Shown here one piece after another: positions 1 through 46,513 of a DNA stretch of 46,513 nt. Origin of the DNA: a virus (taxonomy: Duplodnaviria > Heunggongvirae > Uroviricota > Caudoviricetes); the IMG/VR virus record IMGVR_UViG_2718218361_000005, one strand, 5' to 3'. How positions within the stretch are numbered: position 1 is the stretch's first letter; each line of letters begins with the position of its first letter. The position numbers and the translations under genes are program-made. The notes beneath the pieces were generated by a model. That model saw only the letters and a program-made list of their open reading frames with translations, had not been told where the DNA came from and made no database searches.

Positions 1-750
1 TCAGTCAATTGTTTTGTTTATTCCATCTGTGACGCCGATTATTTTCTCAAAATAATGAGATGGCGTGACACCATAATAATTTTTAAATGCACATATGAAA
101 TATGAAGTACTGTTATAGCCACATTTCTGGGCTACGACATTGATAGAATAAGAGTTTGAAGTTATGAGTTTTTTTGCATACCTCATCCTAGTATCTCTCA
201 ATATTTCAGTAAATGACGTTCCTTCATCCCTTAATCTTTTTTTTATTAAACTTTCACTCGTATAAATCAATTCCGCAATATCTTTTAAATGCCATTGCCG
301 CTCAATATTAAAACTGATTATTCCAGTAATTTTACAGGTAAATGTATTTATATTTGTTAGTATAAATGAATTTACATTTTCGCGTTTTTTGAACATGGCA
401 AGTAAGGATATACATAGTCTTTCTTTTAACCAAAGGGAGTGTGAGTCTGCTATTTTAATCCCTTCAAACAGAGAAAAAACAAGCGATAATGGAGGTTCCT
501 CTTCAGCAATATAGCCATTCTTATCAAGAGTAAATTTGCCAGGCAGCTCATTATTCACGTCGATAAAAAAGGATAAACATGTTTTCTTATCTATATCAAC
601 AATTCTTAGTTTAGAGGGGCATACTGGTAACTCCCTTCTAATTTTGTCGCTTACAATAAACAATGAATTTTTTTTGAACGAGATAACTCTCCTGTTTATA
701 ATTAAATCAAATGATTGACAGATGAAAACTACGGAGCAAACATAATCCAT
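1..750 (-). CDS. appY: AraC-family transcriptional regulator, AppY-like (249 aa), complete; stop codon at window positions 1-3
   Basis: ORF track 1..750; C-terminal AraC-type HTH region; sequence matches remembered AppY N-terminus ([14 protein letters not shown]...). Confidence 0.8.
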
Positions 751-1307
751 CTTGCACCTATCATAAAATTAAAACAAGTTGATAGTAGTCAAATAACAAC
801 CAATTAAATACACAATCATAATCAGGATGATGTGCATTTATATTTTTATACACAAAATTATAGTTTGCAAATTTTAATAAATTTCATTTAAGATTAAATT
901 ATTATATGTATGTTGTTTTTTATTCTAACTTATTTCAAAGTTACATTTTTCAACGCTTACTATGCTTTTTATTAACATAAACTCACTACAACGCACCTGA
1001 AACCTCTTGCTATATATATGTCAACCGTTTGAATTTAAAATAAAAAGAGTATCATTTTTACTTGCATTTCTTATCAAGTCACATTCAACAACAGTAAAAA
1101 AACATTATTAGAACCATTCAATTAACAAAAAACCAACATCCAGCTTGCTTAATTTTTCTTTATTAAACGATATTGAAAATCAATTGATAAAATACATCTA
1201 AACAACCTTTTGGGGCGCAAAAGCATAACATCAAACAAACAAATAACACACCGAAAAAACTCACAATTAATAACCTATGATATACATACTGTTTATTATG
1301 GTTGAAT

Positions 1308-1451
1308 AAGCCACTCGATATCTGGTGCTACGGAAGTGTCCACACGGTTTAGCAGCACCCGATACTTTTTTCAGGCTTCCAGCAACGATCTTTCTTCCTC
1401 CGTTGCGATTTCCAGATCTACAGCATCCTGCAGTGGCGCAATATACTCACT
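1308..1451. repeat. Direct repeat (~143 bp, ~90% identity) of the tfa 3' end at 2357..2499
   Basis: Hand alignment of 1343..1451 with 2390..2499 (acacggtt.agca.cacccgatacttttt.caggcttccagcaa...ctcactg); coordinates approximate. Confidence 0.7.
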
Positions 1452-1556
1452 GAATTCCTGGATGTAGAACTGTGTGGTGACGGTCTTCCAGCCATTCGGC
1501 TCCTGCTGTATTGAAGCATACCAGGCTATTTCAATATCGCTATGCTGCGGCAGCAT
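1371..1556 (-). pseudogene. Tail fiber assembly protein C-terminal fragment (tfaX-like remnant)
   Basis: 61-aa ORF whose C-terminus ([22 protein letters not shown]) duplicates the Tfa C-terminus at 2334..2918; no full-length gene. Confidence 0.6.
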
Positions 1557-1694
1557 TTAACCCCTTGTAATTCATTGCCATAATTGATTTAATTCACAAA
1601 TAAAACTATAACATGGTGAAATTAATAAAAAAACACAGATGATGGGGCTAGAATTTACACACCACTTACCCTAAAGCTTTATGACTGGTGGGTT

Positions 1695-2279
1695 TTGGGA
1701 GTATCAAATCGGCTTGCATGGGGATGTCCTACAAAGGAACACCTTCTTCCACACTTTCTGGAACATTTAGGTAACAACCATCTGGATATTGGTGTTGGAA
1801 CTGGGTTTTACCTTACTCACGTACCTGAGAGTAGTCTGATATCTTTAATGGATTTGAACGAAGCTAGCCTGAACGCGGCATCTACAAGGGCTGGGGAATC
1901 AAAAATTAAACATAAAATTAGCCATGATGTTTTTGAACCTTATCCCGCGGCGTTACATGGTCAATTTGATTCCATTTCCATGTTTTACCTTCTTCACTGC
2001 CTGCCTGGAAATATATCTACAAAAAGCTGTGTAATACGCAATGCGGCGCAGGCCTTAACTGACGATGGAACTCTATACGGAGCCACAATTCTTGGCGATG
2101 GAGTTGTGCACAATAGCTTCGGTCAAAAACTGATGCGCATTTACAATCAGAAAGGCATCTTTTCAAACACAAAAGATTCCGAAGAAGGCTTAACACATAT
2201 ACTCTCAGAGCATTTCGAGAATGTTAAAACCAAGGTTCAAGGTACTGTAGTAATGTTTTCCGCTTCAGGAAAAAAATAG
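1695..2279 (+). CDS. Class I SAM-dependent methyltransferase-like ORF (YbcY-like), probably 5'-truncated or non-functional
   Basis: 194-aa ORF with Gly-rich motif I (DIGVGTG) only ~30 residues from the ORF start; ORF begins at TTG with no in-frame ATG upstream before a stop at 1626-1628. Confidence 0.5.
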   Translation: MGVSNRLAWGCPTKEHLLPHFLEHLGNNHLDIGVGTGFYLTHVPESSLISLMDLNEASLNAASTRAGESKIKHKISHDVFEPYPAALHGQFDSISMFYLLHCLPGNISTKSCVIRNAAQALTDDGTLYGATILGDGVVHNSFGQKLMRIYNQKGIFSNTKDSEEGLTHILSEHFENVKTKVQGTVVMFSASGKK

Positions 2280-2333
2280 CATCCAACCGCAGCACGTTCT
2301 TGCTTAAGACGTGCTGCGGCATAATCCCAATGA

Positions 2334-2918
2334 TTACTCCCTGACAGGGTTCGTAGGCCACTCAATATCAGGTGCAGTTGATGTATCAACACGGTTCAGC
2401 AACACCCGATACTTTTTCCAGGCTTCCAGCAATGAGGTTTCTTCCTCCGTTGCGATTTCCAGATCTACAGCATCCTGAAGTGGCGCAATATGCTCACTGG
2501 CTACCTGCATCAGGCTGTTTTTTGTTTCTTCCGCCTCCCGGATCCGGAACAGTTTTTCTGCTTCTGCATCTTTCACCCAGGCTGTGCCGTTCCACTTCTG
2601 ATATTCCCCTCCCGGCGATAACCAGGTAACATTTTCCGGTAACGGACCGAGTTCAGAAATAAATAACGCGTCGCCGGAAGCCACGTCATAAACCGTTTTA
2701 CCCCGATGATCTTCAACGAGATGCCACGATGCCTCATCACTGTTGAAAACAGCCACGAAGCCTGCCGGAATATCTGGCGGTGCAATATCGGTACTGTTTG
2801 CTGGCAGACCTGTATGAGGCGGAATATATGCATCACCTTCACCAATAAATTCATTAGTTCCGGCCAGCAGATTATAAATTTTTATGGTCCGTGGTTGTTC
2901 ACTCATTCTGAATGCCAT
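2334..2918 (-). CDS. tfa: Tail fiber assembly protein Tfa (194 aa)
   Basis: Length and sequence match lambda Tfa; start overlaps the stf stop. Confidence 0.9.
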
Positions 2919-5900
2919 TATGCAAGCCTCACAATATAGTTAAATGCGATGTTTTTGACGGTGTTTTCCGCGTTACCAGCAGCGTTAACGGTGATGGTGT
3001 GTCCATGTGAACCAATCGCAACGGAGTGCGTATGAGCACCAATACCGACAGTATGTGCATGTGCGCCTGCGCTTGCAGCAGTGCCGGACAGCGAGTGGGT
3101 ATGAGCACCATCTGATGATGTCTTCCCTGCATTACGAGTCTGGCCACTACCGCTTGTTGTGCTCATAATCCCCGCGCTTAGATTTGAAATCGCGGTATAA
3201 CCATTAGGGAAAATGCTCGTGTTCGTGCCACCAAATGCACCGGAACTCTTGTGTTGGTGCGCACCGGCACTATTTGCGGTCCCGCTAATACTATGGGTAT
3301 GCGCCCCGGTGTTATTCGTGGATTTGGTTCCGTAATCAAACGACGATGTGGTTTTCGTCCCCAAATCCGTACTGGATGCGCTGGCGCTGTGGGTGTGCGA
3401 TTTAATGCCGTCCTGTTCCTGAGATAATACGGCCCGACCACTGGCGGGCTTGCCCTTAATCGTCCAGCCACGCATATCAGGGATCACGCCTGACGGATAA
3501 GCAACTGCAAGTTTCGGGTATGCAGATTTGTCAAAAGTCTGCCCCTGCATCAGGGCATAACCAGACGGAACGGTATCTGATGGCCACGGGATTGGTGCAC
3601 CGACTGGATAAAACTCTGCAGGAGGATGAGCCGAGGTGTAAAGCTGCGCCCACGGCGACCAGTTTGCGTCGGTCGTATCCCGTCGTGAACGAATAAATGC
3701 CGGAGCATGAGCACCGCTTGTACCACTCCAGCCGATGAGTAACTCACCTTCGCCAACGGCTGTCATCCCTTTCAGGTGAATGATATTTCCATACGCTGTT
3801 GGATATCCGTTGTTATACACCTCGTATAACTCAAGACCTGCTGCCCCCTGCGTATTGTCTGTCAGCGCGGTTACCCGACCTTTTGAAGCCAGATTAACTG
3901 ATGATACTGCTGTTCCACCTGACGGTAACGCCCCGATCTCTGATGCCGTTGGCTTATTTCTGGAGTTATAGTCCCTTCGCCAGCCAGGTGAATAATCTGT
4001 TCCGTGATTAATATAGGTAAACTGGGCGTTAGTTGTTCCACCACCAGTGGAGGTGGTCGGTGTGGTAATGCGGATCGTCATCGCTGACTTTATCCCCATT
4101 ACTTCAATGACAGCTCCGGCGAGATGAATATTACCGCAGTCAGTATCAGTAATGATTTTATTATTGCCATAAGACCAGGAACCCTTGCACATCCAGTATG
4201 GATGGTTAAATGCTCCCTGAGAATCCAGCCACTCGATAAACTGTGCAGTCGTCCAGTTTCCTGTTGTTGTGCTTACTGACCCACCGAAGGCACGGCAGGC
4301 ACCAATATTTTTCGTAAAGGTATCTTTGCCAGGGATATCCGCACCGTTCTGATCTTTCTGCAGACGTTTCTCAGCATTGTCATTGGCTGCTTTTACTGCC
4401 TTTGGTGTCGCGGCAAGCGTTTCAGACGTGCTGTTGGTCGCGCTGCTTAGCTGGATTATCCCTTTCTGTGCTGTCGTTGCATCCTGTGCGGTGTATTTCC
4501 CGTTAGCCAGGTCATACGCGGCCTTAACGGCTTTTGGCGTTGCCGCCAGTGACTCGGAAGTGCTGTTGGTCGCACTGCTGAGCTGTACTATCCCCTTTTT
4601 CGTCGTGCTCGCATCCTCAAGCGCCACGGCGGATGCAATATCCTCTGCCCGTTTTGCCGCTGTCTCAGCGCGCGTTGCTGCAGATTCCGCCGTACTTTTG
4701 CTCTGAGCTGCTGCCGTCGCACTGCCAGCTGCCTCTGTCGCCTTCGTGGATGCCGTCGTGGCGCTACCCTTCGCTGCTGACGCCTGTCTGGTCGCCTCAT
4801 CTTTTGAAGCAGACGCAGATGATGCCGATGACGACGCCGAACTGGCTGACGATGCGGCAGCCGTTTTTGAGGATTCTGCGCTGGTTTCCGACGCTTTCGC
4901 GTTCGTTTCGGATGTCTTCGCTGCGGAAGCAGACCTCGCTGCTGCGCTGGCCTGTTCAGTGGCTTCGCCAGCCTTCGTTGTGGCTGTTGAAGCAGACGAT
5001 GCGGCGCTTTCTGCCGATTTTCCGGCGGCGGTGGCACTGGCTGAGGCCTGCCCGGCACTTGTTGACGCTGCACTGGCAGACGACGCAGCCGCTGTTTTTG
5101 AGCCTGCCGCAGCCGAGGCGCTCTGTCCCGCTGCCGTTTCAGAAGACCTGGCGTTCGTCTCTGACGTTTTTGCCGCCTTCGCGGAATTTCCTGCCGCTGT
5201 TGCCGAGGAAGCTGCGCTACTGGCGCTCGAGGATGCGTTCGTTTCTGATGATTTTGCCGCCTCTTTTGAAGCCGCCGCATCCCGGGCTGAGGTGGCAGCT
5301 TCTGACGCTTTCGTAGTCGCGGTGGATGCAGAAGTGGCTGCTGATTGTTGTGACGCTGCAGCATTCGTTTCTGACGTTTTCGCGGCACTGGCACTGGTAG
5401 CTGCCGCGCTTTTTGAGGACTCTGCAGCGGCAGCACTTTTTGATGCTTCAGTGGCCTTTGTTGATGCCGTTCCTGCGCTGGAAGTCGCTGACTGAGCCGA
5501 CGACGCGGCCTGTCCGGCTGACGTGCTGGCTGCGCGTGCTGAGCCTGCAGCATCAGTCGCATGGGTTGCCGCCTCACGGGCTGATGTGCTGGCATCACTG
5601 GCTGACTTCTTCGCGGCCGCCGTGTTCTGTGCCACCACGGACGCGTTACGCGCCACCTCTTCCACCATCAGCTCAAAACGGCGCAGTGCCTCCGGACGGG
5701 CATCATCCTCCGTCATGGCACCGAGAAAATCATTCAGCGTACCGGGTCGGGAATCTTCATACACTGTGATGGTCCCGGCATGTGACGGCGGGAATCCTTC
5801 CACCAACAGAATAACGCTGTACTGACCGTACTCAACGTCCATACTGTAACGCCCGGCTTCATCCGGATTTTCAGATGCCAGCGTGTTCACCACCACCGTG

Positions 5901-5992
5901 GTACTGTTACGTTTTGCTTTCAGCTGGATTGTGCAGTTCTGTACCGGTTTACCTGCACCGTCTTTCAGTACACCTGAAATCTTTACTGCCAT
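2918..5992 (-). CDS. stf: Side tail fiber protein Stf, full length, with long Ala/Ser/Thr-rich repeat region and Gly/His-rich C-terminal receptor-binding region
   Basis: ORF 2918..5998; N-terminus matches lambda Stf ([12 protein letters not shown]...) from the ATG at 5990-5992, preceded by GGGGTG; C-terminus ...[11 protein letters not shown]. Confidence 0.9.
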
Positions 5993-6002
5993 ATTCACCC
6001 CA

Positions 6003-6029
6003 CAAAAAAGCCCGCCTGAACCGGCGGGC
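6003..6029 (-). terminator. Intrinsic terminator between lom and stf
   Basis: Hairpin gcccgcc-tgaacc-ggcgggc followed by a T-run on the minus strand (A-run 6004-6009 on plus). Confidence 0.6.
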
Positions 6030-6056
6030 TGTCATAACACTGTGTTACCTGGCTAA

Positions 6057-6656
6057 TCAGAACTTATAACCGACACCCACGATGAACCCGTCAGTGCGCC
6101 AGTTGCCACTGCCGGAGCCTTCATAAGCGACATCAACGGCCACGGATTCGGTCGGGTTAAACTGCACGCCAGCTCCCCACGCCAGAGAGGTGTTACTGTG
6201 GCGAGCGTCATCACTTCCGGTCAGCACGTCGTGCGTTTTTCCCTTGTTGTCAGTTACGCGGAGATAATCCCCGGAAAAAGTCGACACACGGCTGTAAGCC
6301 ACGCCTGCCATCGCATACGCGCTGAACCATTCATTCACGCGTACAGACGGCCCCGCCATCACGCTGAACCAGCGGTTACGAACGGAGTCTTCATGCCAGC
6401 GGGTATCGCTGTAATGGGTCAGCTGGCGATTCTTGTCTCCTGCATAGCTGAACGACGTCACCATCCCCAGTGTGTCCGTAAACTCATAACGGTATTTCAC
6501 GTTAATCCCGTTCAGATCATCACTGCCGGGAACGTTGGTCCGGGCATGAAGATACCCCGCGCTCAGCGTGGACTGATGTTCAGACGCCCATGCAGGCGCA
6601 CAGGATACGGCCAGACAAATGGCTGCGGACAAAATGGCTGCACAAACTTTACGCAT
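6057..6656 (-). CDS. lom: Outer membrane protein Lom (Ail/OmpX family), signal peptide present
   Basis: 199-aa ORF, N-terminal signal peptide, beta-barrel-like C-terminus ending ...GVGYKF; position after J as in lambda. Confidence 0.9.
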   Translation of the reverse strand: MRKVCAAILSAAICLAVSCAPAWASEHQSTLSAGYLHARTNVPGSDDLNGINVKYRYEFTDTLGMVTSFSYAGDKNRQLTHYSDTRWHEDSVRNRWFSVMAGPSVRVNEWFSAYAMAGVAYSRVSTFSGDYLRVTDNKGKTHDVLTGSDDARHSNTSLAWGAGVQFNPTESVAVDVAYEGSGSGNWRTDGFIVGVGYKF

Positions 6657-6678
6657 AATTACCTCTCGCTTTTCTGCA

Positions 6679-6704
6679 ATAAAAAAGGCGTCATTTCTGA
6701 CGCC
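6679..6704 (-). terminator. Intrinsic terminator downstream of J
   Basis: Hairpin ggcgtca-tttc-tgacgcc with adjacent A-run on plus (T-run on minus), about 20 nt after the J stop. Confidence 0.6.
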
Positions 6705-6722
6705 CGTTCTGGGTTATAAAAT

Positions 6723-10124
<3,402 letters not shown>

Positions 10125-10181
10125 TCACGCTCCATAAACGACAAAACCGCCCGCAGGCGATTTCACATAAAATGTTTTGCA

Positions 10182-10853
10182 TCAGCGACCAATCACCACA
10201 ACCTGACCACCATCCCCTTCGTCTGCCGTGCTGATCTCCTGAGAAACCACCCGTGACCCCACGCGCATTTCACCGTACAGAACAGGCAGAACATTGCCCT
10301 GGGCAACCATGTTATCCAGTGAGGAGAAATAGGTGTTCTGCTTACCGTTATCCGTTGTCTGTGTACGGGGAGTTCTGGCTTTCGGTGCCAGCATCTGCGC
10401 CACACCACCAAGTACCATACTGGCACCGAGAGAAAACAGGATACCGGTCATACCACCGGCCCCAATGGCTGCCCCCCATGCTGCAAGGGTGGCTCCGGCA
10501 GTAAAGAATGATCCGGCAATGGCGGCAGCCCCCAGAACAATCTGGAATACGCCACCTGACTTGGCCCCGGCGACTCTGGGAACAATATGAATCACAGCGC
10601 CATCAGGCAGAGTCTCATGTAACTGCGCCGTTAACCCGGACGTGCTGACGTCCCGCCCGGCAATCCGTACCTGATACCAGCCGTCGCTCAGTTTCTGACG
10701 AAACACCGGGAGCTGTGTGGCCAGTGCGCGGATAGCTTCAGCCCCCGTTTTCACACGAAGGTCGATGCGGCGGCCAAATCGTTGCAAATCCCCGTAAAGG
10801 CAGATGCGCGCCATGCCCGGTGACGCCAGAGGGAGTGTGTGCGTCGCTGCCAT
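10182..10853 (-). CDS. I: Tail assembly protein I (223 aa)
   Basis: Length, Gly/Ala-rich hydrophobic core and position match lambda I. Confidence 0.9.
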   Translation of the reverse strand: MAATHTLPLASPGMARICLYGDLQRFGRRIDLRVKTGAEAIRALATQLPVFRQKLSDGWYQVRIAGRDVSTSGLTAQLHETLPDGAVIHIVPRVAGAKSGGVFQIVLGAAAIAGSFFTAGATLAAWGAAIGAGGMTGILFSLGASMVLGGVAQMLAPKARTPRTQTTDNGKQNTYFSSLDNMVAQGNVLPVLYGEMRVGSRVVSQEISTADEGDGGQVVVIGR

Positions 10854-11494
10854 TTGTCGGTATACCTCTCTCGTTTACTCAGTTGTTCAGGAATATGGTG
10901 CAGCAGCTCGCCGTCACCACAGTAAATGGCAGCATGATTCGGCACCGATGAACCAAAACAACACAGCAGCACATCGCCCGGTTGTGCTGATGACAACGGC
11001 ACCTGATACAGCCCTGTGGCCTCCAGATTATCCAGATAGAGATTCTGACCGTGACGCCACCAGTCATCCTCGCGATGAAAATCCGGCATCTCAATCCCCG
11101 CCAGATGGTAAGCATCCCGGAACAGCGTGTAACAGTCCGTCACCCCGTGCTCAAAGCGCCGCCCGGTGAGATGCGGCACACAGCGGAACTTATGAATCGT
11201 CCCCCGGCAGACCAGCCACCACGGCAAATCACTCTGCACCTGCAGCCGCCGGTCGGCCTCACTCAGCCTGGGCAGACCACCGGGGTGGCTGTGGACCAGC
11301 GCCACAATCTCACCCTGCATTTCTGCCTGCAGCCAGTCTTCCGGCGACATACGGAAATACGCCTCCGGCTCACCGGAGATATTCACGCAGGGGAAATATC
11401 TTTCCCCCTCCGGCGTGCTTACCACGAAGCCGCACGACTCCGCTGGCGCACATCGCCGAGCGTGCGCCAGAATCGCTGATTCTGTCTGTGTCAT
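10751..11494 (-). CDS. K: Tail assembly protein K (MPN/JAMM plus NlpC/P60-like); 247-aa ORF, alternative internal start at 11350 would give the 199-aa form
   Basis: JAMM motif HSHP...S..D near the N-terminus; overlaps I by ~100 nt as in lambda. Confidence 0.85.
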   Translation of the reverse strand: MTQTESAILAHARRCAPAESCGFVVSTPEGERYFPCVNISGEPEAYFRMSPEDWLQAEMQGEIVALVHSHPGGLPRLSEADRRLQVQSDLPWWLVCRGTIHKFRCVPHLTGRRFEHGVTDCYTLFRDAYHLAGIEMPDFHREDDWWRHGQNLYLDNLEATGLYQVPLSSAQPGDVLLCCFGSSVPNHAAIYCGDGELLHHIPEQLSKRERYTDKWQRRTHSLWRHRAWRASAFTGICNDLAAASTFV

Positions 11495-11499
11495 GGGAT

Positions 11500-12198
11500 T
11501 TACTGCGAAAGTTTGTTAATGGAAAGGAAGCCGCCAAAGTTGCCGACATTATTGCGAAACTTACAGCCACTCAGGCATTTGCTGCATTTATCCTTCGTGA
11601 TATCGGACGTCGGCTGGTCATATTCATCCGCGACCGCCGGACCGTTATAACCGCACTCATCACCGCGATAGGTCCAGGTGCAGGTATTAGCCAGCATGAT
11701 GCGCCCCGGAAAAACGGCACCATCCGTTTCAGTCGGCGTGGACAGTACAAAGGAGGCACTGACCGCGCTCAATTCGCTGCACTGCTCGATGCGCCAGCGG
11801 CTAATCACCTCCTGCTCCGGATCGGCGTCGCTGTTTCCGTTGACGAAGTTCACCGCATCCAGAAAACGGGCATAAACCTTACGCCTGACCACCGTTCCGC
11901 CGACCAGACTCTGCAGATCTTCCGCCATCCCGGTGACCATGCCATACAGGTTAGAAACCGTCAGCGTGGGGCGCGTACTGGTGCCTTTGCCATTCAGTTC
12001 GAAACCACTCCCCTGAATGGGATACGCCTGATACTGTCGCCCCTGCCAGGTGACCGGCTCACCTTTTTCGTTCTGCTCATTACAGAAAAAATAACGTTCT
12101 CCACCGACCTCTGTCAGGTCGATTTCCCATAGCACCACGCTGGCCGACTGCTCCGCACGGGTGCATTCATTCAGTGTTTCCTGCCGGATATCCTGCAT
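11500..12198 (-). CDS. L: Tail tip protein L (232 aa)
   Basis: Sequence and length match lambda L. Confidence 0.95.
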   Translation of the reverse strand: MQDIRQETLNECTRAEQSASVVLWEIDLTEVGGERYFFCNEQNEKGEPVTWQGRQYQAYPIQGSGFELNGKGTSTRPTLTVSNLYGMVTGMAEDLQSLVGGTVVRRKVYARFLDAVNFVNGNSDADPEQEVISRWRIEQCSELSAVSASFVLSTPTETDGAVFPGRIMLANTCTWTYRGDECGYNGPAVADEYDQPTSDITKDKCSKCLSGCKFRNNVGNFGGFLSINKLSQ

Positions 12199-12527
12199 CA
12201 GTTCACCACCTGTTCAAACTCTGCGCTGAACTCAACACGCAACATACTGACCCGCGACGACCATTTTGCGCAGGTCACCTTTATCTGCCGCCACTCATAA
12301 GGCGGCGTCCACAGAAAGGATTTCCAGCCCCCGTGCTCAGCCAGAAACGACTCCAGCGCCGCGGCCTCCCAACGGGAGACAGACAGCGTCACGCTGTACG
12401 TTTTCAGGTCAGCGTTCAGCCCGGCAGGCGCTCGCTGGGAATAGCCATCACCAAAGCGCACCTTTCTTACGGAAGGGGCCGAAGCCACATCCATACCGGG
12501 TTTCACTTTCCAGCGGAAGGTTTTCAT
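12198..12527 (-). CDS. M: Tail tip protein M (109 aa)
   Basis: Sequence and length match lambda M. Confidence 0.95.
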   Translation of the reverse strand: MKTFRWKVKPGMDVASAPSVRKVRFGDGYSQRAPAGLNADLKTYSVTLSVSRWEAAALESFLAEHGGWKSFLWTPPYEWRQIKVTCAKWSSRVSMLRVEFSAEFEQVVN

Positions 12528-15085
12528 CGTCCACCTCCGGAGAACAGGCCACCATCACGCATCTGTGTCTGAATTTCATCACGGGCACCCTTGCGGGCCA
12601 TGTCATACACCGCCTTCAGAGCAGCCGGACCTATCTGCCCGTTCGTGCCGTCGTTGTTAATCACCACATGGTTATTCTGCTCAAACGTCCCGGACGCCTG
12701 CGACCGGCTGTCTGCCATGCTGCCCGGTGTACCGACATAACCGCCGGTGGCATAGCCGCGCATCAGCCGGTAAAGATTCCCCACGCCAATCCGGCTGGTT
12801 GCCTCCTTCGTGAAGACAAACTCACCACGGTGAACAATCCCCGCTGGCTCATATTTGCCGCCGGTTCCCGTAAATCCTCCGGTTGCAAAATGGAATTTCG
12901 CCGCAGCGGCCTGAATGGCTGTACCGCCTGACGCGGATGCGCCGCCACCAACAGCCCCGCCAATGGCGCTGCCGATACTCCCGACAATCCCCACCATTGC
13001 CTGCTTAAGCAGAATTTCTGTCATCATGGACAGCACGGAACGGGTGAAGCTGCGCCAGTTCTGCTCACTGCCGGTCAGCATCGCCGCCATATTCTGTGCA
13101 ATACCATCAAAGGTCTGCGTGGCTGCACTTTTTACCTGCGACATACTGTCCGTGGCGCTCTCTTCCCACTCACTCCAGCCGGACTTCAGGCCTGCCATCC
13201 AGTTCCCGCGAAGCTGGTCTTCAGCCGCCCAGGTCTTTTTCTGCTCTGACATGACGTTATTCAGCGCCAGCGGATTATCGCCATACTGTTCCTTCAGGCG
13301 CTGTTCCGTGGCTTCCCGTTCTGCCTGCCGGTCAGTCAGCCCCCGGCTTTTCGCATCAATGGCGGCCCATTTTGCCCGTTGCTGCTGTGCGAATTTATCC
13401 GCCTGCTGCGCCAGCGCGTTCAGGCGCTCCTGATACGTAACCTTGTCGCCAAGTGCAGCCAGCTGGCGTTTGTACTCCAGCGTCTCATCTTTATGCGCCA
13501 GCAGGGATTTCTCCTGTGCAGACAGCTGGCGACGTTGCGCCGCCTCCTCCAGTACCGCGAACTGACTCTCCGCCTTCCACAAATCCCGGCGCTGCTGGCT
13601 GATTTTCTCATTTGCTCCGGCATGCTTCTCCAGCGTCCGGAGTTCTGCCTGAAGCGTCAGCAGGGCAGCATGAGCACTGTCTTCCTGACGATCGCCCGCA
13701 GACACCTTCACGCCGGACTGTTTCGGCTTTTTCAGCGTCGCTTCATAATCCTTTTTCGCCGCCGCCATCAGCGTGTTGTAATCCGCCTGCAGGATTTTCC
13801 CGTCTTTCAGTGCCTTGTTCAGTTCTTCCTGACGGGCGGTATATTTCTCCAGCGGCGTCTGCAGCCGTTCGTAAGCCTTCTGCGCCTCTTCGGTATATTT
13901 CAGCCGTGACGCTTCGGTATCGCTCTGCTGCTGCGCATTTTTGTCCTGTTGACTCTGCTGCTCAGCCTTCTTTCGGGCGGCTTCAAGCGCAAGACGGGCC
14001 TTTTCACGATCATCCCAGTAACGCGCCCGCGCTTCATCGTTAACAAAATAATCATCCTTGCGCAGATTCCAGATATCGTCCGCTTTCTTAAACGCGGCCT
14101 CTGCCTTAATCAGCATCTCCTGCGCGGTATCAGGACGACCAATATCCAGCACCGCATCCCACATGGATTTGAATGCCCGTGCTGTCCTGTCTGCCCAGGT
14201 TTCCAGCGTGCCCATGTTCTCTTTCAAGCGTCGGGTCTGGTCATCAAACCCTTTCGTTGCGGCCTCGTTCGCCGCCTGCAATGCCCCGGCTTCATCGCCG
14301 GAACGCTGCAACTGAGCAACATACGCAATCTGCTCCGCCGTCACGTTATGGAACTGGCGTGCCATCGCCGTCAGCCCCGACGTCGGGTCTGTGGTCAGCT
14401 TCCCGAAGGCTTCAGCGACCTTGTCCACCTCCACGCCGGATGCAGAGGAGAAACGCGCCACACTCTGGCTGATGGACGCAATCTGAGCCTCACCGCTTAC
14501 CCCCGCCTTAACCAGTGCGCTGAGTGACTCGCTGGTCTGGTTAAACGTCAGCCCTGCCGCCTGCCCGGCTCTGGACAGGACCAGCATACGATCTGCCGTC
14601 AGTCCCGCCTGATTGCCGGAAAGGACCAGCGTTTTGTTGAAATCGGACAGGGTTGAGTTGCCCTGATACCAGGCATACGCCAGCGCTCCGGTCGCCACCG
14701 CCAGCGAGGTAGCCCCCACCATCGGCAGGGTGATCGCACCGGCAAGCCCCCGGAACATGGGGATCATCCCGCCGAAGGAGTCCTTCACCTGACCCCCCTG
14801 TTGCAGCAGGATCAGCCACGGACTTTGCCCGCCTGCAAGCTGCGTGGCCACGTCAGTGAACTGCGCAGGCAGCATACGCATGGCGGCTTTATACTGCCCG
14901 ACGGAAATTCCCGCTTTCTGTGCAGCCAGCGCCTGCCGGTTCATCGACTGTTCAACGACTGCCGCTGTTTTTTTCGCATCACTTTCCGTACCGGAAAAAT
15001 GACGCCTGACTCTGGCCATCTGCTCGTCAAATCTGGCCGCATCCAGACTCAAATCAACGACCAGATCGCCTACCGGTTCAGCCAT
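12524..15085 (-). CDS. H: Tail tape measure protein H (853 aa)
   Basis: Length and sequence match lambda H. Confidence 0.95.
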   Translation of the reverse strand: MAEPVGDLVVDLSLDAARFDEQMARVRRHFSGTESDAKKTAAVVEQSMNRQALAAQKAGISVGQYKAAMRMLPAQFTDVATQLAGGQSPWLILLQQGGQVKDSFGGMIPMFRGLAGAITLPMVGATSLAVATGALAYAWYQGNSTLSDFNKTLVLSGNQAGLTADRMLVLSRAGQAAGLTFNQTSESLSALVKAGVSGEAQIASISQSVARFSSASGVEVDKVAEAFGKLTTDPTSGLTAMARQFHNVTAEQIAYVAQLQRSGDEAGALQAANEAATKGFDDQTRRLKENMGTLETWADRTARAFKSMWDAVLDIGRPDTAQEMLIKAEAAFKKADDIWNLRKDDYFVNDEARARYWDDREKARLALEAARKKAEQQSQQDKNAQQQSDTEASRLKYTEEAQKAYERLQTPLEKYTARQEELNKALKDGKILQADYNTLMAAAKKDYEATLKKPKQSGVKVSAGDRQEDSAHAALLTLQAELRTLEKHAGANEKISQQRRDLWKAESQFAVLEEAAQRRQLSAQEKSLLAHKDETLEYKRQLAALGDKVTYQERLNALAQQADKFAQQQRAKWAAIDAKSRGLTDRQAEREATEQRLKEQYGDNPLALNNVMSEQKKTWAAEDQLRGNWMAGLKSGWSEWEESATDSMSQVKSAATQTFDGIAQNMAAMLTGSEQNWRSFTRSVLSMMTEILLKQAMVGIVGSIGSAIGGAVGGGASASGGTAIQAAAAKFHFATGGFTGTGGKYEPAGIVHRGEFVFTKEATSRIGVGNLYRLMRGYATGGYVGTPGSMADSRSQASGTFEQNNHVVINNDGTNGQIGPAALKAVYDMARKGARDEIQTQMRDGGLFSGGGR

Positions 15086-15916
15086 ACCGGACTCCTCCTG
15101 CGATCCCTTCTGATACTGTCATCAGCATTACGTCATCCTCCGTCATGTCCGCCACATCCGGGGAAGCGGGGATAACTTCATTCCCGTCCGGGCCAAAGCG
15201 GACGCCTCCGGCAAGCCCTGCCGCTTTCTGCATCAGCACATCATCTTCAGGCTCTTCGTCAGCCTCGCGCCGGTTCAGCAGACTGAAATCCAGCGGATGC
15301 ATATCCGGATCGCTGAAAAACAGGCTGAGTACGGTGTACGTCAGCCCGGAAAAGTGCATATCCAGCAGAACATCATGAAAATAATGGGTACTGTAAAAGC
15401 GGTGCCAGTCGGCATACTCCGTGGATGACATCCCGGCAAGCATGGCGCGCCAGTCGGGTCGCCCCATCTCACGCGCCAGTTTCAGGGCAAAACTCAGCTC
15501 ACCGTCGAACACTTTCCCGCAGAAACAGGCTCTGCTGGCCCGGCGTCATCTGCCTGTTCAGGTGCATCATTCACAACAAACTCAGACATACCGGACAGAC
15601 GCATTACCACATTTTCAGCCTGAGCAATTGCCTCTGTGGGCCAGGTGGTAAGCACTTCCTGCTCAATTTGTTTAACGGCTTCATTCATGGACGGCATCTT
15701 TGTCTTCTGCGGATGGCTATGCCACAGGGACATCGCCACCAGAAAAGCACCGGTTCTGACGAGATCTTCCACGCTCACCTGTCGATTGAGACTGGATCCC
15801 GCCTGTTCTGCCTGTCGTTTCAGCAGGGCGAGATGCTCAATTCGCTGCAGGGCTGACAGTTCAGAAAGCGTGACGCTCACACCGTTATATTCAAATGATT
15901 CGGTTTTCAGGAACAT
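15078..15916 (-). CDS. T: Tail assembly protein G-T, produced by programmed -1 frameshift from G into the T frame
   Basis: T-frame ORF 15078..15512 has no proper start and continues from the GGGAAAG slip site; arrangement identical to lambda G/GT. Confidence 0.85.
15494..15916 (-). CDS. G: Tail assembly chaperone G (140 aa)
   Basis: Matches lambda G, ending ...AGKCSTVS; slippery heptamer near its 3' end. Confidence 0.95.
   Translation of the reverse strand: MFLKTESFEYNGVSVTLSELSALQRIEHLALLKRQAEQAGSSLNRQVSVEDLVRTGAFLVAMSLWHSHPQKTKMPSMNEAVKQIEQEVLTTWPTEAIAQAENVVMRLSGMSEFVVNDAPEQADDAGPAEPVSAGKCSTVS
15512..15518 (-). other. Slippery heptamer G_GGA_AAG for the G to G-T -1 ribosomal frameshift
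   Basis: Plus-strand ctttccc at 15512-15518, reverse complement gggaaag in the G reading frame. Confidence 0.85.
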
Positions 15917-15931
15917 CGCTGACTCTCCGGA

Positions 15932-16672
15932 TTAACTGTCGGTGACGGTGATTTCTGCAACCACAGCAAGTTCACCATTACCGGATACAACCGGAATGTT
16001 GACCTTGCCTGCAGCAACACCTTTCACGGTGATGGTCATACCACTGACCGACACGGTGGCTTTTGTTTTATCCGCAGACACCGCACGGAAGCTCTTGTCG
16101 GTTGCGCCTTCCGGCTGGAATGCCACGGTCAGCGTGGTGCTCTGCCCTTTCACCACCGAAGTGCTGGCAGGCGTCACGGTCATGCCGGTTGCCGCTGTTA
16201 CCGTGCTGCGATCTTCTGCCATCGACGGACGTCCCACGTTGGTGACTTTCACCGTGCGGGTGATCACTTCCTTCGCCGTCACCGCCTTACCGATACTGCT
16301 GACCCAGCCGCGGAACACATCGACCGTGCCGTTCGGGAAGCGGATTTTATAGGCACGGGTATCCCCTTCATTAAACCACGCCAGCAGCGCCTGCTGCCCC
16401 TGCTCTCCGGGCATCCACGCCAGCGTGAAGCTGGTATCTCCGGCAGATTTCTGCCCCTGCCCGGTCGCAGTCCAGTCCGCATCTTCATCATCGAGATAGC
16501 TGTCGTCATAGGACTCAGCGGTCAGTTCGCCGGGCGTCAGGTCTTTAACTTTAGCCAGACGCGACCAGTCAACGTCTGAAAGCGGGTTCGCATAAGGGTC
16601 ACCGTTCCCCTTATAAACCCACAGTGTGGTCCCGGCCCCTTTCACCGGCATTACTGGATTTGGTACAGGCAT
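15932..16672 (-). CDS. V: Major tail protein V (246 aa) with C-terminal Ig-like domain
   Basis: ATG at 16670-16672 (MPVPNP...) preceded by GAGGA; matches lambda V. Confidence 0.95.
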
Positions 16673-16679
16673 ATCGTCC

Positions 16680-17075
16680 TCACATTTCATAGGTAATGAC
16701 ATAAGTCAGATCGGCTGAACTCCACAGGCCCGCATCATCGTCGCGCCGGTAGTCATAGCCACTGGCCACCATACTGGTGATCAAATCTGACAGTGCCGGG
16801 ACATCGCTCATCACCGGATAAATCCGGGACTCCATCCACGAATCCAGCTCTGAATCCGGCACCTGAGCAGGCAGGAAAACTTCAATATGCAGCTCCGCCT
16901 GCCAGATATCACTGTCCAGCTCTTCGCCCGTGTATTCAGCGCCGGTGAGATAAACGGCAATTGCCGGAAAATCCGCCTCATCAAAAACAGCGGGGCGACC
17001 ATCAAAAAGCGTCGCCCCGGTGTCATGCTTCTCCAGTGCATCCAGTACGGCTGCACGGAGTTCAGTATGTTTCAT
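16680..17075 (-). CDS. U: Tail terminator protein U (131 aa)
   Basis: Matches lambda U. Confidence 0.95.
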
Positions 17076-17650
17076 CGCTTTATTACCATTCTCAGTTGAT
17101 GCTGCAGCGCATAGCCCAGCTCTTTCGGAAGACGTTCACGCCGTATCCGTTCAATATTCTGTTTAAACGCCGTGGTAAGCGGCACCGCCATCGGGATTTT
17201 CACCACATCAATGGGGTAACGGTTTTTCCCGGCCACACGCTGCATGACATGCCACCGGCCATTTTTCAGTTGCTGAATAAACGCGCCGGGAATACGACGG
17301 TTTCCCACCACAAGCACGCTGCCGCCACCTTTCAGGGATGAACGCTGCCCCTTTTTACGACGTCTGCGGCGGGAAAGGACAACCCGCGCGTTACCCAGCT
17401 TGATTACGGGCAAATCCCCCCGGTTAACCCTGATTCTGGCCTGCGGATTTTTGACCGTGGCCCTTTTCAGCCTGGCCCTTTCCTTTACCAGTTTCCGGCG
17501 TACCTTTGTCTCACGGGCAACCTGTGACGCAGACTGCGATATCGCGGATGACGCAACGCGGTTAATGGCCATTGCGGCGGCACCAGGCACCGCCGTTTTG
17601 CTGATACGGCTGAGGTTTTCAACGGCCTGCTCAAGACCTTTTATGGCCAT
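17072..17650 (-). CDS. Z: Tail completion protein Z (192 aa)
   Basis: Matches lambda Z. Confidence 0.95.
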   Translation of the reverse strand: MAIKGLEQAVENLSRISKTAVPGAAAMAINRVASSAISQSASQVARETKVRRKLVKERARLKRATVKNPQARIRVNRGDLPVIKLGNARVVLSRRRRRKKGQRSSLKGGGSVLVVGNRRIPGAFIQQLKNGRWHVMQRVAGKNRYPIDVVKIPMAVPLTTAFKQNIERIRRERLPKELGYALQHQLRMVIKR

Positions 17651-17661
17651 ACATCCCCCTT

Positions 17662-18015
17662 TCAGCGGCGACGGTTAACGGCAGGCGGCACGCCACGCCC
17701 AAGCCAGAGATGACAGCTTCCGCCATCATCCGGCGAAATCCGGTCCACCCAGAAGTTTTCCTCGCCGATGGTCAGTGTGTCTCCACGCCGCAGCTGCCGC
17801 ACATCATCAGTCCGGACAAACAGGGACGGGCTGGAGCCTTCAACGCGCACCCCCTGTCCGGCATAGCTGATATTTTCAGGGTCATCAAAAACACCACGTA
17901 TCACAGCACCGGACAGCTCACCGGATGTCATGGTGGCTGACGTTCCCATGTACCCGCGTATCGTTTCATCGGCGCGGGCAATGGCAGCATCGAACAGGTT
18001 ATCGGAATCAGCCAC
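17662..18015 (-). CDS. FII: Head-tail joining protein FII (117 aa)
   Basis: Matches lambda FII. Confidence 0.95.
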   Translation of the reverse strand: MADSDNLFDAAIARADETIRGYMGTSATMTSGELSGAVIRGVFDDPENISYAGQGVRVEGSSPSLFVRTDDVRQLRRGDTLTIGEENFWVDRISPDDGGSCHLWLGRGVPPAVNRRR

Positions 18016-18026
18016 AGCGCCTCCCG

Positions 18027-18422
18027 TTATTGCATTCTGGCCAGGCCATGTTCTGTCATTTCGGCTGCCACACCGGCAGAGACACGAAACGCCGTTCCCG
18101 GCAGCACAAATGCCACAGGCTCATCCCGCGTGGCGTGAAGTGCATCAGTATGCAGCGTCACCAGTGCCACGACCGTGACCAGAGCAGCCGTATCAATCAC
18201 GGTATCCGGCTGCGCTGATACCACCTCATTTTCATGTCCGGTCAGCGCATTTTCCGGGCTGACAGATGTGTCCTGACCGGCAGCGTCATCCGTGTCATCA
18301 AGCTCCTCTTCCAGCTCTGCCACACGGAGCACCAGTTCTTCTTTCGTCCCCGTCAGGCTGACATCACGGTTCAGTTGCTCACCCAGCACCTGAAGACGGG
18401 CAATCAGTTCATCTTTCGTCAT
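18027..18422 (-). CDS. FI: DNA packaging protein FI
   Basis: ATG at 18420-18422 (MTKDELIARL...) preceded by GGAGGAG; matches lambda FI. Confidence 0.9.
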   Translation of the reverse strand: MTKDELIARLQVLGEQLNRDVSLTGTKEELVLRVAELEEELDDTDDAAGQDTSVSPENALTGHENEVVSAQPDTVIDTAALVTVVALVTLHTDALHATRDEPVAFVLPGTAFRVSAGVAAEMTEHGLARMQ

Positions 18423-18463
18423 GGACTCCTCCACAGAGAGAAAATGGCCCCGAAGGGCCATGA

Positions 18464-19489
18464 TTACGCCAGTTGTACGGACACGAACGCATCAGGATCA
18501 GCCAGCAGCATCAGCGGTGCTGACTGAATCATGGTGAACTCACGCGCCGGATCGCCGGTGGTCACCCAGTTTTTCGGGTAGCGGGCAGAGGCGTTAATAC
18601 CTTCGCGCTGTGCGTCCGCATCCTGAATGCAGCCATAGGTGCGCAGACCGCGTGCCTGAGTGTTCCCCAGCACCATCGTGTTGTCCGGCAGGAAGTTCTT
18701 TTTGACGTCGTTTTCCACGTACTGTCCGGAATACACGACGATCGCCGTATCGCCATACATCCCCTTATAGGACACCGCTTCGCCCAGGTCTTTTACCGCT
18801 GTCTCCAGCTCGGAATTAGAGCCGCGACGGGTATCCAGCTTCTCCTTGACGGCTTTGAAGGAACGGAACAGCGCCCAGCCTTTCGGATCAAACACGATGA
18901 TATTCACCACGCCGCTGGCGTTCAGCGCATAGGCTTCGATATCGTCGGTCGGGTCATACGTGGACTTGTCACGCTTGCTCCACTCCGTACCACCGGACTG
19001 TGTGATGTTGTTCGCCGCACTGCGGCCCATATCCACCTCAACCGGATCGAAGGCTTCACCGGTCATGGTGTATTTGCCCTTAAGCACAGCAGAAACTGCC
19101 TGCATCTCTTCGACCTGAGCAATGGCCAGCTCTTCGTCTCGCATGTTCTGCATGATGATGCGACGGCGGCGGTAAGCCGGGTCCGCCAGATTCTGCGGAT
19201 CTTCATCCGGCAGGCGACGCAGGGTCATCTGCGGATTCACCTCATGCTTGGGTTTGACATATCCCGGCGTAAATTCAGAGGTGGAGCCGCCACGGGAACG
19301 GATAACCTCACCGGAAACAATCGGCGAAACGTACAGCGCCATGTTTACCAGTCCCGGAATTTGTGAGAGATAGACTTTCTCCGTGGTGAAGGGATAGCTC
19401 TCACGGAAAAAGAGACGCAGAAACAGCGGATCAAACTTAAATTTCTGCTCATTTGCCGCCAGCAGCTGGGCGGTTGTGTACATCGACAT
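18464..19489 (-). CDS. E: Major capsid protein E (341 aa)
   Basis: From MSMYTTAQLLAANEQ...; matches lambda E. Confidence 0.95.
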   Translation of the reverse strand: MSMYTTAQLLAANEQKFKFDPLFLRLFFRESYPFTTEKVYLSQIPGLVNMALYVSPIVSGEVIRSRGGSTSEFTPGYVKPKHEVNPQMTLRRLPDEDPQNLADPAYRRRRIIMQNMRDEELAIAQVEEMQAVSAVLKGKYTMTGEAFDPVEVDMGRSAANNITQSGGTEWSKRDKSTYDPTDDIEAYALNASGVVNIIVFDPKGWALFRSFKAVKEKLDTRRGSNSELETAVKDLGEAVSYKGMYGDTAIVVYSGQYVENDVKKNFLPDNTMVLGNTQARGLRTYGCIQDADAQREGINASARYPKNWVTTGDPAREFTMIQSAPLMLLADPDAFVSVQLA

Positions 19490-19544
19490 AAAAAAATCCC
19501 GTAAAAAAAGCCGCACAGGCGGCCTTTAGTGATGAAGGGTAAGG

Positions 19545-19877
19545 TTAAACGATGCTGATTGCCGTTCCGGCAAACGCGGTCCGTTTTTTCGTCTCGTCGC
19601 TGGCAGCCTCCGGCCAGAGCACATCCTCATAACGGAACGTGCCGGACTTGTAGAACGTCAGCGTGGTGCTGGTCTGGTCAGCATCAACCGCCAGAATGCC
19701 AACGGCAGCACCGTCGGTGGTGCTATCCCACGCAACCAGCTTACGGGTGGAGGTATCCAGCATCAGCGGGGTCATTGCAGGCGCTTTCGCACTCAATCCG
19801 CCGGGCGCGGTTGCCGTATGTGCCGGGTCACTGTTGCCCAGCGGCTGGTAATGGGTAAAGGTTTCTTTGCTCGTCAT
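19545..19877 (-). CDS. D: Capsid decoration protein D (110 aa)
   Basis: From [12 protein letters not shown]...; matches lambda D. Confidence 0.95.
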
Positions 19878-19886
19878 AAACATCCC

Positions 19887-20492
19887 TTACACTGGTGTGT
19901 TCAGCAAATCGTTAACGGCATCAGATGCCGGGTTACCTGCAGCCAGCGGTGCCGGTGCCCCCTGCATCAGACGATCCAGCGCAGTGTCACTGCGCGCCTG
20001 TGCACTCTGTGGTGCAGCTGCCAGAATGCGGCGGGCCGTTTCCACGGTCATACCGGGGGTTTCGGCCAGCACGCGGGCCTGTTCTTCGCGTCCGTGAGCC
20101 TCCTCACAGTTGAGGATCCCCATAATGCGGCTGTTTTCTGCCGCAACCGCAGCGGTGATCTGCGCGTTCACGTCCGGCTGCGCCGCGCTGGCGTTTTCGC
20201 CCTCCGTCGCTGGCACCACGTCAGTAACGTCAGTCTGCGAAGCAGTGGCTGAAACAGTTGTTGATTGAGTCTCTTTGGTCATTCGCCCTCCTGAGAGACG
20301 GGATTTACGCGCATCCAGTGCATCACGCATGACGGTGATCGCATCGGTGCTGTTAACAAGTTCATCAGCCAGTCCGGCATCAATGGCCTCCTGACCGCTG
20401 TACACTGCAGCCTCGGTATCCAGCACAGCCTGCACAGACAGGCCGGTATATGCCGACACCTTCTGTGCAAACATCTGGCGGGTTGCGTCCAT
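19887..20492 (-). CDS. nu3: Scaffolding protein Nu3, in-frame internal start within C
   Basis: In-frame ATG at 20490-20492, 714 nt downstream of the C start, the same offset as in lambda. Confidence 0.75.
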   Translation of the reverse strand: MDATRQMFAQKVSAYTGLSVQAVLDTEAAVYSGQEAIDAGLADELVNSTDAITVMRDALDARKSRLSGGRMTKETQSTTVSATASQTDVTDVVPATEGENASAAQPDVNAQITAAVAAENSRIMGILNCEEAHGREEQARVLAETPGMTVETARRILAAAPQSAQARSDTALDRLMQGAPAPLAAGNPASDAVNDLLNTPV

Positions 20493-21186
20493 CCGGGACT
20501 GCAGTGTCTCCCGGACGTCATCCGGAAGATGGCTGTAGGGATTGCCATCCACCTTATGGCTGCCGCTGTAAATCAGCGTGATTTCCACACCCTGTTTCTC
20601 CAGGGCAGCACCGTAATTACTGTGAGCCATCATGACGCCGATGGAGCCTGTCCGGGCGGTCTGCGTGACCAGACGCCGGGAGGCGGCACTGGCAAGCAGC
20701 TGACCTGCACTGCAGTTCATGTCGTTGGCCAGCGCCCATACCGGTTTTATGTCACGCACACGGGCGATGATGTCAGCGCAGTCAAATGCCCCCGCCACCA
20801 TTCCGCCTGGCGTGTCCATATCGAGCAGAATGCCGTCCACCATCGGGTCGCTGGCAGCCTGTTGCAGACGGGCGATAATGCCGTTGTAACCGGTCATCCC
20901 CGAGTACGGCTGCAGCGCCCGCGTCCGGCTGACCAGCGTGCCGGACACCGGCAGCACGGCGATGCCGTTCATGACCTGATAACTGCGGGCCTGTCGTGGT
21001 CCGTCATCATCACCGGATAATGCCAGCGTCGCGAGTGCCTCCTGGGCAGTCAGGCTGTCGCCGGACACCGCATCCGTCAGGCGGCTGATCCCAAGCTGGC
21101 CTGCAAGCGCACAAAAGAAAACCCGCGCATAGGCGGGTTCAAGCATCAGCGGCTCATTAAAAGCCATACTGGCAATATGCGGGAGA

Positions 21187-21206
<20 letters not shown>
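19887..21206 (-). CDS. C: Capsid assembly protease C (ClpP-like, 439 aa), GTG start
   Basis: GTG at 21204-21206 preceded by GAGGAGGAGA; product VTAELRNLPHIASMAFNEP... matches lambda C; overlaps the B stop as in lambda. Confidence 0.9.
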
Positions 21207-24887
<3,681 letters not shown>

Positions 24888-24913
<26 letters not shown>

Positions 24914-25433
24914 TCAGCAACCCCGGTATCAGTTCATCCAGCGCGGCTGCTTTGTTCATGGCTTTGATGATATCCCGTTTCAGGAAATCAACATGTCGGT
25001 TTTCCAGTTCCGGAAAACGCCGCTGCACCGACAGGGGGATCCCGTCGAGAATACTGGCAATTTCACCTGCGATCCGCGACAGCACGAAAGTACAGAATGC
25101 GGTTTCCACCACTTCAGCGGAGTCTCTGGCATTCTTCAGTTCCTGTGCGTCGGCCTGCGCACGCGTAAGTCGATGGCGTTCGTACTCAATAGTCCCTGGC
25201 TGGAGATCTGCCTCGCTGGCCTGCCGCAGTTCTTCAACCTCCCGGCGCAGCTTTTCGTTCTCAATTTCAGCATCCCTTTCGGCATACCATTTTATGACGG
25301 CGGCAGAGTCATAAAGCACCTCATTACCCTTGCCACCGCCTCGCAGAACGGGCATTCCCTGTTCCTGCCAGTTCTGAATGGTACGGATACTCGCACCGAA
25401 AATGTCAGCCAGCTGCTTTTTGTTGACTTCCAT
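24888..25433 (-). CDS. nu1: Terminase small subunit Nu1 (181 aa)
   Basis: Matches lambda Nu1 (MEVNKKQLADIFG...). Confidence 0.95.
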
Positions 25434-25610
25434 TGTTCATTCCACGGACAAAAACAGAGAAAGGAAACGACAGAGGCCAAAAAGCTCGCTTTCAGCACCT
25501 GTCGCTTCCTTTCTTTTCAGAGGGTATTTTAAATAAAAACATTAAGTTATGACGAAGAAGAACGGAAACGCCTTAAACCGGAAAATTTTCATAAATAGCG
25601 AAAACCCGCG

Positions 25611-25622
25611 AGGTCGCCGCCC
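25611..25622. other. cosN cohesive-end site (12-nt overhang sequence); cosB lies between it and Nu1, cosQ on the other side
   Basis: aggtcgccgccc is the reverse complement of the lambda cohesive end GGGCGGCGACCT; flanking sequence matches the lambda cos region. Confidence 0.9.
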
Positions 25623-25821
25623 CGTAACCTGTCGGATCGCCGGAAAGGACCCGCAAAATGATAATAATTATCATCTGCATGTCACAACGTGCATCTACGC
25701 CATCAAACCACGTCAAATAATCAATTATGACGCAGGTATCGTATTAATTGATCTGCATCAACTTAACGTAAAAACAACTTCAGACAATACAAATCAGCGA
25801 CACTGAATACGGGACAACCTC

Positions 25822-26055
25822 ATGTCAACGAAGAACAGAACCCGCAGAACAACAACCCGCAACATCCGCTTTCCTAACCAAATGATTGAACAAATTAACA
25901 TCGCTCTTGATCAAAAAGGGTCCGGGAATTTCTCAGCCTGGGTCATTGAAGCCTGCCGCCGGAGACTGTGCTCAGAAAAAAGAGTTTCTCCTGAAGCAAA
26001 CAAAGAAAAGAGTGACATTACTGAATTGCTCAGAAAACAGATCAGACCAGATTGA
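25822..26055 (+). CDS. Small basic protein, YlcI-like (DUF3950-type), 77 aa
   Basis: ORF track; product MSTKNRTRRTTTRNIRFPNQMIEQINIALDQKGSGNFSAWVIEACRRRL... matches the remembered DLP12 YlcI family. Confidence 0.6.
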   Translation: MSTKNRTRRTTTRNIRFPNQMIEQINIALDQKGSGNFSAWVIEACRRRLCSEKRVSPEANKEKSDITELLRKQIRPD

Positions 26056-26111
26056 AGCAATTTAGATAATCGTGCAGACTACGCCCCTCATATCACATGG
26101 AAGGTACTACA

Positions 26112-26522
26112 ATGGCTCAGGTTGCCATTTTTAAACAAATATTCGATAAAGTGCGAAATAATTTAAACTATCACTGGTTTTATTCTGAACTAAAACGTCA
26201 CAATGTTTCACATTACATTTACTATTTAGCCACAGAGAATATTCATCTTGTTCTTGAAAACGATAATACGGTTTTAATAAAAGGACAGGGTAAGGTTGTA
26301 AATGTAAGATTTTCAAAAAATAAATGCCTTATAGAAGCCACCTTAAAAGGATTCAAATCAGGAGAGTTATCATTTTACGAATACAGGAAAAATCTTGCTA
26401 CAGCAGGGGTTTTCAGATGGATTACAAATATCCACGAAAACAAAAGGTATTACTATACCTTTGATAATTCATTACTCTTTACTGAGAACATTCAGAACAC
26501 TACACAAATATTTCCGCACTAA
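26112..26522 (+). CDS. YbcV-like protein (DUF1398-type), 136 aa
   Basis: ATG at 26112 preceded by GGAAGG; product [18 protein letters not shown]...NTTQIFPH matches the DLP12 YbcV family. Confidence 0.65.
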
Positions 26523-27013
26523 ATCATAACGTCCGGTTTCTTCCGTGCCAGAACCGGACTCGCTGGCATGATGAAATATGTGTACCCGGTAACCCCGGTG
26601 TGCATCGTTTTTGATTATTCCCGCACACTCGCGCAGAAGGAGTTCCCCGTCGGGCTACGGTCTCTGTTAATACGGGAATACGGCGACGATACAGCGCATG
26701 ATGTGTCAGGCTTGAATACCTTTATCCTTTAAAAGGGATATCAGTTAAGTTATCCCGTGTAGGGTATAAGCCATTATCAAAGCCACTCTGTAGGAAGTGG
26801 CTTTTGTAATGGCAATAAAAAGCCCCGCGAATGCGAGGCTAAATCCTGGTATTTGTAATGACTGGCTCTTATCTCAACGCAGCCCCTTACCGCGCGCAAA
26901 ATGCTCAATATCAAGCATCAGCAATGAGATGTTTAATCTGGATTCACTCCAGAAGTGAGCACCACCCTGTCTACAGAGCCAGATGTGAAGGATGATGAGT
27001 AAAATTATCGCTA

Positions 27014-27481
27014 TCATCGAAGGCATTGCGTCCTGATGTATTCCTGAAGCGTTCTCAGTGCTGTTTGGTCGCGGATAATTCCGTCCCGGATACCGAGAAC
27101 GTTTCGTCCAGCAACTGGAGAGAGTTCGACGGTGGCATCATTGCCCATGCCGGAGGCGCTGGAGGTTTCGGCTGAGGATGGCACAGGGCATTTTCCTTTG
27201 ACGAGCACCCGACCACCATTATCAAGCTTGCGCCGAAGAGCATCATTTTCAGCTTTCGCATCAGCTAACTCCTTCGTATATTTATCATCGAGTGCATCAG
27301 CATCACGCTGGCGCTGCTGCATGTCAGTAATGGTGGCGTTCGCCTTCTCCAGTTCACTGGCCTTGTTATCGCGCTGTTCTTTGTAGGCGATTGCATTATC
27401 ACGGTAATGATTAACAGCCCATGACAGGCAGACGATGATGCAGATAACCAGAGCGGAGATAATCGCGGTTACCCTGCTCAT
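27014..27481 (-). CDS. Rz: Spanin inner-membrane subunit Rz
   Basis: [26 protein letters not shown]... matches lambda/21 Rz; ATG overlaps the R stop. Confidence 0.9.
27055..27261 (-). CDS. Rz1: Spanin outer-membrane lipoprotein Rz1, embedded in Rz in the +1 frame
   Basis: Embedded ORF with lipobox (VVGCSS) and proline-rich segment. Confidence 0.8.
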
Positions 27482-27975
27482 TGTTGCCCCCACAAACAGA
27501 CCTCACGCTCAATCTCACGACGAGTCATCAGGCCTTTCCATTGCTTACCGCCAGCGTATGCCCAGCGACGTAGCTGGTCACATGCGCCCTTGATATCGCC
27601 CTGGTTTATTTTGCGAAGAAGCGTCGATGTTCTGAAATTGCCAGCACCCACGTTGTAAACGAATGAGTAAAGAGCGCCGCGCGTTGTTTCCGGTATATCG
27701 ACTTTGATGTACGGGTTAATTTGTCTGGCGACAGTGGCAAGGTCTTTATTCAAGAGTGCTTTGCATTCTGCTTTGGTATACGTTTTACCGAGCATGATGT
27801 CTTTTCCTGTATGCCCGTGACATACAGTCCATACACCAACAATATCTTTATATGGTATGTAGCTGACACCTTCCAGACCATCGTCACCACTCGGACCAGT
27901 GATGAGCACAGACGCTATGGCAACAGCCCCACCACCAATAGCAGCTGCTACAGCCTTGCGTAATGATGGCGACAT
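27478..27975 (-). CDS. R: SAR endolysin R (phage 21 type, lysozyme family), 165 aa
   Basis: N-terminal Gly/Ala-rich SAR segment ([20 protein letters not shown]) followed by a lysozyme domain; matches R21/RrrD. Confidence 0.9.
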
Positions 27976-28190
27976 TATTCACCTCTCGCAGCCTTACGCT
28001 TATCTTCTTTAATCTTGAAATAAAGGTTTGTCAGGTACGTCAGCAGGCCAAATACCAGGCTACCCAGCACTCCAATTGCCGCCCACTGTGAGGGCGTGAC
28101 TTTATCTAGCAGCTGTAAAAACCAGTACCCGGCACTACCTGCTGAGGTGCCATAGGCGACACCCGTTGTTAACTTATCCATGGATTTCAT
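27975..28190 (-). CDS. S: Pinholin S (phage 21 type) with dual start motif MKSM (71-aa and 68-aa forms)
   Basis: [26 protein letters not shown]... matches S21/EssD; two transmembrane segments. Confidence 0.9.
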
Positions 28191-28296
28191 AACCCCACCT
28201 CGCAGACAAAGCGGGTGTAAATTGAGGGAATACTACGAAACGTAACAGACTCGGAGTCAGTGAATAACTCAGGTATTGGGTTATCAGCTAATATCG

Positions 28297-28336
28297 AGAC
28301 TCAAAAAATGGAAAAACCCGCTCGACGGCGGGTTTA
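28297..28336 (-). terminator. Strong intrinsic terminator ~110 nt upstream of S, candidate tR' (Q-antiterminated late terminator)
   Basis: Hairpin aaacccgc-tcgacg-gcgggttt followed on the minus strand by ttttccatttttt. Confidence 0.55.
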
Positions 28337-28763
28337 AGCTGTGTGACGAAGTAACCACTCTTAACAGCATAACCAATTTTTTACGTACGTAAACCACTAA
28401 ATGATATTTGCGAGAATGCTACCGAGTATTGAAAACACCACTACAAATACATAAGCAAATCTCAACAAATAACCAACAAATAATTTCCAGTGTTATTTTT
28501 AGCCGATTTAAATTGAACCTTCAAATTATAGAGCACTTATAAATAACAGCCGTTAATATAAATTGGCTAATAGATTTATTTTTATTCAGCCAAGAGCTAT
28601 GAATAGGATTCGATAGAAAAAAGTTCAGATAAAAATAGAGATCTACTTCACAAATCAAACGAGAAACCAAAACTTACATCTTGAAATAATCACATTGATT
28701 AGATGAATATTTATCGCGCAGTGACATCATTTTTTAATAATAGTTCAAAAAAAAGGGCTCACG

Positions 28764-29846
28764 ATGAAAAAATTAACAGTGGCAATTTCTGCTGTAGCTG
28801 CATCAGTACTGATGGCGATGTCTGCTCAGGCAGCTGAAATTTATAATAAAGACAGTAACAAGCTGGATCTGTACGGGAAAGTTAATGCTAAGCACTACTT
28901 CTCCTCTAATGATGCAGATGATGGTGATACTACTTATGCCCGTCTTGGCTTCAAAGGTGAAACCCAAATCAACGATCAACTGACTGGTTTCGGTCAGTGG
29001 GAATATGAATTCAAAGGCAACCGCGCTGAATCTCAAGGTTCCTCCAAAGACAAAACCCGTCTTGCATTTGCAGGCCTGAAATTCGGTGACTACGGCTCAA
29101 TCGATTACGGCCGTAACTACGGTGTAGCATACGACATCGGTGCGTGGACTGACGTTCTGCCAGAATTCGGTGGCGATACCTGGACCCAAACAGATGTATT
29201 CATGACTGGTCGCACCACAGGTGTTGCAACTTATCGTAACAACGACTTCTTTGGTCTGGTTGATGGCCTGAACTTTGCAGCTCAGTATCAGGGCAAAAAT
29301 GACCGAAATGAAGTAACTGAAGCTAATGGCGATGGTTTCGGTTTCTCAACTACTTATGAGTATGAAGGATTCGGCGTGGGTGCAACCTATGCTAAATCTG
29401 ATCGCACTAATAATCAGGTTATCTACGGTAACAACGGTCTGAATGCTTCTGGTCAAAATGCTGAAGTATGGGCAGCTGGTCTGAAATATGATGCGAACAA
29501 CATCTATCTGGCCACCACCTATTCTGAAACCCAGAACATGACTGTTTTTGGTAATAACCATATTGCCAACAAAGCACAAAACTTCGAAGCTGTTGCACAA
29601 TATCAGTTCGACTTCGGCCTGCGTCCATCCGTTGCTTACCTGCATTCTAAAGGAAAAGACTTGGGTGTTTGGGGTGATCAGGACCTGGTTGAATATATTG
29701 ATGTAGGTGCAACCTATTACTTCAACAAAAATATGTCCACTTTTGTTGACTACAAAATCAACCTGATTGATAAGAGCGATTTCACGAAAGCATCTGGCGT
29801 TGCTACCGATGATATCGTTGCTGTAGGTATGGTTTACCAGTTCTAA
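28764..29846 (+). CDS. nmpC: General porin of the OmpC/OmpF/NmpC family (360 aa incl. signal peptide), apparently intact
   Basis: Signal peptide [23 protein letters not shown], porin beta-barrel ending ...VGMVYQF; located between Q and the lysis genes on the opposite strand, as nmpC in DLP12. Confidence 0.85.
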
Positions 29847-29983
29847 TTTGATTACTAAAAGATATGTTGTGGGAGGCTTTGCCTCCCCAACATATAAGTG
29901 GCTCCCTCAAGCCACTTCCTTTAGAAGCACAACCTTGCTTCTAACTATACAAACCTTCTGTTATATATTACCCTTTATTTTTG

Positions 29984-30008
29984 GGGGCGTTTCAACGCCC
30001 CATTTTTA
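29984..30008 (+). terminator. Intrinsic terminator downstream of the porin gene
   Basis: Hairpin ggggcg-tttcaa-cgcccc followed by atttttaat. Confidence 0.65.
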
Positions 30009-30034
30009 ATAACTTTTAGTAAATAATTGGCGTA

Positions 30035-30418
30035 TTAATTAGAGTTATTAACAACGATATCCATCTCTAACCGGATATCTAATGCCATTAACATCCCTTC
30101 AATTATGCCCTCAGCCTTCTGTAACCTTTTCCCGATATAACCATCAGAGCAGCAATGCTTACCTGCCAGTGACATGAATGTCATACCGACTACATAATAA
30201 TCTACTAATAAATCGTGCAAATCGCTGTTGTTCTTTTTCAGACGGGCCATGCACCCGCAAATGATCATCGCGTCATCGTCACAACATTGCGGGCGAGATT
30301 TTACTTTTGAAGTAATTAATCCCTTAAAACCGGCGGCAATGGACGACCAGGTCACATCTTCATGATTATTAGCCGCCCACGCTCCCCAACGCTCAAGAAC
30401 CATCTGAATATCACGCAT
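30035..30418 (-). CDS. Q: Late-gene antiterminator Q (QuuD-like, 127 aa)
   Basis: ATG at 30416-30418 ([21 protein letters not shown]...); Cys-rich zinc-binding region; position upstream of the lysis genes. Confidence 0.85.
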
Positions 30419-30503
30419 CAACTTACTCCACAAAAATCAGACCAGAACGCCAATTACAAGCAAAAATCAACGAAACAGTATTAGTTGATTGTTATCTCTG
30501 ACT

Positions 30504-30626
30504 TCATACTCCTGCTCCTGTCAGGGTTTTGGCGTAATTCTTCAGTATTCGGTAATCGGTCAAAACAGAACCGGGGAAACGATATAAGCGCAGACGCCCC
30601 CAGCGGTGGCGAAGACGTTCTGCCAT
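30504..30626 (-). CDS. Small ORF YlcG-like (40 aa)
   Basis: Hand translation MAERLRHRWGRLRLYRFPGSVLTDYRILKNYAKTLTGAGV; sits between rusA and Q as ylcG does in DLP12. Confidence 0.5.
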   Translation of the reverse strand: MAERLRHRWGRLRLYRFPGSVLTDYRILKNYAKTLTGAGV

Positions 30627-30640
30627 ATAAAACTCAAACA

Positions 30641-31003
30641 TCATTCATTCCCCATTTCGGTGATGGTCAGTTCCAGCCTCCCACCTTTGGTAACAGGCAT
30701 CTTCACAACGCGGTAATCAACGACCTGAGCATCATCCAGCCAGAAACCTGCTTTAGTGAGTGCGTCAAAAGCGGCTTTTTGCAGATTATCCAGGTCACGG
30801 CGACGGCGATCCGGCATGTGGCACTCAATGCGGATTTTCACAGGCATAGCCAGGCCGATATCCAGCATTGCGTTTTTAATGATTCGGGCGACGTTATCGC
30901 GGTATGCCTGCCCCTCTGCGCTGACGTGCGTGCGCCCGCGATTATGGCGGTAATAGCGATTATTGCTCGGAGGCCAGGGTAATGTGATGCTGTAGGTATT
31001 CAC
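30641..31003 (-). CDS. rusA: Holliday junction resolvase RusA (120 aa)
   Basis: [18 protein letters not shown]...; matches RusA. Confidence 0.9.
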
Positions 31004-31290
31004 GCCTTAATAACCCCCTCTTTCAGCCAGATAACCTGTGTTCTCGCCATACCTTCCAGCGCGCATTCTTTTGCATATGCAGCATCGACAAAATGTGTGC
31101 GGCGGTCGATTTCGTCGTGGCAGGCAGAACATGCAATGGTGGCAATCAGGTCTGGCGGTTTGATACCGGTACCGCACAATCCAGCCAGCCGGATATGTGC
31201 CAGTACTGACGTTTCAGGATTGCCATTACATACGCCAGGGATTCTTACCTGGCATTCCCGACCACGCGCTGCTTTTCTCAAATCAGCCAT
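31000..31290 (-). CDS. ybcO: YbcO-like Cys-rich nin-region protein (96 aa)
   Basis: ATG at 31288-31290 ([26 protein letters not shown]...); several conserved Cys/His. Confidence 0.8.
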
Positions 31291-31453
31291 GATTCCTCCT
31301 TGCTGCCAGTCGCAACCATTTTTTATCAACCAGGCTGGCGGTATATCCGAGCAGTGTTGGTATTTCGGATGGTTTCAGCTCAGGCTTACGCTTACGACGA
31401 TTTGGTACTCTGTAGATGTGTCCGTTCATGACACGAATAAGCGGTGTAGCCAT
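31283..31453 (-). CDS. ninE: NinE (56 aa)
   Basis: Hand translation [56 protein letters not shown]; ATG overlaps the ybcN stop. Confidence 0.8.
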   Translation of the reverse strand: MATPLIRVMNGHIYRVPNRRKRKPELKPSEIPTLLGYTASLVDKKWLRLAARRNHG

Positions 31454-31908
31454 TACGCCTCCTGCTTGTCGCGCAGCAGCTGGAACTCGCAGCTCTGCGG
31501 AATAGTCAGGTGGCAGCCAATATTCACCGCCCAGGCTTCAACCTTACACAGGAAGACATACATCTCTCCGGTATCGAGATCGGAGGTATGACGTAATGAC
31601 TGAATGGTGGTGATTTCACCGGTTACGACATCAACCAGTTCTTTGGTTTCATAACCGAGATAAGTGTGTTTGAGAGCATCTTTTACCCAAGCTGGAGTGG
31701 CGAACGTTTTACCCCTGCTGATGAGGTATTCACTGATTTCGCTGTACCACATGTGGCTGAGTGCATTCTGGGAAAGACTGCGTCTCTCGCGCCATGGTTT
31801 AAGCACCATGCGAAAGCATTTGCCGTCCTCCAGATAAGGCTGGATCTGCCGACCGATAGCGGTGAAGTTACCGCGATGCAGTTTGATGCCATCTTGTGGG
31901 AAGTTCAC
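31453..31908 (-). CDS. ybcN: NinB/YbcN-like recombination protein (151 aa), GTG start
   Basis: GTG at 31906-31908 preceded by GGAGGTGA; product .[20 protein letters not shown]... Confidence 0.8.
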
Positions 31909-31946
31909 GCTTCACCTCCGCAGAGATCAAACGCTGGATGCAAGAT

Positions 31947-32036
31947 ATCGCAGGTGCATTTCTGCATCTGTGAATGGAGAAGAGAGTTTGGATTGTATGT
32001 GCGCATAAACGTCCCCGTTTAGCGCAGAAGTCACCG
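31947..32036. repeat. Left copy of a ~90-bp direct repeat (about 89% identical to 35605..35694), immediately upstream of ybcN
   Basis: Hand alignment: 80 of 90 positions identical, no indels; contains a conserved hairpin gcgc.taaacg-tc.c-cgttta-gcgc. Confidence 0.75.
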
Positions 32037-32145
32037 GAGTTGTTCAGGCTCCGATAGACTGGCCCCCTGAATCTCCAGACAACCAATATCACTTAAATAA
32101 GTGATAGTCTTAATACTAGTTTTTAGACTAGTCATTGGAGAGCAG

Positions 32146-32511
32146 ATGATTGATGTCTTAGGACCGGAGAAACGCAGACGGCGTACTACACAGGAAAAGA
32201 TCGCTATTGTTCAGCAGAGTTTTGAACCGGGAATGACGGTCTCCCTTGTTGCCCGGCAACACGGTGTGGCAGCCAGCCAGTTATTTCTCTGGCGCAAGCA
32301 ATACCAGGAGGGAAGTCTTACTGCTGTGGTCGCAGGAGAGCAGGTCGTTCCTGCCTCTGAACTTGCTGCTGCCATGAAGCAGATTAAAGAACTCCAGCGC
32401 CTGCTCGGCAAAAAAACGATGGAAAATGAACTCCTTAAAGAAGCCGTTGAATACGGGCGTGCAAAAAAGTGGATAGCGCACGCGCCCTTATTGCCCGGGG
32501 ATGGGGAGTAA
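32146..32511 (+). CDS. insC: IS2 transposase OrfA, InsC (121 aa)
   Basis: ATG at 32146 ([24 protein letters not shown]...), HTH, IS3-family orfA. Confidence 0.9.
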
Positions 32512-33374
32512 GCTTAGTCAGCCGTTGTCTCCGGGTGTCGCGTGCGCAGTTGCACGTAATTCTCAGACGAACCGATGACTGGAAAGATGGTCGCCGCAGC
32601 CGTCACTCAGATGATACGGATGTGCTTCTCCGTATACACCATGTTATCGGAGAGCTGCCCACGTATGGTTATCGTCGGGTATGGGCGCTGCTTCGCAGAC
32701 AGGCCGAACTTGATGGTATGCCTGCGATCAATGCCAAACGTATTTACCGGATCATGCGCCAGAATGCGCTGTTGCTTGAGCGAAAACCCGCTGTACCGCC
32801 ATCGAAACGGGCACATACCGGCAGAGTGGCTGTGAAAGAAAGTAATCAGCGATGGTGCTCTGACGGGTTCGAGTTCCGCTGTGATAACGGAGAAAAACTG
32901 CGAGTCACGTTCGCGCTGGACTGCTGTGACCGTGAGGCACTGCACTGGGCGGTCACTACGGGCGGCTTCAACAGTGAAACAGTACAGGACGTCATGCTGG
33001 GAGCGGTGGAACGCCGTTTCGGCAACGAGCTTCCGGCGTCTCCAGTAGAGTGGCTGACGGATAATGGTTCATGCTACCGGGCTAATGAAACACGGCAGTT
33101 TGCCCGGATGTTGGGGCTTGAACCGAAGAACACGGCGGTGCGGAGTCCGGAGAGTAACGGCATAGCAGAGAGCTTCGTGAAAACGATAAAGCGTGACTAC
33201 ATCAGTGTCATGCCCAAACCAGACGGGTTAACGGCAGCAAAGAACCTTGCAGAGGCATTCGAGCATTATAACGAATGGCATCCGCATAGTGCACTGGGTT
33301 ATCGCTCGCCACGGGAATATCTACGGCAGCAAGCCAGTAATGGGTTAAGTGATAACAGGTGTCTGGAAATATAG
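32469..33374 (+). CDS. insD: IS2 transposase OrfB, InsD (DDE integrase core); expressed as InsCD fusion by -1 frameshift
   Basis: 301-aa ORF overlapping the insC 3' end in the -1 frame; DDE transposase motifs. Confidence 0.9.
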
Positions 33375-33440
33375 GGGCAAATCCATCCGATGACATGATT
33401 ATGGCAAAATGATTATGTAAAATCAAAAGCCAAAAAACAA

Positions 33441-34370
33441 TTATGGTTTATTTTCTAGCTCTGATTTTTTGAAAGCTTCTATCAGACGATTAGCATCTTC
33501 TGTACCACCAGGAAGCACGTTTGATTTTTTAAGAATATACGGTGGGAACTTTGTTGTTAAATATTCATGCTTAAACCATCTACGAAACTCTGACAATGCA
33601 GAATCAGGATAGGCATTAATGATCTGAGGATTGGAACTTGCCTGAAGAAAATCTTCAGGGTAATAATGCTCACAGTCTACTCTTTCTCCAAATTCTGTTG
33701 CTAACCCCTTTGCTTTCCAGTGACGCGCCCAGCAAGAACCAACACTGCCATCAGGTACGGTATGCTGATTAATCGCTAATCCAGCATTGATGAGATCTAC
33801 CATCATACCTGCAATTTCATTAAATATAATGAAATACCCATCAGGTATGGTTCCCTTATCTTTTAATAAAGATACTCTGTCATGGTAATGCCTCCACGGG
33901 TCCTCCGGTTGATATTTTAGCGCCTCGTATATAAATGTCTTGAGGCCTTTTTTAGCAAGCTCTCTGTAAGATCTAATTGCAGTCTCACTTTCTGCTTGTT
34001 TTGCTTCAAAGGCATAGTATTCAAGTATAGCCATGCATACAACATCTGGATAAGCATGGTACTCAACACCATTTCGAATTATTGGTATATAAAGTTTTTC
34101 ATCTGTAAAACCTTCATTAAGAAGATATGTACCAATAAAAGTCATTCTTCCTTTTTTGAAAATACCGTTCTCAACAGATTGAGCCCACTCATCGGTAATT
34201 TCCTTGATTCGCAAACGCTGAACACCACAAACATTTGCCAACCCATTCTGAGTAAGGTACGGAATTCCGTTATCGAGTACCCCCATTTCTATACCGTTAA
34301 TGACAGCCTCTTGCTTAACATCTAAGTCTAAAGGTATGGATCTGAGGGAGGTAGTTCTCTGTTGTGCCAT
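33441..34370 (-). CDS. Hypothetical 309-aa protein with N-terminal KilA-N/Bro-N-like segment; AT-rich accessory gene
   Basis: ATG at 34368-34370 preceded by AGGA (track ORF starts at an upstream TTG); N-terminal segment AVINGIEMGVLDNGIPYLTQNGLANVCGV resembles the KilA-N/Bro-N DNA-binding pattern; no function assigned. Confidence 0.6.
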   Translation of the reverse strand: MAQQRTTSLRSIPLDLDVKQEAVINGIEMGVLDNGIPYLTQNGLANVCGVQRLRIKEITDEWAQSVENGIFKKGRMTFIGTYLLNEGFTDEKLYIPIIRNGVEYHAYPDVVCMAILEYYAFEAKQAESETAIRSYRELAKKGLKTFIYEALKYQPEDPWRHYHDRVSLLKDKGTIPDGYFIIFNEIAGMMVDLINAGLAINQHTVPDGSVGSCWARHWKAKGLATEFGERVDCEHYYPEDFLQASSNPQIINAYPDSALSEFRRWFKHEYLTTKFPPYILKKSNVLPGGTEDANRLIEAFKKSELENKP

Positions 34371-34574
34371 TTTTGATCCTATCAATTTGAATTAATTGAA
34401 AAAATTAGGTGTTCCCTATGCATTAGAACACTCATCATACTAACCCCACTCGTTTGTGAAAAAAACTAATTTCACAATCAGTTAACTCTCAAAATAACTG
34501 ATATTCATACTCTCGCTATCCCATATATAGACATCCTTGTTTTAATACAACACTCATGGCTGGCGGCTATACTC

Positions 34575-35177
34575 CTAACAGATTTGACGCAAATACGGCA
34601 ATACTCGACCCCACTTATCATCCTGCCACGGCTGAATTTTTATATGTGCCGTTTTTCTGGCAAGGATTTCGCGCGCCTTATGTAGTATCTGGGGATATTC
34701 TTGCTCGATAGAAGTAAAGCGACCGGCTTCGCGGTGCTCCGCAACCTGAAGAAGTGGAGTAACGTTCTGGCAGGCGGTTAACATCGTATCACTTGCTCGC
34801 CATAACCAAGCAAGTGTGCAAAGTTCGTTATCAGTGAATTGTTTTGTGATCGGGGATTGTTGAACTTCTCGATCGAGAATATCCAGAACCCAGCGGCGGA
34901 ACTCTTTGGCTACAGGAGTTCGTGCAAACATGGCGATCAAATGGGCTCCGCGAAGGCTAAATACTCGAGACTCCTGCATTCCACGAGGGGTGGTCACTTT
35001 GACCACCCTTGTCATCATATCTGTAAATTCATCTGAGTGACGAGAGTAAATGCGCTGAACTGCTTTATCGTCCGCATATTCCAGAGCTAAACCAACTTCA
35101 GTGGCAGTAAGCCAAATTCTGTTATTGTGGCAAATTGGGGTAAACGTCGTTTTGTGGAATGCTAATTGAGTAGTCAT
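34575..35177 (-). CDS. Bro-N domain protein, antirepressor-like (200 aa)
   Basis: ATG preceded by GAGGTGA; N-terminus FTPICHNNRIWLTATEVGLALEY...RVFSLRGAHLIAMFARTPVAKEFRRWVLDIL fits the Bro-N pattern. Confidence 0.6.
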   Translation of the reverse strand: MTTQLAFHKTTFTPICHNNRIWLTATEVGLALEYADDKAVQRIYSRHSDEFTDMMTRVVKVTTPRGMQESRVFSLRGAHLIAMFARTPVAKEFRRWVLDILDREVQQSPITKQFTDNELCTLAWLWRASDTMLTACQNVTPLLQVAEHREAGRFTSIEQEYPQILHKAREILARKTAHIKIQPWQDDKWGRVLPYLRQIC

Positions 35178-35331
35178 AGTATCACCTCATCAGGTTAACC
35201 ATCACCACCAACGACGCCAATCGACTGGTGGTGAACTGTGCAAGGTTGGCGTAACCGGCTACTCAAACCCGGCGCTCCCGAAGAAGCCCTCACACAGCCC
35301 ACCATAATTTGGGCGTAGCCGTGCTTAGCGC

Positions 35332-35354
35332 ATAAAAAAACCGCTTAACGCGGT
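35332..35354 (-). terminator. Intrinsic terminator downstream of the small hydrophobic ORF
   Basis: Minus-strand hairpin accgc-gttaa-gcggt followed by a T7 run. Confidence 0.6.
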
Positions 35355-35440
35355 ATGCGTTGAGTAGTATTCCGGGACGCCAATCCCGTGTGCCGATTTT
35401 GCGGCAACGCACAGAATATAGCGCCGGATAAATAATGTCG

Positions 35441-35536
35441 TCAACCCTTGCAAATGGGTGGTGCGATGATCACTACTACCACCATAATCGCTCCAACTGT
35501 TGCAACTACTTTAGGCCAAGACATCACGATTTCCAT
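35441..35536 (-). CDS. Candidate small hydrophobic peptide (31 aa)
   Basis: Hand translation MEIVMSWPKVVATVGAIMVVVVIIAPPICKG; AAGGTGA 2-3 nt upstream of the ATG; lies between the right repeat copy and a terminator; no homolog recalled. Confidence 0.3.
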   Translation of the reverse strand: MEIVMSWPKVVATVGAIMVVVVIIAPPICKG

Positions 35537-35604
35537 ATCACCTTTAGCCGCCAGACAAACAGAGACTCCCTGTTCTTGGCTGCCAAAAACACCGAATGCA
35601 AAAA

Positions 35605-35694
35605 ATCGCAGGTGTATTTCTGCATCTGTGGAGGGAGAATAGGATTTAGATTGTATGTGCGTATAAACGTCACCGTTTAGCGCAGAAGTTACCG
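35605..35694. repeat. Right copy of the ~90-bp direct repeat (see 31947..32036)
   Basis: Hand alignment with 31947..32036. Confidence 0.75.
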
Positions 35695-35772
35695 CCAAGT
35701 GTCAAGTCTGCGGTGACTTAATTAAACAGCATACTAAGTTATATAATACTAATATCATAAATGTTAATTATT

Positions 35773-36177
35773 TTAACCATTCATAATCGTGACCATTATT
35801 AAGTCACCAAATGCATTTATTATCGATGATATGATTATAATGATAACACCCCATAGAATATTCCTTGATACTGCACGACCTTTTTCAGAGGTTGAGGTGA
35901 CGCTCCCATCTTGTTGTACCGAACCAAAACTAAATGCTTCTCGCCTTGATAGGTAGATACCTTCTGCAAAAAGCGGAGAAAGAGTAAGCAATGTGCCAAT
36001 CATTATGCCTAAACATCCGAATCGGGGAAGAAGTGACCAATCATTTTCTATATATGCATATATGCAACCACATATCATTAGCACCAACCAGAAGGCAACC
36101 ATTAGCTTCTTGTTTGCAAGCCATTTTAAATAAGGATCAAGCAGATGTTTATCATCTTTGCTTATTTTCGTTGTCAT
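35773..36177 (-). CDS. Hypothetical integral membrane protein (134 aa, ~3 TM helices), AT-rich accessory gene
   Basis: ATG at 36175-36177 preceded by AGAGG; hydrophobic segments LMVAFWLVLMICGCIYAYI, FGCLGIMIGTLLTLSPLF, ILWGVIIIIISSIINAF. Confidence 0.6.
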   Translation of the reverse strand: MTTKISKDDKHLLDPYLKWLANKKLMVAFWLVLMICGCIYAYIENDWSLLPRFGCLGIMIGTLLTLSPLFAEGIYLSRREAFSFGSVQQDGSVTSTSEKGRAVSRNILWGVIIIIISSIINAFGDLIMVTIMNG

Positions 36178-36533
36178 ATAGCCTCTATTATTCAAAGTGT
36201 ATTATATCTTAACAATAAATAACTCAGATTTAAGTGAATGCTCGAGTTTAGCAATTCTTCCCCTCCTTCTATATTTTTGCTACCTACGGTATCCAATAGC
36301 TTACCTGATCTTACCCAGCCTCTTGCAAAATTGGTGACGAATCATAACCGGTTCGGATTACATCTAGTACTCTATATCAGTTAATTTATAAATAACTTCG
36401 CGTTGCTCTATGCAAATTAATACAATCAGTTCTTGCGTAAGTGCCTCCACCTGATCCAGTTATCGTCCTACCGCAATTGGGATTTTATGTGCACTGTATC
36501 CCAGTAAAAATTATGAATACATTATAGACAACA

Positions 36534-36562
36534 GAAATAAAAAACCCAGAGCCAACTGGGTT
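36534..36562 (-). terminator. Intrinsic terminator downstream of the secreted-protein gene
   Basis: Hairpin aaccca-gagccaac-tgggtt followed on the minus strand by ttttatttctg. Confidence 0.6.
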
Positions 36563-36579
36563 CATATGAGATTTTTTTG

Positions 36580-37074
36580 TTATTTCCAATTGCAAGACTG
36601 TGAAATTTTTTCCACAACCTTATCAATCTCAGACAAGTCAAACTCAACTACTTGCATAGTTGATCCATAAGGTTCAAACCCAAAAATAGCTTTTTTATGC
36701 TTAGCCAAGGTCTTTATAAATTGTATTGGTTGTGGAGCAAATGCAGAATCACCGCCTTCCCCACCTCCCCAAACACTCTTGATCGGCTTTCCGCCATCTA
36801 ACCGCACTGTAATTCTTGGGTTGTCCGACCCCATATAATCATTGAATGATAAATAGGCATCTGTTTTGTTATCACTACAACGCAACACCAGTGAAGTTGC
36901 ACGATCAGTACCTGCTTTGTTATATGAATCTGGTGATAAGTTAAGAGCCACAAAGTCAGTCTGGTCAGTCATTTTATTTATCTCAGACTTTGTTATCCAC
37001 GGCCCTAACTTCTCTACACCAGCATTTGCTGTAAACGAGGCACTTATGACAAAGGCTAAAATAAATTTTCTCAT
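36580..37074 (-). CDS. Hypothetical secreted/periplasmic protein (164 aa) with cleavable signal peptide, AT-rich accessory gene
   Basis: Strong SD AAGGAG; signal peptide MRKFILAFVISASFTANA; two Cys; no homolog recalled. Confidence 0.6.
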   Translation of the reverse strand: MRKFILAFVISASFTANAGVEKLGPWITKSEINKMTDQTDFVALNLSPDSYNKAGTDRATSLVLRCSDNKTDAYLSFNDYMGSDNPRITVRLDGGKPIKSVWGGGEGGDSAFAPQPIQFIKTLAKHKKAIFGFEPYGSTMQVVEFDLSEIDKVVEKISQSCNWK

Positions 37075-37220
37075 AACCCTATCTCCTTGGATTCAAAGAA
37101 CTAAATATTATCAAGTCTCTTGCCACTAGAAAACCCACTTTACTACCAAACTCTGACGGCATTCCTGAAAATTCGGTTCATACTCACTTGCCCCGCCCTA
37201 TCATCCTGAGTAGCTAACCG

Positions 37221-37394
37221 TTAAACAAACGTTCGCCAGACCTTACCATCAATGACTAAGATTCCTGCCCGCGCCATTTTAGCCGCAGCCTGATTTATGC
37301 TGGTTACTGTCACACCTGTTACCGCAGCAACGTCCTGCGCACAGAAGTTCTTATGAGTCCCCAGGTAATGAATAATTGCCTCTTTGCCCGTCAT
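37221..37394 (-). CDS. ren: Ren-like protein, C-terminally shortened (57 aa versus ~96 aa in lambda)
   Basis: Hand translation MTGKEAIIHYLGTHKNFCAQDVAAVTGVTVTSINQAAAKMARAGILVIDGKVWRTFV; start overlaps the P stop as in lambda; AT-rich sequence follows the stop. Confidence 0.7.
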   Translation of the reverse strand: MTGKEAIIHYLGTHKNFCAQDVAAVTGVTVTSINQAAAKMARAGILVIDGKVWRTFV

Positions 37395-38092
37395 ACACTT
37401 GCTCCTTTCAGCCCAAACTTAGCTTTGATTTCTGCGATCTTCGCCAGAGCCTGTGCACGATTTAGAGGTCTACCGCCCATGACAGGAAGTTGTTTTACTG
37501 GTTCAGGTATCGCCTCACCACGGTTAATTCGCGCGGTCATACAGGACAGTTCATCGGCAGCCTTGCGCCGTAATTCCGCGTCAGTCAACGCATTGGCCCG
37601 CATGTTCTGATACAGGTTGGTAACCAGCCAGTAGTGCGCGTTTGATTTCCACGGATAAGACTCTGCATCCGGATACAGACCACGCTTCCGGCAATACTCG
37701 TAAACCATATCAACCAGCTCGCTGACGTTTGGCAGCCCGGCGGTAACGGATGCTTCTTCCCGGCACCATGCAACAAACTGCCCGGGTGATGGCAGAAATG
37801 GTCTATTCTGCCGACGGGCAACACGCATTCCGGCGCTCACCTGTTCCATCGTGGTGATCCCGTTTTCCCGGAAAGCCAGAACCCACTGGCGGCGGATTTC
37901 GTTCAGTTCGTTCTGGTCACGATTAGCCAGGCTCGCCGGGAAAGTTGCCAGTAACTGGCTGAATACACCGTTGATGATCTGCGCTACCTGCTGTACCTGC
38001 GGCTTTTCGTCGTACTGTTCCGGCATGTTGTTAGCGATCCGACGCATCTGCTCACGGTCAAAGTTAATCATCTGTGCGGCGATGTTTTTCAT
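37391..38092 (-). CDS. P: Replication protein P (DnaB helicase loader), 233 aa
   Basis: Matches lambda P. Confidence 0.95.
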   Translation of the reverse strand: MKNIAAQMINFDREQMRRIANNMPEQYDEKPQVQQVAQIINGVFSQLLATFPASLANRDQNELNEIRRQWVLAFRENGITTMEQVSAGMRVARRQNRPFLPSPGQFVAWCREEASVTAGLPNVSELVDMVYEYCRKRGLYPDAESYPWKSNAHYWLVTNLYQNMRANALTDAELRRKAADELSCMTARINRGEAIPEPVKQLPVMGGRPLNRAQALAKIAEIKAKFGLKGASV

Positions 38093-39018
38093 AGATCCAC
38101 CCCGTAAATCCAGTCTGTGTTTGTCAGGTCGAGTTTTGGTTTGCTAGCTGTCACGCCTGCCTGTTGCTTGTTACGGTTGATTTCGAGTTGGGTCCACTTG
38201 TCGCGGAGTTTGGCCGGACTTAGCACGTTACCGGACCAGAAGTTGTCCTGGCATGCCCAGCGGAACAGCACGCACATGTCGCGGTGGTTACGTCCGTCAC
38301 GTTCACGCATCAGGCGGATATCGTTAGCCCACCCTGCAAAATTCGGTTTTCTGGCTGATGGCGCGATGGTCTTCACCATGTCAAACATCCACTCTGCGGC
38401 GGTCAGGTCTTCTGCTGTCCCCCACCTGCTGCCGCTCTGAATTGCAGCATCTGGTTTCTCCACAGGAAGGTCGTTTTCTGGCTGGTCAGAGGATTCGCCA
38501 GAATTCTCGGACGAAAAAGGTTTTATATTGTCTTTTGTTAGTTTGTCTTTTGTGTTTACCTGATTCGGGTAAACGTCTTTACCTGATTTGGGTAAACTTT
38601 TTTTACCTGATTCAGGTAAATTTACCTCTTTCAGGTAAACTTTATTTTTCTTACCTGATTCGGGTAATGTTGACCATTCACTGACCACATTATTAATGCC
38701 GGTATTCCGCCCGCTCTGAATAAGAATCCCACGCTTTACCAGAACACTTTTTGCAGCAGAACACTTGTGCGGCAATATCCCGGTCAATTCGGACAGTTGC
38801 TCGTTGCTCACCCAATCCAGTTTTTTATTAAAGCCATATGTTTTGCGCATGACAGCTAGGAAGACCAGAAGCTGGTGCTGTGTTAATCCGGCCAGCATCA
38901 CAGCTTCCAGCAACTCATTTGCAATGCGCGTATAACCATCATCGAGATCTGCCACGCGCGGCTCCTTTTGTGCCGCATCCGGCACTGGAAAATTGAATAT
39001 CTCAGCAGTGTTTGCCAT
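38089..39018 (-). CDS. O: Replication initiator O (309 aa), N-terminal iteron-binding domain differs from lambda, C-terminal P-interacting domain lambda-like
   Basis: ATG at 39016-39018 preceded by GGGAGG; N-terminus MANTAEIFNFP... resembles lambda O; ori iterons inside the gene; overlaps the P start. Confidence 0.85.
   Translation of the reverse strand: MANTAEIFNFPVPDAAQKEPRVADLDDGYTRIANELLEAVMLAGLTQHQLLVFLAVMRKTYGFNKKLDWVSNEQLSELTGILPHKCSAAKSVLVKRGILIQSGRNTGINNVVSEWSTLPESGKKNKVYLKEVNLPESGKKSLPKSGKDVYPNQVNTKDKLTKDNIKPFSSENSGESSDQPENDLPVEKPDAAIQSGSRWGTAEDLTAAEWMFDMVKTIAPSARKPNFAGWANDIRLMRERDGRNHRDMCVLFRWACQDNFWSGNVLSPAKLRDKWTQLEINRNKQQAGVTASKPKLDLTNTDWIYGVDL
38556..38670. repeat. Replication origin iterons (five ~19-20-bp repeats, TTTACCTGATTCGGGTAAAC-type) with adjacent A/T-rich region, inside O
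   Basis: Repeats at 38556-38575, 38579-38598, 38602-38620, 38621-38640, 38651-38670; A/T-rich 38520-38555. Confidence 0.8.
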
Positions 39019-39104
39019 AATTCCTCCCGCAATGAGTGTGTTACGATTTGCACCTGAAAGTCGGTTCTGTTCCAGCAGACCGGCTTTCGCCATTTCTGAA
39101 CCTG

Positions 39105-39644
39105 TCATATCGCCCCCAGCATGGTAGTAACCATCGCCATCAATGGACCAGCCAGATCTGGGTCCACACGAAACATCGACACAATACCTTCACTAATTTC
39201 CTTCAGTTTCTGGTGGCGTGGTGCGTTGAGAATGACAGCCTGTTTTGCCTCACTGAGTTCCTTTTCCATTTCAGCCAACCTAGCCATGAAGCTATCCTGC
39301 TCAACCAGGTAACCGCGATATTCCAGCGGTAGTACCGCCAGAATTGCCGGGGTCAGTTCACGCACGTTATTTCGGTATTTTTCAGAATCGAATTTGTTAT
39401 CGAGGAAGCGGAACAGCTTCTGGCGTGCACGGCTGACATCATCAGGGAAATCGATGGTGCCGCCGCCCTGCTCCCGATACTCATTCACAATGAGTGTGGC
39501 AACGACATCCTGATTATCTTCAGCCGACCAAGCGCGGACGGCATCACGGATTTTTTCGTGGCCTGGCACCTGTTTTGTTTGAGAACGATTTATCACCGCA
39601 GTCGGGCTAAATCCGCTAGTCTGTTGGTATGTAAGTGGTTGCAT
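39105..39644 (-). CDS. YdaT-like early regulator in the cII position (179 aa)
   Basis: SD AAGGAG; motifs NEYREQGGG and LTPAILAVLPLEYRGYL resemble remembered Rac YdaT; located between the cro-like gene and O. Confidence 0.55.
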   Translation of the reverse strand: MQPLTYQQTSGFSPTAVINRSQTKQVPGHEKIRDAVRAWSAEDNQDVVATLIVNEYREQGGGTIDFPDDVSRARQKLFRFLDNKFDSEKYRNNVRELTPAILAVLPLEYRGYLVEQDSFMARLAEMEKELSEAKQAVILNAPRHQKLKEISEGIVSMFRVDPDLAGPLMAMVTTMLGAI

Positions 39645-39713
39645 AATTGACTCCTTTAGTTTGAATTGACTGTTAAGTTGATTGCTTATTGTTAAAGAGC
39701 GTGAAATGGAAAT

Positions 39714-39944
39714 TTAAGCTGCGTTCTTTTCGGTGTGTGGAAACAACTTCGGAAGATCCGGGCGAATCTGGTATGCCTTCACTACTCCACCAGTAGCCGT
39801 AACAATGCTGCCGACATGTTCAGGGGATACCTTTGCTTTGTTGTGAAGCCACTTATAGACGGCCTGCTGTGAAACTTCGCAAGCAGCGCCCAGTTTCTTT
39901 TGTGAACCAACGATATTGATCGCTGTTTTGATAGCTGGGTTCAT
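39714..39944 (-). CDS. Cro-like HTH regulator (YdaS-like), 76 aa
   Basis: SD GGAGG; HTH segment QKKLGAACEVSQQAVYKW; divergent from the repressor gene. Confidence 0.75.
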   Translation of the reverse strand: MNPAIKTAINIVGSQKKLGAACEVSQQAVYKWLHNKAKVSPEHVGSIVTATGGVVKAYQIRPDLPKLFPHTEKNAA

Positions 39945-39976
39945 AACAACCTCCGTGGTTAATTTGAATCAAGATT

Positions 39977-40007
39977 AAAACTATGGTTGTTTTTAGTCAA
40001 CAACCAT
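39977..40007. promoter_or_regulatory. Rightward operator/promoter region (OR/pR-like) between the cro-like and repressor genes
   Basis: Perfect inverted repeat ATGGTTGTT-N7-AACAACCAT (39983..40007); candidate -35 TTGACT on the minus strand; 17-bp element aaaactatggttgtttt (39977..39993) recurs inverted at 41036..41052. Confidence 0.6.
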
Positions 40008-40048
40008 TTTCGTTTGATGGAATAAAACCTTGGTTGTACATTTGGACT

Positions 40049-40738
40049 ATGAAAACAACACTCTCAGAAAGACTTAAAGAAGCCAGATTAGCGCGAGGCC
40101 TTACACAAAAGGCGCTTGGGGATTTGGTCGGGGTTAGCCAAGCTGCTATTCAGAAAATCGAAACAGGGAAAGCTAATCAAACAACTAAAATCGTGGAGAT
40201 CGCGAACGCTTTGGGTGTGCGCGCAGAATGGTTATCTTCTGGCGTTGGAAATATGTCAGACAGTACAGTGCAACCAATACAATCAACTGTCAGCCATTCC
40301 AAATACTTCAAGATTGACGTTCTTGATATAGAAGTCAGTGCTGGGCCGGGAGTCATCAACCGTGAGTTTGTAGAAGTTCTACGCTCGGTTGAGTACTCGT
40401 TTGACGATGCTCGTCACATGTTCGATGGTAGGAAGGCGGAAAATATCCGCATCATTAACGTGCGTGGTGACAGCATGTCAGGAACGATCGAACCAGGTGA
40501 TCTGCTGTTCGTTGATATCACAGTTAAATCTTTCGACGGTGATGGTATCTATGCGTTTCTGTACGACGACACAGCCCATGTAAAGCGCCTGCAAATGATG
40601 AAGGATAAGCTGCTGGTCATCTCTGATAACAAAAGCTACTCACCGTGGGACCCGATCGAGAAAGACGAGATGAACCGGGTGTTCATCTTCGGTAAGGTTA
40701 TTGGGAGCATGCCGCAGACATATAGGAAGCATGGGTAG
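40049..40738 (+). CDS. cI: CI-type prophage repressor (N-terminal HTH, C-terminal S24 LexA-like autopeptidase), 229 aa
   Basis: HTH LTQKALGDLVGVSQAAIQKIETG; S24 motifs GDSM and VKRL; ATG at 40049 has no SD, so possibly leaderless as lambda cI from pRM; the track ORF start at 39983 lies inside the operator palindrome. Confidence 0.85.
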   Translation: MKTTLSERLKEARLARGLTQKALGDLVGVSQAAIQKIETGKANQTTKIVEIANALGVRAEWLSSGVGNMSDSTVQPIQSTVSHSKYFKIDVLDIEVSAGPGVINREFVEVLRSVEYSFDDARHMFDGRKAENIRIINVRGDSMSGTIEPGDLLFVDITVKSFDGDGIYAFLYDDTAHVKRLQMMKDKLLVISDNKSYSPWDPIEKDEMNRVFIFGKVIGSMPQTYRKHG

Positions 40739-40859
40739 TACCAATTAAAAATTATCAACTGGGCATTGTGCTCATTCAGTAAAGAACTAATTCCTATCTT
40801 TGCTCTAGGTAGTAATATTAAGCCACCGCAATAATATCTTTACCTAACGGCGTAAGAAT

Positions 40860-40886
40860 CCCGGTCACCGTGCCGGGTTTTCTTTT
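40860..40886 (+). terminator. Intrinsic terminator downstream of the repressor gene
   Basis: Hairpin cccgg-tcaccgtg-ccggg followed by ttttctttt. Confidence 0.55.
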
Positions 40887-40998
40887 GCCCTCCCCTCATC
40901 ACACACACCGTTAAAAAAACCACCATAACCTCGCTTCAGTTATCGCTATGCGATTCAAGTCACAAAATAAATCCATCCTAAATACAACCAGTTATATC

Positions 40999-41056
40999 TA
41001 AAACAACCAATAAAACAACTTTTGTTGTTGACGGTAAAACAACTATAGTTTTAAAT
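40999..41056 (+). promoter_or_regulatory. Leftward operator/promoter region (OL/pL-like) driving the gam-bet-exo operon
   Basis: Three AAAACAAC half-site-containing elements, palindrome ACAACTTTTGTTGT, candidate promoter TTGACG-N17-TTAAAT overlapping the 17-bp element shared with OR. Confidence 0.55.
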
Positions 41057-41616
41057 AAGTTCGTCGCAACAACACAACGATACGGCAACCACCTGATTCA
41101 CCGTTGCGATGACCGCTTAGATCCGCAGTTTGAATTTCAGCAGGTTTCGGGGAGTGCGAGGGGTGAAACGGACGCGTGAACGTCGGTGTGACCAGCTGAA
41201 ATCAACTCAACATTTCATACCTTAGTCGCTTCAACGAGGCGGCTTAGTTATGACAACCGGCGGCCATCCACCGCCTGAATACGCGCAGAAGTCTCTATAT
41301 GTTCAGCAGCCCAGCTTACGGGCAGGAGTTTTTATGGTTCATCAACATTACGGAACGCAGACCGTTAATCGCGGCGCGGTCATGCCAGGAATGCTGGTCA
41401 AACACAAAGATGGTACCTAGACTGCATCAGCTAATTTACGCGGACAGCTTTATCTGCATCGCGGCATCGAGCGCACTTATACCCGTGATTTGCTCGTGGA
41501 AGTTTTTCTCGACGGACGCGGTAACGGCCTGAATCACTAACCCCCCTTTCCTGTTTTCCTAATCAGCCTGGCATTTCGCGGGCGCTATTTTCACAGCCAT
41601 TTTCAGGAGTTCAGCC

Positions 41617-41913
41617 ATGAACGCTTATTACATTCAGGATCGTCTTGAGGCTCAGAGCTGGGCGCGTCACTACCAGCAGATCGCCCGTGAAGAGAAAGAG
41701 GCAGAACTGGCAGACGACATGGAAAAAGGCCTGCCCCAGCACCTGTTTGAATCGCTATGCATCGATCATTTGCAACGCCACGGGGCCAGCAAAAAAGCCA
41801 TTACCCGTGCGTTTGATGACGATGTTGAGTTTCAGGAGCGCATGGCAGAACACATCCGGTACATGGTTGAAACCATTGCTCACCATCAGGTTGATATTGA
41901 TTCAGAGGTATAA
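41617..41913 (+). CDS. gam: Gam (short 98-aa form), RecBCD inhibitor
   Basis: [21 protein letters not shown]... matches lambda GamS; the upstream in-frame extension is closed by a stop at 41560-41562. Confidence 0.9.
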
Positions 41914-41918
41914 AACGG

Positions 41919-42704
41919 ATGAGTACAGCACTCGCAACGCTGGCTGGGAAGCTGGCTGAACGTGTCGGCATGGATTCTGTCGACCCACAGGAACTGATCA
42001 CCACTCTTCGCCAGACGGCATTTAAAGGTGATGCCAGCGATGCGCAGTTCATCGCATTGTTGATCGTCGCCAACCAGTACGGCCTTAATCCGTGGACGAA
42101 AGAAATTTACGCCTTCCCTGATAAGCAGAACGGCATCGTTCCGGTGGTGGGCGTTGATGGCTGGTCCCGTATCATCAATGAAAACCAGCAGTTTGATGGC
42201 ATGGACTTTGAGCAGGACAATGAATCCTGCACATGCCGGATTTACCGCAAGGACCGTAATCATCCGATCTGCGTTACCGAGTGGATGGATGAATGCCGCC
42301 GCGAACCATTCAAAACCCGCGAAGGCAGAGAAATCACGGGGCCGTGGCAGTCGCATCCCAAACGGATGTTACGTCATAAAGCCATGATTCAGTGTGCCCG
42401 TCTGGCCTTCGGATTTGCTGGTATCTATGACAAGGATGAAGCCGAGCGCATTGTCGAAAATACCGCATACACTGCAGAACGTCAGCCGGAACGCGACATC
42501 ACTCCGGTTAACGATGAAACCATGCAGGAGATTAACACTCTGCTGATTGCCCTGGATAAAACATGGGATGACGACTTATTGCCGCTCTGTTCCCAGATAT
42601 TTCGCCGCGACATTCGCGCATCGTCAGAACTGACACAGGCCGAAGCAGTGAAAGCTCTTGGATTCCTGAAACAGAAAGCCTCTGAGCAGAAGGTGGCTGC
42701 ATGA
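41919..42704 (+). CDS. bet: Bet single-strand annealing recombinase (261 aa)
   Basis: Matches lambda Bet. Confidence 0.95.
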
Positions 42705-43381
42705 CACCGGACATTATCCTGCAGCGTACCGGGATCGACGTGAGAGCTGTCGAACAGGGAGATGATGCGTGGAACAAATTACGACTCGGCGTCATCACGG
42801 CTTCAGAAGTTCACAATGTGATAGCAAAACCCCGCTCCGGTAAAAAGTGGCCTGACATGAAAATGTCCTACTTTCACACCCTGCTGGCTGAGATTTGCAC
42901 CGGTGTGGCTCCGGAAGTTAACGCTAAGGCGCTGGCCTGGGGAAAACAGTACGAGAATGACGCCAGAGCCCTGTTTGAGTTTACTTCCGGCGTGAATGTT
43001 ACTGAATCCCCGATCATCTATCGCGACGAAAGTATGCGCACCGCCTGCTCTCCCGATGGTTTATGCAGTGACGGCAACGGCCTTGAACTGAAATGCCCGT
43101 TTACCTCCCGGGATTTCATGAAGTTCCGGCTCGGTGGTTTCGAGGCCATAAAGTCGGCTTACATGGCCCAGGTGCAGTACAGCATGTGGGTGACGCGAAA
43201 AGATGCCTGGTACTTTGCCAACTATGACCCGCGCATGAAGCGTGAAGGCCTGCATTATGTCGTGATTGAGCGGAATGAAAAGTACATGGCGAGTTTTGAC
43301 GAGATGGTGCCGGAGTTCATCGAAAAAATGGACGAGGCACTGGCTGAAATTGGTTTTGTATTTGGGGAGCAATGGCGATGA
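42701..43381 (+). CDS. exo: Exo 5'-3' exonuclease (226 aa)
   Basis: Matches lambda Exo. Confidence 0.95.
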
Positions 43382-43536
43382 AGCATCCTCACGATAATAT
43401 CCGGGTAGGTGCGATCACTTTCGTCTACTCCGTTACAAAGCGAGGCTGGGTATTTCCCGGCCTTTCTGTTATCCGAAATCCGCTGAAAGCCCAGCGGCTG
43501 GCTGAGGAGATAAATAATAAACGGGAGAGTGTATGA
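43378..43536 (+). CDS. Small ORF, lambda orf60a-like (52 aa)
   Basis: Hand translation [52 protein letters not shown]; ATG overlaps the exo stop. Confidence 0.5.
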
Positions 43537-44285
43537 TTCATTTTCACGGTGGTCCAATAACTCCCGATACCTGTGCGTTGAAAGCCTGGAAAGGCAGACA
43601 CGCATTCATCAGTTTTGCTAATCCAGCTCAGATTGATCTGGCTTCCGAAGTCACCCAATCATTTGCTCTTGATAATGGTGCATTCACATTCTGGACAAAA
43701 AACAAGGCCATAGACTGGAATGAATATTACAGATTTGTTGAACGCTGGGGTAATCACCCTCGTTTCTCATTCGCGGTTATCCCGGATGTTATCGGCGGAA
43801 CCAGTGAAGAGAATGACGCCCTGATTGCGGCATGGCCTCACGGTAAATTTATTGGTGCTCCGGTGTGGCACATGAACGAACCAGATGAGCGATTTATTCG
43901 TCTGTGCCATGAGTTTCCCCGCGTCTGCATCGGCTCGATGGGGGAATACGATGCAAAACGACCGAGAGCGTGTCGGGCTAAACTACGCGATCTTATACGT
44001 CATGTTGTAGATCAGTACGGCTACCCAATCACCAAGATTCATGGGTTACGGATGTTAAATAAAGACATTTTTACTCATGTACCGCTTTCGTCTGCAGACA
44101 GCACGAACGTCGCAAGAAATATAGGCATCGACAAATCCTGGGTAGGTTCGCCATATGCTCCCGCAAGTAAAGAAACCCGTACGCAAGTTCTTGTGGAACG
44201 CATTGAATCATTCAACAGTGCCAGTTCACTTAATTACAACGCTGAACGGGACGTCTTTACCCCTCAACTGGCATTCGAAGTGTGA
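43533..44285 (+). CDS. Hypothetical 250-aa protein; motif order weakly resembles the tRNA-guanine transglycosylase (Tgt/DpdA) superfamily, unverified
   Basis: Motifs in Tgt-like order: FALDNGAF (cf. TDSGGFQ), AVIPDVIGG (cf. FDECT), IGSMGEY (cf. GGLAVGE), HGLRMLNKD (cf. MGVGKPED); no Zn-binding Cys cluster; memory-based comparison only. Confidence 0.5.
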   Translation: MIHFHGGPITPDTCALKAWKGRHAFISFANPAQIDLASEVTQSFALDNGAFTFWTKNKAIDWNEYYRFVERWGNHPRFSFAVIPDVIGGTSEENDALIAAWPHGKFIGAPVWHMNEPDERFIRLCHEFPRVCIGSMGEYDAKRPRACRAKLRDLIRHVVDQYGYPITKIHGLRMLNKDIFTHVPLSSADSTNVARNIGIDKSWVGSPYAPASKETRTQVLVERIESFNSASSLNYNAERDVFTPQLAFEV

Positions 44286-44292
44286 GGCCAAT

Positions 44293-44508
44293 ATGACAAT
44301 AGAACATAATAACGCCCTTCGCAGCATTGCCCGTCAGGCTAATTCTGAAATCAAAAAAGCCAGACAGCAGTTTCCGGATAAAAACGTCGATGACATTTGC
44401 CGTAGCGTACTAAAGAAGCACCGCGAAACGGTAACGCTGATGGGATTCACACCGACTCATTTAAGCCTGGCGATCGGCATGTTAAACGGCGTCTTTAAGG
44501 AACGGTGA
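44293..44508 (+). CDS. Hypothetical 71-aa protein, downstream partner of the 250-aa gene
   Basis: ATG 8 nt after the upstream stop with GAGG SD; followed by a terminator-like hairpin. Confidence 0.5.
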   Translation: MTIEHNNALRSIARQANSEIKKARQQFPDKNVDDICRSVLKKHRETVTLMGFTPTHLSLAIGMLNGVFKER

Positions 44509-44529
44509 ACATGAAAAGAAAAATCATCA

Positions 44530-44554
44530 GGGAGCTACAGGCTCCTTTTTTATT
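44530..44554 (+). terminator. Putative intrinsic terminator after the 250-aa/71-aa gene pair
   Basis: Hairpin ggagc-tacag-gctcc followed by ttttttatt; short stem. Confidence 0.45.
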
Positions 44555-44606
44555 GTTCGCATTCATCCTCAAGCGTATTAACCAACAATTCAGGGATTAA
44601 TGGAAG

Positions 44607-44825
44607 ATGGCAGACATCATTGATTCGGCATCAGAAATCGAAGAATTACAGCGCAATACAGCAATAAAAATGCGTCGTCTGAACTACCAGACTGTATCCG
44701 CAACTCATTGTTGTGAGTGTGGCGATCCGATAGATGAGCGAAGACGCCTGGCTGTTCAGGGTTGTCGGACTTGTGCAAGTTGCCAGGAGGAGATCGAACT
44801 TAAGAACAAACAATGGGGACTGTGA
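44607..44825 (+). CDS. TraR/DksA-family C4 zinc-finger protein (72 aa)
   Basis: CxxC...CxxC (CCECGDPIDERRRLAVQGCRTCASC) in a small acidic-N-terminus protein. Confidence 0.7.
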   Translation: MADIIDSASEIEELQRNTAIKMRRLNYQTVSATHCCECGDPIDERRRLAVQGCRTCASCQEEIELKNKQWGL

Positions 44826-44872
44826 TGGCCTCAAAGCAGCAAATTTCAACATCGTCCAACTGAGGTGTAAAA

Positions 44873-45151
44873 ATGTTCAGAATCATTTTTCCTAACACCT
44901 GGTACGTCGACCACCACGGCACTCCCTGCAAAATCCTGCGTTCTACCCACAACAAAGTTCACTACATCCGAAAAGGCAGAACATGTATCGCCAGCATGTT
45001 CCGCTTTAATCATGACTTTGAACCTGTGAATAAAGCTGATGCAGATCGGATAGCAGAAGAGATCGAAACGGCAGAACACATTAAGAAGTTACGTGACATG
45101 CGTTCAAAAAGCAGAGGTAACCATGGAATCATACAGCCTCACACTCGATGA
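44873..45151 (+). CDS. Hypothetical 92-aa protein
   Basis: ORF with GAGGTG SD; no homolog recalled. Confidence 0.45.
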   Translation: MFRIIFPNTWYVDHHGTPCKILRSTHNKVHYIRKGRTCIASMFRFNHDFEPVNKADADRIAEEIETAEHIKKLRDMRSKSRGNHGIIQPHTR

Positions 45152-45494
45152 GGCCTGTCAGTTTCTTAAGATATCCAGACCAACCGCCACCAACTGGATA
45201 CGAACAGGCCGCCTACAGGCAACACGTAAAGATCCAACCAAGCCAAAATCTCCTTACCTCACAACACGGCAAGCCTGCATTGCGGCGCTTCAGTCTCCGC
45301 TGCATACTGTCCAGGTGAGCGCGGGTGATGGCATAACAGAGGAAAGAAAATGTCACTCTTCCGCAGAAATGAAATATGGTATGCCTCGTATTCGCTCCCG
45401 GGCGGGAAACGAATTAAGGAATCTCTTGGCACAAAGGACAAGCGGCAAGCTCAGGAGTTGCACGACAAGCGAAAAGCAGAACTCTGGCGAGTAG
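45123..45494 (+). CDS. xis: Excisionase-like protein (XisD-like); 3' end overlaps int by ~145 nt
   Basis: ATG at 45123 after GAGGT; [36 protein letters not shown]... is an HTH/excisionase-like N-terminus; immediately upstream of int. Confidence 0.6.
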
Positions 45495-46513
45495 AAAAGC
45501 TAGGGGATTTACCTGATGTCACTTTTGAAGAGGCCTGCCTAAGATGGCTTGAGGAAAAAGCTGATAAAAAATCTCTCGATTCAGATAAAAGCCGGATTGA
45601 GTTCTGGCTTGAACATTTTGAGGGTATAAGGCTTAAAGATATCTCGGAGGCAAAGATTTACTCTGCTGTAAGCAGAATGCATAACAGAAAGACGAAAGAA
45701 ATATGGAAACAGAAAGTTCAGGCCGCCATCAGGAAAGGTAAAGAACTGCCTGTTTATGAACCAAAGCCAGTATCAACTCAGACAAAGGCAAAGCATCTTG
45801 CCATGATAAAGGCCATTCTCCGTGCTGCAGAACGCGACTGGAAGTGGCTGGAAAAAGCGCCTGTCATCAAGATACCAGCGGTCAGAAACAAGCGAGTCAG
45901 ATGGCTGGAAAAGGAGGAAGCAAAACGCCTTATTGATGAGTGCCCCGAACCACTGAAATCTGTCGTCAAGTTTGCGCTGGCAACTGGTCTGAGAAAGTCG
46001 AACATCATAAATCTGGAATGGCAACAAATCGACATGCAGCGACGAGTTGCCTGGGTGAATCCAGAAGAGAGCAAATCAAACCGCGCCATTGGTGTGGCGC
46101 TGAACGATACCGCCTGTAAAGTATTGCGTGATCAAATAGGCAAGCATCACAAATGGGTGTTTGTACATACCAAGGCGGCTAAGCGAGCAGATGGAACATC
46201 AACGCCTGCGGTCAGGAAGATGCGCATCGACAGCAAGACATCATGGCTATCAGCTTGTCGTCGTGCAGGAATTGAAGATTTCCGTTTCCATGACCTCAGA
46301 CACACCTGGGCAAGCTGGCTGATTCAGTCAGGCGTCCCATTATCAGTGCTTCAGGAAATGGGCGGATGGGAGTCCATAGAAATGGTTCGTAGGTATGCTC
46401 ACCTTGCGCCTAATCATTTGACAGAGCATGCGAGGAAAATAGACGACATTTTTGGTGATAATGTCCCAAATATGTCCCACTCTGGAATTATGGAGGATAT
46501 AAAGAAGGCGTAA
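45350..46513 (+). CDS. int: Tyrosine site-specific integrase (IntD-like, 387 aa), complete; stop codon is the last three bases of the window
   Basis: [42 protein letters not shown]...; catalytic R...HDLRHTWAS...RRYAH(Y) motifs. Confidence 0.9.

Follow-up and report, generated by a model that had tools for sequence, protein, structure and literature searches.

A conserved leader RNA predicted at two direct repeats heading different operons of a phage genome

Organization of the repeat pair and the two operons

The window is the whole 46,513-nt stretch of IMG/VR record IMGVR_UViG_2718218361_000005 (Caudoviricetes); the phage in it is a lambda-like prophage whose coding strand is the minus strand, and every phage gene of this region lies on that strand. 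The gap-free alignment of 31947-32036 with 35605-35694 reported in the original prediction (80 of 90 positions) was reproduced, and a repeat search lengthens the pair to 108 nt (31929-32036 and 35587-35694, 86%; identity 93/108), the longest perfect-match stretch between both repeats being 17 nt. A profile HMM built from homologues gives exactly two matches in the window, each of them to the minus strand: the left copy at 32055-31936 (E 6e-30), which IS2 cuts at model position 6, and the right copy at 35718-35594 (nhmmer E 1e-25). As originally placed, the left copy is 5' of ybcN and the right copy is 5' of a 31-codon hydrophobic ORF. The left copy and its surroundings contain the following features:

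33398..33426 (-): sigma-70-like promoter from a promoter scan, TTGATT, 17-nt spacer and CATAAT, with TG before the -10
32055..33385 (+): IS2, 1331 bp, in the 5' arm of HP1
32030..32054 (-): HP1, 3' arm, loop CCUGAACAA and proximal portion of the 5' arm
32001..32025 (-): HP-SD, GCGCUAAACG-GGGA-CGUUUA(U)GCGC, -12.1 kcal/mol
31905..32006 (-): ylcH leader ORF, annotated, 33 codons, its stop overlapping the ybcN GTG start (GTGA)
31949..31972 (-): HP2, sense CACAGAUGCA-GAAA-UGCACCUGCG, in which two A·C mismatches are conserved
31941..31948 (-): U-rich tract following HP2: AUAUCUUG in this genome, AUUUUCUG in most homologues
31907..31934 (-): HP4, outside the repeat, hiding the start codon of ybcN and its Shine-Dalgarno, GGAGG; -14.2 kcal/mol
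31453..31908 (-): ybcN, first gene of the ybcN-ninE-ybcO-rusA operon under the left copy, which ends in Q

The left promoter is the site annotated as putative -35/-10 in the phage 82 record X92588, where HP1 is annotated as a 'possible regulator-binding site'. IS2 shows inverted ends and a target duplication, TCCGA, at 32050-32054 and 33386-33390 (read from the sequence), and strain S21 has an annotated IS3-family transposase. It splits the left HP1 and cuts the left leader off from the promoter at 33426-33398; the final 4 nt of the 5' arm are beyond it, at 33391-33394, and HP1 rebuilt without IS2 reads GTCATCGGAG-CCTGAACAA-CTCCGGTGAC. HP-SD, the 'IR4' of phi80, contains a Shine-Dalgarno-like GGGA in its loop and the ylcH AUG (32006-32004) in its 3' arm, and the left repeat copy holds the first 20 codons of ylcH. 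HP2 is the 10-bp tetraloop hairpin of the original prediction, confirmed here at 31949-31972 and 35607-35630, with a C-G to U-G difference between copies as described for the plus strand.

The right copy and the cassette downstream of it contain the following features:

35594..35718 (-): right leader copy, from nhmmer and alignments
35441..35536 (-): hydrophobic ORF, 31 codons, MEIVMSWPKVVATVGAIMVVVVIIAPPICKG, immediately 3' of the right copy
35224..35444 (-): P1-immI-like RNA module, with a promoter-like site at 35444-35415 (promoter scan), isrK / c4-a1b1 at 35421-35334 and C4 antisense RNA at 35309-35224
34575..35177 (-): Bro-N / P22AR_C antirepressor-type gene (Pfam PF02498 and PF10548)
33441..34385 (-): last cassette gene, 314 aa if begun at TTG and 309 aa in the S21 annotation

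In the right copy, HP1 (35717-35688, minus strand) shows an altered loop, HP-SD (35683-35659, minus strand) has the loop GUGA and the start ATG changed to ATA, and HP2 (35630-35607, minus strand; plus-strand fold -11.3 kcal/mol) has one additional mismatch on the sense strand and is followed by the U-tract AUUUUUUG (35606-35599, minus strand). No recognisable promoter was found in the upstream sequence inspected, and the right copy, judged from its sequence, has lost several consensus features. It shows 99.4% identity with phage IdasGreatGrand. Complete second copies with a promoter precede the isrK/antirepressor cassette in PhiR26_1 and in IMG/VR contigs. The hydrophobic ORF comes after 41 of the 43 R-type copies retrieved and is kept, with its own Shine-Dalgarno, in PhiR26_1 and L037; neither this ORF nor the last cassette gene, whose slot differs among two-copy loci, matches Pfam. 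The RNA module matches Rfam families RF01394 (60.7 bits) and RF01695 (72.7 bits) above gathering, and RF03163 (40.6 bits) below gathering. The supposed terminator that separates the small ORF from the Bro-N gene is this pair of isrK and C4 antisense RNA, an arrangement also known from P1 immI.

Distribution and conserved geometry

Homologues are located 5' of ybcN-type genes in phage 82, phi80, HK639 and DLP12, and in prophages of Citrobacter, Siccibacter, Enterobacter and Phytobacter. The element was found in 4251 of 5426 complete E. coli genomes and persists in prophage remnants without ybcN. Structure and covariation were evaluated on 124 distinct homologues, promoters on 109 distinct upstream regions, leader-ORF geometry on 145 homologues and HP4 on 51 distinct variants. 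The promoter motif TTGAnn-17-nATAmT is present in 86 of the 109 upstream regions, with a spacer of exactly 17 nt in 84, and this sigma-70-type promoter is often overlapped by a TTGAT-N8-ATCAA palindrome. Since the -10 element ends just 3-4 nt 5' of HP1 and the outer HP1 pairs co-vary, at least some functional RNA must begin at the base of the hairpin or upstream of it.

The leader ORF is kept open over 29-33 codons, and its stop overlaps the ybcN start as (A/G)TGA in 143 of the 145 homologues; in 122 of these 143 the leader ATG is 9 nt past the start of the GGGA loop. The leader peptide varies wherever the stems co-vary. The spacer between HP-SD and HP2 contains 6.5% G and 37% C and is entirely unlike between 82-type and phi80-type variants, and the 8 nt following HP2 contain a mean of 5 U among the 124 homologues. 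In 50 of the 51 variants the minimum-energy fold pairs the ybcN Shine-Dalgarno, and the variants use three different stem families.

RNA structure and covariation

The repeat contains three RNA hairpins (HP1, HP-SD and HP2) with abundant compensatory changes, which bears out the structured-RNA part of the original prediction, together with the covariance across homologues proposed as its check. Double changes occur in 25 of 30 pairs. Of all cells, 91.6% are paired; shuffling the columns lowers this to 66.7%, with none of 300 shuffles as high as the real alignment, and sliding the partners lowers it to 26-34%. HP1 shows ten co-varying pairs and the loop UGAAC in nearly all variants. HP-SD shows 99.5% of cells paired, swaps at 10/10 pairs and the loop GGGA in 123 of 124 homologues. 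RNAalifold on a plain (unfitted) MAFFT alignment recovers HP2, with compensatory changes in 7 of its 9 pairs, and both HP2 and its loop stay conserved at positions where a change would be synonymous.

The pair had been interpreted as a module boundary flanking a cassette exchanged by recombination. The bracketing itself holds: there are 97 unrelated upstream flanks among 210 homologous loci, as at a mosaic junction, and the two-copy layout with a like cassette between the copies is present in 31/31 informative R-type loci. IS2, counted as cargo in that interpretation, is a later insertion into the left copy. That the repeat is a mere linker aiding cassette exchange by homologous recombination, with incidental hairpins, is highly improbable in spite of these contexts. 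A neutral patch of homology would not be expected to show compensatory double substitutions and loop conservation, nor a promoter and an ORF of fixed geometry; the repeat is not merely a recombination scar, and as a sole explanation the linker is contradicted by the covariation. Homologous recombination needs a minimum run of identical bases, and because identity between the copies of the window never exceeds 17 bases in a row, recombination between them should be inefficient.

Functional strand

The original prediction placed the structure on the plus strand. Counted on a structural alignment whose bulges were placed by sense-strand folding, and which is thus slightly biased toward the sense strand, G·U cells on the minus strand outnumber A·C cells by 175 to 25 in HP1 and by 19 to three in HP-SD. 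In these two hairpins out of three, the minus strand holds many more G·U pairs than the plus strand, and on this pairing evidence it is the minus, phage-sense strand that forms the functional RNA. There, the right copy's C-to-T change in the HP2 stem breaks a pair rather than keeping it. The argument against a conserved protein drawn from plus-strand ORFs was likewise made on the wrong strand and is irrelevant, since the phage genes here all use the minus strand, on which the ORF is open and ends on the ybcN start.

The first proposal, that function lies with a plus-strand RNA (antisense to the genes of the phage) or with a hairpin or operator in the DNA, has little probability. HP2 does fit it better, being perfect only on the plus strand (-13.3 kcal/mol versus -7.3 on the sense strand; 98% of cells paired versus 80%), where the sense A·C mismatches become G·U; in addition, 3/3 right-copy stem changes yield G·U on that strand, and the phage 82 label of HP1 suits a regulator-binding site. 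Against it, the 175 minus-strand G·U cells of HP1 become C·A mismatches on the plus strand or break DNA symmetry, and the pattern expected of an operator is reversed, with a conserved centre and variable arms. Moreover, the U tract 3' of HP2 is present on the minus strand only, a scan gave no terminator-like tail on any plus-strand hairpin, and the alternative HP2 stems of L012, L110 and L217 carry G·U on the minus strand and are mismatched at stem position 2 on both strands. The RNA 3' end mapped in K-12 is also on the sense strand.

In the Term-seq data of E. coli K-12 this 3' end, on the plus strand (sense there), lies 5-6 nt past HP1 (PMC7815308, supplementary files 1 and 3), and it survived a filter that required a mapped transcription start at most 200 nt upstream; these tables contain no 3' end at HP2 (PMC7815308). 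Since many variants lack a U-rich sequence after HP1, the mapped end may be a processing product.

Proposed function

On the sequence evidence, the repeats are more than a neutral linker: both are copies of one conserved leader, promoter-proximal and read on the minus strand, and they head different operons: ybcN-ninE-ybcO-rusA-Q, and the cassette formed by the hydrophobic ORF, isrK, C4 and the antirepressor. The full unit consists of the promoter, HP1 with its UGAAC loop, HP-SD with the GGGA loop and the AUG in the stem, the C-rich and G-poor spacer, and HP2 with the U-rich tract, with HP4 outside; ylcH (about 31 codons) extends from HP-SD across HP2 and HP4 to a stop codon that overlaps the first gene's start. 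Its most likely role, which we favour at somewhat better than even odds, is that of a cis-acting leader coupling downstream expression to leader translation. Ribosomes on the leader ORF would open HP4, and the first gene would then be translated by coupling; they would also shield the G-poor spacer and HP2, and premature Rho-dependent or intrinsic termination would be avoided. With the leader untranslated, transcription would stop early and only a short leader RNA would build up. If the gate works in this manner, Q and the antirepressor would stay silent in the lysogen. Against this coupling stand the predicted weakness of HP2 as a sense-strand hairpin (-7.3 kcal/mol, two A·C mismatches), the lack of a 3' end at HP2 in the K-12 Term-seq tables and the closeness of the -10 element to the co-varying outer pairs of HP1; the model also leaves the conservation of the UGAAC and GGGA loops unaccounted for.

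An unlikely alternative is that the unit encodes a small RNA, some 115 nt long, that acts in trans, is constitutive in lysogens and regulates host or phage mRNAs. It would extend from the promoter through HP1, HP-SD and the spacer, serving as seed, to HP2 and the U tail, serving as terminator and Hfq site, and the ORF would be secondary. The parts of the unit would suit this: the promoter is followed by a 5' hairpin, an unstructured spacer rich in pyrimidines (CUCUCUUCUCCC) with complementarity to Shine-Dalgarno-like sequences, and a U-tailed terminal hairpin. The freezing of HP2 and its loop at synonymous sites and the survival of the element in remnants without ybcN also agree with it. However, the complete difference of the spacer between the 82-type and phi80-type variants means that there is no conserved seed; the stop-start overlap and the Shine-Dalgarno-hiding HP4 favour a function in cis, and K-12 Term-seq lacks a 3' end at HP2. 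Neither an Rfam family nor a paper describing the leader RNA was found, which also weighs against such a small RNA, and the leader appears undescribed as a family. Rather doubtful, too, is an antitermination or insulation RNA, either self-acting or bound at HP1 and HP-SD by RNA polymerase or a factor of the phage or host, which by analogy with nut/boxB or HK022 put would decide whether transcripts that enter or start at the nin operon read through to Q. Such an RNA would explain the conserved loops on variable stems, the two or three tandem hairpins of the same loop type in variants L107, L213 and L219, and the position between a promoter and an operon ending in Q, and part of the loop is similar to lambda boxB, CCUGAA. 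But the boxB architecture (5-bp stem, GNRA-like pentaloop) and boxA are absent, the element occurs in phages of differing antitermination systems, including the N-less HK639, and shows no sequence similarity to the annotated HK639 putL-like RNA; in addition, rusA 3' of the DLP12 copy is reported (Mahdi et al. 1996) to be silent.

It is improbable that the conserved object is the small protein YlcH and that nucleotide conservation follows from peptide selection, even though the CDS is annotated in K-12 and many genomes, the reading frame stays open between a start and a stop of fixed position, and one 13-residue segment is kept in most variants. The left and right copies differ at eight nt within 20 codons, seven of which change the amino acid; compensatory stem changes alter the peptide (QMQKC to QMLKS), an entire alternative segment, PSVSFDAEG, is found as well, synonymous sites within HP2 are frozen, and YlcH has no Pfam family.

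Comparison with known systems

The ylcH leader resembles leader-ORF attenuators (pyrBI pyrL, tnaC, mdtU/speFL-type) in the short ORF right before the first gene, the hairpin with a U-rich tract, the G-poor, C-rich stretch within the ORF, and the location of the next gene's Shine-Dalgarno in a helix that leader ribosomes must cross. It differs in lacking regulatory codon runs and a covariation-backed alternative antiterminator helix, and in having two additional 5' hairpins with conserved loops; its HP2 terminator is putative. The position of the element, after P/ren and cargo genes and before the nin genes and Q, is that of the lambda nin terminators tR2-tR4, and in K-12 an RNA 3' end accompanies a hairpin at that place; a like role is plausible, with Q silent unless transcription is antiterminated. 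Unlike tR2-tR4, it has its own promoter and leader ORF, HP1 lacks a general U tract, HP2 is imperfect, and there is no sequence similarity to lambda.

The element has already been annotated in parts, in records X92588 (phage 82 orf33) and JX871397 (phi80 'IR4') and as K-12 ylcH. Each entry notes one part, whether as a feature of the DNA or as a hypothetical CDS: HP1 is the repeat region of phage 82, HP-SD is IR4, and orf33/ylcH is the leader ORF. Its unity as one structured RNA, the covariation and its reuse before an antirepressor cassette are in none of those records. With lambda nut (boxA/boxB) and HK022/HK639 put, the element shares promoter-proximal phage hairpins with conserved loops and non-conserved stems, upstream of an operon that must pass terminators; it differs in the missing boxA and 5-bp stem with pentaloop, in its dissimilarity to the HK639 putL-like RNA, and in being present whatever the antitermination type of the phage. 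In P1/P7 immI and Salmonella Gifsy-1 isrK, C4/IsrK RNAs control an antirepressor, and the right copy is directly 5' of such a module. The repeat matches none of the C4, c4-a1b1 and isrK models, and is an extra upstream leader shared with the unrelated ybcN operon.

Organization of the two repeats

The two repeats belong to a conserved leader (the element) that contains a promoter, four co-varying hairpins and a leader ORF, and is reused before two operons. Three hairpins, HP1, HP-SD and HP2, are inside the repeat and the fourth, HP4, is downstream. Positions 31947-32036 (left copy) and 35605-35694 (right copy) align without gaps, 80 of 90 being identical, and both carry HP2 (31949-31972 and 35607-35630), in agreement with the original prediction of direct repeats of about 90 bp with a hairpin. 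The pair extends to 108 nt (31929-32036 and 35587-35694), with 93 identical positions and a longest exact run of 17 nt. A profile HMM made from homologues elsewhere and searched with nhmmer shows exactly two matches in the 46.5-kb window, both on the minus strand, with E values of 6e-30 for the left copy and 1e-25 for the right one. The phage genes around them are all on the minus strand too, in this order:

minus strand, replication protein P
37221-37394, minus strand, truncated ren
36580-37074, minus strand, VasI/TagO-like periplasmic protein
35773-36195, minus strand, 140-aa membrane protein
35718-35594, minus strand, right copy (profile match)
35441-35536, minus strand, 31-codon hydrophobic ORF
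35224-35444, minus strand, RNA module with isrK and C4
minus strand, Bro-N/P22AR antirepressor-type gene
minus strand, 314-aa gene
33426-33398, minus strand, promoter-like site
32055-33385, IS2, oriented opposite to the ybcN operon
32055-31936, minus strand, left copy (profile match)
32006-31905, minus strand, leader ORF (ylcH)
minus strand, ybcN, ninE, ybcO and rusA

The stretch with the left copy is identical to E. coli strain S21, whose annotated gene order agrees. In S21 and in DLP12 of K-12 a 33-codon hypothetical gene is annotated over the left copy (ylcH in K-12, orf33 in phage 82), and its stop codon overlaps the ybcN start. IS2 shows a target duplication, TCCGA. Because its removal joins the left repeat to 40 nt more, including the promoter-like site, IS2 is inside the left element and not, as first thought, among the content between the repeats.

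Upstream of the right copy, ren is cut to 57 codons and is annotated in S21 as frameshifted, with an internal stop. The slot between ren and the right copy contains two genes, one encoding a signal-peptide protein with a near-threshold match to VasI/TagO (type VI secretion-associated) and the other, the 140-aa membrane protein. The equivalent slot of other phages shows unrelated content, such as a PD-lambda-1 defence gene in PhiR26_1 and emrE-ybcL-ybcM in DLP12.

Distribution of the element

Homologues were collected from the regions upstream of ybcN-type genes, in one genome per species and in IMG/VR viral contigs, with YbcN of the window and two divergent homologues as queries. Together with the annotated phages 82, phi80, HK639, PhiR26_1 and IdasGreatGrand, the set contains 124 distinct versions of the element. 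In the genome-collection scan the element is upstream of ybcN homologues of Escherichia, Citrobacter, Siccibacter, Enterobacter and Phytobacter, and is absent upstream of those retrieved from Pantoea and Rosenbergiella; it is also absent upstream of the most distant viral-contig homologues (at most 57% identical). Among complete E. coli genomes, 4251 of 5426 (about 78%, including K-12) contain it, at up to four sites per genome. About 1300 E. coli genomes show a remnant emrE-ybcL-ybcM-element, such as that of strain XH990 near fliE/yedK, with an element copy of about 83% identity, no ybcN after it and an adjoining IS200/IS605; decayed prophage fragments thus keep the element.

Promoter and hairpins

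Upstream of the hairpins, 86 of 109 distinct regions show the motif TTGAnn, a 17-nt spacer and nATAmT (TTGATT or TTGATA with CATAAT, and similar), and the promoter scan match in the window is the promoter-like site beyond IS2. As expected of a sigma-70 promoter, whose hexamers are 17±1 nt apart, the hexamers are conserved and the spacer is otherwise variable. In 75 of the 109 contexts a palindrome, TTGAT-N8-ATCA(A), overlaps the -35 and the spacer (for instance, positions 50-67 of locus L003, and 33426-33409, minus strand, in the window). Its centre is variable, and it looks like the operator of a dimeric regulator; FNR sites differ in having N4 spacing.

Plain MAFFT misaligned HP1 and HP-SD, which vary in length, and RNAalifold on that alignment gave only HP2, recovered independently; seven of the nine HP2 pairs in it show compensatory changes. 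For this reason an anchor-based structural alignment was made by script. Standard pairs occupy 91.6% of its cells (pair by sequence entries), compared with 66.7% in column shuffles, none of 300 of which reaches the observed value, and with 26-34% when partners are slid. Changes on both sides are found in 25 of the 30 pairs across the 124 versions, which upholds the proposal of a structured RNA conserved among homologues.

HP1 contains ten pairs, none of them invariant, and in nine both partners change; its 5' arm reads, for example, GTCACCGGAG, GGGTTGTCAG, TCTGCCAG or GATACGGATAG, and the loop core UGAAC is conserved. In three viral contigs (L107, L213 and L219), upstream of ybcN, two to three tandem short hairpins with (C)UGAACA-type loops replace the single HP1, an arrangement that suggests the loop to be a repeated recognition unit. 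A base-pairing target of the HP1 loop was sought with TTGTTCAGG at one mismatch; the 20 matches (11.25 ± 3.33 expected, largest shuffle 20) include none that is meaningfully placed, and the candidate was rejected. HP-SD also contains ten pairs, almost all Watson-Crick, with wholesale swaps between stem families; 123 of the 124 versions have GGGA as its loop, and the leader ATG, in its 3' arm, comes 9 nt after the loop begins. The leader spacer, 23-30 nt long, is poor in G (6.5%) and contains 37% C, and HP2 is followed by a U-rich tract (mean of 5 U per 8 nt). The ybcN Shine-Dalgarno is paired within HP4 in 50 of the 51 distinct variants; these represent three stem families, and the mean is -15 kcal/mol.

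Neither copy belongs to an Rfam 15 family according to cmscan, run on the window at gathering thresholds and on 31500-36300 at E up to 5; the only matches in the latter region are the neighbouring isrK, C4 and c4-a1b1. In another part of the window, 2377-2575 (minus strand) is a full-length match to the family IS009 (RF02111, 229.5 bits).

Strand of the RNA

The RNA is on the minus strand of the window, as judged from its pairing pattern, since in HP1 a G·U pair on that (sense) strand is found in 175 cells and A·C, the counterpart of an opposite-strand G·U, in 25; since HP-SD shows 19 and 3 cells, respectively; since several HP1 variants contain three to five sense-strand G·U pairs; and since the U tract after HP2 exists only on the sense strand. 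On the G·U and A·C counts the plus-strand reading of the original prediction was rejected for HP1 and HP-SD, and survives only as an unexplained trait of HP2. HP2 is the exception because at two of its positions 119 and 121 of the 124 sequences have A·C, so that its pairing is more complete on the plus strand (98% of cells and -13.3 kcal/mol) than on the sense strand (80% and -7.3 kcal/mol). Synonymous changes in the ylcH frame that would mend one mismatch (TCA to TCG, or TGC to TGT) are not seen in the 124 sequences, the GAAA loop and neighbouring synonymous sites are also frozen, and the alternative HP2 stems of Phytobacter and two viral contigs retain the mismatch at the second stem position. 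We read the A·C mismatches as a conserved imperfection of the sense-strand hairpin, the reason for which is unexplained.

As a candidate intrinsic terminator, HP2 has the U tract, but its sense-strand hairpin is weak (-7.3 kcal/mol) and has mismatches at stem positions 2 and 6; the terminator scan flags the right copy with an alternative 5-bp stem. HP1 was rejected as a canonical intrinsic terminator, the sequence after it not being U-rich in many variants. The minimum-energy fold shows an alternative HP2 pairing, of GAUGCA with UGCAUC. This pairing is downstream of the U tract and has no covariation support, changes at the loop-closing pair of HP2 leaving it mismatched, and it was also rejected.

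The leader ORF

Of 145 homologues, 143 begin ybcN with ATGA or GTGA, so that the leader frame stops on this start. The leader ORF has 29-33 codons in nearly all of the 145, and an identical start position in HP-SD in 122. This overlap, together with the paired ybcN Shine-Dalgarno, is the arrangement of translational coupling, and a short predicted ORF upstream of an operon is also that of an attenuator. Regulatory codon runs were not found in the leader ORF, the peptide shows no conservation apart from that of the RNA, and no mutually exclusive terminator and antiterminator helices are supported, GAUGCA with UGCAUC being the sole alternative.

A functional YlcH peptide is contradicted by at least one direct test, as its sequence changes alongside compensatory stem substitutions (QMQKC to QMLKS). 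Variants with a different HP2 encode a replacement segment, PSVSFDAEG, and the two copies of the window show 8 nt differences in 20 codons, seven of which change the amino acid. YlcH as a small-protein family was rejected on these grounds, and the pattern points to an ORF whose translation, not its product, matters. The other minus-strand frame, which in R-type copies (described below) fuses to the hydrophobic ORF, was discarded because it encodes wholly different peptides in 82-type and phi80-type HP-SD stems.

The antirepressor cassette and its leader copy

In PhiR26_1 and several viral contigs the upstream copy is complete, with promoter, three hairpins, ATG and U tract, and is followed by the hydrophobic ORF, isrK, C4, the antirepressor gene, a second copy and ybcN. 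The junction scan found 43 upstream copies of this type (R-type), and all 31 in which a second copy is findable show the two-copy layout, with 1.44-2.46 kb between copies; the spacing in the window fits once IS2 is subtracted. The 250-nt upstream flanks form 97 unrelated clusters among 210 loci, and the downstream neighbour is of two kinds, ybcN or the hydrophobic ORF, as at the mosaic junctions of lambdoid modules. The suggestion of a cassette between repeats at a module boundary thus holds, except that both repeats are 5' control regions of operons, one of them belonging to the cassette itself.

The right copy of the window is diverged: it has no recognisable promoter, its HP1 loop lacks UGAAC, the HP-SD loop is GUGA, ATG is changed to ATA and HP2 contains one mismatch more. 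The phage record IdasGreatGrand has a copy with 99.4% identity to it, and the changes are therefore also present in a sequenced phage.

The RNA module downstream is of the P1-immI/Gifsy-1 type, here in the nin region of a lambdoid prophage, and contains a promoter-like site, isrK/c4-a1b1 and the C4 antisense RNA directly upstream of the Bro-N/P22AR antirepressor gene. The strongly hydrophobic ORF, MEIVMSWPKVVATVGAIMVVVVIIAPPICKG, has its own Shine-Dalgarno and shows no Pfam match; 41 of the 43 R-type loci conserve it in the interval from the leader copy to isrK. Its stop codon and the -35 of the isrK promoter overlap, and the product may be a small membrane toxin or an Icd-like factor.

RNA 3' ends in E. 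coli K-12

Term-seq of E. coli K-12 shows an RNA 3' end at 572349/572350 (+), with low read counts, in two growth conditions (PMC7815308). It is 19 nt upstream of the ylcH ATG, that is, 5-6 nt after HP1 (...CUCCGGUGACUUCUG), which shows that a sense-strand RNA with HP1 exists in K-12. The table that retains the entry covers 3' ends upstream of ORFs, and by its rule such an end needs a mapped transcription start no farther than 200 nt upstream and at a distance of over 20 nt (PMC7815308); this rule indirectly supports the activity of the leader promoter. The K-12 tables list no 3' end at HP2 (PMC7815308), so that these data do not support termination at HP2 in K-12; the test is a weak one, as expression there is low and the base and U tract of the K-12 HP2 are mutated.

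Mode of action and alternative explanations

We are inclined to regard the element as a cis-acting gate that couples translation of the leader to downstream expression, a model inferred as a whole. Translation of the leader ORF would open HP4, so that ybcN would be translated by coupling, and the leader ribosomes would cover the G-poor spacer and HP2, shielding the transcript from Rho-dependent or intrinsic termination. When the leader is not translated, only a short leader RNA would be made, and Q and the antirepressor would be silent in the lysogen. During lytic growth, antiterminated transcription from the early promoter would override the gate.

Other explanations were weighed against this one. 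A plain recombination linker is contradicted by at least one direct test, given the changes on both sides of most pairs, the promoter and the leader ORF. An RNA or DNA operator on the plus strand would account for the better pairing of HP2 there, and is in turn contradicted by the G·U excess of HP1 on the sense strand. Less probably than a cis-acting gate, the element could also be a trans-acting small RNA or a factor-dependent antitermination RNA. The gate model does not account for the conservation of the UGAAC and GGGA loops or for the frozen sequence of HP2, features that suggest an additional protein or RNA partner. A bolder and rather unlikely extension is an undescribed family of promoter-proximal, multi-hairpin phage regulatory RNAs, in which the loops that do not vary (UGAAC, and GGGA and GAAA of the GNRA type) would be read by a host or phage factor, or would dock mutually, deciding transcription and translation into the Q operon and the antirepressor cassette; this would be a second, repressor-independent checkpoint of prophage induction, which most lambdoid prophages of E. 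coli, perhaps Shiga-toxin phages among them, would share.

Comparison with known systems

Parts of the element are already recorded as isolated features: the phage 82 record shows a putative promoter, orf33 and, at HP1, a "possible regulator-binding site", "IR4" of the phi80 record is HP-SD, and ylcH of K-12 is the leader ORF. No account of the unit as an RNA was found in the literature on ylcH, ybcN and nin-region small RNAs, nor an Rfam family, and the feature is a real, widespread structured leader, apparently undescribed. Identity with PreS, which is in the lambda early-left operon, and with svsR, which is inside cI, was discarded. The nut consensus is a boxA followed by a boxB hairpin with a 5-bp stem and a GNRA-like pentaloop; in contrast, the stem of HP1 is 10 bp long and its loop 9 nt, with no boxA-like CGCUCUU(U)A nearby, and a lambda-type nut site was rejected. 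A put-type antiterminator RNA (HK022/HK639) was also rejected, as the putL-like RNA of HK639 (34187-34312) does not resemble the element by inspection; HK639 carries the element separately, before NinB. The unit works most like a leader-ORF attenuator or a translational-coupling leader, although it differs from classical attenuators in two defining properties, a supported alternative helix and regulatory codons, neither of which it shows.

The element is directly before the operon ending in the late-gene activator Q and, in a subset of phages, also before the antirepressor module, both of which are switches for prophage induction. In most lambdoid prophages of E. coli its place is at the entrance to Q and an antirepressor. 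Should it gate expression, it would contribute to an explanation of the silent rusA and Q of DLP12-type prophages, and would show how the cargo between ren and the nin genes is insulated and how the antirepressor cassette can be plugged in with its own copy of the control region. It is also a covariation-supported RNA motif missing from Rfam, and a reason to re-annotate the K-12 hypothetical gene ylcH as a leader ORF.

In the window, IS2 separates the leader from its promoter at exactly their boundary, ahead of ybcN-ninE-ybcO-rusA. In K-12, insertions of IS2 and IS10 upstream of rusA are the classical rus suppressor mutations, and for this reason the natural IS2 insertion may alter the expression of rusA and Q.

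Follow-up and report, generated by a model that had tools for sequence, protein, structure and literature searches.

A complete IS2-group element in the ylcH leader of a nearly complete lambda-like argU/DLP12 prophage, with a probable negative effect on the ybcN-to-Q block

Known cases of IS2 placed upstream of other genes include both silencing and activation. At galEP3, IS2 serves as a cassette of Rho-dependent terminators (PMC3737525). In DLP12, IS2 or IS10 inserted upstream of the normally quiescent rusA gene activates it (PMC1636454; PMC10956419), so the sign of the IS effect depends on orientation and context. The element itself is well described: its left (IRL) and right (IRR) terminal inverted repeats measure 42 and 41 bp, an A6G motif serves for frameshifting, the -35 half of its junction promoter, Pjunc, faces outward, and transposition proceeds via a figure-of-eight and a minicircle intermediate (PMC3299598). 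Here, an IS2 copy was analyzed in a 46,513-nt stretch of viral DNA (IMG/VR record IMGVR_UViG_2718218361_000005), hereafter the window.

The window is identical to the chromosome of E. coli H14 over the 34,759 nt compared and, according to the H14 annotation, it holds a lambda-like prophage that is nearly complete and occupies the argU/DLP12 locus. The integrase gene lies beside tRNA-Arg (argU), the gene order is int-xis-exo/bet/gam-cI-cro-O-P-nin-Q-lysis-head-tail, and the prophage has its head, tail, lysis, replication and immunity genes. The lesions consist of the single IS and of point lesions in kil and ren, and the nmpC/ompC-like porin gene is intact. The original prediction, made from the letters of the sequence, had placed the IS in the rightward early region (the minus strand here), antisense to it, after O/P and before ybcN and Q; strands and gene order agree with this placement. 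Indeed, the phage genes flanking the IS are all on the minus strand, the transposase is on the plus strand and is directed away from Q, and the block downstream in the phage direction reads ylcH-ybcN-ninE-ybcO-rusA-ylcG-quuD (Q) (Table 1). The distances also stand, with 55 nt (33386-33440) between the IS end and the 309-aa gene stop, as predicted, and 146 nt (31909-32054) to the start of ybcN, for a predicted value of about 140 bp. No coding gene is broken by the IS, whose effect would be regulatory.

Table 1. Coordinates of the IS2-group element, of the interrupted leader and of the neighboring prophage genes in the window.
Feature	Position	Strand	Basis
Left 5-bp target-site duplication, TCCGA	32050..32054		Direct sequence
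IS2-group insertion sequence (IS3 family), divergent isoform, 1331 bp	32055..33385	+	Direct sequence reading; 100% identity to S21/H14 copies
42-bp imperfect terminal inverted repeat on the left (IRL), ylcH/ybcN side	32055..32096	+	Arms detected by repeat search
orfA (InsC), 121 aa, HTH_Tnp_1	32146..32511	+	Open frame; Pfam
A6G slippery motif near the orfA end, for -1 frameshift to OrfAB transposase	32463..32469	+	Sequence
orfB (InsD), 301 aa, HTH_21 and rve integrase core	32469..33374	+	Open frame; Pfam
41-bp imperfect terminal inverted repeat on the right (IRR), bstA-homologue side	33345..33385	+	Arms detected by repeat search
Right 5-bp target-site duplication, TCCGA	33386..33390		Direct sequence
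Conserved putative sigma-70 promoter, TTGATT-17-CATAAT, TG before -10	33398..33426	-	Promoter scan, 9/12 plus TG
Distal part of split inverted repeat, TCGGAGCCTGAACAACTCCGGTGAC	32030..32054	-	Phage 82 annotation, alignment, conservation
309-aa BstA abortive-infection defence homologue, directly upstream of IS in phage direction	33441..34370	-	PADLOC
33-aa ylcH-like ORF (phage 82 orf33), 48 nt past the IS as the first downstream ORF	31905..32006	-	Annotation/phage 82 record
ybcN, NinB-like, 151 aa	31453..31908	-	ORF, annotation, Pfam
ninE, upstream of rusA	31283..31453	-	Annotation
ybcO, upstream of rusA	31000..31290	-	Annotation
rusA, Holliday-junction resolvase	30641..31003	-	ORF, annotation
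ylcG, downstream of rusA	30504..30644	-	Annotation
quuD, Q-family late antiterminator, 127 aa	30035..30418	-	Annotation; Pfam Phage_antitermQ, E 3.5e-53

The 309-aa product matched the PADLOC BstA profile over positions 5-291 of 292 (E 3.6e-121), while a Pfam search of this protein returned zero matches; some RefSeq records name it “BstA C-terminal domain-containing protein”. An effect of the IS on BstA self-immunity was considered and is unlikely, the insertion lying 55 nt past the 3' end of the gene; the aba element sits at the 5' start of bstA (PMC8585504).

The element is indeed an IS2-group insertion sequence with its structure intact. Its first bases, read directly, are TAGACTGGCCCCC and its last bases GGGGCAAATCCA, and these ends, together with the open frames and the Pfam domains of their products (HTH_Tnp_1 in OrfA, E 3.2e-19; HTH_21, rve, E 2.1e-19, and rve_3, E 2.8e-18, in OrfB), confirm the complete 1331-bp IS2 with intact InsC/InsD that had been predicted. 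orfA and orfB overlap in 0/-1 phase, and at the same site the RefSeq annotation of H14 carries a joined “programmed frameshift” IS3-family transposase. Compared with K-12 IS2A, 59 substitutions and zero indels were counted over 1331 bp, giving 95.57% identity. IS positions 1-87, IRL included, do not differ from K-12, IRR differs by one substitution (IS position 1305), and the proteins differ by 1 residue in OrfA (InsC1) and 10 in OrfB (InsD1). The ISfinder convention for isoforms is roughly at least 95% nucleotide identity, and the element falls right at this threshold; in RefSeq it goes under “IS3 family transposase” rather than “IS2 family”. The copies of E. coli S21 and H14 match it at 1331 of 1331 bp and plasmid copies are 99.9% identical. 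Among 7746 matching records, 362 have a copy at least 99% identical and 6602 fall in the 95-99% band, where K-12-type copies are found. These matches indicate that the divergent isoform also circulates on large conjugative plasmids, and it is mobile, as shown by near-identical copies at numerous sites on plasmids and chromosomes.

The perfect 5-bp target duplication (TCCGA) was likewise verified, since copies flank both IS ends and uninterrupted relatives carry one. The comparison with strains lacking the insertion, which had been proposed as a check, was run with an artificial empty site obtained by removing the IS and one TCCGA. This site gave a one-piece, end-to-end match in 104 complete E. 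coli genomes. In strain 2016C-3878, one TCCGA is present and its flanks are identical. Since uninterrupted sites of related E. coli prophages have a single TCCGA, the insertion is a simple transposition. This one event, presumably by the copy-out/paste-in minicircle route that is the standard pathway of the IS3 family, left the 5-bp duplication. Natural IS2 insertions were also found in the DLP12-type prophages of the EC21Z-078 clade, DXMF6-3R, EV36, P13-6, EC05, STEC306-308, TOK-001, GPEC1405 and CH4804, that of TOK-001 being known from its search match alone. Each of the nine copies whose ends were read is 1331 bp long with a perfect 5-bp duplication. The original prediction had taken the perfect duplication as a sign of recent insertion, an argument that fails here: perfect duplications in all nine independent insertions examined say little on age. 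A recent insertion is better supported by the rarity of the window junction, found in 2 of 5426 genomes (H14 and S21), both 100% identical to the window over the 14-kb stretch compared. These other insertions occupy other positions in both orientations, mostly involve K-12-type IS2, and none shares the window junction; two of them lie in the same ylcH leader. As a separate observation, which does not depend on the window insertion, the conserved promoter-hairpin leader of ylcH is hit repeatedly by IS2.

In the window, the IS lies in this short leader between the bstA-like gene and the ylcH block, a few bases downstream of the putative promoter. The latter is homologous to the “putative” -35/-10 signals upstream of orf33/ylcH in the phage 82 record (X92588.1), and both hexamers persist in five different upstream contexts, as does an inverted repeat labeled “possible regulator-binding site” in the same record. 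Alignment to phage 82 places the IS inside the left of the two 10-bp arms, the remainder of the split repeat being GTCA plus the second TCGGA (33386-33394). For the leader without the IS, the predicted folding energy is -30.1 kcal/mol (z -5.7). The putative promoter, formerly directed into ylcH, is now directed into IRR. Because the IS stands between it and ylcH, the ybcN-Q block is cut off from this proximal promoter. In K-12, rusA is described as normally quiescent, so the contribution of the proximal promoter may be small.

By gene order and strands, the IS is located between the promoter or promoters and ybcN...Q, and the genes on either side of it would share one transcript. Before reaching Q, any transcript, whether from pR or from the proximal promoter, would have to run through the 1.3 kb of IS2 in antisense. 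In the phage direction, the IS2 RNA has a C/G ratio of 1.24 (sense strand, 0.81), and 54 of its 126 78-nt segments reach a C/G of at least 1.3, against 1 on the sense strand. Stop codons occur in all three frames and there is no long open frame. A C-rich antisense RNA with stops in three frames is predicted to be a good Rho substrate. From this strand composition and the older literature, we infer that the element stands in the classical polar orientation. Rho termination would then take place within the C-rich, stop-laden RNA and, in line with the original prediction, expression of ybcN...Q, hence of the late genes, is probably reduced or delayed by the IS; precise excision would reverse the effect.

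This effect would be lost if polymerases read through the element. A Nus complex assembled at a boxA, or an unrecognised device, would then allow Q to be made and leave the prophage fully inducible, which we consider rather unlikely. A perfect 13-nt consensus boxA (CGCTCTTTAACAA), the only exact match in the window, lies 13 nt after cro and is kept in relatives and in the viable phage IdasGreatGrand. Two studies describe rrn-type Nus/boxA complexes as countering Rho-dependent termination (PMC4807359, PMC5725501), and the perfect boxA after cro makes Nus-dependent read-through of IS2 possible. Besides, pR transcripts must already cross an intrinsic-terminator-like site at isrK (35340-35354, minus strand) in the uninterrupted phage, suggesting some read-through mechanism, and viable phages tolerate IS elements, PhiR11_1 carrying IS2 and HK022 carrying IS903. 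However, of the N-type early antitermination system (an N gene, and nutL/nutR with boxA and boxB), only the boxA after cro was found. The interval from cI to kil contained zero leftward-strand ORFs of at least 35 aa, and no boxB hairpin was seen in the sequence next to boxA. Put RNAs of the HK022 type were discarded as candidates, with no similarity to the HK022 put-site region and no Rfam family even at a relaxed threshold. In addition, the IS of PhiR11_1 sits close to an end of the genome instead of separating the early genes from Q, and polymerase starting at the proximal promoter, downstream of boxA, would escape modification if Q is driven mainly from there. Independently of the window insertion, there is a family of viable lambda-like phages that have a perfect boxA and no N gene.

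The opposite outcome would be activation as in rus-1, in which a promoter supplied or created by IS2 switches on ybcN-ninE-ybcO-rusA, and possibly also Q, while the lysogen is repressed, so that the host gains additional RusA resolvase. It would be in line with the activation of rusA in DLP12 cited above and with the finding that, in other E. coli, the roughly 0.6 kb upstream of ybcN has received IS2 independently at least seven times. It is nevertheless very improbable here. Among these nearby insertions, five of seven run opposite to the one in the window, where IRL is on the ybcN side and the transposase is directed away. The only known outward-facing promoter element of IS2, the -35 half of Pjunc, would be placed in IRR and face away from ybcN. 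The promoter scan detected no minus-strand promoter of at least 9/12 between 33183 and 30988, the best relaxed match for an outward promoter at IRL reached an unconvincing 8/12, and constitutive Q from an intact prophage is expected to be harmful. A hybrid promoter at IRR was also sought, and nothing convincing emerged from the scans. The notion that only antisense IS2 is tolerated upstream of Q was ruled out by five independent sense insertions just upstream of ybcN; at least some sense-oriented insertions upstream of ybcN are in defective prophages. As for an assembly artefact, in which an IS2 copy would have been misplaced into the prophage, this origin is hardly conceivable, although IS elements often cause misassembly. 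H14 and S21 are separately deposited chromosomes, and neither holds an IS2 copy other than this element that could be confused with it. The ends of the element are also exact and lie between two perfect copies of a 5-bp sequence that occurs once in relatives.

Taken together, the reading that we favor, and consider likely, is that of an intact IS2-group element that entered the ylcH leader by one simple transposition and probably lowers or delays ybcN...Q expression, as an ordinary case of IS-mediated prophage decay. Both the element and the phenomenon are already known, and such decay is routine. Hence, the insertion has little significance beyond the strain, where it may help explain phage release, or its absence, from the H14/S21 lysogen, and it offers a clean example of an IS in the regulatory leader of a prophage nin/Q block. 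A more ambitious proposal, which we regard as doubtful, is that the ylcH/ybcN leader, with its conserved TTGATT-N6-AATCAA palindrome over the -35, its promoter and its hairpin, is the control point for Q in N-less lambdoid phages and that IS2 insertions are selected there. By disconnecting rusA-Q-lysis, antisense copies such as that of the window would ground the prophage and still preserve useful cargo like BstA and the porin, and sense copies would rewire the block as in rus-1. If this were true, the window would represent one case of convergent IS-mediated domestication targeting a specific regulatory node rather than a random insertion.

When set against the described systems, the element shares its length, IRL, orfA/orfB layout, A6G motif, rve domain and 5-bp duplication with K-12 IS2 (IS2A, insC1/insD1). 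With galEP3 (gal::IS2), it has in common the location of IS2 between a promoter and downstream genes; the Rho-dependent terminators of galEP3 shut distal expression (PMC3737525), whereas the target in the window is a phage nin/Q block, for which the polar effect is proposed by analogy. The rus-1 (IS2) and rus-2 (IS10) insertions in K-12 DLP12 share the locus type, the ybcN-ninE-ybcO-rusA block and an IS upstream of rusA (PMC1636454), the IS family being shared as well; unlike those insertions, which activate rusA, the window IS2 has IRL proximal to the block and is without a predicted outward promoter. Finally, the cryptic DLP12 of K-12 has the same argU site, intD, a homologous nin-Q-lysis region and IS-driven decay, yet it carries IS3 in renD and IS5 in nmpC, while the prophage of the window is nearly complete and bears a single IS.

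Reading of the sequence and its Pfam domains confirmed the original prediction of a complete 1331-bp IS2 with intact frames, which is flanked at both ends by a perfect 5-bp TCCGA duplication. Its anatomy agrees with the description of IS2 by Lewis et al. (2012; PMC3299598), who reported terminal inverted repeats of 41 bp on the right (IRR) and 42 bp on the left (IRL), a frameshift window with an A6G motif, and a minicircle intermediate. Compared with K-12 IS2A, 59 substitutions and no indels were counted (95.57% identity), with one residue changed in OrfA and ten in OrfB; IRL is identical and IRR carries one change. Because of this divergence, and because a copy at least 99% identical was present in just 362 of the 7746 matching records, the majority falling in the 95–99% band, the element is, by sequence comparison, a divergent isoform of the IS2 group. 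Hence, the RefSeq label of the transposase, “IS3 family transposase” and not “IS2 family,” is fitting.

The window spans appY to intD and contains a lambda-like prophage integrated at argU/DLP12, for which the K-12 cryptic prophage DLP12 was used as comparison. In the phage rightward direction (- strand), cro (YdaS-like) is followed by a YdaT-domain protein in the cII position, O, P, a ren pseudogene, a VasI-like gene, a small membrane protein, the isrK and C4 RNAs with a Bro-N/P22AR antirepressor, a 309-aa gene, IS2, a ylcH-like ORF of 33 aa, ybcN, ninE, ybcO, rusA, ylcG, quuD (Q, the late-gene antiterminator), a porin gene on the opposite strand, then the lysis, head and tail genes. This order and the strands match the predicted placement of IS2, antisense in the rightward early region and between the replication genes and Q. 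The predicted distances also hold, since the 309-aa gene ends 55 nt from the element and ybcN begins 146 nt from it (about 140 bp had been proposed); the ylcH-like ORF starts just 48 nt away. The porin gene is intact, whereas in K-12 DLP12 it is broken by IS5. Within the prophage proper, lesions were otherwise flagged in accessory genes only, kil and ren, suggesting mild decay of a prophage that is complete in other respects; further pseudogenes are a tail-fibre-assembly fragment and a frameshifted methyltransferase near appY. Viable phages carry the same immunity and replication module with 95–98% identity.

Features of the prophage, with coordinates on the window
Feature	Coordinates	Strand	Evidence or remark
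IS2-group element, 1331 bp	32055-33385		starts TAGACTGGCCCCC, ends GGGGCAAATCCA; direct sequence reading
Target duplication TCCGA	32050-32054 and 33386-33390		directly outside both ends; direct sequence reading
orfA, 121 aa, open	32146-32511	+	HTH_Tnp_1 (Pfam)
orfB, 301 aa, open	32469-33374	+	HTH_21, rve, rve_3 (Pfam)
A6G motif	32463-32469		orfA/orfB overlap in 0/-1 arrangement
Putative promoter -35/-10	33426-33398	-	alignment to phage 82
Palindrome TTGATT-N6-AATCAA	33398-33430	-	over -35 and spacer of the putative ylcH promoter
bstA homologue, 309 aa, full-length	33441-34370	-	PADLOC, E 3.6e-121
Bro-N/P22AR_C antirepressor gene	34575-35177		preceded by isrK/C4
isrK and C4 antisense RNA, tandem	35224-35406	-	Rfam, 60.7 and 72.7 bits
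Direct repeat, 108 nt, 86% identity	31929-32036 and 35587-35694		duplicates ylcH-like ORF and leader
boxA, perfect consensus, CGCTCTTTAACAA	39688-39700	-	13 nt past cro stop
ren, frameshifted	~37100-37394		
kil nonsense, TGG-to-TAG (W57stop)	41418-41420		versus Kil of viable phage IdasGreatGrand
nmpC/ompC-like porin gene, intact	28764-29846	+	between Q and lysis genes; antisense to late transcription
IS009 match, strong	2377-2575	-	Rfam, 229.5 bits; tail-fibre-assembly region

The isrK-C4-antirepressor set resembles a control module of the P1 immI or Gifsy-1 IsrK kind, lying within the nin region. Together with bstA, it is flanked by the two copies of the 108-nt repeat, each preceded by a related inverted repeat, as if recombination at the ylcH leader had brought in the whole module; both leader copies are present in IdasGreatGrand too. 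The 309-aa BstA homologue gave no Pfam match. BstA, a prophage protein, acts in defence by abortive infection. The aba element, which confers self-immunity, sits at the 5′ start of bstA (PMC8585504), and since IS2 lies 3′ of the homologue, aba is predicted to be untouched.

At the sequence level, the arrival of IS2 is a simple insertion. An “empty site” query of 1600 nt, made in silico by deleting the element and one TCCGA, aligned in one piece and along its full length to 104 complete E. coli genomes, with 98.2% identity among the matches listed, and strain 2016C-3878 carries a single TCCGA with flanks identical to those of the window. Of 5426 complete genomes, only two had the occupied junction, those of E. 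coli strains H14 and S21, to which the window is 100% identical over 14 kb, with no mismatch across the 34,759 nt compared with H14. The perfect duplication had been taken as a sign of recent insertion. This does not hold, as all nine IS2 copies whose ends were read, the window’s included, measure 1331 bp and have perfect 5-bp duplications, making this feature uninformative on age; rarity and strain-to-strain identity are better evidence of recency. Among the nearest other copies (99.9%), several lie on conjugative plasmids of ~100–117 kb, and a copy differing by a single base, on plasmid A of strain D5, adjoins an autotransporter gene. As neither the H14 nor the S21 chromosome has a further IS2 and copies one base different lie on conjugative plasmids, a plasmid origin is likely, and the 99.9% plasmid copies would fit a recent arrival.

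In the GenBank record of phage 82 (X92588.1; rusA work, Mahdi et al., 1996), three features are annotated upstream of orf33 (ylcH) and orf151 (ybcN), i.e., a putative -35 (TTGATT), a putative -10 (CATAAT) and a “possible regulator-binding site,” GTCACCGGAG-N9-CTCCGGTGAC. The window flanks of IS2 align to these features, and an independent promoter scan gave the same promoter site (9/12 matches, plus a TG preceding the -10). IS2 interrupts the inverted repeat within its left arm, the duplication (TCGGA on the phage strand) lying a few bases past the predicted transcription start. The hexamers, repeat stem and downstream leader were all conserved among five differing upstream contexts (K-12/phage 82; bstA type; IdasGreatGrand/DXMF6-3R; EC21Z; GPEC1405/CH4804); the loop was variable, and a C/T change in one arm would still allow G-U pairing in the RNA. 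Without the insertion, the leader is predicted to fold into two hairpins (-30.1 kcal/mol, z -5.7), and the target is a sharp composition boundary, with a G+C of 49% on the ybcN side versus 29% on the bstA side. The palindrome over the -35, found at seven homologous loci and kept in the five otherwise unlike contexts, looks like a candidate operator for some regulator.

IS2 places 1331 bp, read antisense, between the ylcH to quuD genes and both the early rightward promoter pR and the putative proximal promoter just upstream of ylcH. Its antisense RNA would be a good Rho substrate, given a C/G of 1.24, 54 of 126 windows of 78 nt at 1.3 or more, and stops in all three frames; on the sense strand, C/G is 0.81 and a single window reaches that level. 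In the strongly polar “orientation I” of IS2, transcription presumably enters at IRR and runs antisense to the transposase, as it would in the window. Adhya, Gottesman and de Crombrugghe are said to have reported in 1974 that lambda N suppresses IS polarity. No N gene was found between cI and kil, and promoter scans gave no convincing outward promoter facing ybcN. Besides, the galEP3 reporter relies on IS2 as the classic Rho-dependent terminator cassette (PMC3737525). Given the Rho-prone antisense RNA, this precedent, and the failure to find N, a put-like RNA or an outward promoter, a reduced or delayed expression of Q and of the late genes appears the most likely consequence, with moderate confidence. 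The expected polarity on Q is reasonable, and somewhat strengthened by IS2 striking the putative promoter and hairpin.

Uncertainty over a reduced Q expression comes from boxA, from a terminator-like site at isrK and from activating insertions near rusA. The boxA is the sole exact match in the window (chance expectation far below one) and is kept after cro in relatives and in IdasGreatGrand, a viable phage with the same arrangement of boxA without N. No boxB hairpin was seen beside it, no N-like ORF in the cI-kil gap (40739-41249), and no put-like RNA, either by similarity to the HK022 put region or in Rfam. Nus/boxA complexes are reported to counter Rho-dependent termination (PMC4807359; PMC5725501). 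The isrK site already lies in the path of pR transcripts in the uninterrupted phage, and since these must pass it, some read-through device may be present. Moreover, the quiescent rusA gene of DLP12 is documented to become active when IS2 or IS10 is inserted upstream of it (PMC1636454; PMC10956419). An IS alone does not render a phage defective, and position matters, since the viable lambdoid phages HK022 and PhiR11_1 carry IS903 (6602-7658) and, near a genome end, IS2 (643-1973), respectively.

Chimeric junction searches in the 5426 genomes recovered other IS2 insertions in DLP12-type prophages. Relative to the copy in the ylcH leader of the window, H14 and S21, the orientation is the same within ylcH (EC21Z-078 clade), in the ybcK/ant spacer (GPEC1405) and in Rz (CH4804), and opposite at the start of ylcH (DXMF6-3R), in ybcM (EV36 lineage, P13-6 and EC05) and in the bstA homologue, itself split (STEC306-308). 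At least seven independent insertions lie at most ~0.6 kb upstream of ybcN (two antisense and five sense lineages); the control rusA-ybcO-ninE stretch gave one insertion in one orientation (TOK-001, a search match only) and zero in the other. This difference of about seven events versus one, from small counts uncorrected for shared descent, hints at a preferred or selected IS2 target. The original description of the locus was accurate. The element and its mechanism were already known and the transposase already marked by RefSeq; IS entry into prophages is commonplace, and the insertion is not unusual, given the other independent IS2 insertions found in DLP12-type prophages.

Follow-up and report, generated by a model that had tools for sequence, protein, structure and literature searches.

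A BstA-family gene beside a conventional antirepressor gene in the nin region of a lambda-like Escherichia coli prophage

The mechanism of the abortive-infection protein BstA, and the self-immunity that the DNA element aba gives, were described by Owen et al. 2021 (PMC8585504). Three BstA proteins were tested, those of Salmonella phage BTP1, of E. coli NCTC10963 (BstA-Ec) and of Klebsiella Kp52.145 (BstA-Kp). Published BstA defence is reported to cover lambda-vir, phi80, P1 and T7 and not to extend to T4 and T5. The protein has a two-domain layout with a published boundary at about residue 155, and the position of its gene downstream of the repressor was called "strikingly conserved", being frequent and not obligatory in the published set (PMC8585504). 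The aba of BTP1 spans 63 bp of DNA, from -29 to +34. Its terminal CCCGCC repeats are essential, since a single base change in either of them abolished aba, and immunity follows what was termed "cognate aba" behaviour (PMC8585504). In E. coli, hotspot #32 at tRNA-Arg has been reported to house lambda-like prophages that carry bstA (Hochhauser et al. 2023, PMC10121019); the portion of that survey consulted here gives presence and integration site only, and no position within the prophage, antirepressor neighbour or aba.

The DNA that we analysed, referred to below as the window, is a viral stretch of 46,513 nucleotides. E. coli strains S21 and H14 both contain it at 100% identity. The element is a near-complete lambda-like prophage that extends from intD as far as the tail-fibre genes. 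It occupies the DLP12 site, beside tRNA-Arg (argU) and fimZ. It resembles the prophages of the Hochhauser survey in being lambda-like, in lying next to tRNA-Arg and in carrying bstA. Its structural, lysis and replication genes look intact, while ren (37221..37394) is a pseudogene in RefSeq and kil is also pseudogenised. The original prediction had placed two genes with Shine-Dalgarno sequences between ren and ybcN (31453..31908), and this description stands. Both are on the minus strand, a 309-aa ORF at 33441..34370 (bstA) preceded by AGGA 7 nt before its ATG, and a 200-aa ORF at 34575..35177 (ant) preceded by GGTGA 5 nt before its ATG.

The 309-aa protein is by its sequence a full-length member of the BstA family. 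It matches PHROG 6287 ("BstA abortive infection system, replication inhibitor") with an E value of 1.8e-136, residues 5-308 aligning with positions 2-303 of the 304-position profile, and the PADLOC BstA model with 3.6e-121 over residues 10-304. The C-terminal domain BstA_C (PF26567) is precomputed on the cluster of identical proteins (P0001) and on all full-length homologs among the matches listed; a large protein collection holds 1250 homologs. Identity to BstA of BTP1 is 40% over 306 residues, to the BstA-Ec type 38% and to the homolog of Pseudomonas phage PseuP_222 50%. An identical protein, WP_000068668.1, is encoded in E. coli NCTC8623 (LR134234:4556999-4557928), a locus that Table S1 of the founding BstA paper includes among its 72 homologs (PMC8585504). 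The gene is intact, and the allele is conserved at 99% or more in about 110 of 5426 complete E. coli genomes. Most RefSeq records label it "hypothetical protein"; the newest have "BstA C-terminal domain-containing protein".

An AlphaFold model built with 53 homologs has a mean pLDDT of 85. Residues 1-13 are disordered in it, and confidence is lower from residue ~160 to ~200, approximately where the published domain boundary falls. For the N-terminal domain a KilA-N-like, putatively DNA-binding fold has been published; the profile and structural matches to it obtained here are weak and fall short of significance. Pfam KilA-N gave no match to the 309-aa protein at E<=1. A Pfam-A set lacking PF26567 found no domain in it, apart from a spurious crAss_CARG1 hit (E 0.16), and NCBIfam gave nothing. 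The sequence-profile search of the PDB returned only 4ham_A (E 0.08); neither it nor the structure searches brought up a convincing solved relative of the C-terminal domain. With hhalign, the core strand-helix motif alone was aligned to the Bro-N profile, at 2.5% probability. The expectation that both N-termini would fit a KilA-N/Bro-N pattern is verified for the 200-aa protein only, as described below. The two proteins have no significant similarity in BLASTP, where they have just an EFRRW pentapeptide in common (E 0.33). We had considered, on the hint of this pentapeptide, a Bro-N-like helix within BstA_C, and dropped the idea when hhalign failed to recover the EFRRW match.

Could both genes simply encode antirepressor or other regulatory proteins for prophage induction, with no role in defence? 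The 200-aa protein is a clear antirepressor, and when the BstA model was searched with Foldseek against BFVD, antirepressor, Bro and KilA proteins were among the weak-scoring matches; one match was below 1e-3, with a low TM-score. Against this, the 309-aa protein aligns with the BstA profiles end to end at E values between about 1e-120 and 1e-136 and hits no antirepressor family, and three BstA members, about 40% identical to one another, all defended against phage in experiments (PMC8585504). We regard such a purely regulatory role for both genes as very improbable. Profiles do assign an ordinary antirepressor in this interval, and it is the 200-aa protein; the 309-aa protein, with BstA_C at its C-terminus, is of the BstA type, as the original prediction had suspected.

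That the window's allele is active in defence is a conclusion drawn by analogy. It resembles the BTP1, Ec and Kp proteins in its full-length family match, its carriage by a prophage, its two-domain layout and its length (309 aa vs 307 and 301 aa). It differs from those of BTP1 and Ec in sharing only 40% and 38% of residues with them; the tested E. coli BstA is a different allele. If it behaves like the tested proteins of BTP1, NCTC10963 and Kp52.145, BstA would be made in the lysogen, and when an unrelated phage infects, it would gather at the replicating phage DNA and block its replication. The infected cell would then die without releasing progeny. The prophage would spare its own lytic replication by means of aba, a short DNA element overlapping the start of bstA.

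Whether BstA is made in the lysogen depends on the setting of the gene. In BTP1 bstA comes directly after cI; in the window some 4.3 kb separate it from cI, and it occupies a nin-region site downstream of the antirepressor, with ant on one side and ybcN on the other. Since it is not directly after cI, it cannot share the promoter of the repressor, and its lysogenic expression depends on a predicted promoter of its own. The only candidate from a consensus scan is a sigma-70 promoter-like site, TTTTCA-17-TATGAT, at 34462..34434 on the minus strand, matching the consensus at 9 of 12 positions. Expression in the lysogen is predicted from this site and an intact ORF. The ATG start gives 309 aa; an alternative TTG at 34385 would give 314 aa. 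An AU-rich hairpin followed by a U-run spans the stop codon (33419..33468, minus strand; RNA fold -17.7 kcal/mol, z -2.3). It may be an intrinsic terminator, and a stricter terminator scan did not recover it. The gene and its upstream spacer are AT-rich, as had been noticed, with a GC content of 0.36-0.41 over 33300-34650 vs about 0.50-0.55 in the flanking backbone.

The boundaries of the insert are given by comparison with E. coli phage IdasGreatGrand, whose backbone is about 95-98% identical to the window. The blastn matches cover 38500..34587 and, after a gap, 33427..33386 and 32055..31000. The shared backbone thus ends at 34587, 12 bases before the ant stop codon, and the break 34587/33427 defines a 1.16-kb bstA cassette at 34586..33428 on the minus strand, in place of which IdasGreatGrand has about 840 bp of unrelated DNA. 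Comprising a promoter-like site of its own, the bstA ORF and a hairpin at the 3' end, the cassette is a self-contained moron. It is comparable to lambda RexAB and to lambdoid morons in that an abortive-infection function is found on an AT-rich, self-contained insert, for which expression from the prophage would hold here by analogy; the proteins are unrelated and the position in the genome is another one.

Further elements surround this block. An IS2-type insertion sequence of the IS3 family, 1331 bp long, lies on the plus strand at 32055..33385, its junctions being set by comparison with an uninterrupted locus (L006). It is flanked by a 5-bp target duplication, TCCGA, at 32050-32054 and 33386-33390, and it was inserted 50 bp 3' of the bstA stop codon, in the early-right operon between bstA and Q. 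RefSeq annotates it as "IS3 family transposase, programmed frameshift". Two copies of a 108-nt direct repeat, 86% identical, at 35587..35694 and at 31929..32036 (where the repeat covers a 33-aa ORF just upstream of ybcN), bracket the whole isrK-C4-ant-bstA(-IS2) block, and the same two copies are found in IdasGreatGrand. There are two more ORFs in the interval between ren and ybcN, for a 164-aa VasI/TagO-like protein and a 134/140-aa membrane protein. Neither the 164-aa and 134-aa ORFs nor the ORF that replaces bstA in IdasGreatGrand had a PADLOC match. The IS2, these two ORFs and the isrK and C4 RNAs had escaped the first reading of the DNA.

The second gene, ant, has relatives of a different kind. 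Its 200-aa product contains Bro-N (PF02498, E 4.4e-10, 40.5 bits with a cutoff of 25.6) and P22AR_C (PF10548, E 8.7e-17, 61.4 bits with a cutoff of 22.4). It also matches PHROG antirepressor families, and its counterparts in E. coli phages IdasGreatGrand and PhiR26_1 share 96-97% of its residues. By sequence it is an ordinary antirepressor, probably regulated separately from bstA. Directly 5' of ant and in the same orientation are two RNA genes, both above their Rfam gathering scores. The first is an isrK-type Hfq-binding sRNA with its terminator at 35334..35406 (RF01394, 60.7 bits, gathering score 50; terminator hairpin 35340..35354), and the second a C4-type antisense RNA at 35224..35309 (RF01695, 72.7 bits, gathering score 45, full model), all on the minus strand. 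A c4-a1b1 target match overlapping isrK (35369..35421) scores 40.6 bits, under the gathering score of 46.7. The best consensus match of the region, at 10 of 12 positions, is a promoter-like site for an isrK-C4-ant transcript, TTGACG-18-TATATT, at 35415..35444 on the minus strand. The ORF scan also found a 36-codon upstream ORF (35195..35305, minus strand) that overlaps the C4 RNA and stops 17 nt before the ant ATG. The c4-icd-ant operon of P1 has a layout like that of isrK/C4, upstream ORF and ant in the window.

The 36-codon ORF is the positional counterpart of orf45 in Gifsy-1 and of icd in P1 (PMC4825925). The likeness to isrK-orf45-anrP of Gifsy-1 extends to the entire arrangement: a promoter, an isrK-type sRNA with its terminator, a C4-type RNA over a short ORF, and the antirepressor (Hershko-Shalev et al. 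2016, PMC4825925). In Gifsy-1, over-expressed isrK is reported to turn on translation of the antirepressor and to induce the prophage. What differs from Gifsy-1 and from immI of P1/P7 is that the module of the window is housed in a lambda-like phage, in its nin region. By analogy with these systems, ant would be silenced by an immI-type RNA leader in which the isrK sRNA, the C4 antisense RNA and a translationally coupled upstream ORF take part.

Are ant and bstA then parts of one two-gene defence or regulatory system, in which ant acts as a sensor or regulator of BstA? The genes are adjacent and co-oriented with a gap of 204 bp, and the 3' half of ant accompanies bstA in about 100 E. coli genomes. 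Yet of 5426 genomes just two have full-length ant beside bstA. For almost every other E. coli carrier, homology to the window sets in halfway through ant, at 34879, which is the boundary between Bro-N and P22AR_C. Two of these carriers, NCTC8623 and 2016C-3878, had their annotation read, and both are DLP12-type elements with emrE and ybcK in which a 105-aa C-terminal remnant of ant lies next to ybcK; one of the two remnants is marked as a pseudogene. Such natural truncations would already imply that ant can be lost without effect on bstA-dependent resistance. Conversely, IdasGreatGrand carries ant (97% identity) with the same leader and without bstA, and in the published systems a single bstA gene suffices for defence (PMC8585504).

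The relatives of bstA point the same way. In the nearest ones outside E. coli, from Lonsdalea (74% identity), Rosenbergiella (70%) and Morganella (69%), bstA comes directly after a cI-type repressor and has no antirepressor beside it. The bstA genes of BTP1, of the Ec type and of PseuP_222 also sit directly after the repressor. The copy in the window was therefore relocated to the nin region, where it needs a promoter of its own. On this genomic context, with relatives behind cI and ant without bstA in a phage, we rejected a conserved ant-bstA pair, and a joint system of the two genes is very improbable. The earlier notion of tandem, similar genes forming one cassette is not supported for the same block, given that ant is a Bro-N/P22AR_C gene with its own isrK/C4 leader and occurs without bstA. 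Very probably, the interval consists of two independent phage accessory modules, a bstA moron for BstA defence and a conventional antirepressor gene.

The comparison of start regions took in 76 BstA loci, 75 of which are distinct in DNA. They comprise 67 loci retained for a near-complete match from 79 loci of species-representative genomes, and nine loci fetched separately. Exact repeats of at least 6 nt are found at a spacing of 57 bp in 26 loci and at 56 bp in 8, whereas most other spacings occur in 1-4 loci and one in 6. The functional CCCGCC repeats of BTP1 are 56 bp apart. The best 12-nt self-match falls at a spacing of 56-58 in 39 of the 75 DNA-distinct loci (binomial P ~1e-33, under a uniform null that ignores relatedness), and in control windows inside the gene the peaks are shared by about 11 loci at most. 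The longest matches between boxes reach 16 nt, with unrelated DNA as the spacer; Sphingopyxis sp. PET50 is an example of a locus whose 16-bp boxes are perfect. The boxes are locus-specific: within a locus they agree at 10.9 of 12 positions, and the best match found in any part of another locus reaches 8.0 of 12. This fits the published "cognate aba" behaviour. At 57 bp, the experimentally immune Ec-type locus has a box pair matching at 11 of 14 positions; a Klebsiella phage homolog has 10 of 14.

These family-wide boxes 57 bp apart generalise the published aba repeats. We would go one step further with a little less than even confidence: aba may generally be bipartite, made of two locus-specific boxes of 10-16 bp placed 57 bp apart, of which the nin-region allele of the window would be a degenerate version. 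The boxes may follow a loose theme, GRTCRCCACCC, and the downstream copy may coincide with codons for the disordered N-terminal tail of the protein. In the alignment of the enteric relatives, the boxes AGGGAACACCCT and AGAGATCACCCT are conserved and the start codon shifts between them; in the nearest relatives AGGGAACACCCT is non-coding.

The best aba candidate of the window, in position and in supposed function, is the pair of boxes aligned with these two. Box 1, ATAGGGAACACCTAAT, is at 34419..34404 on the minus strand, within the predicted 5' leader and 49 nt before the ATG, and aligns with AGGGAACACCCT. Box 2, ACAGAGAACTACCTCC, at 34362..34347 on the same strand, covers codons 3-8 of bstA, aligns with AGAGATCACCCT and lies 57 bp downstream of box 1. 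The pair resembles the aba repeats of BTP1 in being placed at the start of bstA with a spacing of 56-57 bp. It is unlike them in that BTP1 has an exact CCCGCCA pair and the window a degenerate one, whose boxes match each other at 8 of 12 positions ungapped, which is not significant alone. Gapped and ungapped self-match scans of the window by itself did not single out 57 bp, as other spacings score as well, and around the bstA start there are no exact direct repeats longer than 4 nt at spacings of 54-59. A 10-nt pair at a spacing of 77 (34254/34331) is at chance level.

Given the single-base sensitivity of the BTP1 repeats, boxes that agree at 8 of 12 positions may mean that the aba of the window is weak, inactive or elsewhere. 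The boxes share only GRGAAC, which reads GGGAAC in box 1 and GAGAAC in box 2. So short a common part would reflect either a shorter recognition core or decayed self-immunity. If self-immunity has decayed, the defence would turn against the prophage itself, and bstA would be a domesticated defence gene that still aborts foreign phages but also stops lytic replication of the carrier prophage and so contributes to grounding it. Among the enteric relatives compared, the window has the least similar box pair (8 of 12 vs 10-12 of 12), the carriers examined are the DLP12-type elements with emrE and ybcK, ren and kil are pseudogenised, and the IS2 lies between bstA and Q. All this would suit domestication. 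But the structural, lysis and replication genes of the prophage look intact, and an 86% relative shows a similar half-conserved box pair sharing GAGAAC, so that this lineage may simply use a shorter recognised core. We consider a domesticated bstA with lost self-immunity unlikely.

Returning to the two independent modules, the find itself is already known, being a described BstA defence gene in a kind of prophage that has been reported before. In the literature searched, we found no paper that connects BstA with DLP12 or takes the analysis of aba past BTP1. Of modest extra interest are the non-canonical position of bstA, the IS2 between it and the late-gene regulator, and the pattern of two boxes 57 bp apart.

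What follows for the biology of E. coli is that a gene labelled "hypothetical protein" in most RefSeq records belongs to a known anti-phage family and is present in about 2% of complete genomes of the species. Its carriage is relevant to the prediction of phage host range and to the outcome of phage therapy in carrier strains. If the allele of the window functions at all, it does so away from the promoter of the repressor, and BstA expression would be uncoupled from transcription of cI. For the family, two boxes 57 bp apart offer a testable model of aba and of its cognate specificity, a question left open in PMC8585504.

Two short boxes, each of at most 16 bp and specific to its locus, flank the start codon of bstA, the gene for the abortive-infection protein, at loci from diverse Proteobacteria. 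They are candidate parts of aba, the self-immunity DNA element that overlaps the bstA start. The regions compared ran from -100 to +110 about the bstA starts (loci L015-L093, L003-L005, L007, L010, L094-L097 and L099). The distance from box to box is exactly 57 bp across the BstA loci and 56 bp in BTP1, the Salmonella prophage of the founding BstA. The downstream box falls within codons for the non-conserved, disordered N-terminal tail of the protein.

Ant, the antirepressor encoded upstream of bstA, and BstA have the motif EFRRW in common (residues 92-96 and 261-265, respectively), and both proteins carry it in a helix preceded by beta strands. F262, R263 and W265 of BstA are nearly invariant. 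A Bro-N-like element within BstA_C, the C-terminal domain, is hinted at by this motif and was rejected, as neither BLASTP (E 0.33) nor hhalign supported it.

The antirepressor gene is preceded on the minus strand by an immI-like leader (35224-35444). Its components are an isrK-type sRNA, a C4-type antisense RNA, a 36-codon upstream ORF and a sub-threshold match to the c4-a1b1 target, and the RefSeq record annotates none of the four. Another RNA, a full-length match to the Rfam IS009 sRNA (2377-2575, minus strand; 229.5 bits), is found close to where the prophage ends in its tail-fibre genes.

An IS2-type element (32055-33385) sits in the early-right operon, with bstA on one side and ybcN, ninE, rusA and quuD on the other. 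A polar effect of this element on Q expression is possible and could impair induction of an otherwise near-complete prophage. RefSeq also lists ren and kil as pseudogenes.

Relatives of BstA with 75-76% identity were found outside the immunity region too, in a Logan contig (SRR18076608) and in Rahnella. One is near baseplate and acyltransferase genes; around the other, the nearest 5 kb contain no phage genes. E. coli is thus not the only setting in which bstA cassettes have been relocated.

Two other nin-region morons, both on the minus strand, encode a secreted VasI/TagO-like protein of 164 aa (36580-37074), whose Pfam VasI match (E 6.8e-06) narrowly misses the cutoff, and a membrane protein of 134/140 aa with no assigned family (35773-36195). 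PADLOC matched neither, and both are also present in IdasGreatGrand, a related phage that lacks bstA. A 108-nt direct repeat of 86% identity (31929-32036 and 35587-35694), each copy of which covers a small ORF, flanks the isrK-C4-ant-bstA-IS2 block. The same pair is present in IdasGreatGrand, and the repeat may mark a boundary at which nin-region morons are exchanged by recombination.

Follow-up and report, generated by a model that had tools for sequence, protein, structure and literature searches.

The question raised by positions 35,700–37,220 of the 46,513-nucleotide stretch of Caudoviricetes DNA analyzed here (IMG/VR record IMGVR_UViG_2718218361_000005; hereafter, the window) is what has entered a lambdoid prophage after its ren gene, and whether the two small genes found there form one acquired system or separate pieces of cargo. 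The earlier note had read this stretch, from the DNA alone, as an AT-rich two-gene block that replaces the 3′ end of ren and encodes a membrane protein and a secreted protein. As detailed below, its anatomy is very probably that of cargo cassettes independent of one another, of which one is a true moron. The features discussed are collected in Table 1.

Table 1. Features of the region after ren, with window coordinates
Feature	Position	Strand	Remarks
Short ren ORF, 57 aa	37221..37394	-	Overlaps the end of P; from the ORF list
Untranslated ren remnant	37127..37220	-	Follows the codon-58 TAA and a 1-nt deletion; aligns with lambda ren to about nt 265 of 291
Candidate extended -10 element TGATAATAT for the VasI-like gene	37105..37113	-	~30 nt before the ATG; putative
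Gene for 164-aa exported VasI/TagO-family protein (export predicted)	36580..37074	-	SD AAGGAG at 37088..37083
Intrinsic terminator of the VasI-like moron	36534..36563	-	GC-rich 8-bp stem at 36563..36542 and U-run
Orphan AT-rich spacer, no credible ORF	36208..36502	.	Outside both conserved cassettes; 295 bp
TATAAT box (perfect), candidate promoter	36201..36206	-	Lies 24 nt ahead of the membrane-gene ATG; no good -35
Gene for 134-aa three-TM inner-membrane protein (predicted), unnamed family	35773..36177	-	Invariant motifs; AF2 helices
Mobile membrane-gene cassette	35729..36207	-	Begins 30 nt ahead of the CDS and ends 44 nt past it

The sequence after ren is AT-rich, as claimed, with a GC content of 0.374 over positions 35,700–37,220 against 0.507 for the whole window; the cassettes delimited below have values of 0.377 (VasI-like) and 0.344 (membrane), and the P gene 0.536. 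The coding sequences themselves are at 0.39 (164-aa gene) and 0.37 (134-aa gene), with 9% and 6% of 500-nt windows, respectively, showing a lower GC content. Both genes are intact and lie on the minus strand, and a tRNA scan of the window returned none. Ren indeed stops after 57 codons, at a TAA, short of the ~96 aa of lambda Ren. The block does not, however, replace the 3′ end of the gene: when its DNA is aligned with that of lambda ren, the early stop proves to be a nonsense change of codon 58 from TAC to TAA, accompanied by a 1-nt deletion further on, and homology persists to approximately nt 265 of 291. Because this homology runs past codon 57, the foreign DNA starts near 37130 and not at 37220, displacing only the last ~25 nt of ren. 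The RefSeq annotation here is a 269-nt ren pseudogene ('protein ren, frameshifted; internal stop'). The ren genes of DLP12-type prophages are commonly nonsense-truncated at 57 codons, and the 57-aa Ren is a recurrent form in itself, matching, among the PHROGs, phrog_7054, a profile that spans 57 positions (8.9e-42), along with the Ren-like phrog_142 (2.4e-20).

The first gene after ren encodes the 164-aa VasI-like protein. Its proposed signal peptide was recovered as a predicted N-terminal segment, MRKFILAFVISASFTANA followed by G, where the AF2 model has pLDDT values below 50 (residues 1–17); there is no hydrophobic segment of TM length in the protein. A reading as a Cor/Llp-like lipoprotein was rejected given that the signal ends in ANA before the G and has no lipobox cysteine. 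The claim that each gene has a strong SD holds for the VasI-like gene, with AAGGAG located 8 nt ahead of the ATG, but the SD of the membrane gene (AGAGG, 4-nt spacing) is moderate. The terminator attributed to the secreted-protein gene is present as well, in the form of a U-run preceded by a stem of 8 bp, with a folding energy of -11.4 kcal/mol (z -3.1). A simple -35/-10 promoter scan called no promoter upstream of the VasI-like gene, with TGATAATAT falling below threshold, and called none for the membrane gene. The promoters of both cassettes are read from motifs alone. The VasI-like cassette, consisting of the candidate extended -10, the SD, the gene and the intrinsic terminator, extends over ~37130..36503, deviates in GC from the surrounding genes and separates two genes that are adjacent in lambda, where NinB directly follows ren.

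Comparison with other genomes shows that this unit recurs. The combination of ren and the VasI-like cassette is present in 84 of 5426 complete E. coli genomes (~1.5%), and the VasI-like moron is also found in many Klebsiella, Pantoea, Serratia and Salmonella prophages. The P-Ren57-VasI-like arrangement was found in 41 lambdoid IMG/VR loci; a single one of these carries the membrane gene, and the remaining ones show at least 3 different downstream fillers. In other phage types, VasI-like relatives recur as a promoter-gene-terminator unit at another site: genes at 55–80% identity lie between the tail chaperone (DUF6246) and tape-measure genes in 39 of 80 viral loci. The terminator occupies the same place in 73 of the 79 scorable VasI-like cassettes although the stem sequences differ, and a TGnTAnnnT motif is located within 110 nt upstream of the VasI-like gene in 66/80 loci; in most diverged cassettes, a TGnTAGGAT box is found ~40 nt upstream, among 31 distinct upstream sequences with differing flanks. 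Remoter VasI-like genes reside at the ends of P2-like prophages that carry cargo, and phages of Brucella and Pasteurella have them as well. We classify the VasI-like gene as a moron in the Juhala/Hendrix sense (PMC3594210) on account of its foreign composition, insertion, own terminator, candidate promoter and recurrence as a unit at another site; judging by these sequence features, the cassette appears to be a textbook moron in anatomy, with the promoter remaining a candidate.

The membrane gene is organized differently. The 134-aa protein has hydrophobic helices at approximately residues 23–45, 53–74 and 102–132, in agreement with the ~3 transmembrane segments ascribed to it, and its AF2 model consists of three long helices. 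The predicted topology is N-in, with three TM helices, C-out and the polar conserved motifs towards the cytoplasm. There is no convincing terminator and no hairpin with a U-run directly downstream of the gene. The mobile unit was delimited by blastn comparison with a P4-like satellite locus (L019), to which it is 77% identical over 479 nt; this copy retains the TATAAT box, which the tightly packed copies of Enterobacter and Pantoea lack. Early operons house most of the membrane gene's relatives, which are closely packed there and have no promoter or terminator of their own. The description of autonomous promoter-gene-terminator units at this position therefore fits the VasI-like gene, with a candidate promoter, and not the membrane gene.

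The AT-rich DNA between the two cassettes belongs to neither. Its upper edge is the point where similarity to the common ren-VasI cassette stops (query position 718, window position 36503), and its lower edge is the start of similarity to the satellite membrane cassette (36207). The spacer is confined to phage IdasGreatGrand and to the three E. coli genomes, out of 5426, that carry the membrane gene, and even distant blastn searches revealed no similarity beyond these three E. coli genomes. A 129-aa gene lies ahead of the satellite copy, but comparison with that locus ruled out that the spacer is what is left of this gene. The 385 bp originally given for the spacer ahead of the membrane gene fits an upstream TTG start; if the 134-aa reading is taken to begin at its ATG, the gap is 402 nt.

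Whether the two genes belong together is decided by their distribution. They are adjacent, co-oriented and AT-rich, and they occur together in E. coli S21 and H14 and in phage IdasGreatGrand, with a degraded copy in strain 2018-05-2CC, all of which would suit a cooperating envelope system of a membrane protein and a secreted partner acquired as a block. However, the membrane gene accompanies the VasI-like cassette in only 3 of the 84 E. coli genomes and in 1 of the 41 lambdoid IMG/VR loci, and the sole viral locus with both genes (L112) is the window-type arrangement itself, on the same contig as L063. Among the 32 loci with distant (41–77% identical) membrane-gene relatives (21 viral, 2 genomic and 9 from look-ups), not one has a VasI-like gene within 5 kb, and the membrane gene is missing from all tail-site VasI-like loci; thus, the two are never found together among more distant relatives. 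Moreover, a terminator and 295 bp of orphan DNA stand between the genes, and the DNA shared with other genomes ends between them. The gene distribution largely refutes a single system, which we consider very improbable, and the notion of a two-gene block is abandoned; these comparisons indicate that the two cargo cassettes are independent and do not form a functional pair.

Alignments of homologues bear on the view that the region is decaying junk, with non-functional ORFs in a degenerating prophage. Signs of decay exist in the truncated ren, the IS3 element in the nin region, the kil pseudogene of the identical S21 copy and the orphan spacer, but both ORFs are intact, many invariant residues and the protein lengths are preserved across homologues at 41–80% identity, and the block is shared with an isolated phage, IdasGreatGrand, represented by a complete genome record. 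The alignments of both families suggest purifying selection, and it is hardly conceivable that the genes are mere debris.

The earlier note recognized neither protein. For the secreted one, family membership can now be proposed: profile comparisons identify it as a putative divergent member of the VasI/TagO family (phrog_1848, in the category 'unknown function'), and RefSeq names it TagO, whereas the membrane protein still belongs to an unnamed family. The score of the window protein against Pfam VasI (PF11319), 26.3 bits, is 0.2 bit under the gathering threshold of 26.5; nevertheless, 25 of 25 family members match this profile at E ≤ 0.01 (best, 4.4e-9). Against NCBIfam TIGR03360, the protein scores 13.6 bits (cut-off, 124.2) and is clearly not the equivalog, and only the C-terminal ~110 residues of the VasI profile are aligned. 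The family has two invariant cysteines, which probably form a disulfide (C66 and C161). The model points to an IalB-like beta fold, and the protein is predicted to be Sec-exported, periplasmic, soluble and beta-rich. No PDB entry came up below E 0.1 when this model was searched with Foldseek, a profile search likewise found no match among PDB sequences, and there was none in PADLOC-DB v2. Neither the VasI-like nor the membrane protein matches a housekeeping-type family.

This assignment brings in the possibility that the VasI/TagO-like protein is a phage-carried T6SS accessory that boosts the T6SS of the lysogen or shields its envelope, that is, a competition factor and not an anti-phage one. 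Beyond the profile matches and the RefSeq name, T6SS is common in most host genera of the close VasI-like relatives. Among the relatives, V. cholerae VasI alone has been studied experimentally, and it acts with the T6SS and not against phages: the protein is exported and, although dispensable for Hcp/VgrG secretion, is required if amoebae and E. coli are to be killed with full efficiency (PMC3166118). Yet all VasI-like copies examined are in prophages, within the nin region or the tail module, and none lies in or beside a T6SS cluster, so that no T6SS gene is near any prophage copy examined; the partial coverage of VasI and the low TIGR03360 score also count against such a role. So do the remote relatives in phages of Pasteurella and Brucella, which are not hosts known for T6SS. 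A 2026 review still gives the function of TagO/VasI as unknown (PMC13584744), and nothing pertinent turned up in a literature search for DUF3121 or for TagO/VasI morons carried by phages. The label 'T6SS-associated protein TagO' on prophage genes denotes homology and is no evidence for T6SS, and we regard a T6SS accessory as unlikely.

The three-TM protein has no match in Pfam, NCBIfam, PHROGs or PADLOC and no PDB sequence match; a Blh match of 16.5 bits was dismissed as chance level, a Foldseek comparison of the three-helix model with BFVD was uninformative, and ten remote or fused family members contain no Pfam domain. The family is rare, with 42 close homologues, only 55 representatives among 1.84 billion proteins and only 2 loci in a scan of genome contigs. 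It is nonetheless a family: the motifs S..D.H..D, TLLTLSP.F and SS..N.F.D are invariant, and the conservation pattern across homologues indicates that the ORF is a real gene. The contexts seen never include a lysis cassette, and a holin or lysis function was rejected.

These contexts also allow the membrane protein to be an early lytic function, in host takeover or with a link to replication and repair, that came to lie next to the spacer by accidental recombination. In Enterobacter prophages, the gene belongs to the pR/nin operon, with a gap of 28 nt to the gene ahead of it, and in Pantoea prophages it follows RecT in the pL operon, with its stop overlapping, in both groups, the start of a DNA_pol3_theta (Hot-like) gene; relatives at 41–67% protein identity abut or overlap such a DNA polymerase III theta-like gene in 14 of 23 independent loci, and other copies are located just upstream of NinB-like genes. 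The early-operon packing and the theta-like neighbor argue for lytic-cycle expression of the membrane gene rather than lysogenic conversion. Against this stand the E. coli and satellite versions, which have no theta-like partner (a search of the window for such a gene was negative) and retain the TATAAT box. For an exclusion protein of the T4 Imm type, too, early expression would be fitting. In addition, the P4-like satellite carries its 77%-identical copy in the int-psu interval, which has been described as a defence hotspot (PMC9122126). We view an early lytic role as doubtful, if conceivable.

The explanation that we favor overall, with moderate confidence, is that of independent cargo cassettes in a ren hotspot whose products would act in the envelope. 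The lysogen would make both proteins; during lytic growth, N-antiterminated transcription from pR, reading through terminators, would express both genes as well; and the envelope would be the site of action of both. Lysogen-expressed envelope protection by exclusion, receptor masking or envelope modification, as initially envisaged, is plausible. Against it, neither protein resembles any of the catalogued defence or exclusion families (PADLOC-DB v2, PHROG categories). By analogy with HK97 gp15, the VasI-like protein might most likely be a periplasmic protein that stops an envelope-crossing machine on its way into the cell, conferring superinfection exclusion at the DNA-injection or tape-measure step; we advance this tentatively. 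For the membrane protein, inner-membrane exclusion or defence is the likeliest role that we can name, although its probability is low. If either protein protects lysogens, it would represent a new exclusion or defence family, and a phenotype of the VasI-like moron would for the first time give access to the function of the VasI/TagO accessory family found in T6SS clusters.

A broader and rather improbable version holds that phage VasI/IalB-fold proteins are widespread, unrecognized, prophage-expressed periplasmic guards and that the three-TM family is a new single-gene inner-membrane defence. The guards (phrog_1848 and relatives) would then block genome injection or contractile, tape-measure-driven penetration, for example by T6SS or tailocins, which would explain their recurrent placement at tape-measure genes and at P2 and lambdoid cargo sites and would hint at the role of VasI inside T6SS clusters; the three-TM defence would move between lambdoid early operons and P4 satellite hotspots.

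Among known systems, VasI/TagO (VCA0118; PF11319, TIGR03360) is homologous to the window protein across the C-terminal ~110 residues and is likewise exported (predicted for the window protein), but the latter is shorter (164 aa compared to 227 aa) and, unlike VasI/TagO in T6SS clusters, the prophage copies are not adjoined by T6SS genes. Bartonella IalB (invasion-associated locus B; PDB 3dtd) and a component of the Vibrio flagellar T-ring (PDB 8z5n_A) are only 9–10% identical to the VasI-like protein, which has no Pfam IalB match, and their functions do not transfer. T4 Imm, P22 SieA and lambda/P22 SieB are of a size comparable to that of the three-TM protein, are located in the membrane and are encoded in early or immunity-proximal regions, but no sequence or profile similarity to it was detectable. 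HK97 gene 15, the founding moron at the tail chaperone/tape-measure site, encodes a prophage-expressed exclusion protein (PMC3594210), and the VasI-like relatives at 55–80% identity occupy the same site. Like the VasI-like gene, it is a gene for a small envelope protein within an autonomous promoter-gene-terminator unit of deviant composition in a lambdoid/siphophage genome, the promoter of the VasI-like unit being a candidate. Nevertheless, gp15 is a YebO-like inner-membrane protein without sequence similarity to the VasI-like protein, a predicted soluble periplasmic beta-rich protein, and gene 15 is in the tail operon whereas the cassette in the window follows ren.

A further counterpart is DLP12 of E. 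coli K-12, a prophage of the same type with the same hotspot and the same flanking ybcN-ninE-ybcO-rusA-ylcG-quuD-porin backbone. In DLP12, the interval between ren and ybcN is filled by emrE, ybcK, the gene for periplasmic YbcL and ybcM, so that the cargo likewise includes EmrE, a small membrane protein, alongside the periplasmic YbcL; in the window, the same interval also holds a c4/isrK-Ant module and BstA. The two sets of cargo are unrelated, with the VasI-like gene, the three-TM gene, the c4-Ant module, BstA and IS3 in the window. The ren-to-ybcN/nin junction of this DLP12-type lambdoid prophage is a cargo hotspot in which several independent cassettes have accumulated, the VasI-like and membrane cassettes being the first two, and what is seen here is otherwise lambdoid mosaicism of the ordinary sort, at a type of cargo site already known.

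Over 35700-37220, 3' of ren, the window becomes AT-rich, as the earlier note had observed, with a GC content of 0.374 against 0.536 in P and a window mean of 0.507; only 6-9% of 500-nt windows have a GC content below that of the two coding sequences. The window is a complete lambdoid prophage in reverse orientation; downstream of the block, its backbone is of the DLP12 type (ylcH-ybcN-ninE-ybcO-rusA-ylcG-quuD-porin). Strains S21 and H14 of Escherichia coli have the block at 100% identity; Escherichia phage IdasGreatGrand, where all genes of the block are annotated as 'hypothetical', has it at 99%. The feature is real and its earlier description mostly correct, apart from its limits and its unity. 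The block had been thought to replace the 3' end of ren; upon alignment with lambda ren, codon 58 has changed from TAC to TAA, a 1-nt deletion follows further on, and homology remains recognizable to about nt 265 of 291, so that foreign DNA starts near 37130 and ren is truncated by a nonsense codon, not replaced. RefSeq labels this ren a 269-nt pseudogene, and the 57-aa form occurs often enough that a separate PHROG exists for it.

Nor is the block a single two-gene unit, as had been proposed: it consists of two cargo cassettes, independent of each other, that lie one after the other at a lambdoid hotspot. The limits of conserved DNA, at 36503 and 36207, leave between the cassettes 295 bp of orphan sequence that was found nowhere else, and co-occurrence of the VasI-like and membrane genes is rare in both directions. 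Separately, E. coli 2018-05-2CC (NZ_AP027877 1379524..1380407) has a degraded copy of the block between a truncated dsdA and an IS3. The VasI-like gene retains its 3' part there and the membrane gene its 5' part, with the spacer in between; the copy is what a deletion has left of a prophage.

Features of the block and its surroundings in the window
Feature	Coordinates	Strand	Basis or remark
O	39108..38089	-	early-right operon
P	38092..37391	-	early-right operon
ren, 57 codons	37394..37221	-	early-right operon; ORF list
-10-like box, TGATAATAT	37113..37105	-	window counterpart of TGnTAGGAT
VasI-like gene, 164 aa	37074..36580	-	ORF list
Perfect TATAAT	36206..36201	-	within DNA common to window and satellite copy
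Membrane gene, 134 aa	36177..35773	-	ORF list
Promoter-like site, RNA module	35444..35415	-	
RNA control module upstream of antirepressor gene	35224..35421	-	Rfam
Terminator-like site, RNA module	35354..35340	-	
Antirepressor-like protein, Bro-N + P22_AR_C, 200 aa	34575..35177	-	profile matches
BstA abortive-infection gene, AT-rich, GC 0.386	33441..34385	-	PADLOC BstA 3.8e-121, phrog_6287 1.9e-136
IS3-family transposase, overlapping ORFs of 136 + 301 aa	about 32100..33374	+	annotation in identical S21 prophage
OmpC/NmpC-like porin gene, next to Q antiterminator gene	28764..29846	+	annotation in identical S21 copy

The ren interval is a cargo hotspot. In lambda, nothing separates ren from NinB; the corresponding interval of K-12 DLP12 holds emrE, ylcJ, ybcK, periplasmic ybcL and ybcM, and that of the window contains, beyond the block and in this order, a c4-a1b1/isrK/C4 RNA module, the antirepressor gene, BstA and IS3. 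The RNA module resembles the P1/P7 immI or Gifsy-1 IsrK arrangement, with Rfam scores of 72.7 bits for C4 antisense RNA (gathering 45), 60.7 for isrK (gathering 50) and 40.6, below gathering, for the c4 a1b1 targets. Given the BstA match, the nin interval carries at least one recognized defence gene. DLP12, too, carries an IS3, which lies within renD, and the window porin gene is the intact counterpart of the DLP12 nmpC, which is disrupted by IS5. In other prophages, Ant-like genes also accompany the VasI-like gene at the cargo site in the tail module.

The 134-aa membrane protein has three hydrophobic helices, in agreement with the roughly three transmembrane helices noted earlier, and belongs to a rare, unnamed family. 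No profile library searched (Pfam, NCBIfam, PHROGs, PADLOC) recognizes it; 42 close homologues occur in Enterobacteriaceae, and when 1.84 billion representatives were searched with a profile, only 55 relatives emerged, nearly all of about 130 aa, with no Pfam domain among ten remote or fused members. Invariant clusters comprise an N-terminal S..D.H..D, TLLTLSP.F in TM2 and SS..N.F.D at the end of TM3, and T96, R101 and N106 of the long loop are invariant as well. Judged by the positive-inside rule, the 33-residue loop and the N-terminus are probably cytoplasmic. Some family members (P0074, P0029; loci L116 4983..5849 and L119 708..1633) possess a second domain of about 150 aa, fused or directly 3', with a TM helix and a ...GQDDSEWSFAQFANIML... 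region, without a Pfam match.

With the exception of one satellite copy, the membrane gene is not found in moron-like surroundings. The gene lies in the nin region of Enterobacter prophages, 28 nt from the preceding gene, and 3' of RecT in the pL operon of Pantoea prophages, and in both the start of a DNA_pol3_theta (Hot-like) gene overlaps its stop; other copies are just upstream of NinB-like genes. Among the relatives (L002-L007, L022-L024, L113-L132), a theta-like (HolE/Hot-like) gene directly follows in 14 of 23 independent loci, in pR and pL contexts (start/stop overlap in the copies examined); this conserved pairing is absent from the window. A lytic-cycle role tied to the theta-like partner is possible, if doubtful. 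About equally likely, and favoured here, is inner-membrane exclusion or defence, which is suggested by the copy in the satellite hotspot, by the TATAAT box and its conservation, and by defence-rich surroundings in the window. The satellite copy, 77% identical, lies between int and psu of a P4-like element, an interval known as a defence hotspot (Rousset et al., PMC9122126), and shares with the window only 36207 to 35729. The gene occurs in 3 of 5426 E. coli genomes, where one copy is cut by IS3. Well downstream of the membrane gene, the window (35586..35630, minus strand) and the satellite locus (L019 5849..5893) also have in common a 45-nt stretch, 87% identical, with a hairpin then a U-run (-10.9 kcal/mol), which may represent a terminator common to both or a joint formed by recombination.

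The VasI-like gene has the strong Shine-Dalgarno sequence (AAGGAG, 8-nt spacing) and the terminator of its own (8-bp hairpin and U-run, -11.4 kcal/mol, z -3.1) that the earlier note described. A signal-peptide-like N-terminus is present as well: it is short, basic and hydrophobic, ends in ANA|G and is disordered over residues 1-17 of the AF2 model, and no TM-length hydrophobic stretch was found in the 164 aa. The model (pLDDT 78.8, pTM 0.74) comprises a beta-rich domain and two helices. In the family alignment, two cysteines, C66 and C161, are invariant and the GFEPYGSTMQVVEFDL core is highly conserved. Sec export and a disulfide are probable. The protein belongs to an already catalogued family of unknown function, matching phrog_1848 over its full length (5.4e-70); Pfam VasI (PF11319) matches residues 56-163 at 26.3 bits (threshold 26.5 bits) and all 25 aligned family members at E<=0.01. 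RefSeq names it 'T6SS-associated protein TagO' despite a score of 13.6 against the TIGR03360 equivalog cut-off of 124.2. The only studied relative, Vibrio cholerae VasI (VCA0118), is exported (PMC3166118), and the function of TagO/VasI is still given as unknown in a 2026 review (PMC13584744). A T6SS-related role, suggested by homology alone, would be unlikely, and is weakened by the lack of neighbouring T6SS genes and by the relatives in Pasteurella and Brucella phages.

Of 5426 complete E. coli genomes, 84 contain the stretch that runs from ren to 77 nt beyond the VasI-like stop codon (97-100% identity), and 41 of 80 IMG/VR loci have the P-Ren57-VasI-like arrangement (98-99%). Among these 41, the DNA 3' of the terminator varies (a 108-aa + 181-aa gene pair, or other DNA, about 1 kb or 1.5 kb long, ahead of ybcN), and only one locus has the membrane gene there. 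The remaining 39 loci, with 55-80% identical genes, belong to quite different siphophage prophages, in which the gene lies between the tail assembly chaperone (DUF6246) and tape-measure genes, often beside antirepressor-like cargo. Exceptions are seven loci (L096-L102) at which no chaperone match was found; in addition, no tape-measure gene is reached or matched in L072 and L074. At 25-27% identity, more remote VasI-like genes are found in phages of Pasteurella and Brucella and, in P2-like prophages, close to the attachment-site ends. An intrinsic terminator follows 73 of 79 scorable cassettes (80 in the set), with stems that differ in sequence and are thus independently maintained, and in most diverged cassettes a TGnTAGGAT box precedes the ATG by about 40 nt amid variable sequence. 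At L096-L102 (57% identity), six cassettes lack a terminator and have instead, directly 3' of the VasI-like gene, a second small ORF starting MKKYIFLIFILVLAAGGF... and resembling an exported or membrane protein; the pair would make up a two-gene moron.

The sequence analysis establishes the gene structures, the family and fold, the independent mobility of the cassettes, the terminator and the conservation of a -10-like box. We infer expression in the lysogen, and function, for both proteins. In the preferred reading, the VasI-like protein would be a periplasmic guard interfering with an incoming envelope-crossing machine, on account of its moron anatomy, its recurrent home beside tape-measure genes in the slot of HK97 gp15, and its presence in the cargo sites of temperate phages of several types; the leading candidate, though still tentative, is superinfection exclusion at the injection stage. 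HK97 gene 15, the defining moron, lies in the slot between chaperone and tape-measure genes, and its product is an exclusion protein expressed from the prophage (PMC3594210). The diverged VasI-like relatives have both its anatomy and its slot in common with it, and the anatomy of the VasI-like cassette is that of a moron as defined for this gene.

Follow-up and report, generated by a model that had tools for sequence, protein, structure and literature searches.

A probable N-less early-left operon in a lambdoid prophage, with a conserved hairpin cassette upstream of an amber-inactivated kil gene

Overview of the early-left region

In the reading that we favour and hold to be probable, the DNA between the immunity region and gam of the window (i.e., the whole stretch of 46,513 nucleotides that was analysed) comprises the segment next to the promoter of the early-left (PL) operon in a lambdoid prophage. 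This prophage would belong to a large clade without N, and its own kil has been inactivated by an amber codon. The features would follow one another as the terminator of the cI transcript, OL/PL, an untranslated leader of ~275 nt, kil and gam-bet-exo. N, ral, sieB and cIII would be absent clade-wide, plaque formers included, rather than lost by this prophage, and expression of kil-gam-bet-exo would need PL derepression only. Readthrough of the terminator at 44529 and of those in the PR operon might be owed to partial readthrough, internal promoters, Nus factors at a boxA behind cro, or a cis-acting RNA. The region is mostly ordinary: the prophage is of a common N-less lambdoid kind that had been annotated before, with kil as a pseudogene.

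Immunity region and leftward promoter

The features that precede the leader are as follows.

40052–40738, plus strand: CI-type repressor of 228 aa with HTH_3 and Peptidase_S24 domains (PF01381, 5e-13; PF00717, 1e-18)
40780–40855, plus strand: GevA remnant (3′ end of an ASCH-domain gene), matching PhiR47_2, 4A7 and IdasGreatGrand
40860–40885, plus strand: intrinsic terminator of the immunity (cI) transcript, CCCGGTCACCGTGCCGGG then TTTTCTTTT (–12.2 kcal/mol)
40990–41056, plus strand: OL operators and PL promoter, with inverted-repeat matches to the OR/PR region

As the initial annotation had proposed, an S24 CI-type repressor is combined here with Cro/YdaS-like and YdaT-like genes, and the Pfam matches agree (PF15943, YdaS, 4e-17 for Cro; PF06254, YdaT, 9.5e-30 for the next gene). 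The repressor CDS measures 690 nt in the PGAP annotation of strain S21, and a longer repressor ORF (from 39983) would begin within the OR palindrome. The label "Rac-type" that had been given to this immunity region fits the rightward YdaS/YdaT genes but not the repressor, which, like lambda CI, combines HTH_3 with an S24 self-cleavage domain, unlike the short RacR. Indeed, the Rac prophage (racR-ydaS-ydaT; kilS-kilR) likewise has YdaS/YdaT genes right of its repressor and a KilR-like division inhibitor on its leftward side, but it bears recET instead of gam-bet-exo, and K-12 RacR is a DNA-binding regulator encoded by a 477-nt gene, as opposed to the S24 CI-type repressor here (compared by annotation and domains only).

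The OL-like operators, previously placed at ~41000–41056, were confirmed as inverted repeats of the OR region, with 41036–41054 matching 39975–39993 at 95% and 41010–41032 matching 39996–40018. Two hexamer pairs could constitute PL, i.e., TTGACG (41028–41033) and TTAAAT (41051–41056) at a spacing of 17 nt, or TTGTTG (41022–41027) and TATAGT (41044–41049) at a spacing of 16 nt, and this spacing would put the transcript start at about 41057–41064. The promoter/operator layout is identical at PR and PL.

Similarity to PhiR47_2, 4A7 and IdasGreatGrand starts at window position 40780, within their GevA/ASCH CDS. The GevA gene of these relatives is situated between cI and PL, where other genomes carry SIR2, DUF3800 or BamE-like genes; judged from this gene content, the cI-PL site is a cargo-insertion hotspot.

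kil is present but interrupted

41334–41540, plus strand: kil (FtsZ/septation inhibitor), 68 codons, pseudogene (phrog_294, W29*)
41541–41616, plus strand: kil-gam spacer, with an in-frame TAA at 41560–41562 and a weak hairpin at 41566–41583
41617–41913, plus strand: gam, 98-aa form (PF06064, E 3e-65, full length)

The initial annotation had seen only short ORFs without good ribosome-binding sites in the ~560 bp between these operators and gam, and had, as one option, counted kil among the genes lost by deletion. Neither view stands, as kil is present at the above position, preceded by an AGGAG ribosome-binding site (41324–41328) and cut by a single stop codon. When codon 29 is read as Trp, residues 1–68 align to profile positions 13–80 of 83 of phrog_294 ("Kil protein", E 2.5e-37); no Pfam family was matched. 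The amber codon is a TGG-to-TAG change at 41418–41420, where three relatives have TGG. The 56-aa ORF listed earlier (41250–41420) is the front of kil, with the same frame continuing downstream, while the 77-aa ORF (41299–41532) is an alternative frame of kil without a family match. At the identical locus of E. coli S21, PGAP reports a "cell division inhibitor, pseudo, internal stop". The gene is intact in 46 of the 49 loci with the same leader, and the amber codon occurs only in the window and in strain S21. A leaky FtsZ inhibitor would harm the lysogen, and loss of kil in this strain is likely to have followed from that burden.

The long form of Gam is closed by a stop codon, as had been pointed out (the TAA in the spacer). 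This stop is, however, no sign of rearrangement, since it is shared by the plaque-forming phages PhiR34_1 and PhiR47_2. The spacer itself is common to Stx phages at 97.6% identity.

Distribution of the N-less layout

The PL-leader-kil-gam module was found in 2231 of 5426 complete E. coli genomes (~41%), and 16 phage records match it at 90–98% identity. It occurs in plaque-forming phages of at least three immunity types (4A7, PhiR34_1, PhiR47_2, IdasGreatGrand, Turner and others), and in the annotated maps of PhiR47_2, PhiR34_1, IdasGreatGrand, 4A7 and an O157:H7 prophage N is absent and the order is cI, optional cargo, PL, kil, gam. Both cI and the leader were covered for at least 80% in 1049 genomes, none of which showed a different module downstream, and a comparison with relatives for retained N or kil, as suggested previously, recovered kil but no N-bearing variant behind the same immunity region.

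Loss of N and its neighbours by deletion was one of two options raised earlier. The scenario of a private, degenerative deletion, in a prophage undergoing decay that formerly carried N-ral-sieB-cIII, might seem to accord with the nonsense mutation in kil and the ASCH gene fragment after cI, but more than 2200 genomes as well as plaque-forming phages have the same junctions at 95–100% identity, no relative has N behind this PL, and the remainder of the early-left operon is intact. We therefore consider such a deletion highly improbable. On this distribution, the absence of N is normal for a very common E. coli phage clade and not a matter of decay. It is plausible that an ancient, clade-wide replacement did away with the PL-proximal genes and with the terminator that most other phages have before the hairpin cassette (see below). 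No phage with both an annotated N and the cassette was found for comparison with a state before deletion: HK225 and mEp237 are without annotated N, and gp40 of HK225 has a basic patch but belongs to no known family.

Antitermination signals and terminators

39689–39701, minus strand: exact consensus boxA CGCTCTTTAACAA, between cro (12 nt past its stop) and the YdaT-like gene
44529–44558, plus strand: canonical intrinsic terminator in the PL operon, GGGAGCUACAGGCUCC then UUUUUUAUUGUU (–10.2 kcal/mol)

Lambda carries N, ral, sieB, cIII and kil between its leftward operators and gam. In the window, the ORF list holds no N-sized plus-strand ORF in that interval, in agreement with the initial annotation, and all plus-strand ORFs from PL to int belong to other PHROG/Pfam families or to none; cIII, ral and sieB are absent as well. 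The phage thus has to manage without an N of its own, as was also recognised earlier. The operon order cI - PL - ... - kil - gam - bet - exo - xis - int, a boxA at the nutR position after cro and a Q-type late antiterminator (PF06530) are shared with lambda. In contrast to the lambda N/nut system, however, there is no N ORF, the PL leader holds no boxB and no boxA with up to three mismatches, and the PR boxA is not accompanied by boxB.

One candidate for a miniature N-like antiterminator was a 31-aa, arginine-rich ORF with a TTG start (41130–41225; MNFSRFRGVRGVKRTRERR...), the arginine-rich stretch of which resembles the arginine-rich motif of N proteins. It has no ribosome-binding site and no family match, however, and relatives show four nonsynonymous changes (S>G, F>L, G>E, V>M) vs. 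two synonymous ones, next to insertions (1 and 5 nt) that shift the frame. With a boxB-like partner hairpin lacking near both PL and PR as well, this proposal is barely credible.

The boxA after cro (GCTCTTTAACAA, which we take to be the rrn consensus) is the sole exact match in the window, with ~0.006 expected by chance on our own estimate for 93 kb of sequence and a 12-nt motif, and no boxB-like hairpin follows it. As a lone boxA without an N-binding hairpin it recalls rrn boxA/Nus antitermination, a likeness of sequence alone. It is found in all relatives with this cro, but is absent from 4A7 and the O157-type relatives that share the N-less leader. Moreover, rrn-type complexes mainly counter Rho, and not intrinsic terminators such as those of the PR operon, where canonical ones are located at 36563–36535 and 35354–35330.

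In the PL operon, the canonical terminator at 44529–44558 precedes the DksA-like gene, xis and int, and is conserved in plaque-forming relatives. Only weak terminator-like sites were detected by scanning the plus strand from 41057 to 43400, and there is no canonical terminator between PL and exo. Since the tL1 equivalent is missing too, derepression of PL may suffice for expression of kil-gam-bet-exo. Further on, some mechanism of antitermination or bypass probably exists in the clade, because canonical terminators are conserved in functional phages; this weighs against the favoured reading, as do the reduced diversity of the leader and the possible termination at the cassette hairpins (see below).

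The clade-specific leader

41057–41212, plus strand: clade-specific untranslated leader, characterised by homology to relatives, low diversity and the lack of an annotated ORF

This segment forms the 5′ part of the untranslated leader, the remainder of which is the 120-nt hairpin cassette (41213–41333). The 4A7 sequence is homologous to it from the transcript start onward and that of an O157:H7 prophage from 41097, and its core (41097–41212) recurs in prophages that represent three or more types of immunity. With a pi of 0.024, its diversity is about half that at third codon positions (0.038–0.053), which suggests a role beyond that of a spacer, and none of the 2231 genomes has an ORF annotated within it.

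Such a role might be that of a new cis-acting processive antiterminator RNA, analogous but not homologous to put, in which case RNA polymerase would be modified just after PL and would read through the cassette hairpins A and B as well as the 44529 terminator. Put RNA brings about readthrough of terminators in cis, and this is blocked by mutations in the rpoC zinc-binding domain. The core lies directly after PL, like putL, in a phage that encodes no N, and in four IMG/VR contexts (L032, L035, L177 and L209) a put RNA occupies this very slot, 12–15 nt upstream of the same cassette. Its retention over three immunity types, its lower variability compared with third codon positions, the conservation of terminators in spite of the missing N, and the lack of a coding signal (substitutions and indels disrupt the sole ORF, i.e., the 31-aa one) also argue for an antiterminator. 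As in HK022 and HK639, then, an N-less lambdoid has a non-coding RNA segment directly after PL, and HK639 even shares the downstream hairpin cassette and the kil family.

The earlier suggestion of a put-like RNA as in HK022 nevertheless found no support in the sequence of the leader. The consensus tested was a two-stem RNA (CGAACGGCGCG...CGUCGG, with GGCGGGYUCAGGA...CGGCAAU as stem II), and six putL sequences, but not HK022 putR, went into its covariance model (R1). HK022 putL scored 99.7 bits and the held-out putR 43.2 bits, whereas nothing was found in 41057–41616, the best match in the window being one of 11.8 bits (E 0.55) at 22748 in a head gene; the 4A7 and O157 relatives gave no match either. 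When putL, putR and HK639 putL were compared with the window by BLAST and local alignment, nothing rose above chance, and a 9-nt stretch (TGCGAGGGG) shared with HK639 was dismissed as not significant. The leader is therefore put-like in position alone, without membership in put.

Further evidence weighs against the antiterminator proposal as such. RNA structure prediction, put forward previously as a check, showed no excess stability for 41055–41260 vs. shuffled sequence (z = –0.32). A long-range helix (41135–41144 with 41192–41201) is predicted, but the RNAalifold consensus fold differs from the single-sequence fold, and 31 distinct leader sequences contained one-sided base-pair changes and no compensatory ones, although these sequences are too alike for the test to be fair. 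No divergent homologues of the core were recovered by nhmmer among ~240 lambdoid loci, similarity to the HK639, CobraSix, HK225 and Rac leaders was not significant, and, unlike in the put phages, an inverted-repeat search of the PR operon matched the operators only, without a further copy of the element. Taken together, we judge a put analogue in the leader core to be unlikely. An Rfam scan of 39500–42500 (E up to 10) returned chance-level matches only. None of 200 shuffles equalled a 29-nt similarity to phage S9-5 at the extreme 5′ end; this similarity was attributed to related immunity sites (an operator-like AACAAC sequence) and not to leader homology.

A regulatory RNA upstream of kil would have a precedent, since the 5′ UTR of K-12 kilR yields the small RNA KilS (PMC8175672). 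Local alignment of KilS to the leader gave a score of 18, vs. a shuffle mean of 18.4.

The hairpin cassette

41213–41333, plus strand: conserved hairpin cassette upstream of variable early-left genes, seen with an IMG/VR 26-mer and in HK225 and HK639
41224–41244, plus strand: hairpin A, a 9-bp stem with an AAC loop, then the U-rich UUAGUUAU (covariation; –11.6 kcal/mol)
41259–41275, plus strand: hairpin B, GGCGG CCAUCCA CCGCC, nearly invariant, at codons 4–9 of a short ORF

The cassette consists of CATACC (41216–41221), hairpin A, TTAGTT, an ATG (41250), hairpin B, GCGCAGAAGTCT (41283–41294), a small hairpin C (41309–41323) and the Shine-Dalgarno AGGAG of kil. It is present in well over 100 lambdoid contigs (its 26-mer has at least 120 exact matches in IMG/VR, and its anatomy was compared over ~100 contexts), as well as in phages HK225 and HK639, and the gene right after it always has its own Shine-Dalgarno.

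Covariation in hairpin A is strong as measured over these sequences. Both-sided changes affect six of its nine pairs, 96.7% of cells are paired vs. 37–57% when the partners are slid, and none of 500 shuffles reached its covariation score; the apical UUC/GAG pairs are conserved. Because of its U-G wobbles, the structure would be formed by the plus-strand RNA.

Hairpin B, for the sequence of which a full-text literature search returned no paper, is exact in 107 of 113 loci fetched by an independent downstream anchor, and the two stem changes seen each preserve G-U pairing, while its flanks vary in length and sequence. The conserved GAG and the ATG lie at a fixed spacing of 11 nt, and only one of the examined sequence variants lacks the ATG. 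The short ORF over hairpin B (MTTGGHPPP...) is in frame with kil in this clade. It was considered as a conserved polyproline stalling peptide and rejected as the main constraint on account of frame-changing variants: in two variants (one with a 2-nt deletion, the other lacking the ATG) the peptide is altered but hairpin B is kept, the downstream DNA of the cassette is conserved yet read in different frames, and nonsynonymous changes in the GGHPPP codons are as common as synonymous ones.

In 143 distinct contexts, the sequence upstream of the cassette was a T-run terminator in 108 cases, the present leader in 24 and put in 4. The strong terminator that usually stands before the cassette, as in lambda tL1 and HK639 tL, where it splits PL-proximal from delayed-early genes, is missing in this clade, in which there are only hairpins A and B. 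The U-tracts of both are poor and neither was flagged in a terminator consensus scan. The HK639 GenBank record nevertheless labels two terminators in this area and names hairpin B plus its tail a "terminator", with a U-run 6 nt past the stem; here, the 5-bp GC stem is followed by UGAAUACG. Hairpin A with UUAGUUAU could be a terminator or attenuator, and since the HK639 depositors took hairpin B for a terminator, transcription from PL may not reach kil freely.

These features raise the possibility that the cassette is a cis-regulatory leader gating the delayed-early genes, with hairpin A plus its U-rich tail and hairpin B attenuating or pausing transcription. A ribosome loading at ATG 41250 would melt hairpin B, couple translation to transcription and protect the next gene from Rho. 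The strong covariation of hairpin A with wobbles that fit plus-strand RNA only, the near-invariance of hairpin B between variable flanks, the fixed GAG-ATG spacing, the retention of the ATG, the constant position immediately before a gene with its own Shine-Dalgarno and the terminator annotation in HK639 all speak for gating. The unconserved peptide, however, argues against it, as do the imperfect U-tracts, and the element could also persist as a recombination linker between modules. We regard gating as quite possible while leaning against it; it is compatible with the favoured reading of an N-less clade operon with an inactivated kil.

Significance

The analysis corrects the ideas of a decaying prophage and of an HK022-like put. 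The early-left module described here is carried by ~41% of complete E. coli genomes plus viable phages, and has neither N nor put, yet both early operons contain canonical terminators; the cassette, in addition, shows clear covariation but is unnamed in RNA family libraries. A more general proposal, which we consider rather doubtful, is that N-less lambdoid prophages (~40% of sequenced E. coli) place their early operons under an undescribed cis-acting RNA, with either the leader core as a non-put antiterminator or the cassette as an attenuator or coupling device. If leader or cassette did act as an antiterminator or attenuator, the lambdoid paradigm would gain a third strategy of early antitermination, and the finding would bear on the induction of very common prophages, those of O157:H7 included.

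Layout of the prophage and its immunity region

The window contains a complete lambda-like prophage, in which the rightward (PR) operon, with cro, a YdaT-type gene, O, P, the nin region and Q, is encoded on the - strand, while the repressor gene and the leftward (PL) operon are on the + strand, with xis and int last, at the window's right edge.

39714-39944, - strand: cro
39105-39644, - strand: YdaT-type gene
30035-30433, - strand: Q

The initial annotation had described a Rac-type immunity region with an S24 CI-type repressor and Cro/YdaS-like and YdaT-like genes. The matching domains were indeed present (i.e., HTH_3 and Peptidase_S24 in the repressor, a YdaS-type Cro, and a YdaT-type product of the next gene), although the Rac label suits only the rightward genes, which resemble those of Rac and CP-933P, and not the repressor, which resembles lambda CI. 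The OL-like operators proved real, with 41036-41054 and 41010-41032 being inverted copies of OR-region sequences, and the promoter/operator layout is alike at PL and PR. A perfect 25-bp palindrome in OR (39983-40007; ATGGTTGTT TTTAGTC AACAACCAT) overlaps the start codon (ATG) of the longest ORF for the repressor, and the true cI start is therefore most likely 40052.

The stretch that separates cI from its terminator (40739-40860 in the window; also loci L001, L007 and L008, and hits H145-H151) is a cargo hotspot, holding GevT/GevA (ASCH), SIR2 protein, DUF3800 or BamE-like genes in relatives and just ~75 nt of the 3′ end of an ASCH gene in the window. Further into the early-left operon, a 250-aa gene (43533-44285, + strand) matched PHROG 887 (“queuine tRNA-ribosyltransferase”, E 2e-99) and gave no match in a Pfam search; it is a possible moron for 7-deazaguanine modification of DNA or tRNA.

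Absence of N across the clade

As initially annotated, no N-sized ORF was found between the leftward operators and gam among the + strand ORFs of the window. The proposal that early-left genes were lost from this prophage by deletion did not survive comparison with its relatives, since the same N-less layout is common to related phages and to 2231 of 5426 complete E. coli genomes. Sixteen phage records matched most of the 878-bp interval (40739-41616) with 89-98% identity, including 4A7 (genus Bievrevirus), Lambda_4C10, 1W, 3W, Perceval, Turner and IdasGreatGrand, as well as several PhiR phages for which E. coli C or K-12 had served as propagation host. The annotated maps of these phages share the order cI, optional cargo, PL, kil, gam, bet, exo, without N. 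The 2231 genomes were those carrying the 277-nt leader (the 5′ part of the PL transcript, ~41057-41333), nearly always with 95-99% identity and in no case with a gene annotated inside it; in E. coli S21 the locus is 100% identical to the leader. Both cI and the leader occurred together in 1049 genomes, and the other cI/leader matches differed in the cargo that separates cI from its terminator and not in an N region. The absence of N is clade-wide, and private decay of this prophage, which these data contradict, is highly improbable. The leader core is linked to at least three operator/repressor types; in 4A7 the junction coincides with the start of the transcript, and in an O157:H7 prophage it comes after ~40 nt of transcript.

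A kil gene with a private nonsense mutation

The interval had been thought to hold only short ORFs, which was a misreading, as 41334-41540 is a kil gene with one nonsense codon. Its translation gives a 68-codon protein with a single internal stop, and with this stop read as Trp the product matched PHROG 294 (“Kil protein for bacterial septation inhibition”) over its whole length (E 2.5e-37); a ribosome-binding site (AGGAG) lies five bases upstream of the start. Codon 41418-41420 is TAG in the window versus TGG in three related phages, and kil was intact in 46 of 49 loci with this leader, the amber codon being confined to the window and S21; for the identical locus of S21, PGAP gives a pseudogene of a cell-division inhibitor, interrupted by an internal stop. 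Therefore, kil is present and has been inactivated by a private TGG-to-TAG mutation, which was probably selected because leaky Kil would harm lysogens. The 77-aa ORF is an alternative frame of kil without a family match. The stop closing the “long Gam” frame (TAA, 41560-41562), earlier taken as consistent with rearrangement, is also found in the plaque-forming phages PhiR34_1 and PhiR47_2, and is uninformative in this respect.

Search for a put RNA in the leader

Because an HK022-like put RNA had been proposed as a substitute for N, a covariance model was built from six putL sequences (HK022 putL, located like putR in the genome sequence by means of the residue numbers given in PMC9378689; HK639 putL from its GenBank annotation; and four further putL sequences from BLAST matches), with putR held out and search filters off. 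The model scored HK022 putL at 99.7 bits and recovered the held-out putR, which is much more divergent, at 43.2 bits (E 3e-8). On the window and the 4A7 and O157 loci it found nothing beyond chance, the best match (11.8 bits, E 0.55) lying within a head gene, and an Rfam search gave no match. Likewise, the leader fold was no more stable than that of shuffled sequence (z = -0.32), base-pair changes among 31 distinct leader sequences were one-sided only, and no leader-related element was found in the PR operon. An HK022-type put RNA is absent, and the region is neither a member of the put family nor a lambda N/nut system, although in its working it resembles the early-left control region of N-less lambdoid phages such as HK022 and HK639.

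The first part of the leader (41057-41212) is specific to this clade and showed no coding signal. Its sole ORF (TTG-initiated, arginine-rich, 31 aa) has mostly nonsynonymous changes and frameshifting insertions in relatives, and a hidden mini-N is contradicted by the data to the point of being negligible. Variability in the segment is roughly half that at neighbouring third codon positions (pi 0.024 vs. 0.038-0.053), which points to some constraint.

A conserved hairpin cassette downstream in the leader

The second part of the leader (41213-41333, 120 nt) is a cassette with a far wider distribution than the first. Exact matches to its 26-nt core (ATGACAAYCGGCGGCCATCCACCGCC) numbered at least 120 in IMG/VR. 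The cassette is also found in HK225 (L006:3480-3640) and HK639 (L005:8090-8200), and in all well over 100 lambdoid contigs have it ahead of delayed-early genes that vary. Its order is constant in ~100 distinct contexts: CATACC, hairpin A, TTAGTT, ATG, hairpin B, a variable spacer, GCGCAGAAGTCT, a small hairpin, a Shine-Dalgarno sequence, and then kil or one of several unrelated genes.

41224-41244, + strand RNA: hairpin A, supported by covariation
41259-41275: hairpin B (GGCGG CCAUCCA CCGCC), supported by near-invariance

The cassette is structured. Hairpin A has at least eight stem versions with changes on both sides in six of nine pairs, and 96.7% of its cells were paired vs. 37-57% with slid partners; none of 500 shuffles matched the observed covariation, and its frequent U-G pairs are compatible only with + strand RNA. 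Of 113 loci collected with an independent downstream anchor, 107 had an exact hairpin B, and the two stem changes seen both kept G-U pairing. Rfam has no family for the cassette, and a literature search for the sequence of hairpin B turned up no paper. The short ORF from 41250 (MTTGGHPPP...) was rejected as a conserved protein, given that the downstream conserved DNA is read in different frames and that a 2-nt-deletion variant and an ATG-less variant retain the hairpin while losing the peptide; it is by chance in frame with kil in this clade, and this accounts for the extended “Kil” proteins annotated in some records. One IMG/VR contig (L114:7150-7420, - strand) has a second, degenerate copy with hairpin A intact, a shortened hairpin B (ACGG CUAUCCAA CCGC) and a different short ORF.

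Among 143 distinct upstream contexts, the cassette was preceded by the T-run of a strong intrinsic terminator in 108, by this clade's leader in 24, and by a put RNA, 12-15 nt upstream, in four. In the HK639 record, the upstream hairpin as well as hairpin B is given as a terminator. The cassette thus marks the border between PL-proximal and delayed-early genes, a position equivalent to tL1. The window's clade lacks the strong terminator, the leader joining the cassette directly at ...TTTCATACC. In the four put-containing contigs (L032, L035, L177 and L209) the RNA is CobraSix-like, and the order PL-put-cassette parallels PL-leader-cassette in the window. The leader core could thus be a new antiterminator RNA in the slot held by put, but it lacks structural support and this seems unlikely. 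It is a tentative but more credible possibility that the cassette acts as an attenuator or coupling leader, which is compatible with our main reading of an ordinary N-less layout. The small RNA KilS, annotated in the kilR 5′UTR of K-12 Rac (L243:2906-3003; PMC8175672), sets a precedent for a regulatory RNA ahead of kil, its sequence being unrelated to the window's kil leader by alignment.

Terminators and a boxA in the early operons

Since the stretch from PL to exo has no canonical terminator, kil-gam-bet-exo would be expressed from PL without antitermination. Farther downstream, and between P and Q, canonical intrinsic terminators are present, and a boxA follows cro.

44529-44558, + strand: PL operon, upstream of the DksA-like gene, xis and int; conserved in viable (plaque-forming) relatives
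36563-36535 and 35354-35330, - strand: PR operon, between P and Q
39689-39701, - strand: exact consensus boxA (CGCTCTTTAACAA), 12 nt past the cro stop

This boxA, of the rrn type, is the sole exact match within the window; no boxB hairpin follows it and no boxA-like sequence was found in the PL leader. It travels with this cro type, is missing from 4A7 and O157-type relatives, and within the phage collection co-occurs only with the N-less leader. As a lead, host Nus factors may be recruited at this boxA in the way known from rRNA operons.

Taken together, the initial observation was partly correct and its interpretation largely wrong: the architecture is ordinary, very common and already annotated, with a strain-specific kil pseudogene. 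A 2025 survey reported that lambdoid phage LLS also lacks N and guessed at the use of put (PMC12315714), so N-less lambdoids with unsolved early antitermination are a recognised category. What is of interest here is a clade that has neither N nor put yet keeps its terminators, and which carries a covarying hairpin cassette.

Follow-up and report, generated by a model that had tools for sequence, protein, structure and literature searches.

A predicted singleton DpdA gene in a single-gene cassette of the lambdoid exo-xis region

We identified a 250-aa open reading frame in a 46,513-nucleotide stretch of caudoviral DNA (IMG/VR record IMGVR_UViG_2718218361_000005; the whole stretch is called the window) that probably, at roughly 60%, encodes a phage singleton DpdA. 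Judged by its sequence and predicted structure, the protein would be a minimal, Zn-less TIM-barrel DNA-guanine transglycosylase from a gamma-proteobacterial clade that lacks 7-deazaguanine synthesis genes. The DpdA enzymes of other phages swap DNA guanine for a 7-deazaguanine base, leading to restriction escape. The gene is already known as a DpdA prediction. Phage SfI protein YP_009147480, which is 99.6% identical to the 250-aa protein, was listed as a predicted ‘singleton DpdA’ (Hutinet et al., 2019), and the activity of this protein is likewise a prediction.

Genomic context

The first-pass annotation of this DNA had placed the 250-aa ORF downstream of exo and an orf60a-like ORF and upstream of a 71-aa ORF and a terminator-like hairpin. 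All of these features are present (Table 1), with the spacing between the 250-aa and 71-aa ORFs corrected from 8 to 7 nt. Both exo and bet lie upstream (the window ORFs include matches to Pfam YqaJ and RecT). The ATG of the DpdA-like gene shares bases with the TGA of the preceding DUF1317/orf60a ORF in an ATGA overlap. Promoter prediction on the + strand between positions 43200 and 44900 returned no candidate, and an own promoter for the 250-aa gene was rejected.

Table 1. Features of the DpdA-like locus in window coordinates.
Feature	Position	Strand	Basis or remark
exo gene, YqaJ-type, leftward early operon	42701..43381	+	Pfam YqaJ; SfI annotation
orf60a-like DUF1317 gene	43372..43536	+	Pfam PF07026, E=2e-33
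GGGAGAG, Shine-Dalgarno-like, a few nt 5' of the DpdA-like ATG	43523..43529	+	read from sequence
250-aa ORF, predicted singleton DpdA-like gene	43533..44285	+	minimal TIM-barrel TGT/DpdA member, without Zn site
Single-gene cassette, orf63 slot	43536..44310	.	homology to lambda, VT2-Sakai and PhiR30_1 lost, then regained
71-aa orf61-like exo-xis gene	44293..44508	+	phrog_303, function not known, E=1e-34
Terminator-like hairpin (44529-44547), then T-run	44529..44556	+	pattern scan

The 250-aa gene occupies a sharply bounded cassette. In blastn comparisons with lambda, VT2-Sakai and PhiR30_1, homology is lost at 43535-43543 and returns at 44311, 18 nt inside the 71-aa ORF. The cassette thus contains only the 250-aa gene and the first six codons of the 71-aa ORF. 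Its GC content is 47.1%, compared with 52.4% across bet-exo. The arrangement resembles the lambda exo-xis region in its flanks, orf60a (DUF1317) and an orf61-like gene, with the cassette exactly at orf63, and differs in content: orf63 specifies a developmental regulator of 63 aa, the cassette a predicted 250-aa enzyme. The same slot holds orf63 in VT2-Sakai as well, and approximately 177 phage records keep the flanks and lack the 250-aa gene. In the sibling phage PhiR30_1, the orf63 slot encodes a Dam methyltransferase (Pfam accession PF05869). By positional analogy, the presence of a DNA methyltransferase in this slot supports a DpdA reading of the 250-aa gene. Homologs in SPN3UB and RothD are located elsewhere, after the replication genes and beside Eaa/Ea22-like genes.

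Family and predicted fold

The 250-aa protein matches PHROG 887 (‘queuine tRNA-ribosyltransferase’, E=2e-99) and is 35% identical to the DpdA of phage 7-11 (BLASTP, E=1e-36). Its AF2 model (pLDDT 94.8, pTM 0.91) is an eight-stranded TIM barrel with eight beta/alpha units, the (beta/alpha)8 catalytic domain of the TGT/DpdA superfamily. In hhalign comparisons, the family profile aligned with the DpdA1 profile (98.8% probability, E=1e-16) and with the DpdA of phage CAjan (98.7%, E=1.6e-16), and the viral structure neighbours of the 250-aa protein are all DpdA-type. Homology and fold thus bear out the Tgt/DpdA-superfamily assignment that had been offered from short motifs, and structure prediction, proposed as a check on it, returned a TIM barrel. 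On these sequence and model comparisons, membership of the 250-aa protein in the DpdA family holds.

Searches aimed at TGTs were negative. The 250-aa protein had no match among Pfam (including TGT, Pfam accession PF01702), NCBIfam or PADLOC DpdA models. Searches of PDB sequences, by phmmer with the protein and by hmmsearch with an 82-sequence profile, recovered no TGT and only noise (HipT, GCN4). The hhalign comparison of the family profile with the single E. coli Tgt sequence also gave no match. CAjan DpdA behaves similarly: it and its profile had no match among PDB sequences, and it did not match Pfam TGT either. The PADLOC DpdA model did match CAjan DpdA at positions 200-259, in the region of the nucleophile Asp (E=1.3e-3).

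Alignments of the 250-aa protein to other DpdAs end near residue 197, and its C-terminal 50 residues are clade-specific. The protein ends 61 residues past the putative nucleophile Asp. It has four cysteines, which are poorly conserved across the 82 family sequences, and a near-neutral pI of 7.15. It also lacks Ins1 and Ins8, two DNA-binding insertions found in bacterial DpdA. The pI, the missing insertions and the lack of a TGT link in Pfam, NCBIfam, PADLOC and PDB searches count against a DpdA reading.

Predicted active site

Profile–profile alignment (E=1e-16) places the motifs LDNGAF, IPDVIGG, PVWH, IGSMG, KIHGL and SSADST in register with CAjan LDSGAF, VLDGIGD, PCFH, IGGMVG, KLHAF and YSCDSS. 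A TGT-superfamily motif order had been suggested from four short motifs; with six in register with CAjan DpdA, the agreement is far beyond chance. Among 82 family sequences, down to 31% identity, D47 (82/82), D85 (81/82), H113 (81/82), H170 (82/82) and D189 (80/82) are conserved, and in the AF2 model all five residues lie at the C-terminal ends of strands.

The suggestion that LDNGAF is the catalytic Asp motif gains support from D47, which is invariant, closes strand 43-47 (beta3) within a (T/L)D(S/N)G(G/A)F-type motif and aligns with D63 of CAjan LDSGAF. D47 also corresponds to Asp95 of bacterial DpdA (bDpdA), likewise at the end of beta3, a match made by strand topology and not by 3D superposition. 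F51 occupies an aromatic position (F, Y or W) in 81 of the 82 sequences, aligns with CAjan F67 and is the likely counterpart of the base-stacking aromatic, Phe99 in bDpdA. D85 pairs with D105, an invariant DpdA1 residue, in agreement with the base-recognising Asp after beta4 (Asp130 in bDpdA, Asp156 in Zymomonas TGT). D189 lies inside strand 187-190, at the end of beta8, and aligns with the invariant D206 of DpdA1, as expected of the nucleophile Asp (Asp256 in bDpdA, Asp280 in TGT).

The Zn-binding Cys cluster that had been reported missing is indeed absent: the structural Zn-site motif CxCxxC occurs in none of the 82 family members, nor in any of 18 DpdA1 sequences, including CAjan. Because CAjan DpdA also lacks CxCxxC, its absence is no objection to a DpdA assignment. 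The Zn motif therefore defines TGT and bDpdA and not phage DpdA. An argument against DpdA from the absent Zn site was considered and rejected, as this absence is normal in phage DpdA.

Relation to known enzymes

The closest known system is that of the singleton DpdA phages. The SfI gene has the same genomic position, its phage carries no preQ0 pathway and its host makes preQ0; nothing of substance differs, and the window gene is this gene in a further E. coli prophage. Hutinet et al. (2019) place Enterobacteria phage SfI YP_009147480, Escherichia phage HK106 YP_007151699, Vibrio phage Athena1 AUG84879 and Salmonella phage 7-11 in a ‘third group’ of gamma-proteobacterial singletons. They still count singletons, which lack preQ0 genes, as DpdA. 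They also describe the gamma-proteobacterial singletons as a separate similarity cluster that may have diverged functionally and call the function of the clade open. Phage 7-11, the closest tested singleton, contains 50 dADG per 10^6 nt, a trace amount (PMC6884629) that corresponds to only ~0.02% of G, and Mycobacterium phage Orion has none (PMC6884629). The separate cluster and these two measurements count against a DpdA reading. A full-text literature search found no paper assaying a lambdoid or SfI-type DpdA.

DpdA1 of Queuovirinae (CAjan YP_009196829; 9g DpdA) has a homologous TIM-barrel core at ~20% identity to the 250-aa protein. The two families have the motifs LD(S/N)GAF, D, H, G, H and (C/A)DS in common. 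DpdA is essential for dPreQ0 in phage CAjan (PMC6884629), a virulent phage with ~32% of G modified, in which the 306-aa enzyme has a different C-terminal region and is encoded in a folE-queD-queE-queC cluster. In contrast, the window protein is 250 aa long and is encoded alone in a temperate lambdoid phage.

Bacterial DpdA (Salmonella Montevideo, PDB 7UI4) also has catalytic Asp residues ending beta3 and beta8 and a base-reading Asp. However, it is a 413-aa protein with Ins1-3 and Ins8 and a structural Zn site (CXCX2CX22H), and it needs the DpdB ATPase; none of these is found here. Membership in a bacterial Dpd restriction-modification system was rejected: neither dpdB (ParB-like ATPase) nor dpdC-K is among the Pfam matches listed for the window, and there is no PADLOC DpdA match. 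TGTs (bacterial 3UNT, archaeal 1IQ8) differ in having a Zn site, an N-terminal lid and tRNA-binding domains, all absent from the 250-aa protein, which has no detectable sequence match to PF01702 or E. coli Tgt.

Cap10 of type IV CBASS (PDB 9NTN) has a catalytic D248/H226 pair and base-reading D73/S74/D122 that resemble D189/H170 and D47/N48/D85. Cap10, however, acts with the QueC-like enzyme Cap9 on the CD-NTase N-terminus in a defence operon and is only 10% identical. CBASS Cap10 membership was rejected: the resemblance is structural only, there is no PADLOC match, and no QueC, CD-NTase or Cap9/QueC-like family is among the Pfam matches listed for the window ORFs.

Alternative readings

An unrelated TIM-barrel metabolic enzyme with coincidental TGT-like motifs is effectively refuted by sequence and model comparison. 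Foldseek against the PDB does rank tryptophan synthase alpha, PdxJ and aldolases on top, with weak E-values, and there is no Pfam TGT match; but CAjan DpdA likewise lacks that match, six active-site positions are in register with DpdA1 and the viral structure neighbours point the same way. It is also very improbable, and already contradicted by comparative genomics, that the 71-aa ORF joins the 250-aa ORF in a dedicated two-gene system, with the small protein as cofactor or specificity subunit. The first-pass annotation had proposed such a unit from the close spacing on one strand and the following hairpin, and bacterial DpdA does require a partner, the DpdB ATPase (PMC10164549). The proposed unit fails because the break and return of homology make the inserted cassette single-gene. 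The 71-aa ORF is 94% identical to orf10 of VT2-Sakai, an orf61-like gene in a phage without the 250-aa gene. Lambda orf61 matches its first 24 residues, and both identity and position downstream of orf60a/orf63 place it in the orf61 family. The DNA of the hairpin region is also common to phages without a DpdA-like gene. Only 13 of 80 related loci have an orf61-like ORF directly 3' of the DpdA homolog, 11 of them being the same cassette at ≥99% identity, and the SPN3UB and RothD homologs have other neighbours. Moreover, the phage DpdAs of 9g, nt-1 and VH7D function alone in E. coli. By these comparisons, the 71-aa ORF is a resident of the exo-xis region, unrelated to the 250-aa gene and not its specific partner.

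Alternatives that accept the TGT fold concern the reaction. A true TGT-fold enzyme with a changed substrate, be it base exchange in tRNA of the host or the phage, Cap10-like transfer of a deazaguanine-linked protein or insertion of another base than preQ0 (preQ1 or CDG, for example), is unlikely, although the separate clustering of the singleton clade, the trace or absent DNA modification in tested relatives and the clade-specific C-terminus past residue 197 are consistent with it, and DpdA2 enzymes promiscuously accept preQ1, preQ0 and CDG (PMC10516641). Against a changed substrate, sequence ties the family to the DNA-modifying DpdA1 rather than TGT or Cap10, tRNA-binding extensions such as PUA are absent from the protein, the listed window matches include no Cap9/QueC-like or CD-NTase gene, and a sibling phage has a DNA methyltransferase in the same slot. 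We consider it improbable that the enzyme acts on DNA by base removal only (glycosylase-like), or processes DNA without 7-deazaguanine insertion, for example in host DNA damage or counter-defence. In its first half-reaction TGT excises a base via a covalent Asp intermediate (PMC10164549), Endo IV and TatD are further examples of DNA enzymes with a TIM barrel, and the phage supplies no precursor genes. Yet the putative base readers D85 and H113 and the putative acid/base D47 are conserved as much as the nucleophile, and phages with a singleton DpdA generally have hosts capable of making preQ0 (PMC6884629).

Substrate supply and proposed mechanism

FolE, QueD, QueE, QueC and Gat-QueC are all missing from the Pfam matches listed for the 47 largest window ORFs, which cover 25 of 28 families in one batch of ORFs and 25 of 45 in the batch of structural genes. 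Searching within 10 kb of 80 related viral loci by tblastn with CAjan proteins, a search run without a positive control, likewise found no preQ0 genes. By these searches the prophage lacks genes for preQ0 synthesis, which leaves the host as the source of any substrate. Such supply is feasible, because 9g DpdA expressed alone in E. coli draws on the host pool to insert dPreQ0 into plasmid DNA (PMC6884629).

We propose that, in the exo-xis region, a single-gene cassette took the place of orf63 and now lies between orf60a and the orf61-like gene. From this position it follows that the DpdA-like gene would be read with the leftward early (PL-type) operon in lytic growth, and it would be silent in the lysogen. 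Mechanistically, a double-displacement base exchange as in TGT and DpdA is most likely. D189 would attack C1' of a flipped-out deoxyguanosine, with H170 positioning this nucleophile, D47 acting as general acid and base, and D85 and H113 reading the base edge. The excised guanine would be replaced by preQ0 from host FolE/QueD/QueE/QueC, or by a close derivative, which may finally appear as dADG. Replicated phage DNA would then be expected to carry sparse 7-deazaguanine marks at specific motifs, and these would blunt restriction when the next host is infected.

More tentatively, the gamma-proteobacterial singleton clade may be a functionally distinct temperate-phage TGT-fold enzyme and no mere weak copy of the Queuovirinae one. 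It could use host queuosine precursors to place rare, sequence-specific 7-deazaguanine marks, in which case the gene would be a portable, one-gene cassette for epigenetic anti-restriction that can trade places with Dam. Alternatively, it could act on a non-DNA substrate (tRNA or protein).

Distribution and implications

We found the gene at ≥99% identity in 100 of 5426 complete E. coli genomes (~2%), and many prophages of Salmonella, Klebsiella, Vibrio and Aeromonas contain relatives. If the enzyme is active, lambdoid prophages in this ~2% of genomes may give rise to virion DNA with 7-deazaguanine derived from the queuosine precursors of the host. Such marks would affect restriction escape, the horizontal transfer of prophages (serotype-converting and Stx-type phages included) and the sequencing or cloning of phage DNA. 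With one small gene, a tractable lambda-type phage and a host with well-defined que mutants, this clade is the simplest test case for the question raised by Hutinet et al. (2019) of whether singleton DpdAs are functional DNA modifiers.

Protein family and active site

We identified the 250-aa protein as a predicted member of the DpdA family, phage enzymes that replace guanine in DNA with 7-deazaguanine. The protein has no match in Pfam, NCBIfam or PADLOC and is assigned in PHROGs to phrog_887, "queuine tRNA-ribosyltransferase" (E=2e-99). Its AlphaFold2 model, built from an alignment of 82 diverse homologs, comprises eight strand-helix units (pLDDT 94.8, pTM 0.91). Foldseek searches returned only generic barrels from the PDB and 30 viral models at E<=1e-3, of which all named ones are phage queuine tRNA-ribosyltransferases. 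The family profile matches the DpdA of phage CAjan (98.7% probability, E=1.6e-16) and the profile of the CAjan-type DpdA1 family (98.8% probability, E=1e-16). We consider this sequence-profile match the decisive link for the predicted assignment. Deletion of dpdA abolishes dPreQ0 in CAjan (Hutinet et al., 2019; PMC6884629). BLASTP also relates the protein to the DpdA of Salmonella phage 7-11 (35% identity, E=1e-36), a singleton, that is, a phage dpdA not accompanied by phage-encoded preQ0 synthesis genes.

Five residues are conserved across 82 sequences with identity down to 31%: D47 (82/82), D85 (81/82), H113 (81/82), H170 (82/82) and D189 (80/82). In the model they lie in or right after beta3, beta4, beta5, beta7 and beta8, respectively, which puts them on the catalytic side of a TIM barrel. 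In the profile alignment they pair with the invariant D63, D105, H132, H187 and D206 of DpdA1. Bacterial DpdA has its general acid/base, Asp95, just before the beta3/alpha3 insertion; its beta8/alpha8 insertion starts at the nucleophile Asp256, and the base is read by Asp130 and His181 (PMC10164549). The first-pass annotation had paired the LDNGAF motif with the catalytic TDSGGFQ-type motif, and this pairing is correct because the conserved residues match the DpdA1 invariants in the alignment and the catalytic positions of bacterial DpdA in strand topology. The reported absence of a Zn-binding Cys cluster also holds: CxCxxC occurs in 0 of the 82 family sequences. The motif is likewise missing from 18/18 DpdA1 sequences, CAjan included. 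The cluster sets TGT and bacterial DpdA apart from phage DpdAs, and its absence is no argument against membership.

Distribution

The protein is 99.6% identical to YP_009147480 of phage SfI, which occupies the same genomic position and is named queuine tRNA-ribosyltransferase in RefSeq. Hutinet et al., 2019 (PMC6884629; Supplementary Data 1) list the SfI protein as DpdA, along with HK106 and Vibrio phage Athena1; full-text literature searches turned up no experimental study of a lambdoid DpdA. The DpdA identity of the SfI-type gene is thus known already, at the level of prediction. Of 5426 complete E. coli genomes, 100 carry the gene at >=99% identity, in every case chromosomally and annotated by PGAP as hypothetical. 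At 90% identity the family falls into 6182 clusters, and 906 representatives remain when the threshold is lowered to 50%.

Genomic context

Pfam scans of the larger ORFs identify the window as a complete lambda-type prophage with a lambda-like head and tail module, lysis genes, antiterminator Q, replication genes O and P, and a CI-like repressor. At its right end, genes from gam to int follow one another on the + strand.

Features at the right end of the prophage, in genomic order
Feature	Position	Strand	Source
gam		+	
bet	41919-42704	+	Pfam scan
exo	42701-43381	+	Pfam scan
DUF1317/orf60a gene	43372-43536	+	Pfam scan
250-aa ORF (DpdA-like)	43533-44285	+	
71-aa ORF (orf61-like)	44293-44508	+	
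Hairpin with T-run	44529-44547		Pattern scan
TraR/DksA-type zinc-finger gene	44607-44825	+	Pfam scan
DUF4222 gene, then int	right end	+	Pfam scan

The physical layout described earlier was essentially recovered, including the hairpin; the gap between the 250-aa and 71-aa ORFs measures 7 nt, not the 8 nt given. The orf60a stop and the ATG of the 250-aa ORF overlap as ATGA, preceded by GGGAGAG, which couples the start of the DpdA-like gene to orf60a. No promoter of its own is predicted.

Elsewhere, the prophage carries a complete Gram-negative porin gene (28764-29846, +; Porin_1, E=3e-152), a lysogenic-conversion-type moron with the lysis genes on one side and the Q region on the other. The nin/Q-proximal region contains an IS3-family-like insertion sequence (32146-33374, +), made up of an HTH_Tnp_1 ORF and, after it, an rve/rve_3 ORF. 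At the left edge, past the tail-fibre genes, are an AraC-type regulator (1-750, -) and a short ORF (1848-2279, +) with weak methyltransferase-domain matches under the Pfam cutoff (Methyltransf_12, E=3e-5); both are likely cargo or host genes from the flank.

In blastn comparisons, homology to lambda, VT2-Sakai and PhiR30_1 is lost at 43535-43543 and regained at 44311. Between these breakpoints lies a single-gene cassette (43536-44310), whose right end falls 18 nt into the 71-aa ORF. The slot holds orf63 in lambda and VT2-Sakai, and in Escherichia phage PhiR30_1 (1661-2218) a Dam-type DNA N6-adenine methyltransferase (PF05869, E=2e-56). The interval between orf60a and orf61 is a cassette-exchange site with shared breakpoints, occupied by orf63, a Dam-type methyltransferase or a DpdA-like gene.

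The first-pass annotation had also proposed a two-gene unit with the 71-aa ORF. That ORF is a phrog_303 member (PHROGs) and shares 94% identity with the VT2-Sakai orf61-like gene, and about 177 phage records contain the flanking DNA at 95-99% identity minus the 250-aa gene. In 80 IMG/VR loci that encode relatives (66-100% identity), an orf61-like ORF comes directly downstream in only 13, and 11 of the 13 are copies of this one cassette at >=99% identity. SPN3UB and Klebsiella phage RothD carry the homolog behind the replication genes, beside Eaa/Ea22-like genes. We reject a dedicated pair on these contexts, the records with no enzyme and the cassette breakpoints.

For SfI, RefSeq places the start of the orf61-like gene at an earlier ATG (117 aa; 44155-44508, +, in the window), so that the ORF runs over the final 131 nt of the DpdA gene. 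The 71-aa form is more likely, judging from sequence, because homology to other phages starts only at 44311 and GAGG precedes its start. Lambda DNA (2919-3411) is 95% identical to 44311-44802, over the whole orf61-like gene and beyond; despite this match, only the N-terminal 24 residues of the 71-aa protein match lambda orf61. Reading frames in this stretch evidently differ between lambda and Stx/SfI-type phages.

Source of the base and proposed function

QueC, QueD, QueE, FolE and QueF are absent from the Pfam families listed for window ORFs. Homologs of CAjan FolE, QueD or QueC were found within 10 kb in 0 of the 80 related loci, a soft negative from tblastn run with no positive control. The prophage falls into the 'third group' described by Hutinet et al., in which the phage encodes DpdA alone and the host usually makes preQ0 itself (PMC6884629). 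Host supply of the base is feasible, because 9g DpdA, when produced by itself in E. coli, puts dPreQ0 into plasmid DNA (PMC6884629). Caulobacter phage DMCA has a homolog with 40% identity directly 3' of a 98-aa QueD/PTPS-like gene (3705-4726; PF01242, E=1e-4), a pairing not seen in the enterobacterial prophages.

The main rival explanation is divergence of the singleton clade, either in its substrate or in the base that it inserts. Hutinet et al. placed singletons of this clade in a separate similarity cluster and flagged possible divergence; they found only 50 dADG per 10^6 nt in phage 7-11 DNA and none in Orion (PMC6884629). The best structural match of the 250-aa protein is the protein-directed Cap10. 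The protein is also neutral (pI 7.15) and, unlike bacterial DpdA, has no DNA-binding insertions.

The present data establish the gene context, the fold, the homology and the conservation of the active site; substrate, product, timing and benefit are inferred. We infer that the 250-aa enzyme most probably performs a TGT-type double-displacement base exchange on DNA. Its interchange with Dam in one and the same slot fits a role in DNA modification. The gene would be read with the leftward early operon in lytic growth, and selected guanines would be exchanged for host-derived preQ0 or a derivative. The resulting sparse marks may hamper restriction of the phage DNA.
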